Source: Armatimonadota bacterium (GTDB taxonomy: Bacteria; Armatimonadota; Fimbriimonadia; Fimbriimonadales; GBS-DC). From it: a stretch of 64,000 bases of DNA. A model generated the notes under the pieces. That model did not search any database, was not told the DNA's origin, and worked only from the letters and a program-made list of their open reading frames with translations. The translations under genes were made by a program, and so were the position numbers. Below, in pieces: positions 1 to 64,000 of this stretch. The number at the start of each line of letters is the position of its first letter. The stretch's first letter is position 1. Location: contig JBBIJY010000007.1 of assembly GCA_037445735.1 (NCBI GenBank), positions 41,701 to 105,700 of the forward strand, read 5' to 3'.

Positions 1-2041
<2,041 letters not shown>

Positions 2042-2162
2042 AGTGTGCCACCTCTTAATACGCTCGGTTCGGGCGTCGCGGTTTCCCGCGCGGCTCCCTG
2101 CCACCCCCGCTCAGTCCCTGCACGCCGTCAGATTCAACGCAGGTCGCCCACCCTCCTGCCCT

Positions 2163-2577
2163 CTACTCCCTCACAACGCGATTCGCACGGAACCGCTCAC
2201 TGAGCCAACGCAGCGCGTCTTTGAGTTCATCGGGCAGCGCATCGAGGCGATAGGGCTTGACCTCCATCAGCGGCTCGTAATCGCCCAGCGGACGCAAGGT
2301 GGAGTTAAAGGGGAGCTGCACGGTATGTCTCCCTTCAATCTCCACCTTGAGGGTGGCGGGCTTGAAGCGAACGGGCAACAGCGAAAACTCCCGCTGGATC
2401 CCCTGCTTCTCAAGCGAGGCGATCTGGTACGCCAGATGGGCGAGGCTGACGAAGCCACCCCAGACCCCTGCCTGCCGATAGAGAAACACCCCATAGCGGA
2501 TTATCTCTTAGCGCGCAGGCAACTGTCCAGCACAGGCAAGCGCCAGCAGCGATTCCTATGCGTCGGGCACATCGCAT
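2163..2577 (-). pseudogene. Hypothetical secreted protein, possibly frameshifted
   Basis: ATG 2577 has a GAGGTG RBS and a signal-peptide-like start but stops after 55 aa; the protein-like remainder (2163-2489) is in another frame. Confidence 0.35.
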
Positions 2578-2633
2578 TGCAATCACCTCGTAGCGGATTC
2601 TTTCGCGGTAGTGAAGGGGTGTCCTGCCATTTT

Positions 2634-3083
2634 TCAGCGTCCGGTGTGCCCGAATCCGCCCTCGCCGCGCTCGGTGGGGGGTAGCTGCTCGGTTTCGTCC
2701 CACTCGATTCGGGCGACGGGCGCGACCACCAGCTGGGCGATGCGGTCGCCCCGGCGGATGGTGAACGGCTCGCTGCCCCAGTTGATGAGGATCACGCCGA
2801 TCTCGCCCCGATAGTCGCTGTCGATGGTGCCAGGGCTGTTGACCATGCCGATGCCGTGCTGGAGCGCCAGCCCGCTGCGGGGTCGCACCTGCGCCTCGTA
2901 GCCCGGCGGGAGCGCGATATGTATCCCCGTGGGGATCAGCCGCCGCTCGCCTGGCATCAGCACCACAGGCTCATCGACAGCGGCATATAGATCGACCCCT
3001 GCCGAGCCGGAGGTGCGATAACCCGGCAGGGGCAGGTCGCGCGCCGCTGGCGAACGCCAGATGGCGACACGAACACGGCTCAT
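2634..3083 (-). CDS. dut: dUTP diphosphatase
   Basis: [24 protein letters not shown] and [10 protein letters not shown] motifs. Confidence 0.97.
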
Positions 3084-4804
3084 TTCTCAACCTGCTCCTT
3101 GCCCTCCTTGACAGCAGGCGGGATCTTCGGCAGGCGCACATAGAAGGTGGAGCCGACACCGACCTCGCTCTCCACCCAGATTTGCCCGCCATGAATCACC
3201 TCCACCAGGTGCTTCACCAGATACAGCCCCAGACCCGTGCCATACTGCTTGCGCGTGTCGCTGGTGTCCACCCGATGGAACTTCTCGAACACCTTCGTCA
3301 GGTGTTCCTTCGGGATGCCCATGCCCTGGTCGGACACATAGAAGATAATATGGTCGGGGTCTTCCTCCCAGGCTTTGACGCGAATCTCGCCCCCGTTCGG
3401 CGAGTATTTGATGGCGTTGCTGAGCAGGTTGGTGAGAATCTGGTCGAGCTTGTCTTCATCGGCAATAATGCGCGGCAGGTCGGGCGGCACATCATGCACG
3501 ATTACATGCTTGTTGGTGGCTGCCCGCTGGATGGTGACCACCTTCTGCGACAGTTTGTAGAAGTCGACCTCTTTGTAGACGGGCTTGAGCGATTCGCCCG
3601 CCTCGATTCGGGCGATATTCAGCAGGTCGTTGATGAGGCGGGTGAGGCGGTCGGTCTCCTGATCGATAATGGTGTAGAACTCGCGCCGCTCTTCGGGGGA
3701 GAAGGCGTCTTCGGGATCCATCAGCAGGGTGGAGATGAAGCCCTTGATGGCGGTCAGCGGCGTGCGCAGCTCGTGGGAGACGGTCGCCACAAATGCCGAC
3801 TTCATCCGCTCCAGATTGCGAATCTCGGTGATGTCATTAAAGATCATCACCGTGCCCATCGGCTTCTGGTCTTCGCCGCGCACGATGGCGTTCTGCACCT
3901 GATAGATATGCTCCTTGCCATCGAGCTGCACGGTGAGTTCGATCAGTTCGCCCTCCCGCTCTTCTTCGATAGCGGCGCGGATCATGCTGCGGATGGTCTC
4001 GTTCGGGATAATTTCCTGATAGGGCTTGCCCAGCACATCGGGACCCAGCCCGAAGATGAAGCGGGCAGCAGCGTTCATCTGGTTGATGCGCCCGTTCTGG
4101 TTGACCAGCAGCAGCCCTGCGCGCAGGCTCTCGATGGTGTGAACCAGTTCCTCCTTTTCTTCGAGGATTGCCTGATAGAGTCGCATGCCCGCGATGACGG
4201 CGGCGGCGTTGCGTGCCATGCGCTCCAGCAGGCGCACATCTTCATCGATGAAATGTCCGCCGCGCATCTTGTTAAAGGCGTGTAGCACGCCAATTGTCTG
4301 GCGGTCGATGACACGGTTCTCTTCGTCGCGTTTTTCTAAAATCAGGGGCACGCACACGAGGTTGCGGATGTGGAACAGGGCGACATTCTCCTTGAGCGTG
4401 CGCGGGTCGCTGATGGCGTCATGCACGATAATCGGCTTGCCTTCACGGAACACTTCGCCGGAGACGCCCTGCGTGGCGCGCACGCGCAGCAGGCGCAATT
4501 CGTCGTCGCTGATGCCGTAGGCAGGCGGGTAGGCGCGCAGCTCGCCCTCCTCTGGATCGTAGAGCATAAAGACGACCTTCTCGGCTTGCAGGATGGCGCC
4601 GATCTGGCGCACCAGTCGGCGCAGCGTTGCCTCGTAGTTGGCGGGGCTGGCGACCTCCGCGGCGACCACATCGGGCGCGGCGCCACGCCCGCCGTTCCTC
4701 AACTGGCTCTCCAGTTCGCGCAATCGCGCCTGTGCCTGTTCACACTCCGTTTTGAGCTGGTTATATTGCTGCAATAGCTCCCGATAGGCTTGCTCCCAGT
4801 TCAT
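3080..4804 (-). CDS. Cytoplasmic sensor histidine kinase (coiled coil-GAF-PAS-HisKA-HATPase)
   Basis: [12 protein letters not shown]-box, [11 protein letters not shown]-box, GTGLGL G-box; GAF-like LVCVPL...IGVL; start taken at ATG 4804. Confidence 0.9.
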
Positions 4805-4901
4805 CGTTCGCCTCACTGTCGTTGGTCTGGAATGACTCACTCGGACACGGCTCTATTATAGCCCATTCAGGCGGGGTAATCGAACCCGCTGATGTGTCGA
4901 T

Positions 4902-5702
4902 TTAGACGGAGCTGGGGGGTGGCGTGTTCCCCCGCTGATCGGTGAGAAAGAGCGGACGGATGAGTTCGATGGGGATGGGGAACACGACGGTGGAGTTGCG
5001 TTCGCTGGCGATTTCGACAAGCGTCTGCAGGTAGCGCAGCTGGAGCGCAGCGGGCTGCTGGGCAATCCGCTCAGCTGCCTGCACCAGCCGCTCCGCCGCC
5101 TGATACTCACCCTCGGCGGCAATCACCTTCGCGCGGCGCTCGCGCTCGCTCTCCGCCTGCTTCGCCAGCGCCCGCTTCATCTCCTCCGGCAGAGTCACAT
5201 CGCGCACCTCCACGCTGGTGACCTTCACCCCGAACGCCTCCGTCTGCTCATCGATGATGCTCTGCAGCTGCTGATTGATTTTATCGCGCCGCGCCAGCAG
5301 GTCATCCAGCTCCGCCTGACCAATCACGCTGCGCAGGGTGGTCTGCGCAATCAGACTGGAAGTCTGGATATAATCGGTGATCTGCACCACCGCGTCTTTG
5401 GGGTTGACCACCTTGAAAAGCACCACCGCATCCACCGTGACCGACACATTATCTTTGGTCACGGCTTCCTGGCGCGGCACATTCATCGTGACGATGCGCG
5501 TGTCGACGATGCGGGCAACATCGATAATCGGGATGAGAAAGATCAGCCCGGGCCCTTTGACCGCCTGAAAGCGTCCCAGTCGCAGCACCACCGCGCGCTC
5601 CCACTCGGGCAGCACGCGCAGCGATGCCCGCAACAGCACAATCAAGAAGATGATGATCGCTACAATCACCGTCGCTGTCTGATTTTCCAGCAATCGTTCC
5701 AT
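4902..5702 (-). CDS. SPFH/band 7 (stomatin-like) protein
   Basis: N-terminal TM, ERAVVLRLGR, TKDNVSVTVDAV, ALQLRYLQTL. Confidence 0.93.
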   Translation of the reverse strand: MERLLENQTATVIVAIIIFLIVLLRASLRVLPEWERAVVLRLGRFQAVKGPGLIFLIPIIDVARIVDTRIVTMNVPRQEAVTKDNVSVTVDAVVLFKVVNPKDAVVQITDYIQTSSLIAQTTLRSVIGQAELDDLLARRDKINQQLQSIIDEQTEAFGVKVTSVEVRDVTLPEEMKRALAKQAESERERRAKVIAAEGEYQAAERLVQAAERIAQQPAALQLRYLQTLVEIASERNSTVVFPIPIELIRPLFLTDQRGNTPPPSSV

Positions 5703-5818
5703 CGGTCCCTCTCCTGTCCCCGCACCACAGGGACGGTAGACAGTATACCCCCTGCAGGAACTCTTCGTGCGAGGGGGTATACTCTATCGGTTTCAACACT
5801 CGGAGGAGGTTCTGAACG

Positions 5819-6340
5819 ATGGCGGAATTGCTGGCGGCGCAGCTGGTGCGCGATATACCGAACTTTCCGGAGCCGGGCATCATCTTCAAGGACATCACGC
5901 CCGTGCTGAAGCATCCACAGGCGTTGCGGGAGGTGATTGATCTGATGACCGAGCATGCCCGCTCGCTGAAGCCCGATGTGGTGGCGGGCATCGAGTCGCG
6001 CGGCTTCGTGTTCGGGCTGCCGATAGCGGTCAATCTGGGACTGGGTTTTGTGCCTATCCGCAAGCTGGGCAAGTTGCCGGGCGAGAAAATCTCCGAAGAA
6101 TATGCGCTGGAGTATGGCACGAACACTGTCGAGATTCATGTGGATGCGATCGAGCCGGGTCAGCGCGTGGTGGTGGTGGATGACCTGCTGGCGACGGGCG
6201 GCACAGCAGCGGCATCGGCACGGCTCATTGAACGGCTTCAGGGCACTGTCGCGGGCTTCGTGTTCCTGATCGAACTCACCTTTCTTGGCGGGCGCAAGAA
6301 CCTGCGCGGCTACGATGTGCGCACGCTGATCCAGTATTGA
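5819..6340 (+). CDS. apt: Adenine phosphoribosyltransferase
   Basis: FPEPGIIFKDIT, RKLGKLPG, VDDLLATGGT PRPP motif; GGAGG RBS. Confidence 0.96.
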   Translation: MAELLAAQLVRDIPNFPEPGIIFKDITPVLKHPQALREVIDLMTEHARSLKPDVVAGIESRGFVFGLPIAVNLGLGFVPIRKLGKLPGEKISEEYALEYGTNTVEIHVDAIEPGQRVVVVDDLLATGGTAAASARLIERLQGTVAGFVFLIELTFLGGRKNLRGYDVRTLIQY

Positions 6341-6343
6341 GCC

Positions 6344-7390
6344 ATGACCATTCGGGAGCGTCTGGAGCAACTGGAGCGCGAGCTGCTGGCGCCGTACGCT
6401 GCCCGAAGCGCCGAATCGCGCGGGCGCCCCGTCCCGGAGCCGCCCGACCCCGTGCGCACCGCCTTCCAGCGCGACCGCGACCGCATCATCCATTGCAAAG
6501 CCTTCCGACGCCTCAAGCACAAAACACAGGTGTTTTTGGACCCTGAAGAGGACCACTACCGCACACGCCTGACCCACACGCTGGAAGTGGCACAAATCGC
6601 CCGCACCATCAGTCGCGCCCTGCGCCTGAACGAGGACCTCACCGAAGCCATCGCGCTGGCGCACGACCTGGGACACCCGCCCTTCGGACATACGGGCGAG
6701 GAAGCGCTCGACGAAATCGTGCGCCGCTACCTGCCCGAGCGCCGATTCCGCCACTACGAGCAGAGCCTGCGCGTGGTCGATGTGCTGGAAAAAGAGGGGC
6801 AGGGTCTGAACCTCACCCACGAGGTGCGCGAGGGCATCGTGGGACACTCCAAAGGGCGGGCGGATCTGAGCCACGCCGAAAGCGAGAAGACCACCACCCT
6901 CGAAGCGACCGTCGTGCGCATCGCCGACCGAATCGCTTACCTCAATCACGATCTGGACGACGGCATGCGCGCTGGACTGCTCACACCCGACGACCTGCCG
7001 CGCGACTTAATCGACTTTCTGGGTCAGACGCACAGTCAACGCATCGCCCGCATGGTGATGGATGTGGTCGAACAGAGCGACGGCAAGCCGGTTGTCCAGC
7101 TCAGCGCCGCCATGCTGGAGGCGATGAACCGCATGAAGGAGTTCATGTTTGAGAACCTCTATCACCATCCGCGCGTGACGGCTGAGCGGGAGAAGATGCG
7201 CACCATGATTCAGCAGCTATTCACCTACTATCTGGATCATCCCGACGCTCTGCCCGCCAACTTCCGCCCCGCCGAGCCGACGCTCGAAGCGCTGGTGCAG
7301 GCGGTGTGCGACTACATCGCCGGCATGACCGATCGCTACGCCATCCAGCGCTACATCCAGCTCTTCCTGCCCCGCAACTGGGGTGGATAG
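6344..7390 (+). CDS. dgt: dGTP triphosphohydrolase (HD domain, short type)
   Basis: FQRDRDRI, FRRLKHKTQVF, RTRLTH, HDLGHPPFGH, DYIAGMTD. Confidence 0.94.
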   Translation: MTIRERLEQLERELLAPYAARSAESRGRPVPEPPDPVRTAFQRDRDRIIHCKAFRRLKHKTQVFLDPEEDHYRTRLTHTLEVAQIARTISRALRLNEDLTEAIALAHDLGHPPFGHTGEEALDEIVRRYLPERRFRHYEQSLRVVDVLEKEGQGLNLTHEVREGIVGHSKGRADLSHAESEKTTTLEATVVRIADRIAYLNHDLDDGMRAGLLTPDDLPRDLIDFLGQTHSQRIARMVMDVVEQSDGKPVVQLSAAMLEAMNRMKEFMFENLYHHPRVTAEREKMRTMIQQLFTYYLDHPDALPANFRPAEPTLEALVQAVCDYIAGMTDRYAIQRYIQLFLPRNWGG

Positions 7391-7408
7391 GGGGTACCTT
7401 CTATCACG

Positions 7409-8191
7409 ATGAGAGGCTCCAGCAAACCCCAAAAGTGGGCGGAACTTATTGAGGCAATTATGCAGGCGAATGATGGCGTTGCCTCGCTGGAGCAACTTTA
7501 TCAACAGGCTCCGCGCTATCGCCGTTCAATACCCGCAGGCGACTGGCAAAAGACGCTGCGGGGTGTGCTGTATCGCGAGGTGCGGCGTGGGCGGTTCGTG
7601 AAGGTCGGTCTGGGAGTCTACGCGCTGCCCGACCACGCCATCGATGACAGCACTGCCTACGCCCACGCGCTCAAAGGCAGAAGCGCCGATGCCTATCTGA
7701 GCCAGATTAGGAATAAGGATATCCACAGCGCGATGGAGGGCATGCTCATCGAAATCGGCAACTACCTGGAGTATCAGACCTACACGAGCGACCGCAATCG
7801 CTCTTTTGATGGCAAACGGTTAGGTGATCTGTGCCATCTCCAGGAGGTTCCGCCGTTCACCTATCCAGAACTGCAGCAAAAGGCGGCACGCTGCGATGTC
7901 ATCTGGTTCGGTCGCGGGCAGAGACCCTTTCCCAAGTTCATTTATGAGGTGGAAGCCACTACCAGCTTTGTCAACTCGATGCATAAGATGTATCAGCTGA
8001 GGGACATCGACACGCGCTTTGTGCTGGTTGCACCGGAAAGCAGGCGTGCCCAGTTTGAGCAGCGCCTGCAGGATGAGCCTTTTGCCGAAGTGCGCCATCG
8101 ATATGCCTTTCGCTCCTTTGAGCAGGTAGCACGGTTTTACTTCAACTGCGTGGAGCATTATGAGCTGCGCTGGCGCTTTCTGACCGAGTAG
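7409..8191 (+). CDS. Winged-HTH plus PD-(D/E)xK-like nuclease-fold hypothetical protein
   Basis: N-terminal wHTH-like segment ending FVKVGLGVYAL; C-terminal CDVIWF...YEVEATT resembles a restriction-endonuclease core; more AT-rich codons than neighbours. Confidence 0.6.
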   Translation: MRGSSKPQKWAELIEAIMQANDGVASLEQLYQQAPRYRRSIPAGDWQKTLRGVLYREVRRGRFVKVGLGVYALPDHAIDDSTAYAHALKGRSADAYLSQIRNKDIHSAMEGMLIEIGNYLEYQTYTSDRNRSFDGKRLGDLCHLQEVPPFTYPELQQKAARCDVIWFGRGQRPFPKFIYEVEATTSFVNSMHKMYQLRDIDTRFVLVAPESRRAQFEQRLQDEPFAEVRHRYAFRSFEQVARFYFNCVEHYELRWRFLTE

Positions 8192-8196
8192 CGGCG

Positions 8197-8225
8197 CTCT
8201 GGCAATCTGGGCTTGATGCCGATAA
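8197..8225 (+). promoter_or_regulatory. Putative sigma28-type promoter
   Basis: CTCTGG-N15-GCCGATAA upstream of the DUF444 gene. Confidence 0.5.
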
Positions 8226-8289
8226 TCGTTGCAAGGAGCGGTGAAACCTTCGGCGGCTCGAAGGGGTACTCTTTAATGGGGGCGTTAAT

Positions 8290-9462
8290 ATGCAAGAGCG
8301 CACACAGGGCTTCTGGCTGTCGACCGACTCGTGGGATTTGCACCGTCGCGCCGAGAAGGATCGGCTGCGCCATAACGAGAAGGTCAAAGAGGTCATCCGC
8401 GAGAATCTGGGCGAGATCATTGCCCAGCAGGACATCATCACGGCGGAAGACGGCAAAATCATCAAAATCCCGATTCGGGGGCTGGAGCTGCCCCACATTC
8501 GGTTCGACCCGCACGGCAAGAAGGGCGTCGGGCAGGGTCAGGGCGGCAGTCAGCCTGGCGATGTGATCGGGCGGTCAGGTCAGCCCGGGCAGGGCGCAGG
8601 CAAGCAGGCGGGCACGGAACCAGGTGTCGACTTCTACGAAGCCGAGTTCACCATCGAAGAGCTGGTGCAGCTGGTGTTCGAAGACCTGCACCTGCCCAAC
8701 CTGCGCGAGAAGGGCACCAAAGATATTCTGGCGGATCAGGTGCGGTTCGATACCATTGCGCGGCGCGGTCCCGCTGCCAATCTCGACCGCAAGCGCACGC
8801 TGATTGAAGCCTGGAAACGCAACGCGCGCGAAGGACGCCCCGGCTGGGAGATCCGTGAGGAAGATAAACGCTTCAAAAGCTGGGAGATTGTGCCTGAAAA
8901 GCAGCGCAACGCGGTGGTGATCGCCATGCGCGATGTGTCGGGCAGTATGGGCGAGTTCGAAGCCTACATCGCCCGCAGCTTCTACTACTGGATGGTACGC
9001 TTCCTGCGTACCAAGTACACCGCCACCGAAATTGTGTTCATCACCTGCCACACGGAGGCAACAGAGGTGGACGAACACGCCTTCTTCGCAGCGGGCGATT
9101 CGGGTGGCACGCGCCTCTCTGCCGCCTACAAACTCGCGCTCGACATCATCGAAAAGCGCTACAACCCGCGCGAGTGGAACATCTACCCCTTTATGTTCTC
9201 TGACGGCTACAACTGGGGCGACCACGAGGTGGTGGAGTATATGCGCCGCCTGGTGGAGTACTCGAATCTTGTCGGCTACGGCGAGATTGCCAACGACCTG
9301 TGGGGTCAGTCGGGCGGGCTGGCACCGCTGGGACAGTCGCTCACCGAAGCGTTTGGCGACGACCCGCGCGTGGTCATCGTCAAAATCACCTCTAAAGAGG
9401 ATGTGTGGCCTGCGCTCAAACGCTTCTTCAGCAAGCACCCGGAGGTGGAAGCGTTGCAGTAG
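8290..9462 (+). CDS. YhbH/YeaH (DUF444) vWA-like protein
   Basis: DRLRHNEKVKEVIRENL, Gly-rich GQGQGG segment, MRDVSGSM, FSDGYNW. Confidence 0.9.
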   Translation: MQERTQGFWLSTDSWDLHRRAEKDRLRHNEKVKEVIRENLGEIIAQQDIITAEDGKIIKIPIRGLELPHIRFDPHGKKGVGQGQGGSQPGDVIGRSGQPGQGAGKQAGTEPGVDFYEAEFTIEELVQLVFEDLHLPNLREKGTKDILADQVRFDTIARRGPAANLDRKRTLIEAWKRNAREGRPGWEIREEDKRFKSWEIVPEKQRNAVVIAMRDVSGSMGEFEAYIARSFYYWMVRFLRTKYTATEIVFITCHTEATEVDEHAFFAAGDSGGTRLSAAYKLALDIIEKRYNPREWNIYPFMFSDGYNWGDHEVVEYMRRLVEYSNLVGYGEIANDLWGQSGGLAPLGQSLTEAFGDDPRVVIVKITSKEDVWPALKRFFSKHPEVEALQ

Positions 9463-9528
9463 GCGCAGGCAACGGCGTTCACCTCTTGACAAAAGGGTAT
9501 CGGCAGTAGGGTATACTATTAGCGTCGC

Positions 9529-9604
9529 GCGCCCGTAGCTCAGAGGATAGAGCGCAAGGTTGCGGACCTTGAGGACGGGGGTTCGAGTCCCTCCGGGCGC
9601 GCCA
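9529..9604 (+). tRNA. tRNA-Arg (anticodon GCG)
   Basis: GCGCCCG/CGGGCGC acceptor stem, CAAGG-TTGCGGA-CCTTG anticodon arm, TTCGAGT T-loop, encoded CCA. Confidence 0.93.
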
Positions 9605-9611
9605 GCCGTGC

Positions 9612-9687
9612 GCCCTCGTAGCTCAGTGGATAGAGCGCCTCCGTCCTAAGGAGGGCGTCGGGGGTTCGAATCCCTCCGAGGGCGCCA
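9612..9687 (+). tRNA. tRNA-Arg (anticodon CCT)
   Basis: GCCCTCG/CGAGGGC acceptor stem, CCTCC-GTCCTAA-GGAGG anticodon arm, TTCGAAT, CCA. Confidence 0.92.
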
Positions 9688-9702
9688 GAACCCACCTCAT
9701 AG

Positions 9703-9795
9703 GGAGAGGTGCCGGAGCGGTTGAACGGGCCCGACTCGAAATCGGGAATCCTCCCACAAGGGGGATCGTGGGTTCGAATCCCACCCTCTCCGCCA
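9703..9795 (+). tRNA. tRNA-Ser (anticodon CGA)
   Basis: GGAGAGG/CCTCTCC acceptor stem, CCCGA-CTCGAAA-TCGGG anticodon arm, long variable arm, CCA. Confidence 0.95.
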
Positions 9796-10392
9796 TCAAA
9801 CAGGCTCCTGAACCGCAAATATCTGAGCGGGCGCCAACGCCAGATTGGAGAATATACGCGAGGGGATTGCCTCATCCCCTTTGACGGGCTTTTGCCAGTC
9901 CCAGCCCTGTTCACCCCGAAGCAGAACCATTACCTGCGGTGGATTCAGCATCACCAGCCAGGCTTCGCGAACCCCGATGCGGTAATGGTCGTCCAGCTTC
10001 TCCATCAGGTAGGCGAAGGCCTCGTTCGGTGCGACCACCTCCACCACCAGATCAGGTGGAACCTCCAGCCGATTGGTGGCGAGCAGGCTCTCTGGCGTTC
10101 CCAGCCGCTCCCAGCTCACAAATAACAGATCTGGCTGACGGATTTTGAGCGGTTCTGTTTGAATCACCACATCAAAAGGCGCTATGAGGGCAACTCCGAG
10201 TTGGGTGAGATGCTCCACTTTCTCAAACAGCAGGCGATAGAGCCTGCCCAGCACCAGCTGATACTCCGCCGTCGGACCTGGAAACGCGATCACCTCGCCC
10301 TCAACGATTTCCTGGCGCTGCATCGATTCGGGCAGCTGCCGATACTGCTCCCATGTTAGCCGCTGTTTATCGAGTGGCTTTGCAACCGCCAT
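9796..10392 (-). CDS. Uma2 family (DUF820) endonuclease-fold protein
   Basis: LTWEQY, EIVEGEV, RQPDLLFV, PPDLVVEVVAP, YRIGVREAWLV. Confidence 0.9.
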   Translation of the reverse strand: MAVAKPLDKQRLTWEQYRQLPESMQRQEIVEGEVIAFPGPTAEYQLVLGRLYRLLFEKVEHLTQLGVALIAPFDVVIQTEPLKIRQPDLLFVSWERLGTPESLLATNRLEVPPDLVVEVVAPNEAFAYLMEKLDDHYRIGVREAWLVMLNPPQVMVLLRGEQGWDWQKPVKGDEAIPSRIFSNLALAPAQIFAVQEPV

Positions 10393-10468
10393 ACCGATCG
10401 CCTCTCAACAAAGGATAGCATACTGGCTTGCTACTGCCAGCGTCAGGTATCTTTTAGAGAGCCGAGCG

Positions 10469-11290
10469 ATGCAATGGACTGATACACATTGCCATCTCAA
10501 TCACGAGCAGCTGTTTTCGGAGTGGGAGGCGGTTCTTTTTCGTGCGCAGCAGTTGGGCGTGGCGCGACTGATCGTGATTGGTTACGACCTGCCCAGCAGT
10601 GAGCGCGCCGTCCAGCTTGCCGGGCGGTCGCCCGCGCTGTGGGCAGCGGTCGGCATCCATCCGCACGACGCGCCTGCCTGCACGCCCGACGCCCTCGAAC
10701 GGCTGCGCGCGCTGAGTCAGCACCCGCGCGTGGTCGCAATCGGGGAAATCGGGCTCGATTTTTACCGTGATTGGTCGCCCCGCGAGGCACAATACGAGGC
10801 GCTTCACGCGCAACTGACGCTGGCGCAGGAGCACGGGCTGCCCGTGATCATTCACTGCCGTGAGGCGTATGACCCGCTGCTGCAGGTGCTGTCGGAATAT
10901 CCGCCGGTGCGCGGCGTGTTGCACTGCTTTTCGGGCACGGCGGCGCATGCCGAACGCGCGCTAACGATGGGCTACTATCTGGGTATCGGCGGCGTGATCA
11001 CCTTCAAAAACGCCGAGTCGCTGCGAGCGATTGCGCGCTCCATGCCGCGCGACCGCCTGCTGTTAGAAACCGATGCGCCCTATCTGGCGCCCCATCCCTA
11101 TCGGGGCAAGCGCAACGAACCCGCCTACCTGCCCCTGATTGCCCACCGTGTCGCGGAACTCTGGAGCATGCCGCTGGACGAGTTGTCGACGCAGACCGAG
11201 GCGAATGTGGACGCCTTTCTCTCAAAAACCCCCCTGAAAATTTCGGGGCAACCTGCCGATAATCGAGAGTGGCGACAGGGTACAGGTTGA
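10469..11290 (+). CDS. tatD: TatD family deoxyribonuclease
   Basis: DTHCHL, GIHPH, AIGEIGLD, IHCREA, LHCF, ETDAPYL. Confidence 0.95.
   Translation: MQWTDTHCHLNHEQLFSEWEAVLFRAQQLGVARLIVIGYDLPSSERAVQLAGRSPALWAAVGIHPHDAPACTPDALERLRALSQHPRVVAIGEIGLDFYRDWSPREAQYEALHAQLTLAQEHGLPVIIHCREAYDPLLQVLSEYPPVRGVLHCFSGTAAHAERALTMGYYLGIGGVITFKNAESLRAIARSMPRDRLLLETDAPYLAPHPYRGKRNEPAYLPLIAHRVAELWSMPLDELSTQTEANVDAFLSKTPLKISGQPADNREWRQGTG
11234..11262 (+). promoter_or_regulatory. Putative sigma28-type promoter inside the 3' end of tatD
   Basis: CTGAAA-N15-GCCGATAA. Confidence 0.6.
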
Positions 11291-11374
11291 CCAGAGAACC
11301 TCCTGCTAAACTTGGTCGCACCTCCCCTACCCCGGAGAGAGGCGGGCTCCTCCCCACCCGCCTCTCACTTTTTT
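11269..11374 (+). ncRNA. Candidate sigma28-dependent sRNA
   Basis: Lies between the sigma28 box and an intrinsic terminator; carries three C-rich anti-SD-like motifs. Confidence 0.5.
11337..11374 (+). terminator. Rho-independent terminator
   Basis: GAGAGGCGGG/CCCGCCTCTC stem followed by ACTTTTTT. Confidence 0.85.
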
Positions 11375-11375
11375 A

Positions 11376-11411
11376 TAAAAAGCCCCCTGCGGAAAAGCGT
11401 CCCGCAGGGGG
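11376..11411 (-). terminator. Rho-independent terminator on the minus strand
   Basis: CCCCCTGCGG/CCGCAGGGGG stem followed by CTTTTT on the minus strand. Confidence 0.8.
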
Positions 11412-11542
11412 TGTGTGGCGGTGGCGCTGGACGGTGCTGATGAGAGCCGTTTCAACTACTCCGCCACCGCGGTTGCCACTCGCCATCTCGGGGCTTGACC
11501 CCGCTGCTGAGGGTATCGTGCCACTTTCGCCCGCCCGGCACT
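11376..11542 (-). ncRNA. Candidate structured ncRNA (possibly 6S-like) or 37-aa small ORF
   Basis: Extensive self-complementarity (GCGGTGGCG/CGCCACCGC, GTGCC/GGCAC, GGGG/CCCC) and its own terminator; no annotated gene feeds that terminator. Confidence 0.45.
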
Positions 11543-11617
11543 TCTATACTCTTACGGGGATTGGCAAAAAACCGTATTCTTTGGGGGCAGGCGCGGAGCG
11601 GGTATAATCGGAACCGA

Positions 11618-11691
11618 TGCCGGGTCGTCTAAGGGCAGGACGCGGGACTTTGGATCCCGTAGTGGTGGTTCGAATCCACCCCCGGCAGCCA
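11618..11691 (+). tRNA. tRNA-Gln (anticodon TTG)
   Basis: TGCCGGG/CCCGGCA acceptor stem, CGGGA-CTTTGGA-TCCCG anticodon arm, TTCGAAT, CCA; GGTATAAT 9 nt upstream. Confidence 0.95.
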
Positions 11692-11708
11692 GTGTGTGAG
11701 GTGTCAGC

Positions 11709-12380
11709 ATGAAACTGTTCGTGGACACAGGGCAGGTCGAAGAGGTTCAGCAGGCTGCCGAATGGGGCATTATCGACGGGGTGACCACCAATCCCTCGCT
11801 GATTGCTAAAGCGGGGCGCGGATTCAAAGAGACGGTGGTCGAGATGTGTCGGCTTGTGCCCGACGGTGCCATCAGCGCGGAGGTGGTCGGCACCACGGTG
11901 GATCAGATGCTGCGCGAGGCACGTGAGATTGCCTCCTGGGCGCCCAACATCGTGGTCAAAATCCCGATGACACCTGCCGGCATTCAGGCAACCCGAATCC
12001 TCTCGCGCGAAGGCATCCGCATCAACATGACGCTTGTCTTTTCGCCGGCGCAGGCACTGCTGGCGGCGAAGGCGGGCGCCACTTTCATCAGCGTGTTCGT
12101 CGGGCGCGTGGACGATGTTGCCAGCGAGGGCATGCGCACAATCGAAGATGTGGTGCAGATGGTCGAAAACTATGGCTTTCCCAGCGAGGTGCTGGTCGCC
12201 AGCATCCGCCATCCGATGCATGTGGTGGAGGCGATGCGGCTGGGCGCGCACATCGCCACGATGCCCTTCAAAGTGCTGGAACAGCTGTTCCACCATCCGC
12301 TGACCGATATCGGACTCCAGCGGTTTCTGGACGACTGGCACCGCGCGGGTCTGCAGATATTTGAGCCGGTGCGTGCCTGA
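11709..12380 (+). CDS. tal: Transaldolase / fructose-6-phosphate aldolase family
   Basis: MKLFVDT, GVTTNPSL, VVKIP, FVGRVDD, ASIRHP. Confidence 0.92.
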   Translation: MKLFVDTGQVEEVQQAAEWGIIDGVTTNPSLIAKAGRGFKETVVEMCRLVPDGAISAEVVGTTVDQMLREAREIASWAPNIVVKIPMTPAGIQATRILSREGIRINMTLVFSPAQALLAAKAGATFISVFVGRVDDVASEGMRTIEDVVQMVENYGFPSEVLVASIRHPMHVVEAMRLGAHIATMPFKVLEQLFHHPLTDIGLQRFLDDWHRAGLQIFEPVRA

Positions 12381-12403
12381 GGCGCTGGGGTACAATCCCG
12401 CGC

Positions 12404-12979
12404 GTGCGAGCGATTATCGGGCTGGGCAATCCGGGCGAGCAATACGCGGGCACGCGCCACAATGTGGGCTTCTGGGTCATCAGCCTGCTGGCTCGCCGAC
12501 ACAATATCCCGCTCAATCGCCACCGCTATCATGCCCGCTACGGTCAGGGCGAGATCGGCGGCGTGCCCGTGCTGCTGGTGCAGCCGATGACCTTTATGAA
12601 CCGCAGCGGTGAGGCGGTTCGCTCCCTGCTGAAAGCCTGTCAGTTAACCCCCCAGCAGATGCTGGTGGTGTACGACGATATCGCGCTGCCGATTGGCACT
12701 TTGCGCCTGCGTCCGCGCGGCTCATCGGGCGGGCACAACGGGATGCGCTCCATTATTGAGGCGATTGGCACGGAGGAGTTCCCGCGCCTGCGCGTGGGCA
12801 TCGGCGCACCGCCTGAAGGCGTCGATCCCGCCGACTATGTGCTGTCGCCCTTTGACGAGTCGGAGAAACCCCTCATGCGCCAGATGCTGGAGATTGCAGC
12901 GGATGCCTGCGAGTGCTGGCTCACCGACCCCATCGAGCGCGTGATGAGCCGTTTTAATCGGCAACACCTCTCGGAATAA
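12404..12979 (+). CDS. pth: Peptidyl-tRNA hydrolase
   Basis: GLGNPG, TRHNVGF, TFMNRSG, GGHNG. Confidence 0.96.
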   Translation: MRAIIGLGNPGEQYAGTRHNVGFWVISLLARRHNIPLNRHRYHARYGQGEIGGVPVLLVQPMTFMNRSGEAVRSLLKACQLTPQQMLVVYDDIALPIGTLRLRPRGSSGGHNGMRSIIEAIGTEEFPRLRVGIGAPPEGVDPADYVLSPFDESEKPLMRQMLEIAADACECWLTDPIERVMSRFNRQHLSE

Positions 12980-12988
12980 CTCTCCAGC

Positions 12989-14152
12989 TTACAGCGGCTC
13001 TGTGCCCTCGCTGAGAATGTTCAGATAGTGGTCATAGGCGAAGATTCGGTTGCGTCTGCGCCCAGTAATCTCGCGCGCGATGCCCAGCTCCGCCAGCACC
13101 TGCATGCCTCTGGCAACCGCTGGAAAGCTGAGTCCCGTCCGCTGGTGTGCCTGGCTCAGCGTCAGCAAAGGATGCTCACACAGAGCATGAAACACACGCA
13201 GTGCCGTGCTGGCTGCCCGCCCCACATCCTGAATCCGATTTTGATCCCGCTCGAACAGCGTCACCAGTCGCCGCGCGGTCTCGACCGCGCTTTGAGCCGT
13301 CGACACGACCCCCTCCAGAAAGAACTCGATCCACGCCTCCCAGTCACCCTCCAGACGCACGAGGTCGAGCAGGCGGTAGTATTCACTACGATAGCGCTTG
13401 AAATAGAGGCTCAGGTACAGGAGCGGTTCCTGCAGCACACCTTCATGGTGCAGAATGAACGCAATGAGCAGGCGTCCGATGCGCCCGTTGCCGTCCAGAA
13501 AAGGATGAATGGTCTCAAATTGCACATTGGCGAGTGCAGCCTTGATGAGCGCTGGATAGGGATTGCGCTCATCGTGCAGGAAGCGTTCGAGGTCTGCCAT
13601 ACACTCTGGCACCCGATCGGGTGGTGGCGGCACGAAGTGAGCGTTGCCAGGGCGTGTGCCGCCAATCCAGTTCTGCGAGCGACGGAACTCGCCTGGCGAT
13701 TTGGTGCTTCCCCGCCCGCGCGATAGCAGAATCGCGTGCATCTCCCGTATGAGGCGATTGGAGAGCGGAAAATCCTCTTTCAGACGCTGAAGCCCATGTT
13801 CCAGCGCTGCCACATAGTTGGACACCTCCACCACATCCTCAATCGGCACGCCAGGCGCCTCCTCCAGCTCGAACAGCAGCAGGTCGGAGAGCGACGATTG
13901 CGTGCCTTCAATCTGGGACGAGAGCAGCGCCTCACGACGCACATAGGCATAGAGAAAGATTTCGGGATTCGGCAGCAACAGCGTGATGCTGTCCAGCCGT
14001 CCCAGAGCAAGCAGGGCGTTCTCAAGCAGGCGTTGCCGATGCCCTGACAGGTCTAACGGCGGATCAGGAGGGAGGGGGCGTGGAATAAACGCCCGTACCG
14101 CCTCTCCGCCTACAATCGTCACCTCATATTCGCCCGTGTTTCCGCGCTTCAT
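12989..14152 (-). CDS. Fic family protein (class II, intramolecular inhibitory helix, C-terminal HTH)
   Basis: HPFLDGNGRIGR Fic motif and SSQIEGT inhibitory motif. Confidence 0.92.
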   Translation of the reverse strand: MKRGNTGEYEVTIVGGEAVRAFIPRPLPPDPPLDLSGHRQRLLENALLALGRLDSITLLLPNPEIFLYAYVRREALLSSQIEGTQSSLSDLLLFELEEAPGVPIEDVVEVSNYVAALEHGLQRLKEDFPLSNRLIREMHAILLSRGRGSTKSPGEFRRSQNWIGGTRPGNAHFVPPPPDRVPECMADLERFLHDERNPYPALIKAALANVQFETIHPFLDGNGRIGRLLIAFILHHEGVLQEPLLYLSLYFKRYRSEYYRLLDLVRLEGDWEAWIEFFLEGVVSTAQSAVETARRLVTLFERDQNRIQDVGRAASTALRVFHALCEHPLLTLSQAHQRTGLSFPAVARGMQVLAELGIAREITGRRRNRIFAYDHYLNILSEGTEPL

Positions 14153-14304
14153 CGCCACCACCCGAATGTAACGAATGTTAAATAAGGGGTCGGGCTATTA
14201 AACGATACCGCCAGATCGTTTAATAACCGCCGACGCTCTGTAGTATACTCGACGATGTACCTGTGGGGTACAATAACCCATTGGTTCAACAGGAGGAGAC
14301 ATCG

Positions 14305-14526
14305 ATGGCACGAGTGTGTGAGATTTGTGGCAAGGGACCGCAGTTTGGGCAGAACATTCGGCATCGCCATTCGGGGCTGTGGCGGTATCGTGCGCCGCGC
14401 ACGAAGCGCCAGTGGTCGCCGAATCTGCAGACGGTGCGGGCGTATGTGAACGGCGGCAAGACCGTGCGGCGCATTCGCGTCTGCACGCGCTGTCTGAAGG
14501 CGGGCAAGGTGGTGCGTGCTGTTTGA
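14305..14526 (+). CDS. rpmB: 50S ribosomal protein L28 (Cys-containing form)
   Basis: MARVCEICGK...TKRQWSPNLQ...VCTRCLK; AGGAGG RBS. Confidence 0.93.
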   Translation: MARVCEICGKGPQFGQNIRHRHSGLWRYRAPRTKRQWSPNLQTVRAYVNGGKTVRRIRVCTRCLKAGKVVRAV

Positions 14527-15506
14527 TCGAGTGGGACGCGCTGGCACGCCAGCTGGCGCCGCTCTGCTCCCGCCCGCTCCAGCGCAACGAGCCGATGCGA
14601 CGGCACACCACCCTGCGCGTGGGCGGACCCGCCGCGCTCTTTTACAGGGTGAGCAATCTGGAAGAGTTCGCGCGAATCAGCGAGTGGGCACAAACCCATC
14701 GTGTGCCCACTTTTATTATGGGGCACGGCAGTAATATTCTGGTCAGCGACGCGGGCATCCCCGCGCTGGTCCTTTATAACGCCTGTGAGCGGGCGATCAT
14801 TGGCGAGGAGACCTACGCCGAGACCGGCATCCCTATTCGCGAGCTGTTTCTGAAGGCGGCACAGCGGGGCTTGAGCGGGCTGGAGTTCGCCGTCGGCATC
14901 CCGGGCACGCTGGGCGGCGCACTGGTGTCCAACGCGGGCGCCTATCGCCAGAATATCGCCGACCTGCTGATCGACATCGATCTGGTGGTGGACGGTCGGC
15001 GACAGCGCGTCTCGCCCGACTGGATGCAGTTCTCCTATCGGGACAGCCGCCTGCGCCGACCGAACGCACCGCCAACCGCCTTATTAGCGGTGCGAATGCG
15101 CCTGACACCCGATTCGAAACGCGCCATCTTTGACCGCGCCCGCCACCTGCAACGCCAGCGCATCGAAAAGCAGCCCCCTGAATCGTCCGCTGGCAGCTTT
15201 TTCAAGAATGTGTATCATCGCGAGCTGGCGGAGCGGTTGCCAAACCTACCTGCACCGCTCAAAGAGGCGGGCGTCGTGCCTGCGGGCTTCCTCATCGAAG
15301 CGTGCGGGCTGAAAGGCTATCAGATCGGCGGCGCGTGCGTCTCCCGCAAACACGCGAACTTCCTCATTAACCGCGGCGATGCCACCGCCAGCGACTTCTA
15401 CCAGCTGGCGCACAAAGTGAAGCAGGCGGTCCATGAGCGGTTTGGTGTCTGGCTGGAAGAGGAGGTTCTCTATGTGGGATGGGACGCGAATGTGCCACAA
15501 TATTAG
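14523..15506 (+). CDS. murB: UDP-N-acetylenolpyruvoylglucosamine reductase
   Basis: HTTLRVGGPA, GSNILV, GIPGTLGGA, SAGSFFKN, KHANFLIN; TTG start overlaps the rpmB stop. Confidence 0.93.
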   Translation: MIEWDALARQLAPLCSRPLQRNEPMRRHTTLRVGGPAALFYRVSNLEEFARISEWAQTHRVPTFIMGHGSNILVSDAGIPALVLYNACERAIIGEETYAETGIPIRELFLKAAQRGLSGLEFAVGIPGTLGGALVSNAGAYRQNIADLLIDIDLVVDGRRQRVSPDWMQFSYRDSRLRRPNAPPTALLAVRMRLTPDSKRAIFDRARHLQRQRIEKQPPESSAGSFFKNVYHRELAERLPNLPAPLKEAGVVPAGFLIEACGLKGYQIGGACVSRKHANFLINRGDATASDFYQLAHKVKQAVHERFGVWLEEEVLYVGWDANVPQY

Positions 15507-15519
15507 CAGGGGTCAAACG

Positions 15520-15963
15520 ATGCAAGCCATTCGATGGGGTTTGATAGGGCTGGCGATGGTGCTGATCCTGGGCGGGTGTCGCCGCCAGCCGCTGAATGAG
15601 ACCGCCGTGCATGAGGCGCTGGGTGAGAAGCGCGAGCAGTATAAAACCGAGATTGAGCGTGGGGTTCAAACCGCACCGCCACCCATCGAGGTGCCCAACG
15701 CCGAGCAGCCCTCGACATCCGCGTCGCCGAATCGGAACCCGTCGCAACCGGGCGTGCCGCCCTATCAGGCGCCGCCACCGACCGTGGGCAACGAACCGCG
15801 CCCGCCGCAGAATCCCTCGCCACCCCCTGACACGCGCGTGGGCGATGTGCAGTTCGACCCGCGCACGGGGCAATATGGCATCGCCCCACCTGGTGCACCC
15901 GATGGCTACACCATCCCACTCAACAACCCGCCCGCCAACCCATCCGCTGGCGAATCGAAGTAA
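15520..15963 (+). CDS. Pro-rich hypothetical lipoprotein
   Basis: Signal peptide with lipobox LGGC. Confidence 0.7.
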   Translation: MQAIRWGLIGLAMVLILGGCRRQPLNETAVHEALGEKREQYKTEIERGVQTAPPPIEVPNAEQPSTSASPNRNPSQPGVPPYQAPPPTVGNEPRPPQNPSPPPDTRVGDVQFDPRTGQYGIAPPGAPDGYTIPLNNPPANPSAGESK

Positions 15964-16008
15964 GCTCTAAAATATCTTTGCCGGGTTTCTGAGTTTGTCT
16001 GGAGAGCG

Positions 16009-16548
16009 ATGATGTACGATCGGGTGCGTCCATCATGGATGGCACGACTGGCGCTCTGGCGAGGTTGGGGAGCGACGCTGCGGGTGGCGCTGCTGCTGTG
16101 GGGGGCGAGCGTGTTGCAGGGCGTGCTGGCGCCTGTCATCCGCATCGGGGATATTTCCCCTGACCTGCCCCTGCTGATACTGGGCTGTCTGGCGCTGCGA
16201 CTGAATCCCTCCGCTGCTGCCACCGCTGGCTTCTTCGCAGGGCTGCTGCACGCCAGTCAGACCGATCAAACCGTCGGCAGCTGGGTTATCAGTCGCACGG
16301 TGGCGGCGTTCACCATCGCGTGGCTGCCTGCGATAGTGGATCGGCGTCGGCTGTTGAGTGTCTGCCTCGCCTGTGCGCTCATTGTGCCGATAGCGAACGG
16401 GCTGATCTATCTCTCGGCGCCCAGCATTGTCGGCTGGGAGTGGTGGCGCGCCACGCTCGGCATCATGGGGTATAATACAATACTGGCGGCGCCCACCGCC
16501 TTCGCGCTTAAACGGGTGCTGCCACCGTATCAGGAGGAGATGGAATGA
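16009..16548 (+). CDS. mreD: MreD-like membrane protein
   Basis: Multi-TM protein with SPDLPLL and GFFAGLL motifs typical of MreD. Confidence 0.65.
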   Translation: MMYDRVRPSWMARLALWRGWGATLRVALLLWGASVLQGVLAPVIRIGDISPDLPLLILGCLALRLNPSAAATAGFFAGLLHASQTDQTVGSWVISRTVAAFTIAWLPAIVDRRRLLSVCLACALIVPIANGLIYLSAPSIVGWEWWRATLGIMGYNTILAAPTAFALKRVLPPYQEEME

Positions 16549-16602
16549 GAACACGGGCAAAGAACGGTCAAACCAAACCGGCACAGAGGAGGAGCGACTG
16601 CG

Positions 16603-17883
16603 ATGGTGCAGACCATGCTCGCAGAAGAGCGTAAAACCGAAGAGCGTAGCGCGTATGCTATCGCCATACGCCAGTTAGAGGCAGCGGCGTATTACCTCAA
16701 CCTGGACCGCAGCCTGTTAGAAGTGTTGAAGCACCCTCGCCGCGAACTGATCGTACATTTCCCGGTCAAGATGGACGACGGCTCCATTCGCGTCTTCACA
16801 GGCTATCGCGTGCATCACAATCCCGCGCGCGGTCCCGCCAAGGGCGGCATTCGCTATCATCCCGATGTCACGCTGGACGAGACGCGCGCGCTGGCGATGT
16901 GGATGACCTGGAAGTGCGCGGTGGTCAATATTCCCTACAGCGGCGCCAAAGGCGGCGTGGTGTGCGATCCGAAACGGCTCTCCATCCACGAGCTGGAGAA
17001 CCTCACCCGCCGCTACATCACCGAAATCTCCATCATGGTCGGTCCCGAATCGGACATCCCGGCGCCCGATATTGGCACCAACCCGCAGGTGATGGCGTGG
17101 ATTATGGACACCTACTCCATGCACAAGGGCTACACCGTGCCCGCGGTGGTGACGGGCAAGCCGGTGGCGATTGGTGGCTCCGAAGGGCGGCTGGAGGCGA
17201 CGGGTCGCGGCGTCACGGTGGTCGCCCACGAGGCGGCTAAACTGCGCGGATTCGACCTGGCGGGCGCCAGCGTGGTGATTCAGGGCTTCGGCAATGTCGG
17301 TTCGGCGACGGCGAAGCTGATGCATCAGGCGGGCGCGAAGGTGGTGGCTATCTCCGACGCGCGCGGCGGCATCTACAACCCGAACGGGCTGGACATCCCC
17401 AGCCTGCTGCACTGCGCCGGGCGCGACGGCTGCATCCAGGCATATCGCGACGCGGACCACATCACCAACAGGGAGCTGCTGGAGCTGCCGTGTGATATTC
17501 TGGTGCCTGCCGCCATTCACGGCGTCATCACCTCCGAGAACGCGCCGAATATCAAGGCGAAGATTATCGTGGAGGCTGCCAACGGTCCCGTCACACCCGA
17601 TGCCGACCGCATCCTGCAGGAGAATGGCATCCTGGTCGTGCCCGACATTCTGGCGAACGCGGGCGGCGTGGTCGTCTCCTACTTCGAATGGGTGCAGGAC
17701 CTGCAGGCGTTCTTCTGGGAGGAAGAAGAGGTCAATGTGCGGCTGGAGAAGGTGATGCGCCGCAGTTTCCAGCATGTGCTGCAGGTCGCGGAGCAGAACA
17801 AAGTTGACCTGCGCATGGGGGCGTACATCATCGGCGTGCAACGCGTGGCGGAAGCCACCACCATCCGCGGCATCTATCCATAA
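16603..17883 (+). CDS. gdhA: Glutamate dehydrogenase (Glu/Leu/Phe/Val family)
   Basis: [47 protein letters not shown]. Confidence 0.93.
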
Positions 17884-17892
17884 ACCCACAAA

Positions 17893-17924
17893 AAGTCCCC
17901 TCCCCCTTTCAGGGGAGGGGATTT
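17893..17924. terminator. Hairpin between convergent genes
   Basis: TCCCCTCCCC/GGGGAGGGGA stem flanked by A and T runs. Confidence 0.7.
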
Positions 17925-17950
17925 GCGTGAGAGGGGGGACACAAGCAAGC

Positions 17951-18748
17951 TTAGCCGTCGATACCGCCACGCGGGTTCGGTAGCCTGGGCGTGAACGGCT
18001 CGAAGCGATAGGGGCGACTCACATCGAAGCCTGCCTGCTGCGCCGCATCGCGGTCGATAAACGGGCGCAACGCGCGTACCGCATCCTGAATCGAGGCGAA
18101 CCGATAGGTGCGCGCAAACGCATTATCGTTGGGTGGGCTTACCGGTTCCTCGACACCCGAAAAGCCTTTCAGGGTCGTGAACGGTCCACCATCCGCCGGG
18201 TCAATCTCGGTCGCCACCACTCGTGCCACCGTACGGTGATCGCTCTCCACCGCCAGGATTCGCGCCGCCACAACCTTCAGGGCAGGAGTGGATAGATCCC
18301 GCACACCGACCAGATACGCTGCAATAAACGCCTCTTCGAGAGTTACCAGCGTATCCAGGGTGACTTTGGCGTTGCTAAACATATTGGGTGGAAAGTAGAA
18401 GGTGGTGATCGGTGTGGGGCGATTGAGCGCGGACTTGAGCAGTTCATAGTGCGCCATCTCCACTTCGCGAGCCGCTCGAAAATATGCCTGGTCATCGCTG
18501 CTCAATCGCTGGAAGAAGGGCGCCGATTTGACAATCACGGTGTAGGTGGTCGTCGCCAGCGCTTCGGCGATCTGGGCGGCGCCCAGAATCTCGCTGTCGC
18601 TGCTGGAGCCGCCCATCGTGCCCTGACGGGTCGCGTCGCCGCCACACGCGCTCAACAGTGAGCCACCCAGCAGCGCCACCCCGGTTAGCCCTGTCCACTT
18701 CAGGAACTCGCGCCGATTCAACTGCTGCTTCTCATCGCTCATCACCAT
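17951..18748 (-). CDS. Tat-exported ferritin-like lipoprotein
   Basis: NRREFLK twin-arginine signal, LSAC lipobox, carboxylate/His motifs EMAH, LEEAF, ESDH; GAGGAGG RBS. Confidence 0.85.
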   Translation of the reverse strand: MVMSDEKQQLNRREFLKWTGLTGVALLGGSLLSACGGDATRQGTMGGSSSDSEILGAAQIAEALATTTYTVIVKSAPFFQRLSSDDQAYFRAAREVEMAHYELLKSALNRPTPITTFYFPPNMFSNAKVTLDTLVTLEEAFIAAYLVGVRDLSTPALKVVAARILAVESDHRTVARVVATEIDPADGGPFTTLKGFSGVEEPVSPPNDNAFARTYRFASIQDAVRALRPFIDRDAAQQAGFDVSRPYRFEPFTPRLPNPRGGIDG

Positions 18749-18771
18749 CGTACCTCCTCGCATTTTTTGAG

Positions 18772-18804
18772 TTTTGCCAGGTAGCAGGGTGCTACCTGGC
18801 AAAA
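18772..18804. other. Perfect 14-bp intergenic hairpin
   Basis: TTTTGCCAGGTAGC-AGGGT-GCTACCTGGCAAAA. Confidence 0.75.
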
Positions 18805-18809
18805 TTGAT

Positions 18810-19712
18810 TTAAAGGCGTCGGCGTCGAACAGCGAGCCAGCCCAGCACGCCTGCCGAGAGAGCCAGCATCGATGCCGGCTCAGGCACAACTGCCAGCCCG
18901 CGCACGCGCAGCGCCACGCCACCAATCGGGGCAATCGGGCTGATCATGCCCGTATTGAGATCGATGGTGCCAAACCATGAGCGAAAATCGCCCCGATTGA
19001 GGTCAATCATGGACACATAACCCACATTGCGCGTGCCAAAGGTCGCGATGTCGAAACCCAGCACGGTGCTGACATTCATGCCCAGTGGACCGACCGTGAT
19101 CAGACCGCCCGCATTGGGTGGGTTCTGAATCACGAGCACATCGAGACCCGCGTCGATGTTGTAGAGCAGGGTCGAGGTCGCGCCCGCGAAGTTGTTGGTG
19201 TAAGCGGAGCCAACGATGGTCGGACGCCGCCCAAAGTTCGGGTCACCACTGTTATACTGCAGGGTGCCATCCACTGCCACCACTGCACCCGTGTTGGGGT
19301 TCAGACGCAGATTCTGCCCTGTATCGCTCGTCACACGGATTCGATCCACTACCGGGTTGAAGTCGAACCCGAACTCGACGCCGCTCAGTGCCGGGCTAAA
19401 GGGCGTGCTGCTGACCGCTGTTGCCACCCCTGTGGCAGGGTTGAGCTTGTAGAGGCGATTGGAGCTGCCCAGCGCATACAGCTCGCCCGTGGCTGGTCGG
19501 AAATCGATGCCCAGCACCAGCTCCGATGGCTGCTGTAAGCCTGTAATCGGCACATTGCTCAACAGCGCCGTCGGGTTCGACGCATCAAAACTGATGAGAC
19601 GGTTATCCTCCGTCACACCGTAGACCATCTGCGCGCTGATTGGCATTCGCAGCGCCATCAGCATCAGCAGCACGAAGCTGCTTCCAAGAACCTTTCGCAG
19701 AGAACCCATCAT
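18810..19712 (-). CDS. DUF4394 domain protein with PEP-CTERM sorting signal
   Basis: GIDFRPATGELY, GFDFNPVVDRIR, AYTNNF...LYNID; C-terminal VPEPAS + TM + RRRR. Confidence 0.9.
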   Translation of the reverse strand: MMGSLRKVLGSSFVLLMLMALRMPISAQMVYGVTEDNRLISFDASNPTALLSNVPITGLQQPSELVLGIDFRPATGELYALGSSNRLYKLNPATGVATAVSSTPFSPALSGVEFGFDFNPVVDRIRVTSDTGQNLRLNPNTGAVVAVDGTLQYNSGDPNFGRRPTIVGSAYTNNFAGATSTLLYNIDAGLDVLVIQNPPNAGGLITVGPLGMNVSTVLGFDIATFGTRNVGYVSMIDLNRGDFRSWFGTIDLNTGMISPIAPIGGVALRVRGLAVVPEPASMLALSAGVLGWLAVRRRRL

Positions 19713-19780
19713 CTCATAACCTCCTGCTGTTAGGGATTGAGTGTACGCCTGGGGCGTACGGTGTGCATGAACGCACCGCA

Positions 19781-19820
19781 CCTGACCGTTAGATGAACAG
19801 CAGGTGAGATTTGGCTGAAA
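19781..19820 (-). promoter_or_regulatory. Phased direct-repeat array (OmpR-family-like boxes)
   Basis: TGA at 19783, 19794, 19805 and 19816 (exact 11-bp period) upstream of a TACACT -10. Confidence 0.5.
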
Positions 19821-19822
19821 AA

Positions 19823-20515
19823 TCAGGGTGTTCGGAACTCGTAGCCGTAGTTGCGGTGTGTGCGGATATACTGGGGGCGGCGGGGGTCTTTCTCTATCTT
19901 TTTACGCAGCCGATACATATAGACATCGAGCGTATTGGAGCTGAACTCGATGCTGTAGCCCCACACCTGTTCGAAGAGCCAGTTGCGGGGTACGACGCGG
20001 TTGGCATGGCGAGCTAAAAACGCCAGCAGGTCGAACTCGCGGCGGGTGAGCGTGACGGGCTGACCGTTCACGAACACCTGCCGCTGCCCGAAATCGATGA
20101 TCAGATCGCCATATTGCTGGACACCGGACGGCACGGGTTCCGCGTGCGGGTATTCATAGGCGCGGCGTAGCAGGGCGCGCACCCGTGCCAGCAGCTCCTT
20201 CGGCTCGAACGGCTTGGTCAGGTAGTCATCCGCGCCCACCTCCAGTCCAATCACCTTGTCCATCGATTCAGCCCGTGCCGTCAGCATCAGGAGGGGCACC
20301 AGCCACTTCTGGCGGATGCGCCGACACAGGTCGAAGCCATCCATGTCGGGCAGCCCCAGATCCAGAATGATGAGATGGAACTCCGTGCCCGCCAGCGCCT
20401 GCAGCGCTTCATAGCCCGTGCCGACACCCACAACCTCGTAGTTATACTGCTGCAGAAATCGCTTCAGGTTCTCACGGAGATAGGGGTCGTCATCGACGAT
20501 GAGCAGTCGCTGCAT
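19823..20515 (-). CDS. OmpR-family response regulator
   Basis: REC domain (VDDD, LDLGLP, KPF) plus winged-helix (LTRREFDLL, LRKKIE). Confidence 0.95.
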   Translation of the reverse strand: MQRLLIVDDDPYLRENLKRFLQQYNYEVVGVGTGYEALQALAGTEFHLIILDLGLPDMDGFDLCRRIRQKWLVPLLMLTARAESMDKVIGLEVGADDYLTKPFEPKELLARVRALLRRAYEYPHAEPVPSGVQQYGDLIIDFGQRQVFVNGQPVTLTRREFDLLAFLARHANRVVPRNWLFEQVWGYSIEFSSNTLDVYMYRLRKKIEKDPRRPQYIRTHRNYGYEFRTP

Positions 20516-22298
20516 CGCTACTCACCTCCCGTCGCACCTGGCGAATCGGCAGCTCGATTTCAAAAATAGTTCCCCGCTGCGGCTGGCTGCTGACACGGAT
20601 GCGCCCGCCGTGCATGTCGATGGTGCGCTTGACACTGTACAGTCCCAATCCGAATCCGTCGGGGCGCGTGCAGGCGAACGGCTCGAACAGGTTCGGTAGC
20701 ACGCTTTCGGGGATGCCGACCCCTGTGTCTGCCACCCACAGTCGGACTCGATCCGCGCTGCGGCAGGCACCGATGGTCAACACACCACCCCCTGTCGGCT
20801 CCATCGCCTTGAGCGCGTTCAAAACCAGATTGACCAGCATCAGCTCCAGCTGGGTCGGGTCGGCTTCGATCCGGGGCAGGCGCGGTGCCAGCTCCTGTTG
20901 AACCTTTACCTGAGTCAGATGCAGGTGCGAGCGCGTCAACTCCAGCACACGCTGGACCAACGCGGGCAGGTTCACCTTCTCCAGCTGGAGCTGGCTCGGA
21001 CGCGCGTAGGACAGGAGCCGATAAGCCAGCACATTCAGCCGATCGAGCTGAGCGCGAAGCTCGCTTTGCAACCGCTCTGGCTCGTGTGGACTGACCGCGA
21101 GCGAGAGCGCGAGCGAGCTGATGATGTTGCGAATATCGTGCGCCGTAGTGGCTGCCAGCATGCCGACGACCGACAGCTTCTCGTGCTGGATGAGCTGCTG
21201 TTGCATCCGATTGAGTGTTTCGTACATCTGCTGAACGCGCTGGCGGAGGGCATAGCTTTCGAGCACCTGCGCGGTCAGATGGAGCATCGGCTCGGCATAG
21301 ACGGTTCGGAACTCGTCCTCATCGGGGAGCGGGTCGTAGCCGAACGCGATTATGCCAGCGGGCGCATTCGCGTCGCGATAGAGGCAGCCCAGCCCGTGTA
21401 CAGCGCCCAGCGCTCGTGCCAGTGCAGCGGGCAGCGGTGCAAAAGGCGCCGGGCTGGCAAGCAGTTGACCCCAGAGCGAGCGCCAGCCACGCGCGGGCAA
21501 AGAGAGCGGCTGCGATTGCGAGCCGGCGCGCGTGAGGACGCCCTCGACGCGCGGACGCACCGCGTCGACATGCAAAATCGCGGCGCTGCGCACGCCCTGG
21601 AGCTGGGTCAGCGCTTCCGTCAGCTTCTGCGCCAGCTCGCCCGCGTCTTTTGCGAAATTGGCGCTGTGCAGCGCGTGCGCAATAGCGCTGAGCGCCTGCT
21701 GTGTGCGCTCCAGCTGGCGACTGCGCTCTTCAAGGGCGCGACGCTCCTGCGCCAGACGCTCTTCGAACAGCCGCTCGCGCTCCAGCTCCGCACTCACGCG
21801 CATCGCCAGCAGCGCAATCAGCTCCCGATCGGCATCGCCCAGCGGCTGATCATGGCGACCATCGATGATGCAGAGCGTGCCGATGGGGCGACCCCGATTG
21901 TCGCGGATAGGAGCGCCCAGATAGCGCGTCCAGCCCAGCGCGGTTGTCGGAAACTGACAGAATTCGCGATCGCGTCGCACATCCTGAATGAGCGTCACGC
22001 GGTTCGTGCGCAGCGTGCGCGCACAGTAGGCATCCTCCGTCGGAATGCCGCAGACCCCCTTCGCCCATTCTGGCGGGTTCGCCACATACTTGAACAGAAT
22101 CTGCTCGCCCTGATGAAGCGTGATCGCAGCCGTCGCACCGCCGTAAAACGCACTGAGCCGATCCGCCACAAAACGATACGAGACCTCAGGATCCGGATGA
22201 AAGAAGGTGCTGATCTGCAGTAATAGTTCGCGATAGGCGTCGGCAGGCAACGCCCCTTGAATCGTCCGTGCCTCTTGCGTTGAGTCGCTTCGCTTCAT
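20490..22298 (-). CDS. GAF-domain sensor histidine kinase
   Basis: YLGAPI...GTLCIID GAF; EKLSVVGMLAATTAHDIRN H-box; NALKA, DTGVGI, GFGLGL. Confidence 0.9.
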   Translation of the reverse strand: MKRSDSTQEARTIQGALPADAYRELLLQISTFFHPDPEVSYRFVADRLSAFYGGATAAITLHQGEQILFKYVANPPEWAKGVCGIPTEDAYCARTLRTNRVTLIQDVRRDREFCQFPTTALGWTRYLGAPIRDNRGRPIGTLCIIDGRHDQPLGDADRELIALLAMRVSAELERERLFEERLAQERRALEERSRQLERTQQALSAIAHALHSANFAKDAGELAQKLTEALTQLQGVRSAAILHVDAVRPRVEGVLTRAGSQSQPLSLPARGWRSLWGQLLASPAPFAPLPAALARALGAVHGLGCLYRDANAPAGIIAFGYDPLPDEDEFRTVYAEPMLHLTAQVLESYALRQRVQQMYETLNRMQQQLIQHEKLSVVGMLAATTAHDIRNIISSLALSLAVSPHEPERLQSELRAQLDRLNVLAYRLLSYARPSQLQLEKVNLPALVQRVLELTRSHLHLTQVKVQQELAPRLPRIEADPTQLELMLVNLVLNALKAMEPTGGGVLTIGACRSADRVRLWVADTGVGIPESVLPNLFEPFACTRPDGFGLGLYSVKRTIDMHGGRIRVSSQPQRGTIFEIELPIRQVRREVSSDAATAHRR

Positions 22299-22393
22299 TC
22301 CGCTTCACACCCCTGTGGATATATAGGATACCCTGCGCAGGGCGCAGGGTATAATTTCAATCGGCTCCGTAGGGGACAAAGAGGTGAATCGGA

Positions 22394-23317
22394 ATGGCGC
22401 AGGGGTCAGAGCGATTGCGGACGGGTCTGGTGCTGGGGGGTCTTGCGGCAGCGGGCGGGCTGCTCGCCGTTCTGATCGACTCCGTTGGTGTTGACCCTGT
22501 GCTGTTCATCGGGGGACTGTTTGCAGGCGGGCTGGTAACAGGGGTGCTGTTAGACGCGCTGGTCAATTTCGTACGCCGACGCCGATTGCCCCACATGCTG
22601 CCCCATTACCGTCGGGAGCATCTGCGCCTGCGCCAGTTAGCCCAGCAACTGCGCCAGAACCTCTGCCAGTTGACAGGCGTTAAGAGCAACTATCCGGAGC
22701 TGGATGAGATTCTGCGGCGCGACGCCAATCTGCGCCATCGCGCCACCCTGCTGCGCATGGAGATTCTTAAGGAGGCGCGGCGCGGGCTGACATGGGTCGA
22801 TCACCTGCGCGCGGGGCTGGGACTGCTCGGCGAAGGCTACCCGATGACCGCCGGGCGCATCGACCGCACTGAATGGGTCTGGCGCGCCTATCGGGCGAAG
22901 CTGGAGCGCGAAGTGCAGCATCTGGGGCGCAAACTGGAACGCAACCGCAACCCCCATCTGGAGGAACAGCTCGTGTTCGCCTATCGCCAGAAGGCACGCG
23001 AACTGGCCAGCTTCCATCAGCTGGAGACCACCCTCCAGCAGTTAGAAACCGAGATGGGCATCATCGTGACGGGATTGGAAAGCATGCTGATGAAGACCCT
23101 CCAGCTGGGCACGGCGGTCGGCACACCTGCCGCTGCGAGTGTATCCACCGATGACCTGCTGGAACCGCTGCGCCAGCAGCTGCGCGCATTCGAGCAGGCG
23201 ATGCAGGAGATGCAGGCGATGGAGCGCGATGTCAGCCCGCCGTCCCTGCACCTCTCGCAGGGCACGCGCGGGCGAGGAGCGCCTTTCAGCGCAGAGCGAA
23301 CCGATTCAGCGCCCTGA
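22394..23317 (+). CDS. Hypothetical membrane-anchored coiled-coil protein
   Basis: Two N-terminal TM helices, helical C-terminus; GAGGTG RBS and GGGTATAAT upstream. Confidence 0.7.
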   Translation: MAQGSERLRTGLVLGGLAAAGGLLAVLIDSVGVDPVLFIGGLFAGGLVTGVLLDALVNFVRRRRLPHMLPHYRREHLRLRQLAQQLRQNLCQLTGVKSNYPELDEILRRDANLRHRATLLRMEILKEARRGLTWVDHLRAGLGLLGEGYPMTAGRIDRTEWVWRAYRAKLEREVQHLGRKLERNRNPHLEEQLVFAYRQKARELASFHQLETTLQQLETEMGIIVTGLESMLMKTLQLGTAVGTPAAASVSTDDLLEPLRQQLRAFEQAMQEMQAMERDVSPPSLHLSQGTRGRGAPFSAERTDSAP

Positions 23318-24452
23318 GCCGCCGCTGCAGACCCGGATGAAGGCTTTTTTCAGGGGGCTTCCCGCGTAGCAGGGCGACCTTCAGCAGGGCGCTCTGCATC
23401 GCATCGGCACCATACTGACTGACAGCGAAGGCGTCGGCTTGAAGCTCGTGTCGATAGCGCAGCCACAGCATTGGCGCCATCATGCCCACCAGGAGCAACG
23501 CTAAAAGCGTCAGATTCAGCCAGCGGGCATACCCATGCCAGAGCGGTGCCGTAGCGAGCATCAGCCCGCTTGCTGCGCCTATCTGCAGCAGCCACAACCG
23601 CCACAGCCGCCGCCGTTGCGCCAGATGAGCCACCTCATGCGCCAGCACCGCCAGCGTCTCGCGCTCCGTGAGATTCGCCAGCAGGTAGTCGGTGATGGCG
23701 ATTCGCCCGCCACTGAGCGCGAAGGCGCTGGCGATTCGTGCCCGCGAGCCGTCCAGCACCAGCAGCGCGCGCACGGTCACGCCCAGCTCGCGCCCCATTC
23801 GCCGCACCTCCGCCTCCAGATGCGCCCCGACGCTGAGCGCCCGAACGGGCAACGGCAGCCCCCACCGCACATAAAGAAGCGCGATTGCAATCCCCGCGAT
23901 GCCCATCAGCCTTAGCAGCAGCCCTTCCAGAGGCGATCTGGCAATAACGCCGTGCAGCAGCGGCGTGACGGACAACCCTACCAGCCCGACCGCCATCAGC
24001 GGCGCAAGCTGCTCGAACACCAGTCGCAGGCGCAGGTGGAGATACTCCTGCCGCGTGAGGGTCAGCCCCCGTTGCGCCCGCTCCAGCGGATAGAGCCGCC
24101 AGAAGAGCCAGCTGAACTCCGCCATAAGAAGCGCGAAGCCGACCCAGAACGCGAGCGCCCACTCCAGCGCATGACGCGGCGCAAACGCAATCAGCACCCC
24201 CAGCTTCAGGCACACCGACAGCCATAATAACCCCTTGAGGCGCAACGCAAGCAGGCGATGCAAGGGTAGGCATCCCACCCGGAGCGCAATCAGCAGCGAA
24301 GCGCCCATCAGCCCAATCAGCCAGCCCACAGGGGAGATTATCGGCAGCTGAAGCCGAACATCCTGCCCATGAAGCGCTCCACACGCTCTGAACCCTCTCC
24401 CCCTTCGTAAGGGAGAGAGGGCAGAGAGAGAAGATTCCCAACAATGTGGCAC
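23286..24452 (-). CDS. M48/HtpX-like membrane zinc metallopeptidase (start uncertain, probably downstream of 24452)
   Basis: ASAFA, VLAHEVAH, ELQADAFA, HPGLQRRL. Confidence 0.75.
   Translation of the reverse strand: MPHCWESSLSALSPLRRGRGFRACGALHGQDVRLQLPIISPVGWLIGLMGASLLIALRVGCLPLHRLLALRLKGLLWLSVCLKLGVLIAFAPRHALEWALAFWVGFALLMAEFSWLFWRLYPLERAQRGLTLTRQEYLHLRLRLVFEQLAPLMAVGLVGLSVTPLLHGVIARSPLEGLLLRLMGIAGIAIALLYVRWGLPLPVRALSVGAHLEAEVRRMGRELGVTVRALLVLDGSRARIASAFALSGGRIAITDYLLANLTERETLAVLAHEVAHLAQRRRLWRLWLLQIGAASGLMLATAPLWHGYARWLNLTLLALLLVGMMAPMLWLRYRHELQADAFAVSQYGADAMQSALLKVALLRGKPPEKSLHPGLQRRLRALNRFALR
24393..24421. repeat. Single hairpin copy of the CCCTCTCCC/GGGAGAGGG palindromic element
   Basis: CCCTCTCCCCCTTCGTAAGGGAGAGAGGG. 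Confidence 0.55.
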
Positions 24453-24457
24453 TCACA

Positions 24458-24532
24458 TGGTGAGCCGGGTGGGATTCGAACCCACGACCAACGGCTTAAA
24501 AGGCCGCTGCTCTGCCCCTGAGCTACCGGCTC
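24458..24532 (-). tRNA. tRNA-Lys (anticodon TTT)
   Basis: GAGCCGG/CCGGCTC acceptor stem, GCGGC-CTTTTAA-GCCGT anticodon arm, TTCGAAT, CCA. Confidence 0.95.
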
Positions 24533-24658
24533 ATCGTTCCCATTATACCCCGTTGCTGCCAGTGATGGGACAGCGGGAGCCGCTTATGGAGGGGTGAGGA
24601 GATGCTCCTGTGCAGCGCGCTGGCTACTGTCTGATTGAACGGGTAAAATCTCTCCCTG

Positions 24659-25777
24659 ATGGAGTGGTTCAATAATCAGCCGCTGCGCGAGCGACCGCAT
24701 ATCGCTGTGCTGTTCTATGACGCGATTGGCGACTTCGTGATTATCACACCGCTCCTGCGCGGGCTGAAGGAAAAGTACCCCGATTGCACGCTGGACTACT
24801 TCAGCGGGGAGCGCACGCGCGAGCTGGAAGAGGCACTGCCCTACATCGATGCTCGCTTCTCCGTGTTCGGCAACCCGAACGCCATGCGCGAGCTGCCCGC
24901 CTTCATTAAAGAGCGGTGCGAACGGGCAGGCGCCTACGATCTGGTCATCAACTGCGATTTTCACCCTACGATGGCGTTCGTGGCGCGCCTGCTGGAGCCG
25001 CGCTATGTGGTCGGGCGCTGCATCAGCCACGACTGGCGCGAGGAGGTGCCCCGCCACCCCGATAAGGTGCATCAACTGCATGATGAGTTCTGGTCAGCGC
25101 CCGACCTGCTGCAACGCTACAGCGACATTCTCACCAGCACCTACATCGGCGAAATCTGGTGCCGATTAGCCTTTGTGGAGACCGACTTCTTTCGCACGGA
25201 GGTGCCGACGGCGGAGCCGGGCTGCGCCGTGCCCGATGTGCTGATTGCCACTGGCGGGCGCCGCCCCGCCAAGCTCTGGAGCCGCGACTACTGGAAGCAG
25301 GTGATCGACTGGTGCACGGCGGAAGGGGTCAGCGTCGGGTTGATTGGCGACCGCCCCCAGCGCCAGAGCGCGGTCTATCACACGGGCGACACCGAGAGCT
25401 GGCTGCTGGAACAGACCGCGCTCATCGACCTGCGCGGGCGGTTCAGCCTGCCCCAGGTCGCCGGCGCGCTGCAACGGGCGAAAGCGTGCCTCTCGGTGGA
25501 CAACGGTATCATGCACCTGGCTTACAGTGTGGGCACGCCCACAATCGCCCTGTTCGGTGCCAGCCCATGGTGGGTGTGGACGCCGCCTGTGCCGAATCTT
25601 ACTCTCATGCTGCCAGAAGAGCCGTGCCCGCGCTGCTACGAGAACCGATTCCGCAACGCCCACTGCCTGCTCCCGCGCCACCAGTGCATGCTCAGCATCC
25701 GCCCGGAGCGCGTCATCGAAACCCTGCGCTCCATCCTGCAGAACTCAAGCGGATTCTCAAAGAATCCTGACGATTAG
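24659..25777 (+). CDS. Glycosyltransferase family 9 (heptosyltransferase-like)
   Basis: AIGDFVIITP, AKLW, DNGIMHLA, PTIALFG, CxxC...C...C tail. Confidence 0.88.
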   Translation: MEWFNNQPLRERPHIAVLFYDAIGDFVIITPLLRGLKEKYPDCTLDYFSGERTRELEEALPYIDARFSVFGNPNAMRELPAFIKERCERAGAYDLVINCDFHPTMAFVARLLEPRYVVGRCISHDWREEVPRHPDKVHQLHDEFWSAPDLLQRYSDILTSTYIGEIWCRLAFVETDFFRTEVPTAEPGCAVPDVLIATGGRRPAKLWSRDYWKQVIDWCTAEGVSVGLIGDRPQRQSAVYHTGDTESWLLEQTALIDLRGRFSLPQVAGALQRAKACLSVDNGIMHLAYSVGTPTIALFGASPWWVWTPPVPNLTLMLPEEPCPRCYENRFRNAHCLLPRHQCMLSIRPERVIETLRSILQNSSGFSKNPDD

Positions 25778-25805
25778 CCCGTGAAAACGGCAGGAGAAAC
25801 GGTTG

Positions 25806-25821
25806 TGGCACAGAAATTGCT
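25806..25821 (+). promoter_or_regulatory. sigma54 (-24/-12) promoter
   Basis: TGGCAC-AGAAA-TTGCT, a full consensus match in an intergenic region. Confidence 0.8.
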
Positions 25822-26001
25822 GTATAGTTTTATAAAGGCGAGCACAAGAGCACTGGTCACGCGGGTCATCTGCCCGTAGCAATTCAGACCCCTGCAGAAC
25901 GGCTCGCCCCCTTTGATAGTGCTAACTATGGATGGAAGGCAGGTGCGGTTCGCTACCGCGCTCTCCAGAGAGGTTGATAGCACGGTCAGGGAGGAGCATC
26001 G

Positions 26002-27048
26002 ATGAAAGGGTTTCGCATACTGGTGGTGGAGGACGAGGTGCTGTTGCAGCGGGTGATGGAGGATGCCGCCCGGCTGATTGGACTTCCGTGTGAGGTGGTG
26101 CGCACTGGTCAGGAGGCGCTGGAACGCCTGCAGACACGCGCGTATGACCTGCTGATTCAGGATGTGCGATTGCCCGACATCAGCGGTGCTGCTGTGGTGA
26201 AGGCTGCCCGTGCGATAGACCCTGCGCTGCCCGTGATTTTAATCACCGCCTATGCAGCCGATGCGGAGGTTCAGCAGGCTGTTCAGCAGGGTGTGGATGC
26301 GGTGCTGTTCAAGCCCTTTGATATCGACACCCTGCTCGCCAGCGTGCGCCATCTGCTGTGGAAGCGTCATGGAGTGGTTTTGACGCATGCGGTGGTGCAG
26401 GCGCCTGCGCCGATGCCGATACCCCCGTCGTGGCTGGAAATCCCGCCCGTCGGGGGTTTTGTTACGCTCCATCTGGAGGGGCGACGCCTGATGGGGCAGG
26501 TGCGCGCCAGCAACGAGCTGGAGTGCGTGATTGAAACGCCCCCCGAAACAGGCGCGATTCCCGCCTGGGTGCAGGTGGAGCTGACGGGCAGGGATGCGCT
26601 GTACGGTTTCCGCGCACGCCTGATCGAGCATCAGCGCAGGGAAGACAGCGACTGGTGGCGGCTGAAGCGTCCCAGTCGGGTTCGGCGCATCCAGCGACGG
26701 CGTGAGCCGCGCCTGCCCGCGACCGGGCATGCGGTGGTGTCGGCAGTTGGACGCCTGCTGCGCACGGTGGAGGGCACCCTGCTCGATCTGAGCGCCCATG
26801 GCGTTGCGCTCAAGCTGCCTGTGGAACTGAACAAAGGCACGCCTCTGCACCTGCTCATCGAATGGCAGGAGCCAGAAGCGACTCACACCTTCCGCAGCGA
26901 GGGCTTTGTCTGCCACACGCTGGCACTGACCGAAGCGGGGTGCCCCGTCTACCTCAGTGGTATCCAGCTGATGCGCATGCCACGCGCTATTCGGTCCCGC
27001 ATCCGCGAGCGGCTCCATCAGCAACTGATGGCGGACATACCCCCGTAA
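26002..27048 (+). CDS. Response regulator receiver fused to YcgR/PilZ-like c-di-GMP receptor
   Basis: N-terminal REC (VEDE, QDVRLP, KPF); C-terminal QRRREPR and DLSAHG PilZ motifs. Confidence 0.85.
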   Translation: MKGFRILVVEDEVLLQRVMEDAARLIGLPCEVVRTGQEALERLQTRAYDLLIQDVRLPDISGAAVVKAARAIDPALPVILITAYAADAEVQQAVQQGVDAVLFKPFDIDTLLASVRHLLWKRHGVVLTHAVVQAPAPMPIPPSWLEIPPVGGFVTLHLEGRRLMGQVRASNELECVIETPPETGAIPAWVQVELTGRDALYGFRARLIEHQRREDSDWWRLKRPSRVRRIQRRREPRLPATGHAVVSAVGRLLRTVEGTLLDLSAHGVALKLPVELNKGTPLHLLIEWQEPEATHTFRSEGFVCHTLALTEAGCPVYLSGIQLMRMPRAIRSRIRERLHQQLMADIPP

Positions 27049-27217
27049 CTTGAACAGGTTCCCCGTACTTTTACGATTTTTTATCCAATCCCCGTATTTT
27101 TGCGGAGAGGATACTTTCAGATTGTGCCCACAATCCCCTGTGGCTCACGAACCGCCCCGCCGAGGGATCGCGGGGCGCGTGCGCCAGCCAAACCTAATCC
27201 ATCAGGGAGGATGAACG

Positions 27218-28666
27218 ATGAGTCTGCGCATCAACACTAACATGTCGTCGCTGATTGCGCTGCGCAATGTGCAGAGCGCATCCGATGGTTTCGCGCGTTC
27301 GATTGAGCGACTGGCATCCGGTCTGCGCGTTGTGCGCGGTTCAGACGATCCGGCGGGCTTGATCCGCTCGGAAGACCTGCGCGCTCAGATCGCGGGTCTG
27401 GAGCAGGCGATTATGAACTCGCAGGATGCCAGCAACTTGGTGAAGACCGCCGAGGGTGCCCTCGAAGAGGTTCATAACCTGCTGCGCAGCATGCGCCAGC
27501 TGGCGGTGCATGCGGGCAACACGGGCACCAACGACCTGACCGCGCTCCAGGCAGACCAGAACCAGATCCGCTCCGCGTTGGAGAGTATCAATCGTATCGC
27601 CCAGCAGACCCAGTTCGGCACCAAGAAGCTGCTCGATGGCACCGCGGGTGTCAGCACTGCCGTGACCAATTCGAACCTGGTGGGCGGCGCCTTCTTCACG
27701 GGCACCTTCAACGGCGTCGCCGTCGCCTCTGGCGATGTCAGCATTCAGCAGATTACTTCGGCGGCACGCGCAGTGGTCGCTGGAAGCGTCTCCTACGGTT
27801 CGCTTGCCAGCACGGTCGCTGCGGGCAGCATCGTCGTCAACGGGCAGACCTTCTCCACCGATGGCACCGAGACCCTCGAGAGCTTCATCAACAAGATCAA
27901 TGCATCGAGTTCTGTGACGGGCGTTGTCGCGGAAGCCAGTTTTGCGAACGGCAGCTATGTGATTCGCCTGCGCACCAGCGAGTACGGTGCGAATTTCCGC
28001 GTGAACCTTGACGACTCGCGCGGGCTGATCCTCAGCGGGGGCGGCGCCACTGTCCAGACGGGGCGCAACGCTGAGTACACCGTCTCGATCAACACCGCCG
28101 TGGGCGTCACCTCCGTCAAGTTCGTGGGTGGACGCAGCTCCGGTGAATCGGGACTGCGCCTGACCGATACCTACGGCAATGTGATCCTGCTGACCGAGGC
28201 GGGCAACGCCACCACCAGCCTCGTTCAGGTCGCACGCATCACCACGGGGCAGCTCCAGTTCCAGGTCGGTGCGAACGCCGGGCAGTCGGTCGCGCTCTCG
28301 CTCAATAATATCAGCACCACCCAGCTGGGCACAGGTGTCGTGTCAGGTAAGAGCCTCGCCGACATCGATGTGACCAAATCGGGCGGCGCGGAGGAAGCCC
28401 TGCGAATCATCGACGCTGCTATCGCTCAGGTCTCCAAGCTGCGCGGCGATATGGGCGCCTTCCAGAAGAATGTGCTGGAGAGCAACATGCGCTCGCTGAG
28501 CGTCGCGAAGGAGAACCTGACCGCCACCGAGTCGTCCATCCGCGATGTGAACTTCGCCGAGGAGATCACACGCTTCACCAAGTACCAGATCCTGCAGCAA
28601 GCGGGTATGGCAGTGCTGGGGCAGGCGAACTTTGCGCCCCAGGCTGTGCTGCAGCTCATCCGCTAA
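27218..28666 (+). CDS. fliC: Flagellin
   Basis: MSLRINTN, RLASGLR..DDPAGL, FQVGAN, ESSIRDVNFAEE, QAN..PQAVLQL. Confidence 0.97.
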   Translation: MSLRINTNMSSLIALRNVQSASDGFARSIERLASGLRVVRGSDDPAGLIRSEDLRAQIAGLEQAIMNSQDASNLVKTAEGALEEVHNLLRSMRQLAVHAGNTGTNDLTALQADQNQIRSALESINRIAQQTQFGTKKLLDGTAGVSTAVTNSNLVGGAFFTGTFNGVAVASGDVSIQQITSAARAVVAGSVSYGSLASTVAAGSIVVNGQTFSTDGTETLESFINKINASSSVTGVVAEASFANGSYVIRLRTSEYGANFRVNLDDSRGLILSGGGATVQTGRNAEYTVSINTAVGVTSVKFVGGRSSGESGLRLTDTYGNVILLTEAGNATTSLVQVARITTGQLQFQVGANAGQSVALSLNNISTTQLGTGVVSGKSLADIDVTKSGGAEEALRIIDAAIAQVSKLRGDMGAFQKNVLESNMRSLSVAKENLTATESSIRDVNFAEEITRFTKYQILQQAGMAVLGQANFAPQAVLQLIR

Positions 28667-28692
28667 AACACCGCGTCAGGTATACTTCTGCA

Positions 28693-28721
28693 GGGGGGCA
28701 CACGCTGCCCCCCTTCTTTAT
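28693..28721 (+). terminator. Probable terminator after flagellin
   Basis: GGGGGGCA/TGCCCCCC stem followed by TTCTTTA. Confidence 0.65.
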
Positions 28722-28747
28722 TGGGGTTCGAAGGAGGAAGCAACGAA

Positions 28748-29903
28748 ATGGGAAAGCGATACGCGATTCTGGGTGCTGGTATGCAGGGTCCCGCTGTCGC
28801 CTATGACCTGGCACGCTTCGGCGACGCCGACATCATCTCGCTGGCAGACATCGACATGGAGCGGGCGACCCTCAAAGCCGAATGGGTTAATCAGCTGGTG
28901 CAGCGCACCGTCGTCTATCCCAAACTGATAGATGCACGCAACGAGAAGCAAGTGCGCGACTACTTCGAGCAAGCCGATGTGATTATCAGCGCGGTGCCGT
29001 GGCAGATGAATATGCGACTGGCGCAACTGGCGCTGGACGCCCGACGCAGCTTTATCGATATGGGCAACGAGCCCGAATGGTTCTGGTTCGAGTTCCGCAA
29101 GCGACACGAAGAGGCACAGGCAGCGGGAATCGCGATTGTGCCCGACTGCGGGCTGGCACCTGGCATGGTGAACCATCTGGGACTCTACTGCATGGAAAAG
29201 ATGGATCAGTGCGACGCGATCCATCTGCGCTGTGGTGGGCTGCCCCAGCGCCCTGTCGGACCGCTCGGCTACAAGCTGGTGTTCAACATGATTGGCGTCA
29301 TTTCGGAATACACGGGCAAGGCGCTCACTCTGCGCGACGGCAAGCCGACCTATGTGAACACACTGGACGATGTGGAGCCTGTCGAGATCGAGGGGCTGGG
29401 CGTGCTGGAGGCAGCGTCGACCTCCGGCGGCACCTCCACCGCCCCCTTCACCCTCGAAGGCAGGGTGCGCGAGTATGATTACAAAACTTTGCGCTATCCC
29501 GGACACTGGGCGATAATGCGCGCGTTGCGTGATCTGGGCTTTTTTGACGAGGCGCCCGTGCGGGTGGGGGAAGTCAGCGTCAGCCCGCGCCAGCTCACCG
29601 CCACCGTCCTTCCACCCCGAATCCAGTTCCCCAACGAGAAGGACCTGGTGGTGGTCTATGTGTGGGCGACGGGCATCAAGGACGGCGCACCCTATCGCAT
29701 CACACTTCAGATGATCGATTATCACGATGATGCGACGGGCTTCACCGCGATGGAGCGCTGCACGGGCTTTTCGGCTTCGATTATCGCGATTGGCGTGGCG
29801 AACGGCACGGTGCCGCGCGGGTTGATCCCCTACGAGCAGTCGATGAGCGGGCACGAGTTCGTGCGTGAGTTCCTGCGGCGCGGGTTCCGCATTCGTGAGA
29901 CGG

Positions 29904-29926
<23 letters not shown>
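28748..29926 (+). CDS. Saccharopine/lysine 6-dehydrogenase family protein
   Basis: ILGAGMQG, DCGLAPG, CGGLPQ, YKTLRYPGH, TAMERCTG. Confidence 0.88.
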
Positions 29927-32458
<2,532 letters not shown>

Positions 32459-33178
32459 CTATGCATCGAAGCGATAGCCTGCGCCGCGTACGGTATGGAT
32501 ATAGCGGGGATGGTCAGGGTCTGGTTCGATCTTGGAGCGCAGCCAGCGGATATGCACATCGACGGTGCGCGGACTGACATAGATATCGAGTCCCCACACA
32601 TTGTTGAGCAGTTCGTCGCGGGAGAACACTTTGCCAGGGTGGGTCGCCAGCAGGGCGAGCAGGGCGAACTCTTTGGGCGAGAGCGTGATTTCGAGCCCGT
32701 TGCGGCGCACGCGCCGCGCCTGCAGATCGATCTCCAGCTCGCCGGCACGAATGAGGGTCGATGTGGGCGTGGGCGCGGTGCGGCGCAGGATGGCTCGCAC
32801 CCGCGCGATCAGCTCGCGCATGCCAAACGGCTTCACGATGTAATCGTCGCCGCCCATCTCCAGCCCGCGCACCCGATCCTCCTCCGCTGCCCGCGCCGTG
32901 AGAAATAGAATCGGCACCGCGCTCTGCTGGCGAATCAGTCGACACAGTTCGAACCCGCTGCGAGCGGGCAACATCACATCGAGCAGGATCACATCGGGCT
33001 GGGTCTCGTGAAAGAGTCGCAGGGCGGTCTCGGCGTCGGTCGCGGTGCGCACCTGAAAGCCTTCGCGTTGCAGATTGTATTGCAGGGTTTCCAGCAGCAC
33101 GGTGTCGTCTTCCACAATCAGCACGCGGTAAGGCTCGCTCGTCCTGGGCGAGACGCCCATGCCACTGGTGTCGCGCAT
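32459..33178 (-). CDS. PhoB/OmpR-family response regulator
   Basis: VEDD, LDVMLP, KPF, LSPKEFALL, RTVDVHIRWLRSKIE, TVRGAGY. Confidence 0.93.
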   Translation of the reverse strand: MRDTSGMGVSPRTSEPYRVLIVEDDTVLLETLQYNLQREGFQVRTATDAETALRLFHETQPDVILLDVMLPARSGFELCRLIRQQSAVPILFLTARAAEEDRVRGLEMGGDDYIVKPFGMRELIARVRAILRRTAPTPTSTLIRAGELEIDLQARRVRRNGLEITLSPKEFALLALLATHPGKVFSRDELLNNVWGLDIYVSPRTVDVHIRWLRSKIEPDPDHPRYIHTVRGAGYRFDA

Positions 33179-33179
33179 G

Positions 33180-34310
33180 CTATCCCTCCGCGATGATTTC
33201 GACATTTGCGCGAGGTACGACCACCACCGTCCCGTCTTCCAGCTCGGCTTCCAGCACGCGCACGCGCGCGCCCGATTCGATTTCGACCAGTTCCGGGGGC
33301 AGTGCGCGCACGCGCCCCAGCTTGCCGAAGTAGGGTTCGCGGATGATGCGAATGGGCACGCCGATGTTCAGTTGCTGGCTCTCGGCGGTCGGCATCGCCT
33401 CTAACGGCTGCTCCGACTGCTCCAGTGGCACCACGATTTCGGGGCGGATCACGCCCGCGCGAATCTGGGTCGCGCCATTGATGGATGCCAGCTGCCCCTC
33501 CAGCCGTCGGAGCAGATTGAAGGTGCGTGCCGCCATGCGCATCACGCCGAAGCCCTCCGTCACGATAATCGAGAGCGGGATGTCCTCCTGACCGGTGATG
33601 GCGACGCCGATATCGTAGCCGAGCAGTTCGATCAGGTCGATATCGCGGATTCCGCCTGCCACCAGCCCCACGATGCCGATTCGGGCGGCTTTGCGCAGGG
33701 CGGCGCTTTCGATGCCCGCGCCGCCGACCACGATCGCGCCCTCCATCTCATCGCTCAGGTGCGATTCGGTCAGAATCTCGTCGGGTGATTGGACCGCCAC
33801 GCGCAGGGTGCCCTGTCGCTCGCCGCCGACGCCGAAGATGCCCTGAATAAACGCGCCCTGCGTTTCGATGATCGCGCCCTCTTCGGGCAGCACCTGCACC
33901 ACGCGCCCCTTCACATAGGCGTTGACCTCGATGACCGTCGGCGGCTCGCGCACGCCCACATGCCCCGTCACGGGCGAGATCAGCTCCACCGTGCCGCGCA
34001 CAGGCGACTTGCAGACGCCCCGAAACAGCCCGAAGAAGCCCTTCGTCTCGGCGATAATCTGGTCTTTTTCAACGGTGTCGCCCTCTTTGATCTTCAGCAC
34101 CTCGTGAATCTGCTTCGCTTCGATGCCGAGCGTTTGCGCCACGCGCACCGTTTGCAGGATGCCGGGCAGGTAGGCGCGGGCGACCACCGTGCTGGCGTCG
34201 ACCGCATCGCCCTCGTTAACCAGCACTTCGCCCTTGATGGGCAATCGGCGCGTCTTGCGCACAATCGTGTTGCCACTCACGGTCAATCCAGGTGTGTAAG
34301 CCGTTCCCAT
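33180..34310 (-). CDS. Conserved hypothetical protein (barrel-sandwich-like repeats, C-terminal KOW-like motif)
   Basis: Long ORF with native codon usage; GEVLVNEGDAV, IQGIFGVGGE, QIRAGVIRPE, IRIIREPYFG. Confidence 0.8.
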   Translation of the reverse strand: MGTAYTPGLTVSGNTIVRKTRRLPIKGEVLVNEGDAVDASTVVARAYLPGILQTVRVAQTLGIEAKQIHEVLKIKEGDTVEKDQIIAETKGFFGLFRGVCKSPVRGTVELISPVTGHVGVREPPTVIEVNAYVKGRVVQVLPEEGAIIETQGAFIQGIFGVGGERQGTLRVAVQSPDEILTESHLSDEMEGAIVVGGAGIESAALRKAARIGIVGLVAGGIRDIDLIELLGYDIGVAITGQEDIPLSIIVTEGFGVMRMAARTFNLLRRLEGQLASINGATQIRAGVIRPEIVVPLEQSEQPLEAMPTAESQQLNIGVPIRIIREPYFGKLGRVRALPPELVEIESGARVRVLEAELEDGTVVVVPRANVEIIAEG

Positions 34311-34329
34311 CGTGCTTGCCTCCAAAAGT

Positions 34330-35139
34330 TTACTGGCGTTGCTGTTCGCGCAGGCGGCGCCGTCGGGCGATTCGCCCCACCAGCGCGATGCTCAGAAAGT
34401 AGAGAAACACCATCGGCAGCGCAACCGCCAGCATCGAGAAGGCGTCGCCGGATGGGGTCAGCACCGCCGCCAGCAACCCGATCAGCACCACCGCATAGCG
34501 CCAGTTGCGCCACATCGTCTCCGGGGTCACCAGCCCGATTTGCGCCAGGAACATCAGCACCACTGGCATCTGGAAGCCCAGCCCGAACGCCAGCATCATC
34601 TTCACCACGAAGGTCACATATTGCGCGGGGTTCTGATACAGCACGGCGTCCGGATAATCTTTCAGGTAGCTCAGGAAGAAGGCGAACGCTTCAGGCAGGA
34701 TAAAGTAGCCGATAGCGGCGCCCAGAAAGAACAGGAAGGTGCTGAAAGGGATAATCAGCTTCACCGCGCGGCGCTCCTGACGGGTCAGGGCAGGCTTGAT
34801 AAAGCCCCATAGCTCGCCCACAATGAGCGGCACGACCAGCAGCAGACCCAGAATCAGCGACAGCTTGAACTTCAGGAAAAAAGGCTCGGTTGCGTGCGTG
34901 AACACGAACTGGGTGCTTCGGGGCATCGTGCCCAGCAGGGGCTTCGCCAGAAAGTGATACACATACGGCTCAATGAGGAAGCCAACAATCCAGCCGAGCA
35001 TGACATACATCAGAGCGCGGAAGATACGCTTCCGCAACTCCTCCAGATGCTCGATAAAGGTTGCCCGCACCTCCTCCTCGCGTCGCACAGGGGGCGGTTC
35101 CAGACCAGCTGGGCTTGCCACACTCTCACTCCTGACCAA
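34330..35139 (-). CDS. tatC: Twin-arginine translocase subunit TatC
   Basis: FIEHLEELRKR, WGFIKPAL...ER, FGLGFQMP, AAVLTP.GD. Confidence 0.95.
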   Translation of the reverse strand: MVRSESVASPAGLEPPPVRREEEVRATFIEHLEELRKRIFRALMYVMLGWIVGFLIEPYVYHFLAKPLLGTMPRSTQFVFTHATEPFFLKFKLSLILGLLLVVPLIVGELWGFIKPALTRQERRAVKLIIPFSTFLFFLGAAIGYFILPEAFAFFLSYLKDYPDAVLYQNPAQYVTFVVKMMLAFGLGFQMPVVLMFLAQIGLVTPETMWRNWRYAVVLIGLLAAVLTPSGDAFSMLAVALPMVFLYFLSIALVGRIARRRRLREQQRQ

Positions 35140-35145
35140 TGCGCT

Positions 35146-36519
35146 TCAGAAGATTTTCGTCAGCACCCATTCATCGGCAACGATGAATCGGTTAATGACC
35201 GCCTGTCCGGGCATCGTGGCGGCGCCGCGCCCGCTTTGCTGTCCAGGACCATAGGGCGGCGCACCTGGGGGCTGACCGCCGGGCGCCATGCCGCCGCGAC
35301 CGCCGCGACCTCGCGGTCCGATCATGCCGCCCTCTTCGGGCATATCGCCCGCTCCCATGCCGGCGCGACCGCCACCTGTCGGTGGGGCGCCGAAGCGTCC
35401 GCTGATGCCACCCATCCCGCCGCCACCGCCACCAATCTGCTCGCGGGCGGTGATCTCAAACTCGACGGAGGTGGTCATGCGCACCACCTGACCCAGATCG
35501 TAGGCGAAGTAGATGACCCGCTTCACTTTCACCTTCGGCTTTTCGAGGCGGAACTCACCCAGATCGAACTTGCCTGGCAGATTGCCCGAAAACTCACACA
35601 CGATTTTGGCGCACTTATAGCCCCGCTCCCACTCGAAGCTCTCGATTCGGGCGGCGATGGGGAAGCGCGTTGCCACCTTCGGGTTGCCGCCTTCACCCGA
35701 TTCCAGCGGGTCATACTGCACAAAGGTCATCGTCCAGCGGAAGCCTTCGGTGACCCTGGTGGGCGGCAGCTCGGGCAGGTCGCCCGCCGTCACATAGAAA
35801 AACTCATACTGTTGCGATTCGCCCACCCGCGACGCCTGATACACCACCCGCCCGGTGGTCTCCACCTGCTGATAGACGGGCGCCATGTTGTCGCCTGTAA
35901 TCACGCGATATTGACCACCCTCATAGATGATGGCGGGCGCCACGGGCAGCCACGAAATCAGCGCCAGCGGCGGCGTGAAGTCCTGCGTGTAGAGATCGAC
36001 ACCATAGCGGGCGTCCAGCAGCAGATTCTCTTCAGGGCTGATACCAGTGTCTTTCAGCTCGGTCTGGTCTTTCGCCGTGATGCGCACCTGATAGCGAAAA
36101 TCGCGCCCGGGCACCCACTTGTATTGCAGCCGAATGCCGCCTGCAGGAACCCTGATTTTGTTTTGCACAATTACATTGACCGCGCTGCGTGCCAGAATGC
36201 GGCGCTCGTTGCCGCCACTGTAAAGGGTCAACTCGATATTGTGCTTGCCGTCGGGCGTGTTGGTCGCTTTGGTGTCCCATTCGTAGATGAGATGCCCCTT
36301 CTCCTTATCGGTTTTGAGGACGGCAGGGGCGACCGCCTCCACAAATTTGCCATCGATGCTGACGCCGATGAACCCTTCTGCCGGGATGCTGCGCAGAGGC
36401 ACGCGCACCTGCACCTTCTCCCGCACGCGCGCGCCTTCCAGCGGGCGCACGATGGTAAACGGTGCCTGCGCCCACGCAAACCCGATCAGCAGCACCAACC
36501 CTATCGCCACACGAACCAT
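35146..36519 (-). CDS. Hypothetical secreted protein (Ig-like N-domain, Gly/Met/Pro-rich C-terminal loop)
   Basis: Signal peptide AWA-Q; WDTKATNTPDGKH Ig-like motif. Confidence 0.75.
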   Translation of the reverse strand: MVRVAIGLVLLIGFAWAQAPFTIVRPLEGARVREKVQVRVPLRSIPAEGFIGVSIDGKFVEAVAPAVLKTDKEKGHLIYEWDTKATNTPDGKHNIELTLYSGGNERRILARSAVNVIVQNKIRVPAGGIRLQYKWVPGRDFRYQVRITAKDQTELKDTGISPEENLLLDARYGVDLYTQDFTPPLALISWLPVAPAIIYEGGQYRVITGDNMAPVYQQVETTGRVVYQASRVGESQQYEFFYVTAGDLPELPPTRVTEGFRWTMTFVQYDPLESGEGGNPKVATRFPIAARIESFEWERGYKCAKIVCEFSGNLPGKFDLGEFRLEKPKVKVKRVIYFAYDLGQVVRMTTSVEFEITAREQIGGGGGGMGGISGRFGAPPTGGGRAGMGAGDMPEEGGMIGPRGRGGRGGMAPGGQPPGAPPYGPGQQSGRGAATMPGQAVINRFIVADEWVLTKIF

Positions 36520-36609
36520 GGTCATTCGCCTCCGTTTGTGCCTGCGGGCAGATACCCGCAACTATATTGTACCCCAAACGATTCGCGAACGGGCGCGGGT
36601 CTCCTGCTG

Positions 36610-37374
36610 CTATCGAAAGCCCTGCACCAGCGCCTGCGCCAGCACGCTCCAGCCGTTCGCCAGCGTGAACACCAGCAACTTCGCCGGCAACGAGACCACC
36701 ACTGGCGGCAGCATCATCATGCCCATCGACAGCAGAATGCTGGCGACCACCAGATCGATCACCAGAAACGGGATGTAGATGTAAAAGCCGATCAGGAAGG
36801 CGGTTTTGAGTTCGCTCAGAATGAAGGCGGGGATCAGCACGGTCAGTGGCACCTCGTCGGGCGTGCGCGGCGCGGGCTGGTTGCGCATCCGCAAAAAGAG
36901 ATTCAGATCATCCGTGTAGGTCTGGCGCAGCATGAAGGCGCGGATCGGCTGCTCGGCGCGTGTCAGTGCCTGCTCAAAGGTAATCTGCTTGCGCAGATAC
37001 GGCTGAAGGGCGTCGCGGTTAATCTGATCGAGCGTGGGTGCCATCACATAGAAGGTCAAAAAGAGGCTCAAGCCAATCAGCACGGGTGTTGGCGGGATGT
37101 TCGGCGTGCCCAGCGCGCTCTTAAGAAATGAAAGCACAATGACGATGCGGGTGAAGGCGGTCATCATCAACAGGATCGAGGGCGCAATCGAAAGCAGGGT
37201 GAGCAGGGCGAGAATCTGCAGCGAGGTGGAGACCTCCTGCGGGTTGCGGGCGGTGTCGATGCCGATGGTGATGCGGGGCGCGGGCACCGATTCCTGCGCC
37301 ATCAGCAGCGTGGGCGCCATCAGCAGCGCGAACAGCAGCAGGCGGGCAACCACAGGTGATAGCCTCATCGGCAT
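36610..37374 (-). CDS. fliP: Flagellar export protein FliP
   Basis: MTAFTRIVIVL, PAFILSELKTAF, DLVVASILLSMGMMMLPP. Confidence 0.96.
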   Translation of the reverse strand: MPMRLSPVVARLLLFALLMAPTLLMAQESVPAPRITIGIDTARNPQEVSTSLQILALLTLLSIAPSILLMMTAFTRIVIVLSFLKSALGTPNIPPTPVLIGLSLFLTFYVMAPTLDQINRDALQPYLRKQITFEQALTRAEQPIRAFMLRQTYTDDLNLFLRMRNQPAPRTPDEVPLTVLIPAFILSELKTAFLIGFYIYIPFLVIDLVVASILLSMGMMMLPPVVVSLPAKLLVFTLANGWSVLAQALVQGFR

Positions 37375-38000
37375 AACTCCTTCAGGCGGGCGCGCGCCTG
37401 CTGGATTCGGTTCTGAAGTTCGCTGGCGACCTCCTGTTGCCAGTCCGCGGGCACGATACCGCGCGCGTTTCGCTCCGCGCTCCGCAGTGCCTGTTCAAAG
37501 GGTTGAGAATCCCAGCCCTCTGAACCCCGCACCCCAGCCCTCTCCCCAGAGGGGAGGAGGGGTTCAGATTCCCTCTCCCCCAGCGGGGGAGAGGGCACGG
37601 GCGAGGGGGTCAAATCGGCGATCAGTTGCATGCTCTGTGGTGTGGCGCCGATCAGCAGCAGGTGGTCGCGGGCTTTGACCAGCAGCAGGCTACCGCCGGG
37701 CACCGCGCGGCTCTCCAGCACTCGAATCTGCCCATCGAGGCGCGAGCCGACGCCCGCCTTGCCTGCCCAGCCAATCAGGCGGGGCAGTCCATAGCGCAAA
37801 GCGAGCGCCACCAGCACCAGCGCGACCGTCATCTGCACCCATGCGTAGCCACCTGCTGCGGGCGCCGTGATGCGCACAGGCGCACTCCCGCGCGTGCCGA
37901 ACGCGCCCGGCTTCAGCTCCTGCGCCAGCACCAGCATACTTAACCCAGCGCCCAGCGCCATCACCCACAGACTGCGCCCGTATCGGTTCATACTGTTCAC
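37365..38000 (-). CDS. fliO: Flagellar protein FliO/FliZ with in-frame palindromic insertion
   Basis: TM followed by IRVLESRAV...LLLVK...LLLIGAT; located between fliN and fliP. Confidence 0.8.
   Translation of the reverse strand: MNSMNRYGRSLWVMALGAGLSMLVLAQELKPGAFGTRGSAPVRITAPAAGGYAWVQMTVALVLVALALRYGLPRLIGWAGKAGVGSRLDGQIRVLESRAVPGGSLLLVKARDHLLLIGATPQSMQLIADLTPSPVPSPPLGERESEPLLPSGERAGVRGSEGWDSQPFEQALRSAERNARGIVPADWQQEVASELQNRIQQARARLKELCR
37525..37609. repeat. Cloverleaf palindromic (REP/RPE-like) element inside fliO
   Basis: CCCCGCACCC...GGGCGAGGGG arms enclosing two CCCTCTCCCC/GGGGAG(A)GGG hairpins. Confidence 0.85.
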
Positions 38001-38953
38001 GCTCCCAGCCGTTGCACGCGCTCGATGGGCGAGATAATCTCGGTGATGCGCACAGCGAAGTTATCCTCCACGACCACCACCTCACCGCGTGCGATAAGCC
38101 GTCCGTTAACCAGCACCTCCACAGGTTCACCCGCCACCTTTTTGAGTTCCACGATGGAGCCTGTGCCGATTTCCAGCAGCTCGCTCACCAGAAGAGTCAC
38201 GCGCCCCAGCTCGACCGACACCTCCAGCGGGATGTCCATCAGCAGATCGAGATTGCGTGGGGAGGCACCTTCCACCTCGCCGAAAGGGTTGAACCCTCTG
38301 GGCGGGGTCGGGGGGGCGGTTGTCGGCTCCGAAGATGCTTCCTCGAATGCAAAGCCGCTGAGCGGGTCCGCCTCCTTCAGCGGGAGACCCAGCAACAGAG
38401 CCGCGAGCGTGTCCGTCAGCAGCCAGGTGAGCGGCACAGGCTCGCGCTCGGGAATGTTCAGCGTCAGCTGTACCGTGATGAGCGCGTCCACGCTCAAAAA
38501 GTTGGGCGGCAGCACGAGCGGGGCGCGCTTCACCTCCACTGTCAGTGGGGTGAAGGTGCTGCCACGCAGTTCGCCGAAAGCGAGCGCCAACCCCTGCATC
38601 AGCTGGCTGAAGAATTCGCGCAGGCTGTTCAGGGCGGTCTCGTCGAAGGTCTCAGGCGCACTGCCCAGCACCGCTGCGCCGAGTGCCCTCTCTGCCGACT
38701 CGCGCTCCCCTGTCCAGTCGCCCACCAGGATCAGGCACAGCTCGCTCTCAAACTCGGCGAAGCCGCCCTGCGCATACAGCACCGGCTCCATGCTGAGCGC
38801 GTTCAGCTCGCCAATTGGCGTCGATTCGGTGGTGGGGATGGGAATCTCCACCTGCAGGTTGTTCTGTTCGGACAGGTGGAGCGCCACGCGCTGCCAGAGG
38901 CGCCCCTGCTGAACAACGAACTGGGTCAACACTTCAGGTGCGACTTCGCTCAT
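37997..38953 (-). CDS. fliN: Flagellar motor switch protein FliN/FliY
   Basis: NLDLLMDIPLEVSVELG...GEPVEVLVNG..IARGEVVVV. Confidence 0.9.
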   Translation of the reverse strand: MSEVAPEVLTQFVVQQGRLWQRVALHLSEQNNLQVEIPIPTTESTPIGELNALSMEPVLYAQGGFAEFESELCLILVGDWTGERESAERALGAAVLGSAPETFDETALNSLREFFSQLMQGLALAFGELRGSTFTPLTVEVKRAPLVLPPNFLSVDALITVQLTLNIPEREPVPLTWLLTDTLAALLLGLPLKEADPLSGFAFEEASSEPTTAPPTPPRGFNPFGEVEGASPRNLDLLMDIPLEVSVELGRVTLLVSELLEIGTGSIVELKKVAGEPVEVLVNGRLIARGEVVVVEDNFAVRITEIISPIERVQRLGA

Positions 38954-38960
38954 CGGCTGT

Positions 38961-39959
38961 TTACTCCTCCCGTATCACTTCGGTGATGCTGAGTACCAGT
39001 TTGCGGTTGCGCACGGCGGGCTTGCCGCGAAACTTGCGTCGCCCCTCCACCAGCAGGTCGATGGCGCCGCTAACGGGCGTGTCCAGCACGATTAAATCGC
39101 CCTCTTTGAGGCGGATTAGGTCGCGCAGGCGAATGGTGGTGCGTCCCAGCAGGGCGACGCAGTTGAGCCGCGAGTGGCGCAGGTGCTGGGTCAGCGCCTG
39201 GCGGATGAGCGGCGTGGTGCGCCTGCCTGACGACGCCGCCCAGTTCTGGGAGCTGAGCCGCGGCGTGATGGGCTTGATGACCATGTGGGGCACGCAGAGG
39301 CTCATCGCGTCGCGCCGCTCGCCCACCCGCGCCTCCATCAGCATCGCAATCACGATATCGCTCGGCGGCGCAACCTGCACAAACTGCGCGCTGGTCTCCA
39401 TCCCCTCGATGCGCGGGTCAATCTGCAGGATGCTCTCCCACGCGCTTTTGAACGCGAGCAGCATCCGCTCGCCCAGCGCCAGCACGAGCGGGCGCTCTAT
39501 CTCGGTGAACGCCGTGCGCTCCACGGGACGCCCCGGACCGCCCAGCAGCCGATCCAGCAAGGTGAACACCAGCGAATATTCCATCTCCAGCACCGCCTCG
39601 CCCGACAGCGGCGGCGCACTGAAGATAATAAACGCCGACTGACGCAACGAGCGCAGGTAGTCCTCGAAAGGGATCTGCTCCAGCGAGATGGGTTCGATAT
39701 GCACGGGCACACGCAGGTAGGTGGCGAGGTTCGTGGAGCAGAGGCGGGTGAAGGTCTCAAAAATCATCTGGAGCGTGCGCAGCTGGTCGCGCGAGAACTT
39801 GTCGGGTCGGCGGAAGTCGTACACCTCGTAGGCGGCGGCGCGTCTGGAGCGGGCAGTTATGGGCGATGCGCTCTGCGCCGCCTGGTCGCCCAGCGTCGGA
39901 TCGGACGCCATCGACGCCAGCAACGCCTCAATCTCCGATTGAGAAAGAATCTCGCTCAT
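38961..39959 (-). CDS. fliM: Flagellar motor switch protein FliM
   Basis: LSQSEIEALL, YDFRRPDKFSRDQLR, DRLLGG.G. Confidence 0.96.
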   Translation of the reverse strand: MSEILSQSEIEALLASMASDPTLGDQAAQSASPITARSRRAAAYEVYDFRRPDKFSRDQLRTLQMIFETFTRLCSTNLATYLRVPVHIEPISLEQIPFEDYLRSLRQSAFIIFSAPPLSGEAVLEMEYSLVFTLLDRLLGGPGRPVERTAFTEIERPLVLALGERMLLAFKSAWESILQIDPRIEGMETSAQFVQVAPPSDIVIAMLMEARVGERRDAMSLCVPHMVIKPITPRLSSQNWAASSGRRTTPLIRQALTQHLRHSRLNCVALLGRTTIRLRDLIRLKEGDLIVLDTPVSGAIDLLVEGRRKFRGKPAVRNRKLVLSITEVIREE

Positions 39960-40004
39960 CGTGCCGACCGTTCAGGGGGCTTGCCACCCCTGCCCACAGG
40001 CTGA

Positions 40005-40033
40005 TTATCGGCACAGCGCGGGGGCTTTTTCAC
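40005..40033 (-). promoter_or_regulatory. Putative sigma28-type promoter for fliMNOP
   Basis: GTGAAA-N15-GCCGATAA on the minus strand. Confidence 0.65.
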
Positions 40034-40143
40034 CTGCTCACTCGCCCCAATATCCCTCAATCACCCGCTTGCAGGCAATGGGCACACGCTGGCATCGCTG
40101 GGCACAACCATCCTGCACGCTCGCTTCTGGGTACCTCCACCAG

Positions 40144-41244
40144 TCAGCCCATCAAACGCAGAAATTCGCCAAAAAAGGGACGGCTGTCCCACGGACCGGG
40201 CGCGGCTTCAGGGTGAAACTGCAGGGTAATCAGCTTCCAGTCGCGGTGGCGCACGCCCTCAATCGTGCCGTCGTTCAGCTGGATATGTGTTATCTCCAGC
40301 CCCGTGCCCTCCAGGCTCTCGGGTACAACCGCATAGCCGTGATTATGCGAGGTGATGGCGACCTGACCTGTGAGCAGGTTCTTCACGGGATGGTTGCAGC
40401 CGCGATGCCCGAACTTGAGCTTGTAGGTGCGTGCGCCCAGCGCCATGCAGAGCAGCTGATGACCCAGGCAGATGCCTGCTACTGGCACTTTGCCAATCAG
40501 CGCGCGAATGGTTGCCACCACGCTGCCCAGCCGCGCGGGGTCGCCCGGACCGGGTGAGAGCAGCACCCCATCCGGCTTCAGGGCGAGAATCTGCTCGGCG
40601 GATGTGGTGGCGGGCAGGATGATCGAGCGCACGCCGAGGCTGGCTAATCGGCGCGGGATGTTCCACTTCACGCCGCAGTCCAGAATCGCCACGCGATAGC
40701 GGTAGCGGTCATCGGGCGCGTCCATCGGCTCCAGCCCGTTATAGCCCCACTTGTACGGTTCGGGCGTGGTAACGCTGAACACGAAGTCGTGCTCGTCGTA
40801 GCGCGGTGTGGACTGCAGGCGTTCGAAGGCTTCTTCAGGCGTTTCGTCGGTGGTGATGGTGCCCATCATCACGCCGTGTTCGCGGATTCGGCGCGTGAGG
40901 GCGCGCGTATCGACGCCGCTGATGCTCACCACGCCATTCATCGCCAGATAGTCGTGCAGGGTGAGGCGGGCACGCCAGTTGGAGGGCGATTCGCACGCCT
41001 CGCGCACCACAAAGCCCGCCACCTGAACCCGAAACGATTCCTGATCGTCGGGGTTCAGCCCGTAGTTGCCGACGAGGGGATAGGTCATCAGCACGATCTG
41101 TCCCGCGTAGGAGGGGTCGGTCAGCACCTCCTGATAGCCCGTCATGCCGGTGTTGAACACCAGCTCGCCGGTGGTGTGCCCCTCCGCGCCAATCGCTTCA
41201 CCCTCGTACCAGCTCCCATCCTCCAGCACCAGATAGGCTCGCAT
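40144..41244 (-). CDS. carA: Carbamoyl-phosphate synthase small chain
   Basis: FNTGMTGYQE.LTDPSY, SPGPGDP, GICLGHQ, QFHPEA. Confidence 0.97.
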   Translation of the reverse strand: MRAYLVLEDGSWYEGEAIGAEGHTTGELVFNTGMTGYQEVLTDPSYAGQIVLMTYPLVGNYGLNPDDQESFRVQVAGFVVREACESPSNWRARLTLHDYLAMNGVVSISGVDTRALTRRIREHGVMMGTITTDETPEEAFERLQSTPRYDEHDFVFSVTTPEPYKWGYNGLEPMDAPDDRYRYRVAILDCGVKWNIPRRLASLGVRSIILPATTSAEQILALKPDGVLLSPGPGDPARLGSVVATIRALIGKVPVAGICLGHQLLCMALGARTYKLKFGHRGCNHPVKNLLTGQVAITSHNHGYAVVPESLEGTGLEITHIQLNDGTIEGVRHRDWKLITLQFHPEAAPGPWDSRPFFGEFLRLMG

Positions 41245-41306
41245 AGGTCAGGGCAAAGTATACCTTCCACCTGCAAAAAATTGCAGGTACAATCCTGTAA
41301 GGGACG

Positions 41307-42032
41307 ATGCAGGCGGAAGAGTATGGGCGGATGTTCCAGTTCGAGACCGATTACTGGTGGTTTGTCGGTCGGCGGCGGCTGGTGATGCGGCTGCTAAAGG
41401 CGTCTCTGCCATCCGGGGAGGGGTGGATTCTGGATGCAGGCTGCGGCACGGGCGCGATGCTGTGCGAACTCCATACTCTGGGGCGCGTGGTGGGCGTGGA
41501 TATTGAGCCGCTTGCGCTGCGCTACGCTCGCCAGCGTGGTGAGTTCCCCCTGCTACAGGCGCGGCTGGAAGCCCTGCCGTTCCGCTCGGACTGCTTTCGC
41601 GCCATCACCGCGCTGGATGTGCTGGAGCATCTGCCCGATGAGCGCCCCGCGCTCAGGGAGTTCTGGCGCGTGCTACAGTCGGGCGGTGTGCTGATTATCA
41701 CCGTGCCTGCCTATCGGTTCCTCTGGAGCAAGCACGATGTGGCGCTGCATCACTATCGACGCTACACGGCGCGGCAGCTGGCGTCGCGCCTGCGCGAGGC
41801 AGGCTTCGAAGTGCAGAAACTCTCCTACACGGTTGCGCTGCTGTTTGTGCCGATTGCCCTGTTCCGCTGGCTGGATCGGCTACGCCGCACGCCGCCTGCC
41901 GCCACGCTGGTGCCTGTCGGTGCGCGATTGAACCGCTGGCTGGTTCAGCTGCAGGAGTGGGAGGCGCGGCTGGTTCAGCGGGTGAACCTGCCGTTCGGGG
42001 TGAGCCTGGTGGCGGTTGTCCGCAAGCCTTAG
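41307..42032 (+). CDS. Class I SAM-dependent methyltransferase
   Basis: LDAGCGTG, DVLEH, LWSKHD..HHYRRY. Confidence 0.88.
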   Translation: MQAEEYGRMFQFETDYWWFVGRRRLVMRLLKASLPSGEGWILDAGCGTGAMLCELHTLGRVVGVDIEPLALRYARQRGEFPLLQARLEALPFRSDCFRAITALDVLEHLPDERPALREFWRVLQSGGVLIITVPAYRFLWSKHDVALHHYRRYTARQLASRLREAGFEVQKLSYTVALLFVPIALFRWLDRLRRTPPAATLVPVGARLNRWLVQLQEWEARLVQRVNLPFGVSLVAVVRKP

Positions 42033-42742
42033 CGCGGTTTGCGCTGGCGCGCCTTGAGGTAGGCGACCTCCATCAGGTCGAGCTGTTCGGGCGTCGGGCG
42101 CGAGGGAGACACTTCCGCGGTTGCCTTTGCCCGCTTGCGAGAGGCAGTACGGCTCTCCTCAGCAGCGCGTGAGGGCTTGCCTTTATCAGCCGCCGCCTTG
42201 CGAGCAGCGCGGGTCGGCTTGCTCTCGCTGGCGGACGACCTGCGCGACGGCTTTTCAGGTTTTGCGGGCGTTTCGGCTGGCTCTCTGGCGCGGCGTTTCG
42301 GCTGCTGGGTGGCGGTTGTGCGTGCTGATGCCCGCTTCTTTTCCTTCGCTTCGGGCTGGGCAGGGGCGGCAGGCGTCTGCGTTCGCGAGCGTGCGCCGCC
42401 ACGAGTGGGGCTGTACGCCTCCAGATCGCTCTCGGCAAGCAGCACCACATAGTTCAGCTGGAACGCCTTCTCCTCATCGGTCAGGCGGTTGCGTGCCTCC
42501 TCTGATAGCGAGTCGAACCATCGCCGATAGATTGCCTCCTGCTGCTCCGCGTGGCGCAGGCGCACTTCTTCAGGCAGGCTTTCGATATCGAGGCGGACGG
42601 CTATCTGTTGCGGGGTGTAGACTTTCAGCACGGTGCCGGTGGTGCTGGCGAGATAGGGCGCGTAGGAACCCTCCTGCGTCTCCCTGTCTGTCGCCGTGCG
42701 CTGTTTGACGCGCACCCGATCGCCTTCCCTGAACTTCGCCAT
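42029..42742 (-). CDS. Hypothetical protein (SH3-like N-domain, basic low-complexity tail)
   Basis: FREGDRVRV start; K/R/A/S-rich tail; GGTATACT 7 nt upstream of the ATG. Confidence 0.7.
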   Translation of the reverse strand: MAKFREGDRVRVKQRTATDRETQEGSYAPYLASTTGTVLKVYTPQQIAVRLDIESLPEEVRLRHAEQQEAIYRRWFDSLSEEARNRLTDEEKAFQLNYVVLLAESDLEAYSPTRGGARSRTQTPAAPAQPEAKEKKRASARTTATQQPKRRAREPAETPAKPEKPSRRSSASESKPTRAARKAAADKGKPSRAAEESRTASRKRAKATAEVSPSRPTPEQLDLMEVAYLKARQRKPR

Positions 42743-42828
42743 ATTAGAAAGTATACCCGCACGATGGCGATTGAGAAGCAGGAATCAGCAGCAGGTTCTC
42801 GTATAGTAGTGATGAGGAGGTCGCTCGC

Positions 42829-43515
42829 ATGAGCATCTGGGCGATTCGTGGGCTGTGGATACTGGGCGCACTGGCGCTGATTGTGGAGATGTTTATCCTC
42901 GCCAATCCGCGCTATCGGGTGCCGTCCCCCAGCGAATGGGAGACTTATGACACGCCGCGCTTCACTATTCGCAAGCCGAAGCGGTTCCGCGCGGGCGATC
43001 CCGAGTTTGGCAAGCTGTTCGCGCTGCCCGAACTCGGATTGATGAGCCACGATGTGGGGTTCTATCGGGGTCGGCGCACAGGTTTCGAAGTCTACTTCCG
43101 CCCGCTGCAGGAGATGCCGAACCCGCTGAGCCAGCTGGGTCAGATGGCTCCGCAACCGACCAACCCGAATGTGCATGTGGACATCGCTGCGCTGGTGCGC
43201 AAGCGCCACGATGAGCGCATCGCTGCCCTGCGCGATGATCCGCTCTACCTCAACTTTAACGAGGAAAAGCGTTCCATCGTGACGGTGCGCGGCGTGCGGG
43301 GCATCCGCAGCGAATATAAGCGCATGATTCCGCACCCCATCCCGCTGTTCAACATGTGGGTGAAAGGCTATGTGTTCACCGCGCCGATCTCCAGCGAGGA
43401 GGTCATCCACATTCACGCCTACTGCCCCGTCAGCTCGTATGAGGCATACCAGCAGGTGTTCGATCAGATGCTCGGCTCACTGACACTCAAGCAGCAACAG
43501 GGAGGCACACGATGA
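42829..43515 (+). CDS. Hypothetical membrane-anchored protein
   Basis: GAGGAGG RBS, N-terminal TM. Confidence 0.7.
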   Translation: MSIWAIRGLWILGALALIVEMFILANPRYRVPSPSEWETYDTPRFTIRKPKRFRAGDPEFGKLFALPELGLMSHDVGFYRGRRTGFEVYFRPLQEMPNPLSQLGQMAPQPTNPNVHVDIAALVRKRHDERIAALRDDPLYLNFNEEKRSIVTVRGVRGIRSEYKRMIPHPIPLFNMWVKGYVFTAPISSEEVIHIHAYCPVSSYEAYQQVFDQMLGSLTLKQQQGGTR

Positions 43516-44417
43516 ACCGCTGTCGCTGGTGTGGAATGGACAGTCGCGATCCGTATGTGTGCGAGTGGTGCAAGCGGGTGATGGCGACTGGTGCGCCGGC
43601 GCCGCCGGGCTACAAGCCCCAGATACCCGGCTCACCTGCGCCGTCCAGCGACCCGACGGTGATGACATCCCCACCGCCGTCGGTCAGCCCGCCGCCATCG
43701 GGTAGCCCGCCATCAGCCCCGCCTGCGGGCACAACCGCGCCGCCGTCCGATGTGATTGCCACGCCGATGGCGCCCCCAGGCGCATCAACACCTTCCCCCA
43801 CATCGCCAGTGCCGCCCGTTACCGCGACGCCGATGGCGCCTCCGGGCGCCCCACGCCCGACACCAACCGTCACCACCCCCACCGTCGCGCCCGGACAGGT
43901 TCGCATCCTGTACGAAATCCACGAAGGGCTGCCCTTCTTCCTGCGGCTGGAGCGGTTTCTGGCGGTGGTACTACCGCTGGCGGCAATCAATGTGATCATT
44001 CTCAGCCAGCGACCTGAATGGGCGCTCTGGAGCAATCTCGTTTACTTTTTTATTTTTGGTATGTGGATGCCCGGCTCTCAGCTGATTGGCACCATCGACG
44101 ATGTGGACGACTATCGCGATGTCGCTCTTGTGATGCTGATGAGCCTGTTCTGCTGTGGACCCATCGCCACGCTGGTGCTTTACTTCCTTGCCAGCGGGTT
44201 GCTCGCGCTTATTCTCAAAACTGACATGAACTGGTCCCTGATCGGGCTGTTGCTGGGCTACACGCTGATTCGCATCCTGTTCGATCTGGTACTGGTGCTG
44301 ATCGATGTGGAGGAGGTTGGCGATTTCATACGGCTGGGATTCTCGTTTGCCAACTTCTTCCTGCTGGTGGCGCTGTTTGGCGGCTGGTTGTTCGGCGGGA
44401 TGGTGCGCTCCGATTAG
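43512..44417 (+). CDS. Hypothetical membrane protein (Zn ribbon, Pro-rich linker, multi-TM)
   Basis: CRWC...CEWC, Pro/Ser/Thr linker, hydrophobic C-terminal half. Confidence 0.75.
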   Translation: MNRCRWCGMDSRDPYVCEWCKRVMATGAPAPPGYKPQIPGSPAPSSDPTVMTSPPPSVSPPPSGSPPSAPPAGTTAPPSDVIATPMAPPGASTPSPTSPVPPVTATPMAPPGAPRPTPTVTTPTVAPGQVRILYEIHEGLPFFLRLERFLAVVLPLAAINVIILSQRPEWALWSNLVYFFIFGMWMPGSQLIGTIDDVDDYRDVALVMLMSLFCCGPIATLVLYFLASGLLALILKTDMNWSLIGLLLGYTLIRILFDLVLVLIDVEEVGDFIRLGFSFANFFLLVALFGGWLFGGMVRSD

Positions 44418-44423
44418 GCAGTT

Positions 44424-45785
44424 TTACTCTGCTCGTTCGGCTTGAGGGCGGGTGAACAGTCGCAGGAGCAGCAGCCCTGCAACGCCCGCCAGTATGGAGC
44501 CGAGCAGCACGCCCATCTTCGCCAGATTGAGCGTCGGCTCCTGATAGGCGAGGTGCGCGATGAACAGCGCCATCGTGAAGCCGATCCCGCCCAGAAAGCC
44601 CACGCCGAGAATGTGCATCCAGCCAATGCTTGCTGGCAGCCGTGCCAGCCCGACCCGCACAGCCAGCCACGATGCCAGCGTGATGCCGAGCGGCTTGCCC
44701 ACAAGCAGCCCCAGCGCGACACCCCACAGCACGCGACTGCTCCACTCAATCTCGCTTTGCTCACCCACCACCGTCACGCCTGCGTTCGCCAGCGCGAATA
44801 GCGGCAGGATAGCAAACGCCACCCACGGATGCAGGATGTGTTCCAGTCGCTGCAGGGGCGATTGCACCCGCTCCGAAGCGCGTTCAATCGCCTCTACCGC
44901 TGACTGCTGGATCGGGTTAAGAATAATCGTTGCTGGATGTCGGGAGCTTTCCAGTCGGCGCAGATATTCGCGCACGCAGGCGACATATTCGTCAGGCGCA
45001 ATCCGCTGGCGCACAGGGATTGCCAGCGCACCCAGCACACCCGCTATCGTCGCATGCACGCCCGACTTCAGCATGAAGTACCACATCACGCAACCGATAA
45101 TGAAGTAGACGAGCGGGCTGCGCACGCCCAACCGATTCGCCAGCAGCATCCCGCCAAACGCGAGCAGGGCATAGAGGAAAGCGTTCGTGTTCAGGCTTTC
45201 GGTGTAAAAGAGAGCAATCACCAGCACTGCGCCGATGTCGTCAATAATCGCCAGCGCGCTGAGAAAAACCTTCAGCGCAAGTGATGCGCGCGTGCCCAGC
45301 AGCGCCAGCACGCCCAGCGCGAAGGCGATATCGGTCGCCATCGGGATACCCCAGCCACGCACTGCGGGTGTGCCTGCGTTCAGCGCGTAGAAAATCAGCG
45401 CGGGCGCGACCATGCCCCCCACAGCGGCAGCGATTGGCAACATCGCCTGACGCCACGACGCCAGCTCGCCCACCAGCAGCTCGCGCTTGATCTCCATCCC
45501 GACGATGAAGAAAAACATCGCCATCAGCCCATCGTTGATCCAGAGCAGCAGGGGCTTGTCCAGCACGAGCCACTCGCCAAAACGCACCTCCACAGGCGTT
45601 TGCCAGAGCCGAAAATAGCCTGCCGCGAGCGGCGAGTTCGCCCATAATAACGCAACTACGGCGCACAATATCAGCAGAACGCCGCTGGACGATTCTCGCT
45701 GGGCGAACTCCTGAAAGGGGCGTGTCAGGCGTTCAACAGGCAGAGGGCGCCCTGGCAGCGTACGCGAGCGTGAACGGGTCGGCAT
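44424..45785 (-). CDS. nhaA: Na+/H+ antiporter NhaA
   Basis: WINDGLM, GWGIPMATDIAFALG, LAIIDD, GIGFTM. Confidence 0.96.
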   Translation of the reverse strand: MPTRSRSRTLPGRPLPVERLTRPFQEFAQRESSSGVLLILCAVVALLWANSPLAAGYFRLWQTPVEVRFGEWLVLDKPLLLWINDGLMAMFFFIVGMEIKRELLVGELASWRQAMLPIAAAVGGMVAPALIFYALNAGTPAVRGWGIPMATDIAFALGVLALLGTRASLALKVFLSALAIIDDIGAVLVIALFYTESLNTNAFLYALLAFGGMLLANRLGVRSPLVYFIIGCVMWYFMLKSGVHATIAGVLGALAIPVRQRIAPDEYVACVREYLRRLESSRHPATIILNPIQQSAVEAIERASERVQSPLQRLEHILHPWVAFAILPLFALANAGVTVVGEQSEIEWSSRVLWGVALGLLVGKPLGITLASWLAVRVGLARLPASIGWMHILGVGFLGGIGFTMALFIAHLAYQEPTLNLAKMGVLLGSILAGVAGLLLLRLFTRPQAERAE

Positions 45786-45787
45786 GG

Positions 45788-46552
<765 letters not shown>

Positions 46553-46605
46553 ATCGAGCCTCCTGCAGGGGGTATTGTACCCCTTCTGGGTATAATCGAG
46601 CCGAT

Positions 46606-48585
46606 ATGTTTCGGCTCAGTACCGAGTTCACCCCGCGTGGTGATCAGCCGGAGGCAATTGCGAAGCTGGTGGAAGGACTTCGCAAGGGCTACGATTTTCA
46701 GACTCTGCTGGGCGCAACGGGCACCGGCAAAACCTTCACGATGGCTGCTGTGATTGCGGAGGTGCAGCGCCCCGCGCTGGTAATCGCGCATAACAAAACG
46801 CTCGCCGCTCAGCTCTGTCAGGAGTTCCGTGCCTTCTTCCCTGAAAACGCTGTGCAATATTTCATCAGCTACTATGACTACTATCAACCAGAAGCCTATA
46901 TCCCTCAGACCGACACCTATATCGAGAAGACTGCCTCTATCAATGACGAGATTGATCGCCTGCGCCATGCTGCCACGCAGGCGGTGCTGGAGCGCCGCGA
47001 TGTGGTGGTGGTTGCCAGCGTGTCATGCATCTATGGGCTTGGCTCGCCCCAGGAGTACCTGCGCAGCATCGTCACGGTGAAGCGTGGCGATATTCTGAAC
47101 CCGCGCGAGCTGGCGATGCGTCTGGTGGAGTTGCAATATGTGCGTTCCGATATGGTGCTGGGGCGCGGCACCTTCCGCATTCGGGGCGATGTGATCGATG
47201 TGCAACCCGCCGATGAGGAGCTGGTGACCCGCATCGAGCTGTTCGGCGACGAGGTGGAACGCATCTACGAATATGACCCGCTCAAAGGCGAAATCATCGC
47301 TGAGCTGGAACGAGCCACCTTCTTCCCCGCCACCCACTATGTAACACCCTGGGATCGGCTTGACCAGATTATCGAGCAGATTCGCGAGGAGCTGGAGCAA
47401 CAGGTGCGCTACTTTGAGTCGCAGGGGCGCCTGCTGGAGGCACAGCGTATTCGCCAGCGCACGGAGATGGACATGGAGATGATGCGCGAGCTGGGCTACT
47501 GTAACGGCATCGAGAACTATTCGCGCTACTTCGACGGGCGCAAGCCTGGTGAACCGCCCTACACGCTGCTGGACTACTTTCCTGACGACTTTATTGTGTT
47601 CATCGACGAGTCGCACCAGACGGTGCCCCAGCTACGCGGTATGTATAACGGCGACCTGCAGCGCAAGAAGACGCTCGTGGAGTACGGTTTTCGGCTGCCC
47701 TCCGCGATGGATAACCGCCCGTTGCGCTTCGAGGAGTTTCTGGAGCGCGTGAAGCAGGTGATTTTTGTGTCGGCGACACCAGGACCATTCGAGCGCAAAG
47801 TAAGCAAGCAGATTGTGGAGCAGATTATCCGCCCGACAGGGCTGGTCGATCCCGAGATTATCGTGCGCCCGACTGCTGGGCAGATCGACGATCTGGTCAG
47901 CGAGATTCGACACCGTATCGAGCGCGACGAGCGCGTGCTGGTGACCACGCTGACCAAGAAGATGGCAGAAGACCTCACAGAGTATCTGCAGGAGCTGGGC
48001 ATTCGCGTGCAGTACCTGCACTCCGATGTGCAGACTCTGGAGCGAGCCGAGATTCTGCGCGATCTGCGGCTGGGCGTGTATGATGTGGTGGTGGGCGTGA
48101 ACCTTCTACGCGAGGGGCTTGACCTGCCCGAGGTGTCGCTGGTGGCGGTGCTGGATGCCGATAAGGAGGGGTTCCTGCGTTCTGAGACCGCCCTGATTCA
48201 GACCATCGGGCGTGCCGCTCGCAACAAGTTCGGGCAGGTGATTCTATACGCCGACCGAATCACTGGCTCGATGCAGCGTGCTATCGATGAGACCAATCGC
48301 CGCCGCCAGATTCAGCTGGAATACAATCGCCAGCATGGGATCGAGCCCGAAACGGTTCGCAAGGAGGTTCGCGAGACCGTGCGTGCCTACAGGGTGGCGG
48401 AAGAGCGTGAAGCCTATCGTGTGGTGGATACTGATCGCGTCGCCTTTGAGGATTTGCCGCTGGTTATCAACAAGCTGGAGCAGGAGATGCGTGAGGCAGC
48501 TAAAGCGCTGGAGTTCGAGCGGGCGGCGATTTTGCGCGACGAGATTCAGCGTTTACGCAGGATTCTGGAGCAGACGCGCGTATAG
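46606..48585 (+). CDS. uvrB: Excinuclease ABC subunit B
   Basis: [32 protein letters not shown]-terminal UVR domain. Confidence 0.98.
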
Positions 48586-48590
48586 TGCGA

Positions 48591-48656
48591 CTCCAGAAGG
48601 CAGATGTCGCTGCCGAAAATGGAGAGACTCCAGATTCGGGGCCCCTCTGCCGATAA
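48591..48656 (+). promoter_or_regulatory. Two tandem sigma28-type promoters
   Basis: CTCCAG-N15-GCCGAAAA (48591-48619) and CTCCAG-N15-GCCGATAA (48628-48656). Confidence 0.75.
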
Positions 48657-48674
48657 TAGGCAGTGAAGTAAGCC

Positions 48675-48760
48675 GAGGCAGAAAAGGGCAAACCTGCAGC
48701 GATGCAGGGGCGCAAAGCCCAGGGGTCTGCCTGGAATGGCAGATAGCCGGGTTGCCTGTC
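48675..48760 (+). ncRNA. Cyclic di-GMP-I (GEMM) riboswitch
   Basis: AGGGCAAACC-TGCA-GCGA-TGCA-GGGGCGCAAAGCC...GGTCT...ATAGCCGGGTTGCC matches the GEMM consensus. Confidence 0.88.
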
Positions 48761-48804
48761 TCCGGTTTGCTGAAACCATTCAGCAAGAGAAGGAGGCAGA
48801 AACG

Positions 48805-49092
48805 ATGCAAATCTCGCTGGAAGAGGTACGCAAGGTGGTGGCGACCTTTCATCGGAGCCATCAACAGACGAATCTGCCTCTGGAGCCTGTACCTGAACCG
48901 GTGCAGGTTTCCGAGGAGGAGAACCGTCGCCTGGCACAGGAGGTGGCGCGTGAACTCTGTGCCACTCCCGATGTGCGCGAGGAGCGTGTGAACGAACTCA
49001 AACAGCAGATGGCCACCGGCGAATACACGGTCTCTGCGGAGATGGTCACCAGCGCGATTATTCGGCGCATGCTGGCAGACCGCATCCGCTGA
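48805..49092 (+). CDS. flgM: Anti-sigma28 factor FlgM
   Basis: PDVREERVNELKQQMATGEYTVSAEMV FlgM C-terminal motif; AGGAGG RBS. Confidence 0.85.
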   Translation: MQISLEEVRKVVATFHRSHQQTNLPLEPVPEPVQVSEEENRRLAQEVARELCATPDVREERVNELKQQMATGEYTVSAEMVTSAIIRRMLADRIR

Positions 49093-49159
49093 ATTTGTCT
49101 GACAACTTGCAGGGGGACAGAAAGTGTCCCCCTAACGCTCCATTTTTGCAGGAATTGCT

Positions 49160-49969
49160 GTGCCCGCCACGAATCCAGCTGCCGTGGCAAACGCGGGCTG
49201 GCTTCTGGCGGTTGTGAATCAGAAGGGCGGCGTCGGCAAGACCACTACCGCTGTTAATCTGGCAGCGGCTCTGGCAGCACAGGGTGATGAGGTGCTGCTG
49301 GTGGACACGGACCCGCAAATGAATGCGACCAGCGGGCTGGGTATTCCCACTGCCGAGCTGGAGTACGACCTTTTCAGCGCGCTGCAGGAGGAATGTCCCA
49401 TAGAAAAGGCGATTGTGCCCACTGGACGCGCACATCTGTATCTGATTCCCGCCAGCATCGAGCTGGCGGGGATCGATCTGCTGTTTGCCACGCGCATCGC
49501 CCGCGAAACAGTGTTGCGCACGCAGCTGAACTCCTTGCGAGAGCGCTACCAGTGGATTATCGTTGATACCCCACCTTCTCTGGGACTGCTAACAGTCAAC
49601 GCACTGGTCGCAGCAGATGGACTGATTGTGCCGCTTCAATGCGAGTATTACGCGCTGGAGGGTCTCTCGCGCCTGATGCAGACCATCGATCTGGTCAGGC
49701 AACACCTGAATCCGAGGCTTGAAATCTGGAAGGTGCTGCTGACGATGCATGATCCCCGCACGAAGCTGGCAGAGCAGGTAGAGGCAGAGGTGCGCAAGTT
49801 TTTCGGGGCAAAAGTGGCACGCACGGTGATTCCGCGTAATGTGCGTGTAGGCGAGGCGCCCAGCTATGGTCAACCCGTGGTAGAGTACGATCCCCGTTCG
49901 CGGGGGGCGATTGCATATCAGGCATTTGCACAGGAGGTGAAAGCTTATGGCGCGTCGCGGGCTGGGTAA
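49160..49969 (+). CDS. parA: Chromosome partition ATPase ParA/Soj
   Basis: NQKGGVGKTT, DTPPSLG, QCEYYALEG, IPRNVR..EAPSYG. Confidence 0.95.
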   Translation: MPATNPAAVANAGWLLAVVNQKGGVGKTTTAVNLAAALAAQGDEVLLVDTDPQMNATSGLGIPTAELEYDLFSALQEECPIEKAIVPTGRAHLYLIPASIELAGIDLLFATRIARETVLRTQLNSLRERYQWIIVDTPPSLGLLTVNALVAADGLIVPLQCEYYALEGLSRLMQTIDLVRQHLNPRLEIWKVLLTMHDPRTKLAEQVEAEVRKFFGAKVARTVIPRNVRVGEAPSYGQPVVEYDPRSRGAIAYQAFAQEVKAYGASRAG

Positions 49970-50819
49970 AGGATTGAGCGCGTTACTCGCTCAAAGCGAG
50001 CTGGAAAGCAACATGGTTCAGGAGATTCCTGTCGAGCAGGTTCGCCCGAACCCCTATCAACCGCGCCGAACCTTTGATGAGGAGTCGTTGCGCGAGCTGG
50101 CAGAGTCGATACGGCAGGTAGGCGTTCTGCAACCGATTATTGTGCGCAAGGAAGGAGCCGAAGAATACATTCTGGTCGCTGGCGAGCGTCGCCTGCGTGC
50201 AGCACAGATGGCAGGACTGGAGCGTATTCCTGCTATTGTACGCACACCGTCCGAGCAGCAGATGCTGGAGATGGCTCTGATTGAGAACCTTCAGCGTGAA
50301 GATATTAATCCCATCGATGCAGCACTGGCTTACAGACATCTAATGGAGGAGTTTGGGTTAACCCAGGAGCAGGTAGCGCAGCGTGTCGGTAAGAGTGTGC
50401 CTGCCATCTCAAACACTCTGCGCCTGCTTCAACTGCCCCCCTATATCCAGGAGAGCATTCAGAGCGGTCTCATCAGTGAGGGGCATGGGCGTGCGCTGTT
50501 GATGGTCAAAGACCCCGTGCAGCAGCGACAGCTGTGGCAGCAGATTACCACTGATGGCTTGAGCGTGCGGGCGACAGAGCTGCGTGCGCGTGAGTTGCGA
50601 TCACCTGAACAGCCTGTTAATCCAGGTCCGCGCTCTCATCCCCTGCCCTCCGCTCCCCCGCCAGAAGTCAGGGCGCTGGAGCATAATCTGAGCGCGTATC
50701 TGGGCACAAAGGTGAAGGTGGTTTATATGGAAGGGGGGGCGGGGCGAATCGTGATCGAGTTCTACTCAGAAGAGGAACTGGGGCGGATATTGGAAACAAT
50801 TGCCCCCAGCGGGTTTTAG
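49947..50819 (+). CDS. parB: Chromosome partition protein ParB/Spo0J
   Basis: RRGLGKGL, NPYQPR, AGERRLRA, ENLQREDIN, HTH. Confidence 0.96.
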   Translation: MARRGLGKGLSALLAQSELESNMVQEIPVEQVRPNPYQPRRTFDEESLRELAESIRQVGVLQPIIVRKEGAEEYILVAGERRLRAAQMAGLERIPAIVRTPSEQQMLEMALIENLQREDINPIDAALAYRHLMEEFGLTQEQVAQRVGKSVPAISNTLRLLQLPPYIQESIQSGLISEGHGRALLMVKDPVQQRQLWQQITTDGLSVRATELRARELRSPEQPVNPGPRSHPLPSAPPPEVRALEHNLSAYLGTKVKVVYMEGGAGRIVIEFYSEEELGRILETIAPSGF

Positions 50820-50826
50820 GTAGGGG

Positions 50827-50842
50827 GTTTTCATGTGAAAAC
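50827..50842. promoter_or_regulatory. Putative variant parS site
   Basis: GTTTTCATGTGAAAAC palindrome just after the parB stop; shares the TTTCA-N-GTGAAA core with canonical TGTTTCACGTGAAACA. Confidence 0.65.
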
Positions 50843-50878
50843 CCGTTCCCAACCATATGAGCCATAGAGGAAATAGCG

Positions 50879-52075
50879 ATGGAGATGAATCCTGAGAGGC
50901 AACGGGCACGCGAACGATTCCGCCAGATGCGGTTTGGGATGTTCATTCACTGGGGCTTCTACTCCCTGTTGGGGCGTGGCGAATGGGTGATGTACCATGA
51001 GAAAATCCCCGTTCAGGAATATGAACCGCTAATGCACCAGTTCAATCCTGTGCGCTATAATCCGCATGAATGGGTTGCACTGGCAAAACGTGCAGGCATG
51101 CGCTACATCACCATCACTGCCAAACATCACGACGGCTTCTGTATGTATGACAGCGATCTGACCGACTATAAAATTACCAACTCGCCCTATCAGCGTGATG
51201 CAATTGGCGAACTGGTGCGCGAGTGCCGCCGACAGCGTATAGCCATCCTGTTCTACTACTCACCGCTGGACTGGCATCATCCTGCCTACAATTCCGACTG
51301 GGACACCTACACACGCTACTGGCACGGACAGGTGCTGGAGCTTATCCGCAAATACAAGCCTTTTGGAATCTGGCTTGATGGCTGCTGGCATAAGCCCGCA
51401 AACCTTGATGCCACCTGGAAACTCACCAATCTCTATCGCGAGATGCGCCGCATAGCGCCTGGCATCCTGATAGGCAACAATCACCACCAGCAACCTCTAC
51501 CCGATGAGGATATACAGACCTTCGAACAGGATTTGCCGGGCGAAAATACCGCTGGCTTTAACAAAACAATGCCGATGGAAGGCGCACTCTATGAAACATG
51601 CCTCACCATCAACAACAGTTGGGGCTATAATGCCCACGACAACAACCACAAATCCCCTGAACAGCTGATTCGCCTGTTAGCTGAATGTGCAGGCAGAGAC
51701 GCGAACCTGCTGCTGAATGTGGGACCAAAGCCCGACGGTACTATTCAGGCGGAACATCAGGAGCGGCTTGAGCGAATGGGGCTGTGGCTCCAGAAGAATG
51801 GCAAAGCGATTTACGGCACGCGCGGGCGTGTCTTTGAAACGACACCATGGGGCACTGCCACACGCACTGAGCGAGCCATCTACCTTCATGTCTGGAACCT
51901 ACCTGAGCCATACCACATCAGCTTGCAATTACCCTCTGTGCGAATCAGGCGAGCGCGCCTGTTAGCAACAGGTAAGCCCCTGAAAGTAGACCAGCAGGGC
52001 GAGCTGGTGCAGATCAGCGTGCCTAAACCATTGCCTGACCCGGTAAACACCGTTATTCAGATGGAGGTTGAATGA
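50879..52075 (+). CDS. Alpha-L-fucosidase (GH29)
   Basis: FGMFIHWG, AKHHDGF, IWLDG, LLNVGP..DG, AIYGT. Confidence 0.9.
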   Translation: MEMNPERQRARERFRQMRFGMFIHWGFYSLLGRGEWVMYHEKIPVQEYEPLMHQFNPVRYNPHEWVALAKRAGMRYITITAKHHDGFCMYDSDLTDYKITNSPYQRDAIGELVRECRRQRIAILFYYSPLDWHHPAYNSDWDTYTRYWHGQVLELIRKYKPFGIWLDGCWHKPANLDATWKLTNLYREMRRIAPGILIGNNHHQQPLPDEDIQTFEQDLPGENTAGFNKTMPMEGALYETCLTINNSWGYNAHDNNHKSPEQLIRLLAECAGRDANLLLNVGPKPDGTIQAEHQERLERMGLWLQKNGKAIYGTRGRVFETTPWGTATRTERAIYLHVWNLPEPYHISLQLPSVRIRRARLLATGKPLKVDQQGELVQISVPKPLPDPVNTVIQMEVE

Positions 52076-52676
52076 GATGGAACGATCAGAACTGCTGTTG
52101 AGCCGAGAGCGTTCGGTGCTGGTGGTAGTCGATATGCAGGCACCGTTTCTGGAGGCAATCAAGGTAGCGGCGCTAATTGAGCAGAATATCGGGTTTCTGC
52201 TGCAGGCTGCCAGGCAGCTGAATGTGCCCGTACTGGCGACCCTGCAAAATCGCGAGCGGCTCGGTGACCTCGTGCCCTCGCTTCAGCCACTGCTACCTGA
52301 ATCAACCGCCCCTATTGACAAGCTCTGCTTTAGCTGCGTCGGTGCGGAGCCATTTGGCAGAGCCTTGCAGGAAACAGGGCGTCAGCAGGTAGTGCTGACG
52401 GGCATCGAGGCGCACATCTGCATCCTGCAGACCGCGCTCGATTTATTAAAGGCGGGCTATCAGGTGCATGTGCCCTACGATGCAGTTGCCAGCCGGGGCA
52501 AGCGCGAATGGAAGTATGCTCTGCTACGCTTGCAACATGCAGGCGCCATCATTACCAGTGTCGAGTCGGTGACCTATGAATGGCTCTATCAGGCTGGCAC
52601 GGATGAGTTTCGACAGGTACTGCCCCTGATCAAAGAGCGAGAGCAGCTCTTCCGAAAGAAGGATGAAGAGGAGTAA
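52068..52676 (+). CDS. Isochorismatase-family hydrolase
   Basis: VVVDMQ, KLCFSC, GIEAHICILQT, DAVASR. Confidence 0.9.
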   Translation: MNEMERSELLLSRERSVLVVVDMQAPFLEAIKVAALIEQNIGFLLQAARQLNVPVLATLQNRERLGDLVPSLQPLLPESTAPIDKLCFSCVGAEPFGRALQETGRQQVVLTGIEAHICILQTALDLLKAGYQVHVPYDAVASRGKREWKYALLRLQHAGAIITSVESVTYEWLYQAGTDEFRQVLPLIKEREQLFRKKDEEE

Positions 52677-53591
52677 CTATCGGCGGAAGAGGTTGCGCAG
52701 GATAAAGTAGAGATTGGCAGGGCGCTCAGCCAGACGGCGTGAGAAGTAGGGATACCACTGCTCGCCATAGGGCACATAGATGAGCGTGCGGTAGCCCTCC
52801 GTGACCAGCTGCTTCTGTAGCTCACGGCTGATTCCGTAAAGCAGCTGGAACTCAAACTGGTCCTTACCCAGCCCAATCTGCATCGCGTAGCGTTTCGCAT
52901 GCTGAATAAGTCGCACATCGTGCGTGGCGATGGCTGGCTCGCGCCCGCGCTCCAGCAACTGTTCCATCAAGATTCTGAACTGACGATCGACGGAGCGCTT
53001 GTCGGGGTAAGCCACTTCACGCGGCTCAGCATAGGCACCTTTGACCAGTCGGATACGCGCTCCCAGCTCCAGCAACCGCTCCATATCGCTCGGCGTGCGA
53101 TAGAGATAGCTTTGCAAAACCGTACCGCTGTTTGGATAGCGCGGATACATCTCTGTGAACAGGTTCAAAATACCATCGGTATGGCGACTGCTTTCCATAT
53201 CGATCCAGACGAAGTTCTGAAGTTCCTGCGCAGCTTTCAGCACACATTCCAGATGCTGACGGCATAGCTCATAGCCGAGGTCTAACCCCAGCTGGGTGAG
53301 CTTAATGGAAATGCAGGAGTTCACACCCGTTTCAGCAATCCGTTCCAGCAAGATTATATACTGGCGGGCGGCGTTTTCCGCCTCTTCGGGGCGTGTGGTC
53401 GATTCACCCAGATAATCAAGAGCGACCAGGAAACCCTGAGCATTCAACTGACGGGTGACCTGGATAGCAGTATCCAGATCCTCACCAGCAATAAAGCGAT
53501 TAACCAGCCCGCGAGTCATCGGGCTATGTGTAATCCAGTTTTTAAACGGGGGCCACTCCGCCACCCGCAACACGAGTGTGCGTGACAGCAT
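52677..53591 (-). CDS. Monofunctional proline dehydrogenase
   Basis: RFIAGE, SIKLTQLG, IDMESS, RLVKGAY, ATHD, YFSRRLAERP; start at ATG 53591. Confidence 0.92.
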   Translation of the reverse strand: MLSRTLVLRVAEWPPFKNWITHSPMTRGLVNRFIAGEDLDTAIQVTRQLNAQGFLVALDYLGESTTRPEEAENAARQYIILLERIAETGVNSCISIKLTQLGLDLGYELCRQHLECVLKAAQELQNFVWIDMESSRHTDGILNLFTEMYPRYPNSGTVLQSYLYRTPSDMERLLELGARIRLVKGAYAEPREVAYPDKRSVDRQFRILMEQLLERGREPAIATHDVRLIQHAKRYAMQIGLGKDQFEFQLLYGISRELQKQLVTEGYRTLIYVPYGEQWYPYFSRRLAERPANLYFILRNLFRR

Positions 53592-53616
53592 CGTCGCCTC
53601 TCCTGATGAATACGCC

Positions 53617-53958
53617 CTACTTCTTCGTTTTATTCTGTGTATACATCCACCAGTATTCCACCACTTCGCGCTCTGGGTCTGGTTGCGAAGGCTGTGGATT
53701 GGATGACGGCTTTGGTTTGGTGGTTTCCGCCTTCGGAGGCGCAGGTGGTTGCTGTTGAACCATTTGCTTATTCTTCTCCAGCTGCGCTTTAATTTCAGCC
53801 TCGGATGGCGGCGGTAAGTTCGACTCTTGCTGCTGTTGCCGTGCGTGCTGTTCCGCAATATAGGGCGCGATCTGTGTGCTCCAACCGTACCAGATGATAA
53901 ATGCCAGCAGAATGACCACTGCTCCGATAAGACCAATCGGCATGCTTCGTCGACGCAT
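53617..53958 (-). CDS. Small hypothetical membrane protein
   Basis: GGAGG RBS, one TM, Q/P-rich tail. Confidence 0.65.
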   Translation of the reverse strand: MRRRSMPIGLIGAVVILLAFIIWYGWSTQIAPYIAEQHARQQQQESNLPPPSEAEIKAQLEKNKQMVQQQPPAPPKAETTKPKPSSNPQPSQPDPEREVVEYWWMYTQNKTKK

Positions 53959-53993
53959 TGTTTGTCTACCTCCATCTCGATTATACCGCACGG

Positions 53994-54914
53994 CTACCCC
54001 AATCGTTCCTGCTGGACAATCGCGTTGATCTGCAGGGCGATGTCGGGCAGCGCGGAACGCAGGTCGGATAGCAGGGGGAGTTGGGCGCGTGCAATCGCCA
54101 GGTCGTCCAGATCGATGGTTACAATCAGCAGTGCCTCCTGACCCAGGGGCGCCTGTGCAATCACTTTGCCGAACGGATCAACTGCCAGTGAGGCGCCCAC
54201 GAAGCCTTTTCCGCCTTCAAACCCGACCAGGCTGGATTGAATGATAAACAGCCCATGTTCGCTGGCAATCTGGGTGAGCATGCGCTCGTAGGCCGCCACA
54301 TTTTCGATTTGTTCACCTTGAAAGCCTCGCGCGGGTGATGCGGTCGGCACATAGATGACCTGCGCACCCTTCAGCGCCACAATCATCGGCGTCACAGAGT
54401 GCCACACATCTTCACAAATCAAGATTGCCGCCTGGCAGAATCGGGTAGTGAACACATCGAGGCGCGTGCCACGAGCCACGAACCGCTCCTCTTCAAAAAC
54501 GCCATAGGTCGGCAGGAAAAACTTACGATGCACATGCACGATTCGCGACTGTTCATGTTTCGGTTCCAAAGTTGCATAAAGTGCCGCGTTGTAATCCTCA
54601 CCGCGATACCGCTCATAAAAGCCCAGACAGATATCGAGCGCACGATCCGGTTTACAGTCAGCGTACAGTCGGGCAAGGTCTCTCAGTAGTTGCGAAGCGG
54701 GCATTGCCAGCTCGCGCACGCCACCCTCAATAAAGTAACCGGTGGTCACCGTTTCGGGCAGTACCAGCACATCCACGGGCAGCGATTCACGCGCAATCTG
54801 CGTCATCATTGTGCCGATGCGTTCCAGATTGCGCTTGTAGTTGCCCTTAAACGGCTTGATCTGCCCGATGCCCACGCGAAAGGGACGCACAAATTCCTGC
54901 CCTTCTGCCTGCAT
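53994..54914 (-). CDS. Carbon-nitrogen hydrolase (nitrilase family; NAD synthetase glutaminase-like)
   Basis: LPE..TTGY, HRKFFLPTYGVFEE.R, LICEDVW catalytic triad. Confidence 0.88.
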   Translation of the reverse strand: MQAEGQEFVRPFRVGIGQIKPFKGNYKRNLERIGTMMTQIARESLPVDVLVLPETVTTGYFIEGGVRELAMPASQLLRDLARLYADCKPDRALDICLGFYERYRGEDYNAALYATLEPKHEQSRIVHVHRKFFLPTYGVFEEERFVARGTRLDVFTTRFCQAAILICEDVWHSVTPMIVALKGAQVIYVPTASPARGFQGEQIENVAAYERMLTQIASEHGLFIIQSSLVGFEGGKGFVGASLAVDPFGKVIAQAPLGQEALLIVTIDLDDLAIARAQLPLLSDLRSALPDIALQINAIVQQERLG

Positions 54915-54947
54915 CGATGTACCTCTCTATCAAGAGCATACCCGCTA

Positions 54948-56198
54948 TCAACCTGTGCGGAGCTGAAGCCAGATTTCAGGTTGCCGAACAATCTCTGCAT
55001 CCTCCCATGCTTGCAGGCGCTGCAGAAGCCAGTGGCGGCACTCGTCGATGCCTAATCGCGCGATGGTCTGCTTGGTCATTTGAACCTGCTCTGGAGGCAC
55101 CAGGAGCACATGAGGCTGTAGCCCCAGTGCGACTGCAAGCTGAACAGGCTCCACTGCTTCCAGCATCAATGCGCGCTGCCGACCATATCGAATTGCCCAG
55201 CTCTGTTGCGACAGCAGGGCTTGCACTGTACGGTGCTGGCTGAGGGCTTGCCCGAACCAGCAGAGGGTTTTCACCGGCGGCTGTCTGGCGTCGGGCGGAG
55301 GCTGCTGGCGAGGATGTTGCCAGTGAATGGCAATCCCCACTGAGAGTGTGCCGATGGGCTGATGGTCACGCTTGAGCGCTTCACGGGCAGCTTCCATCGT
55401 TGCCCACCAGATAGCAACCTGCTCTGATGCGTGGCTGGAGGGTTGCTCCAGCAGGCAGGTAAGCGCGATGGTTGCGCTCCATTTCCAGAGGGCATGGCTG
55501 ATGGACTCCTCGCTCAGCGAATCGGCAGGCGCGACCCACCAGAGAGGCTTGCCACCCAGTATCTGTCCCAGCGTGCCAAAATTATCGGGAGGGTGCTGGC
55601 TTCGCACGGCGATAATATCGGCGCCCTGCTGAACAGCTATGCTGACTGCATCCCAGTTCTGCACCCATGCGCCGATGGGCAGCTCGCGGTCATCCCATGT
55701 GCGGCTGGGCAGGTGCTCCGTCTCCAGATAGAAGCGGGTCTGGCTCGCCACGCGCAGCAGTTGCGCCTGATAGCGGTTCAGCGTCTGCGCGTTCGGCTCG
55801 ATATAAACAATCCCCGTGTTGGCGTCAATGATGGTCAGTGGTTCTGGAGGCAGGATACGCGGCAGGCGAGCGACCTGCACAATAGGCACACCGGGTAGTG
55901 GCGGTGCCGGCTCCTGCTCGACCACCCAGCCCACCACGCGCACATTCGGTGCCAGCAGCGGCGGCACATCGTCCAGCCGATGCACAAAGGCAATCACCTC
56001 TAACGGCTCGGTCGGCATGCGATACTCGATAGCCAGCCACTCCTCTTCGTCCGTGGCGAACAGGCGCGGATCTAACCACACAGGTGTGCCAGGTGTGGGC
56101 AAATAGAGGGGTGCGCCCAGTCCCATCGCAATGCCGGGGCGCACGGGTATGCCCATCAGCACCCATTTCGCTGGCGGTTCCTGCCGTGTCTCACGCAT
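54948..56198 (-). CDS. Degenerate PTS Enzyme I-like (PEP-utilising fold) protein
   Basis: GIPVRPGIAMG, IIDANTGIVYIEP, LPSRTWDDRELPIGAWV and AVQQGAD follow EI order, but the phospho-His motif is absent. Confidence 0.6.
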   Translation of the reverse strand: MRETRQEPPAKWVLMGIPVRPGIAMGLGAPLYLPTPGTPVWLDPRLFATDEEEWLAIEYRMPTEPLEVIAFVHRLDDVPPLLAPNVRVVGWVVEQEPAPPLPGVPIVQVARLPRILPPEPLTIIDANTGIVYIEPNAQTLNRYQAQLLRVASQTRFYLETEHLPSRTWDDRELPIGAWVQNWDAVSIAVQQGADIIAVRSQHPPDNFGTLGQILGGKPLWWVAPADSLSEESISHALWKWSATIALTCLLEQPSSHASEQVAIWWATMEAAREALKRDHQPIGTLSVGIAIHWQHPRQQPPPDARQPPVKTLCWFGQALSQHRTVQALLSQQSWAIRYGRQRALMLEAVEPVQLAVALGLQPHVLLVPPEQVQMTKQTIARLGIDECRHWLLQRLQAWEDAEIVRQPEIWLQLRTG

Positions 56199-57279
56199 AC
56201 ACTTCGATTATATAGCCCTGCTGGAGATAGGGCTGAACATGCGACTCGTAGTGCCGCCGCTCGGCAGGTGGCACAAACAGGCAGATAGCATACTGCCCCC
56301 CATATTGCTGGATCAGCGCAGGCAGCTGCTGCGCCAGAGAAATGCTCGACTCGGGCTGGAGCACCGCCAGTGCCCGCAGCGCGTCCATCGTTGCCTGTCG
56401 CGAGGCGTTTTCCACCCGAATCCCATCCCAGCCGGGCGCCGTCAACAGCACCCGAATGCCGCTGCGCGGGGCTTCCATCACCAGCCAGGCGATGTGTCGT
56501 ATGGCTCGCTCGAAATGGGGGTACACGCCATCGGCTTCACGCTGCCAGCGGGGCGCCAGCTCGAGGGCGATCAACAGTGGCGCAAGGTGGCTTGTTTCAA
56601 ACTCCTGCACATGCCATTGCTGATGCCGTGCGGTAGCCCGCCAGTTGATTCGGCGCAGCGGGTCGCCGGGCACATATTCGCGCGTGCCGTGCCAGTCGGT
56701 GCCTTCACCCTGTTGCTGGCTGCGGGTCGCCACCTGATGCGCCCGCCCGCGTCCACCCCCCTCCCAGATTCGGTTCGGCAACGGCACAGGGCGCGGCAAC
56801 ACCAGCACCTGATCGGTGACGGGCAGCAGCCGCTTCATCTCAAACAGACCCAGCATGTCGGAAACAATCAGCTCCACTGGACCGACGGTGTGCTTGCCGC
56901 GTCGCAGCGGTATGACCGAGTAGCTGATTCGGGCGTGCTTGCCGGGTAGCACGAGCATTGGCGCCTCATGGGCGTTCAGTCCGGACGAGACTCGATCGTG
57001 GACACGGTACCAGAGTGGCAACCAGCGCAACGGCAGCACCATCTCCAGCGCGACAGTGAATAGTTCACCCTCACGCACTTCGGGAGGCAACTGGCGAGCC
57101 ACCTGCGCCCGCGGCGTCAGCCAGTGTACCAGCAGGTACGCGCCACCCAACAGCACGCCCAGCAGGCTTGCCATCCAGTACATCTGGCGGTTGCCTGTGG
57201 TCACGCCCGAGCAGAAGATGAACGAAGTGGCTGCCATCAGCGCCATCAGTTTCGCGCTGCGCAGGCTATCTCTATCCAT
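56191..57279 (-). CDS. DUF58 domain protein
   Basis: N-terminal TMs, RRGKH..GP, DMLGLF, REYVPGDPLRRINWRATAR. Confidence 0.9.
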   Translation of the reverse strand: MDRDSLRSAKLMALMAATSFIFCSGVTTGNRQMYWMASLLGVLLGGAYLLVHWLTPRAQVARQLPPEVREGELFTVALEMVLPLRWLPLWYRVHDRVSSGLNAHEAPMLVLPGKHARISYSVIPLRRGKHTVGPVELIVSDMLGLFEMKRLLPVTDQVLVLPRPVPLPNRIWEGGGRGRAHQVATRSQQQGEGTDWHGTREYVPGDPLRRINWRATARHQQWHVQEFETSHLAPLLIALELAPRWQREADGVYPHFERAIRHIAWLVMEAPRSGIRVLLTAPGWDGIRVENASRQATMDALRALAVLQPESSISLAQQLPALIQQYGGQYAICLFVPPAERRHYESHVQPYLQQGYIIEVYA

Positions 57280-57280
57280 T

Positions 57281-58270
57281 CTATCCCCCGACCTCCCCCA
57301 CAGGCACGGGCACCTCCCTCAGAATCTGCGCGATAACATGTTCCGCGCGAGGTGGTGCGCCCTGCAGGTCGGCTCGCAAAATGAGCCGATGCGCCAGCAC
57401 GGGCACTGCCATCCGCTGCACATCATCGGGCAACACATAGTGCCGCCCGTTCAGCACCGCTAAGGCTTGCGAGCCGACCATCAGCGCCAGCGAGCCGCGC
57501 GGGCTGGCGCCCAGCACTATCTGCGGGTGATGGCGCGTCGCCGTGACCACACCCACGATGTAGTGCCGCACCGCCGGGCTAACATAGACCCGTCGTACCG
57601 CCTCCTGCAACTCCAGCAACCGCTCAGGGGTCAGCACGGGTTGCAGCTCGTCCAGTGGCGAATGGACCTGGCGCGTCTCCAGAATGCGCGCCTCGACTTC
57701 GGGGGACGGATAACCGAGCGAGACCCGTGCGAAAAAGCGATCCATCTGCGCTTCGGGCAGCGGATAGGTGCCCACCATCTCGATATTGTTCTGCGTCGCA
57801 ATCACCAGAAACGGTTCTGGCAGGGGGTGAGTCGTGCCCTCGATCGACACGGTACGCTCCTCCATCGCCTCTAACAGCGCGGATTGGGTCTTCGGTGTGG
57901 CGCGATTGACCTCATCTGCCAGCACAATATTGGCAAAGATGGGTCCAGGGTGAAACTCGAACTGCCCGACTTTCTGGTTGTAGATGACTGAACCCGTAAC
58001 ATCGGCAGGCAGCAGATCGGGGGTGAACTGAATCCGTCGGAACTGACCGCCAATCGCGCGGGCAATCGCGCGGGCGAGCGTGGTCTTACCGACGCCAGGA
58101 ATATCCTCAATCAGCAGATGTCCCCGACTGAGCAGACCAATCACCATCAGGCGTACGGTCTCGGGCTTGCCCAGAATCACCTGCTCTACCGCCAGAATCA
58201 GCTGCCGAGCCTGCTCTGCGATGGCACGCGCCTCACCCTCAGTCAACCATTTTTCTGCCTCAATTGCCAT
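57281..58270 (-). CDS. moxR: MoxR family AAA+ ATPase
   Basis: DIPGVGKT, RIQFTPDLLPAD, DEVNRATPKTQSALLEAM, GTYPLPEAQMDRF. Confidence 0.95.
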   Translation of the reverse strand: MAIEAEKWLTEGEARAIAEQARQLILAVEQVILGKPETVRLMVIGLLSRGHLLIEDIPGVGKTTLARAIARAIGGQFRRIQFTPDLLPADVTGSVIYNQKVGQFEFHPGPIFANIVLADEVNRATPKTQSALLEAMEERTVSIEGTTHPLPEPFLVIATQNNIEMVGTYPLPEAQMDRFFARVSLGYPSPEVEARILETRQVHSPLDELQPVLTPERLLELQEAVRRVYVSPAVRHYIVGVVTATRHHPQIVLGASPRGSLALMVGSQALAVLNGRHYVLPDDVQRMAVPVLAHRLILRADLQGAPPRAEHVIAQILREVPVPVGEVGG

Positions 58271-58301
58271 CCTGTCAGGAGTATACCTCGCGTGTTAGGG
58301 G

Positions 58302-60356
58302 TCAGGTGCTGGGCGCGGCGGTCTCGGCAACGGTCATACCTGCCTCGATGCGTTCCAGCAGGATTTCGGCGATGTCTTTGACAGGAACGCGGTCGTCTTT
58401 TTGCTTGATGCTGTCGGAGACCATAATCATGCAGAAGGGGCAGCCGACGGCGACGGTACGGGCGCCCGTTTTGAGCAGCTCCTCGGCGCGAATAAGGCCA
58501 GGGCGCTGTTCGGGCGCTTCGTCCATCCACATGCGTCCGCCGCCTGCACCGCAGCAGAAGGTGCGCTCGCGGGCGCGCTCTGGCTCGGCGAGGTTTGCCC
58601 CGGACGCCTCCAGCACGGCACGGGGCGCATCGTGAATTTTGTTCACACGCGCCAGATAACATGGGTCGTGGAAAGTGAGCGTGCCGTCGGGCATCGGCGC
58701 AGGGCGCGGCAGCCGACCCTGCTGAATCAGCTCCGCCAGCACCTGTGAGTGGTGAACCACCTCGTACGCGCCGCCCAGCTTGCGATACTCGTGCTTGAGC
58801 GTGTGCAGGCAGTGCGGGCACATCGTCATGATGCGCTTCGGCTGATAGCGGTTCAGCGTCTGAATGTTCTGCTGGGCTAAATCCTGGAAGAGCAGGTCTT
58901 CACCCAGTCGGCGTGGGGTGTCGCCCGTACAGCGCTCTTCAGGTCCCAGAATGGCGAAGTTCACACCCGCCATCTGAAGCAGTTTGACAATCGCGCGGGC
59001 GACCTGCTGCCCCCGCGAGTCGTACGAGCCGGCGCAGCCGACCCAGAAGAGCAGTTCGAAGGTCGGGTTATCGCGCGCGAGCGGCACATTCAGCCCCTGC
59101 GCCCAGTTAGTGCGTTCGGTAAGCGGCAGCCCCCACGGGTTCGATTGCGTGCCGATGCGCTGCAAAGTGCCTGCTGCTGTACCGCGCAGGTTGCCCTCCG
59201 CCACCCGATAGCGGCGCATCTCCATAATCAGCGTCGGATGCTCAATCAGCACGGGGCACTCGTTATTGCACGCGCCGCAGGTCGTGCAGGCGAACAGCTC
59301 CTCATCGCTGATGACCGTTGTCAGGTCGCTCCCATCGCCGCGTTCCATCGCCTCGCGCAGCTTCTCCACGATGCGCTTGGGGTTCAGCGGCTTGCCTGTG
59401 GCGTAGGCGGGGCATACCCGCTCACAGCGTCCGCACCCCATGCAGGCGTCCAGGCTCATCAGGTGCCAGCGCGAGAAGTCGCTCAGCGCATTCACACCCA
59501 TCTTGCCCGTCTGCTCCACCTGCTCGATGCTCTCGATGGCGGGCACATTCGGCAGGTAGTTCGGCTTGTAATACGCCACCACAGGCGCCATGAACAGGTG
59601 GCGCACCCGATTGAACGCCAGCGAGGCGAACCATGCCGCGATCAGCACCGCGTGCAGCCACCACCAGAACTTGTACGCGCCCACCGAGATGCCCTCAAAG
59701 GCGGGCGCCAGCGCGTAGCCCACGAACGACCACACCTGCGCATAATCGGGGCGCGGCGGGTTCATAAACGCAGGATTGCGCTCCAGCGCGATGCGCGCCG
59801 CCTCCAGCACATAGCCCGTGAGTGCAATCAGTAGCAGCAGCCACACCGACAGCGCGTCCAGCGGATGATGGCTCACCGATGGCGGACGCTGCACCTGCCG
59901 CCGCCACAACGCCAGCACACACCCGAAAATCACCCCCAGCCCGAACAGGTCGAGCGTCACCTCGTAGAGAATGAAATACAACCCCTTGTGGAACCAGATG
60001 CCCTCCTTCATGAAGATGCCCGTGCCGATTTCCGTCCACTCGGCAATTGCCAGCAGGGTGGTGCCAATCGTTAAAATCGCGAAGCCCACAAACAGCGGCA
60101 GGTGGAAGATAGCCGCGAAGCGGTGGCGAGGCACCTTCTTCTGTCCAAAAGCGTACGCCAGCATCTGCCAGACGCGCTGTCGGAACGGCTGCGGAGCCTC
60201 GTCGGGCTTGCCCTGTCGCCAGAGGCGCAGTCGGCTCCAGTACCACCAGACGCTCACGCCCAGCGAGGCGAACATCAACAGGTAAAACAGCACCTTCTCG
60301 ATCGGCGTCAGCCCGATATAGGTCTGGCGCGTAATCTCGTCCCAGTTCCATTCCAT
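58302..60356 (-). CDS. Membrane Fe-S oxidoreductase (FadF/HdrD-like)
   Basis: TM region, CMGCGRCERVCP and CTTCGACNNECP, CCG domains (E.CTGD, HDPC, FCCGAGGG, GCPFC); start at ATG 60356. Confidence 0.9.
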   Translation of the reverse strand: MEWNWDEITRQTYIGLTPIEKVLFYLLMFASLGVSVWWYWSRLRLWRQGKPDEAPQPFRQRVWQMLAYAFGQKKVPRHRFAAIFHLPLFVGFAILTIGTTLLAIAEWTEIGTGIFMKEGIWFHKGLYFILYEVTLDLFGLGVIFGCVLALWRRQVQRPPSVSHHPLDALSVWLLLLIALTGYVLEAARIALERNPAFMNPPRPDYAQVWSFVGYALAPAFEGISVGAYKFWWWLHAVLIAAWFASLAFNRVRHLFMAPVVAYYKPNYLPNVPAIESIEQVEQTGKMGVNALSDFSRWHLMSLDACMGCGRCERVCPAYATGKPLNPKRIVEKLREAMERGDGSDLTTVISDEELFACTTCGACNNECPVLIEHPTLIMEMRRYRVAEGNLRGTAAGTLQRIGTQSNPWGLPLTERTNWAQGLNVPLARDNPTFELLFWVGCAGSYDSRGQQVARAIVKLLQMAGVNFAILGPEERCTGDTPRRLGEDLLFQDLAQQNIQTLNRYQPKRIMTMCPHCLHTLKHEYRKLGGAYEVVHHSQVLAELIQQGRLPRPAPMPDGTLTFHDPCYLARVNKIHDAPRAVLEASGANLAEPERARERTFCCGAGGGRMWMDEAPEQRPGLIRAEELLKTGARTVAVGCPFCMIMVSDSIKQKDDRVPVKDIAEILLERIEAGMTVAETAAPST

Positions 60357-60426
60357 ACCGAACACCCCATCATCTTCGAACGGTGGGTTAATTTTTCGGG
60401 GCGTGCGGTCAGAATCCTGCCTGCTG

Positions 60427-60467
60427 AAAAAAAATCGCCGCACGGGGCGAGTGCCGTGCGGCGGATT
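60427..60467 (-). terminator. Rho-independent terminator
   Basis: CGCCGCACGG/CCGTGCGGCG stem followed by ATTTTTTTT on the minus strand. Confidence 0.8.
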
Positions 60468-60605
60468 GCATCTTTTCCCTCGCGCAGGCATAGGGGAGAG
60501 GACGAGGCTGCAGAAAATCTGCCGCCAGCGATGACACCTGTAGCATACAGTCGCTCGCTTTAAGGCGGGGTTAAGCCCTGTTAAGGTTCGGTAAAATCGG
60601 GGCGG

Positions 60606-61601
60606 ATGCAGATTCTGTTTCTGGACGAGGTGGACAGCACGCAGCGGGTGGCGATTGAGCTGGTGCAGCGGGGCGAGCGGGCGTGGGACGCCGTATGCGC
60701 CGAGCATCAGACGGCAGGGCGCGGGCGACGCGGCGCCCACTGGCACGACGAGCCAGGTGCCAGCCTGCTGGTCTCGCTTATCCTGTGGGATGTGCCCTTG
60801 CCGGACCCACCAGGGCTGATCGGCGTGATGACGGCGATTGCAGCCGCTGAATCGCTGGAGAGGCTCTTTCCCGCCCTGCAGGTACAGCTCAAGTATCCCA
60901 ACGATCTGGTGGTGCATGGTCGCAAGCTGGGCGGGATTCTGGTGGAGATTGCAGAGAATGTGGCGGTGGTGGGGATCGGCGTCAATCTGGCGCAACGCGA
61001 GTTCCCCGAACCGCTTCAGGCGAGCGCAATCTCGGTCTGGCAGGCGATAGCATACGGAGGTAGCCCCTCACCCCCCTGCCCCTTCTCCCACGCTGTGGGC
61101 GAGGGGGTTTCTGAAACCCTCTCCCCCTCTGGGGGAGAGGGTACGGGTGAGGGGGTAGCATCACAGCAAAGTCGAGGGAACCCCTCACCCCAACCCTCTC
61201 CCCAGCGGGGCGAGGGGGTTTCCAGGTCCCTCTCCCCCTCTGATGGAGAGGGCGAACGAGTCGCTGAAACCCTCTCCCCCGCCTGCGGGGGAGAGGGTAC
61301 GGGTGAGGGGGAAGATTCAACCTCCTCTCGCGCGGTGCGCACGCGCCTGATTGAAGCGATTGCCGCACGCCTGCACGCGCTTGTCGCCGAACTTACGCAG
61401 GCGGGTACGCAACGAATCCACGCGCTCTGGCAGGCACGCGACGCCTCCGCAGGTCGCCCCTATCAGGTGCTGGACCTGCCCCAGCAGCCGGTGGGTGTTG
61501 CGCTTCAGGTGGAACCCGATTTCCGCCTGCGCCTCCGCCTGCCCGACGGCAGCGAGCATTGCACCTACTGGGTGCATGGCGTATTCAGCATCGGCGCGTA
61601 G
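60606..61601 (+). CDS. birA: Biotin-protein ligase (class I) with in-frame palindromic insertion
   Basis: EVDSTQ, QTAGRGRRG, KYPNDL...KLGGIL.E, GIGVN. Confidence 0.9.
   Translation: MQILFLDEVDSTQRVAIELVQRGERAWDAVCAEHQTAGRGRRGAHWHDEPGASLLVSLILWDVPLPDPPGLIGVMTAIAAAESLERLFPALQVQLKYPNDLVVHGRKLGGILVEIAENVAVVGIGVNLAQREFPEPLQASAISVWQAIAYGGSPSPPCPFSHAVGEGVSETLSPSGGEGTGEGVASQQSRGNPSPQPSPQRGEGVSRSLSPSDGEGERVAETLSPACGGEGTGEGEDSTSSRAVRTRLIEAIAARLHALVAELTQAGTQRIHALWQARDASAGRPYQVLDLPQQPVGVALQVEPDFRLRLRLPDGSEHCTYWVHGVFSIGA
61064..61310. repeat. Two tandem cloverleaf palindromic elements inside birA
   Basis: Units 61064-61154 and 61181-61310, each bounded by CCCCTCACCC/GGGTGAGGGG and enclosing 2-3 CCCTCTCCCC/GGGGAGAGGG-type hairpins. 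Confidence 0.9.
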
Positions 61602-61625
61602 AGGCGTCGGGTATCATTCCTTCTG

Positions 61626-62468
61626 ATGTGGCGCGGGCGTATCTATTTCGGCGATAACCTGCAGGTGCTGAAAACCCTGCCCTCCGAATCGGTGGACTTA
61701 ATCTATATTGACCCGCCCTTCAACACGGGCAGGGAACAGTGCTACACGGCGTTGCGTACCGTACGCTCCGAAATGGGCGATCGGGTTGGCTTTGGCGGCA
61801 AACGCTATCGCACGCTCATACTCGGCTCGCGGAGTTTTGTGGACATTTTTGATGACTATCTTGCCTTTCTGGAGCCGCGCCTGCTGGAGGCGTATCGCGT
61901 GCTCGCGCCGCACGGCAGCCTCTACTTCCATATTGACTATCGCGAGGTGCATTACTGCAAGGTTCTGCTGGACGCCATCTTCGGGCGGGAGTGTTTCCTG
62001 AACGAGATTATCTGGGCGTATGACTACGGTGGACGCCCCCGCCGCAAATGGCCCCCCAAGCACGATAATATTTTGCTTTATGTGAAAGACCCTGAGCGCT
62101 ACATCTTCAACACCGACGAGATAGACCGTATCCCCTACATGGCGCCGGGGCTGGTGGGCGCGGAGAAGGCGCAGCGGGGCAAGTTGCCGACCGATGTGTG
62201 GTGGCATACGATTGTGCCCACCAATAGCAAGGAGCGTGTCGGCTACCCAACTCAGAAACCGCTGGGCATTTTGCGCCGAATCATCCGCGCCTCCTCGCGC
62301 CCTGGGGATTTGGTTCTGGACTTTTTCGCGGGCAGCGGCACCACGGGCGTCGCCGCGCTGGAACTGGGCAGGCGCTTCATTCTGGTGGACAACAACCCTG
62401 AAGCGATTGAGGTGATGCAGCGCCGCTTTCACGGCTGGGATGGGATTGAGTGGATGGAGGTGGAGTGA
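61626..62468 (+). CDS. Site-specific N4/N6 DNA methyltransferase (beta class)
   Basis: YIDPPFNTG precedes YPTQKP and LDFFAGSGTT. Confidence 0.92.
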   Translation: MWRGRIYFGDNLQVLKTLPSESVDLIYIDPPFNTGREQCYTALRTVRSEMGDRVGFGGKRYRTLILGSRSFVDIFDDYLAFLEPRLLEAYRVLAPHGSLYFHIDYREVHYCKVLLDAIFGRECFLNEIIWAYDYGGRPRRKWPPKHDNILLYVKDPERYIFNTDEIDRIPYMAPGLVGAEKAQRGKLPTDVWWHTIVPTNSKERVGYPTQKPLGILRRIIRASSRPGDLVLDFFAGSGTTGVAALELGRRFILVDNNPEAIEVMQRRFHGWDGIEWMEVE

Positions 62469-62592
62469 AGTCAAGTCAAAAGGGCAAATGGGGACAAAAG
62501 TCCTGTTCGGTTCCGCGCAAAAGTGGTGTATAATAGGCGATGGGGAAGCGACGCCTCCCCATTGGAACACTCTTTGGAAGGGGGTCAAGACG

Positions 62593-63846
62593 ATGCGTAC
62601 AGTGCGATGGAACCGATGGCGCGTCGCGCTCAGTGCGCGACTGAGTGGGGTGTTGCTGATGGGACTGGTGACGCTGGCGGCATTGCCCGCGCAGCGGCTC
62701 TACTGGCTGGGTACGCTGGGAGGCAACGAGAGTGCGGCTTATGGTGTTTCAGCGGATGGGAGTGTGGTCGTAGGGGAAGCTGCATACAACGCCGCTGGTT
62801 TTGTGCATGCCTTCCGCTGGACGCAGACGACGGGGATGCAAGACCTCGGTACGCTGGGCGGCTGGACGAGCGCAGCCTGGGGCGTTTCGTCAGATGGCTT
62901 GGTCGTGGTCGGCTGGGCGATTGACGCGAATTATGCCCAGCGCGCTTTCTACTGGACACAAACTGGAGGGATGCAGGCTCTCGGCACATTTGGAGGTTCC
63001 CTCAGCGCGGCATGGGGCATCTCGGCAGATGGCTTGACTGTGGTTGGCTGGGCATACAACGCGAGCGATCAGCCTCGTGCCTTTCGCTGGACGCCAGGTG
63101 GTGGGATGCAGAACCTCGGCACACTGGGAGGCGATTGGGGTGGAGCTATAGCTGCCTCAGCAAACGGCTTGGTCGTGGTGGGCCGGGCGCGAAACACCAG
63201 TGGTCAGCCTCACGCCTTTCGCTGGACGGAAGCAGGAGGCATGCGAGATCTGGGCACGCTGGGAGGCGATTCGAGCTATGCTTATGGTGTCTCAGCAGGT
63301 GGCTCAGTAGTGGTCGGTATGGCACAAAACGCCAGTGGTGATTGGCGCGCCTTTCGCTGGACAGCAACTGGGGGGATGCAGGATCTCGGCACGCTGGGCG
63401 GCAACTACAGCGAGGCTCGGGATGTTTCGGCGGATGGGCGTGTGGTGGTTGGCTGGACAGACAATGCCAGCGGTCAGCAGCGTGCTTTTCGCTGGACAGT
63501 AAGTGGCGGGATGGAAGACCTGAACCAAACCTATGCCCGCCTGCTTACAGGCGGCTCATTGCTGACAAAAGCCTATGCCATCAGTCCTGATGGGCGCTAT
63601 ATCGTGGGGCAGGGCTATAACGCGGCGACAGGGCGATATGAGGCATTCTTGCTGGATACGAGCTGCATTTCGCATAATGGCGATGTGGATGGCAGTGGCT
63701 GCGTAGATGATATTGACCTGTTAGATGTACTATTTGCATTTGGCTACAGCGGCTTTGACCTGGGGCGCGTGGATGTCAACTGCGATGGTACGGTAGACGA
63801 CTCCGACCTGTTGACCGTGCTTTTCAACTTCGGTAGTGGGTGCTAA
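62593..63846 (+). CDS. Secreted HAF-repeat protein with C-terminal dockerin/EF-hand-like module
   Basis: Signal peptide; tandem DLGTLGG..S.A.GVSADG.VVVG...AFRWT repeats; GDVDGSGCVDD.DLL duplicated tail. Confidence 0.88.
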   Translation: MRTVRWNRWRVALSARLSGVLLMGLVTLAALPAQRLYWLGTLGGNESAAYGVSADGSVVVGEAAYNAAGFVHAFRWTQTTGMQDLGTLGGWTSAAWGVSSDGLVVVGWAIDANYAQRAFYWTQTGGMQALGTFGGSLSAAWGISADGLTVVGWAYNASDQPRAFRWTPGGGMQNLGTLGGDWGGAIAASANGLVVVGRARNTSGQPHAFRWTEAGGMRDLGTLGGDSSYAYGVSAGGSVVVGMAQNASGDWRAFRWTATGGMQDLGTLGGNYSEARDVSADGRVVVGWTDNASGQQRAFRWTVSGGMEDLNQTYARLLTGGSLLTKAYAISPDGRYIVGQGYNAATGRYEAFLLDTSCISHNGDVDGSGCVDDIDLLDVLFAFGYSGFDLGRVDVNCDGTVDDSDLLTVLFNFGSGC

Positions 63847-63888
63847 GAGCGCCCTGACCTTTCAGAACTATCTTCTAACTGGACTCCA

Positions 63889-63921
63889 GCGGGGCACGGG
63901 TAGCCGTGCCCCGTATTTTTT
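63889..63921 (+). terminator. Rho-independent terminator
   Basis: GCGGGGCACGG/CCGTGCCCCGT stem followed by ATTTTTT. Confidence 0.75.
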
Positions 63922-64000
63922 CGGAAAGGCAAAGGGTTATCCCTACCACAGAGCGGGTAAACTTTGTGCAGGGAGAGCCGATGGCAAAAAGCGAGGCGGT

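Follow-up and report, generated by a model that had tools for sequence, protein, structure and literature searches.

The biotin protein ligase gene (birA) on a 64,000-nt stretch of an Armatimonadota genome (the stretch as a whole is termed the window, and its genome G000) carries in frame an array of BoxC/triplex-motif repeats that is likely translated as a disordered, near-neutral loop of a probably working ligase, and the repeats are likely the non-autonomous remnants of cassettes built around a DUF559 nuclease gene. The probability of this reading taken as a whole is roughly 0.6. Its first part, a translated and near-neutral BoxC-type array in birA, is real and well supported, and an origin of the repeats from DUF559 cassettes stands at about even odds. 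The features of the gene and of its insert are collected in Table 1.

Table 1. Features of birA and of the repeat array within it (positions are those of the window; strand is left empty where none applies)
Feature	Positions	Strand	Remarks
birA, biotin protein ligase (class I, no N-terminal DNA-binding domain), 331 aa	60606..61601	+	GRGRRG, KYPND, KLGGILVE and GIGVN motifs intact
Whole repeat array	61064..61310	+	In frame, ~codons 153-235; P/S/G/E-rich peptide, predicted disordered
Cluster 1	61064..61155		CCCCTCACCC box, two hairpins, GGGTGAGGGG box
Triplex-motif unit, relaxed match	61117..61153	+	First loop 7 nt, second loop TAC; reads LSPSGGEGTGEG
25-nt spacer	61156..61180		Right box to next left box; position of the DUF559 gene in nuclease-carrying cassettes, e.g. 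L035
Cluster 2	61181..61310		Box, three main hairpins with GAACGAGTCGCTG linker, box
Exact TM_ECO (BoxC/PIT) consensus match	61182..61216	-	Coding strand reads PSPQPSPQRGEG
Triplex-motif unit, relaxed match	61270..61309	+	First loop 10 nt
Two 45-nt direct repeats	61097..61252	+	84% alike, 111 nt apart; one such period missing in congener G002

The ligase is recognized by a profile match to PF03099 at residues 10-121, and ten of its residues (G38, R39, G40, R41, G43, W46, P98, N99, D100 and K107) are invariant across 83 sequences. It has the catalytic domain of a class I enzyme with the biotin/ATP motifs, no N-terminal winged helix and a matching fold, and its named homologues are Fimbriimonadales/Armatimonadota proteins. 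The insert of 247 bases (about 83 codons) starts a few codons past AISVWQA and introduces zero stops and zero frameshifts, with G, S, P or E accounting for 53 of its ~83 residues. A preliminary description of the window had proposed a palindromic element lying in frame in birA, adding roughly 80 P/S/G/E-rich residues just after an AISV segment to an enzyme that normally has no such segment, and each of these points is borne out: two hairpin clusters are present, the loop measures 100 aa compared to 15-33 aa by the same measure in 12 sister-clade rows, and most relatives lack the loop.

The folding of the insert is far more stable than that of its shuffled versions, both as DNA (z-score -7.5) and as RNA (z -8.0), with 0/200 shuffles equally stable in either case. 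The relaxed triplex-motif pattern occurs three times in the window, always within the birA insert, a number reached in 0/100 shuffles. Triplex-motif units on the + and - strands alternate along the insert, cluster 2 is slightly larger than a cluster 1 copy, and the ends of the insert form perfect 10-nt inverted repeats (61064-61073 and 61301-61310) of the kind that terminates MITEs. The genes adjoining birA are an N6/N4 DNA methylase (PF01555; 61626-62468, +) that begins 24 bases 3' of birA with no partner nuclease seen adjoining, and a divergent membrane Fe-S oxidoreductase (Fer4 and two CCG domains; 58302-60356, -).

Contigs of sequencing run X1, which may be the source sample, match 60400-61146, 61126-61210 and 61270-61731 with zero differences and do not cover ~61222-61255, a hole that in itself proves nothing. 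As none of the X1 contigs listed spans the entire insert and a shorter form exists in congener G002, the array might be present with its middle 111-114 nt (the start of cluster 2) being an artefact assembled from repeat copies elsewhere. Such an artefact is very improbable given that one 81-nt X1 contig is exact at 61126-61206, including the spacer, for which the G000 genome holds no close copy (best match 0.64, in a loose-pattern census that mixes linkers with spacers), that an identical 331-aa protein is recorded on 2 contigs, and that the frame remains open through the insert, which is also seen in other long arrays. The 81-nt contig over the spacer has a depth of 7.6 compared to 15 in the flanks, and beside it lies a variant piece (depth 8.2, 9 differences), perhaps a second allele or a different locus. 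In run X2, a contig of the shorter G002-like form spans the insert site, and runs X3 and X4 yielded only short pieces of that form.

Judged by sequence, the repeat is a member of the BoxC/PIT/TM_ECO family and not a new lineage-specific element. The TM_ECO consensus (CCCTCNCCC N3-6 GGGNGAGGG N3 GGGNGAGGG), reported from 262 proteobacterial genomes (Holder et al. 2015, PMC4666352), is matched in the insert once exactly and twice in relaxed form by units with 7- and 10-nt first loops. Across the 2.78-Mb G000 genome there are 74 exact matches and about 259-263 relaxed matches (longer loops allowed), compared to 0 relaxed motifs in a reversed control, and the commonest first loop is 7 nt (126/263 relaxed matches). 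A blastn search with the insert recovered 209 merged loci, and a motif census counted 463 hairpins, compared to 0 in a Markov control, distributed over 228 hairpin-bearing arrays; hairpin, left box and right box occur together, as an inverted pair, in 113/240 merged loci. The relaxed motif is present in 20/29 genomes of the family, with 259 copies in G000, 77 in the next highest and 55 in G002. The consensus matches and the far greater number of motifs in G000 than in its relatives identify a lineage-specific burst of an already known repeat family. The preliminary description's view of a non-autonomous dispersed repeat agrees with these 228 arrays, for which no coding partner lies nearby.

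The arrays have in common with BoxC/PIT/TM_ECO of E. coli a consensus in which a C-rich arm, a loop and a G-rich arm are followed, after 3 nt, by another G-rich box, as well as many dispersed copies, inverted pairs, large copy-number gaps between close relatives and local length instability. They differ in their Armatimonadota host, in a commonest first loop of 7 nt instead of 3-6, and in longer multi-hairpin arrays of which about a fifth lie within coding sequence; the accessible text on the E. coli copies treats them relative to neighbouring genes and leaves the mobilizing enzyme unnamed (PMC4666352). The Rickettsia palindromic elements (RPE) are likewise palindromic repeats located in frame in unrelated conserved genes, apparently compatible with function (PMC10969869, PMC3733652). 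Unlike the RPE, for which a CGTC end tag is stated in R. conorii (PMC3733652), the arrays have no such tag (0/459 left boxes), and the two are set apart by this tag and by description: RPEs are ~150-bp units with a conserved peptide, and the arrays are modular (25-304 nt) with low-complexity P/S/G/E linkers that expand and erode. The intragenic GTAG/CGTC REPs and the REP/RAYT and TIR/TIRYT systems also consist of short GC-rich hairpins occurring as singles, pairs and clusters, some of them coding (PMC3733652), and REP clusters encoding 43-82 aa and insertions in tRNA synthetases and repair genes have been described (PMC3733652, PMC3184786). In REP/RAYT and TIR/TIRYT a repeat-flanked cognate enzyme gene is the proposed mobilizer (PMC3733652), as is proposed here for DUF559. 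Unlike REP/RAYT, there is no conserved GTAG/CGTC tag, the Y1-domain gene has no repeat flanks and a DUF559 nuclease takes the place of the tyrosine transposase as candidate partner. A GTAG tag was found in only 10/459 left boxes, the birA copy among them, and end tags of the GTAG/CGTC REP or RPE type were rejected for this lack of conservation.

Many of the arrays lie within genes. Of the 228, 43 have coding sequence to either side in one continuous frame, and no array flanked in this way was classed as breaking the frame (0 cases); in a further 10 the reading frame runs into the array at a C-terminus, 52 are located at an N-terminus or ahead of it, and the remaining 123 are intergenic. Genes were called with a home-made dicodon score trained on the G000 genome, so the 43 should be considered a lower bound, and some of the N-terminal and intergenic arrays are probably coding. 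The in-frame arrays are spread over 40 open reading frames, and of the 39 other than birA, 24 match an NCBIfam model (E <= 1e-15). The hosts include valS, carB, smc (two arrays), mfd, murD, murE, ispE, folC, trmD, lpxK, mutL, pyruvate kinase and transketolase, bearing out the earlier suggestion that housekeeping enzymes of this lineage carry the element. Because ~84% of the genome is coding, yet only about a fifth of the arrays lie in coding sequence, arrays are strongly depleted from genes. A peptidase-like gene (C20:7036-10251, L076) holds three in-frame arrays, all of which are shorter but present in G002. Small modules resembling PIN-type toxin-antitoxin systems were seen by eye between arrays (C19:48037, C2:146321-147102, C53:3415-4507 and C8:40169-40956), and at the C19 site one such module is present in G002 and absent in G000.

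Where arrays are coding, one reading predominates. A TAC-type unit is present in 33 of the coding arrays (10 of the 43 have none), and 27 of these are read as EGTGEG, in one orientation and frame, with 1 in an Arg/Val-rich frame and 5 in reverse. Outside the coding class this reading makes up 68/297 open readings in 101 arrays (p=1.3e-12, a generous value as the arrays are related). A comparison of G000 with 693 kb of G002 (about a quarter of its genome; 37 arrays anchored, median flank identity 96%) showed that differences in array length are a multiple of 3 at 11/11 coding arrays and at 7/15 intergenic arrays. This bias in reading frame, combined with the frame-preserving changes in length, indicates that the birA insert is likely translated and not handled as RNA, though the frame bias could also arise if insertion sites were preferred according to codon position. 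The preliminary description had left room for handling at the RNA level; in an account of this kind the structured insert would be removed or skipped, resulting in a mature protein of normal length. The very stable RNA fold would suit such a process, but only translation would be expected to preserve the frame at all 11 coding arrays and to favour one peptide reading so strongly, and a search of Rfam returned no family at gathering score and 21 weak matches, mostly to miRNA-type hairpins. Handling of the insert as RNA is very improbable.

The pattern of substitution in birA between G000 and G002 is consistent with a conserved enzyme carrying a loop under little constraint. The dN/dS ratio is 0.16 for residues 1-149 (the catalytic part) and 0.97 for the shared insert (Fisher p=0.02), with a value of 0.60 for the last 86 codons, based on small counts. 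The AlphaFold model built from 83 sequences has a mean pLDDT of 81, with 216 residues at pLDDT >= 90 and low confidence only in the insert (about 35-60) and the termini. In the model the insert sits between a helix at 144-151 and a long helix starting at 236, and the protein matches solved biotin ligases over both halves; the insert is predicted to be a disordered surface loop that leaves the predicted fold intact. No second biotin ligase was detected in G000 by tblastn, leaving birA as the sole one detected, and the two biotin carboxylase domains of the genome require such a ligase. Purifying selection, the single copy and the match to solved ligases together argue that the insert-bearing BirA is probably still a working ligase.

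It is conceivable that the loop was selected for a new function, such as tuning the adjoining adenylate-binding region or adding a binding surface. Arrays occur at the same loop of BirA in several lineages, and the loop starts some twelve residues past the part that aligns with E. coli BirA 211-218, which we take to be the adenylate-binding loop. A selected function is nonetheless quite improbable, as the dN/dS of the insert is about 1, the peptide varies freely in sequence and length among lineages and decays to remnants, and the loop is missing in most orthologues. The earlier proposal that the palindrome is creating new peptide loops is accurate as a statement of sequence, and no new function is indicated since the loop evolves neutrally and erodes.

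The history of the loop can be followed across relatives, as a birA orthologue was found in 40/41 genomes searched. Same-genus orthologues with no array are 254 and 257 aa in length. Measured between fixed anchors, the loop ranges from 0 to 126 aa across 78 BirA rows of the family and is mostly 13-26 aa, with 7 rows that lacked the anchors dropped and a quick tree used. Clear arrays occur in the loops of G000/G002, G006, G020, G023 and three database proteins; the loop of G010, the sister of G006, is 8 aa. These arrays differ among lineages in start frame and hairpin subtype, and in the five genome loci examined at the DNA level an intact right box translates as GGE or GEG. Grouping the 8 array-bearing rows among 33 as one clade is rejected (p-AU 6e-47; 5 changes needed, 4 of them forced by strong branches), a test on an unrooted tree of rows hand-picked from the 78, with the group named after the first tree was seen. 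We infer that separate lineages were hit at the same BirA loop, and it should be noted that these gains could in part be one old gain followed by several losses. The short loops GGRGAGERV and SPHPPAPLSH look like eroded arrays. Two copies of birA occur in G023, at L007 (C1:2487) and C33:3329, with open frames of 355 and 314 aa; as this genome has 4% contamination, one copy may be foreign. In two sister-clade proteins (P0004, P0008) the short peptides of the BirA loop (GSPLERGNLQEGV) are similar to a second family of palindromes, GGTTCCCC...GGGGAACC, which flanks DUF559 in G015 and G008 (L039, L046), and to judge from the peptide, this second family may have hit the same loop too.

In the 94%-identical congener G002, birA (293 aa) has an in-frame version of the array that is 114 nt shorter and agrees with that of G000 in its ends and its internal linker, and differences of 108-117 nt or about double recur at other array loci. 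Because the spacer in birA has no close copy in the genome, a loss in G002 is favoured over a recent gain in G000. A clean empty site for birA was not found (dS 0.89 to G001). At 11/37 anchored sites G002 has no repeat, and no consistent target duplication was seen at these 11 sites by eye on part of the alignments, several of which resemble deletions in G002. That the element is mobile, as the preliminary description had it, is inferred: neither a clean empty site nor a consistent target duplication was seen, and the candidate partners were either not found in G000 or are unlinked to the repeats there.

The candidates that had been put forward were a linked Y1 transposase and a DUF559 nuclease, and profile searches of G000 for mobilizers covered these two. 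The only Y1_Tnp match in G000 (C1:175227-175559, L031) lies ~4.7 kb from the nearest array, and as it has no repeat flanks it was rejected as the partner of the repeats. It reads QVN at the position where we would presume the HUH motif to be. HUH thus appears to be missing from this gene, which also has a C-terminal segment fused on that in our view resembles a sigma-factor helix-turn-helix, and it is possibly a domesticated regulator. No DUF559 (PF04480) was found in G000 (99.2% complete, 59 contigs) by profile or by permissive tblastn with the domains of 8 relatives (best E 0.25). The intervals of 150-1500 nt between arrays (n=18) showed no transposase- or nuclease-like content by eye. Arrays lie <150 bases from a contig end in 16/228 cases (C6, C9, C12, C15, C37, C42, C51, C53, C56 and others), implying that the repeat breaks the assembly and that a repeat-flanked gene could be absent from it.

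The link to DUF559 that had been looked for in G000 is instead seen in relatives. DUF559 occurs in 11/29 genomes of the family (E <= 0.001) and in 78/151 genomes of the order (E <= 1e-20; G054 counted only in this tally). Around the 30 best DUF559 genes, C-rich hairpins are found within 300 nt in 30/56 flanks compared to 0/52 flanks at 1.1-1.4 kb, a control in which far flanks are mostly coding and near flanks often intergenic. Hairpins stand on both sides of only 9/26 fully flanked DUF559 genes, and the near-flank hairpins across the order are of several different sequence types. In G023 (L035:832-2244) a cluster-DUF559-cluster cassette, each cluster arranged as box-hairpin-hairpin-box, is located in frame inside YbeY with a 471-aa open frame, and in G018 a DUF559 gene with such hairpins lies in the variable region of MurD that also holds the bare array of G000, about 25 residues from the position of the latter. 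The layout of such a cassette, cluster-gene-cluster, equals the cluster-spacer-cluster of birA. Compared with BirA-loop arrays, the flank of the YbeY cassette reaches 79% identity with that of G020 (107 nt) and 74% with that of G006 (115 nt), and the first unit of the insert in the window is 87% identical over 54 nt to a DUF559 flank in G006. In L038 (G043) and L043 (G023), at locus positions ~1500-1820, DUF559 lies in the homing-endonuclease position of an intein-like insert (ends HNCGSGTT) of a DNA methylase and is closely preceded by a C-rich hairpin; the designation as intein comes from motif reading. A fusion of BirA and DUF559 was absent from the best 120 of 2135 near-length matches and from 2 longer ones, a weak result drawn from 7998 scored candidates.

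These observations tie DUF559 to the repeats only circumstantially, as no DUF559 was found in G000 and copy number does not track it: 6/7 genomes with >= 40 motifs, one of which (G012) consists of a single contig, have no DUF559 match, and no difference in motif number was seen between 9 genomes with DUF559 and 20 without (p=0.83). The same translated, neutral loop could have arisen if the repeats spread with no dedicated nuclease, where the hairpin or triplex stalls replication, units are copied and deleted by slippage, recombination and gene conversion, and DUF559 genes are passengers between repeats. That the genome with the largest burst has no DUF559 found and that copy number does not follow DUF559 would fit this account, as would the predominance of ~110-nt gains and losses within arrays already there among the G000-G002 differences, and the local instability to which TM_ECO sites have been tied by Holder et al. 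(PMC4666352). The two near-identical arrays in smc (C8:23106-23290 and C8:24366-24562, L059), which lie 1.2 kb apart with the same spacer and suggest local copying, are also in its favour. It is still unlikely, for it leaves unexplained both the presence of C-rich hairpins of several types in the near flanks of DUF559 genes across the order and the arrival of arrays at new sites, of which trmD (free of arrays in G002) is an example.

The history favoured here, with repeats derived from DUF559 cassettes, begins with the dispersed arrays and their in-frame copies. In the common ancestor of G000 and G002, an array would have been inserted into the loop that separates the short helix following AISV from the long helix, and other lineages would have been hit separately at the same loop. 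The statistics on reading frame suggest that selection purges gene-breaking copies and favours the reading that produces an acidic Gly/Pro/Ser/Glu linker. The observed lengths are consistent with arrays that grow and shrink by ~111-nt units between direct repeats and erode to short remnants. As the final step, held at about even odds, a DUF559 nuclease that is only at times present would cut at or near the hairpins and repair would copy the array. A broader and more tentative proposal, to which we give somewhat less than even odds, is that a widespread selfish element gave rise to BoxC/triplex-motif repeats as its non-autonomous derivatives, the autonomous version of this element being a DUF559 (Vsr-fold) nuclease gene with a hairpin cluster on either side. 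One stop-free, linker-like reading would allow this element to live in essential proteins with no splicing, to hit the same permissive loops again and to leave decaying peptide scars, and the array in birA would be a cassette in which only a 25-nt spacer is left of the nuclease gene.

Both the repeat family and the idea of palindromes becoming protein were already known, and for this reason a single insertion in birA is no surprise. In the accessible literature, no paper was found that ties DUF559 to BoxC/TM_ECO repeats or reports BoxC arrays in coding sequence; work on the CIR element (Chen and Shapiro 2003) and on cyanobacterial small dispersed repeats (Elhai et al. 2008), along with the supplements of Holder and Di Nocera, may bear on it. 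What is added is a natural series at one enzyme loop, with loops that have no array, fresh arrays (in separate lineages), shortened ones and eroded remnants, together with a measure of how selection sorts the readings of the repeat that persist in proteins and a link, at the level of sequence, between the BirA-loop arrays and DUF559 cassettes. The 43 tolerated sites map the insertion-accepting loops of essential enzymes. If the link to DUF559 is true, it would offer a testable answer to how the BoxC/triplex-motif repeats, which have been unexplained since the 1990s, spread, with a small non-transposase nuclease as the mobilizer.
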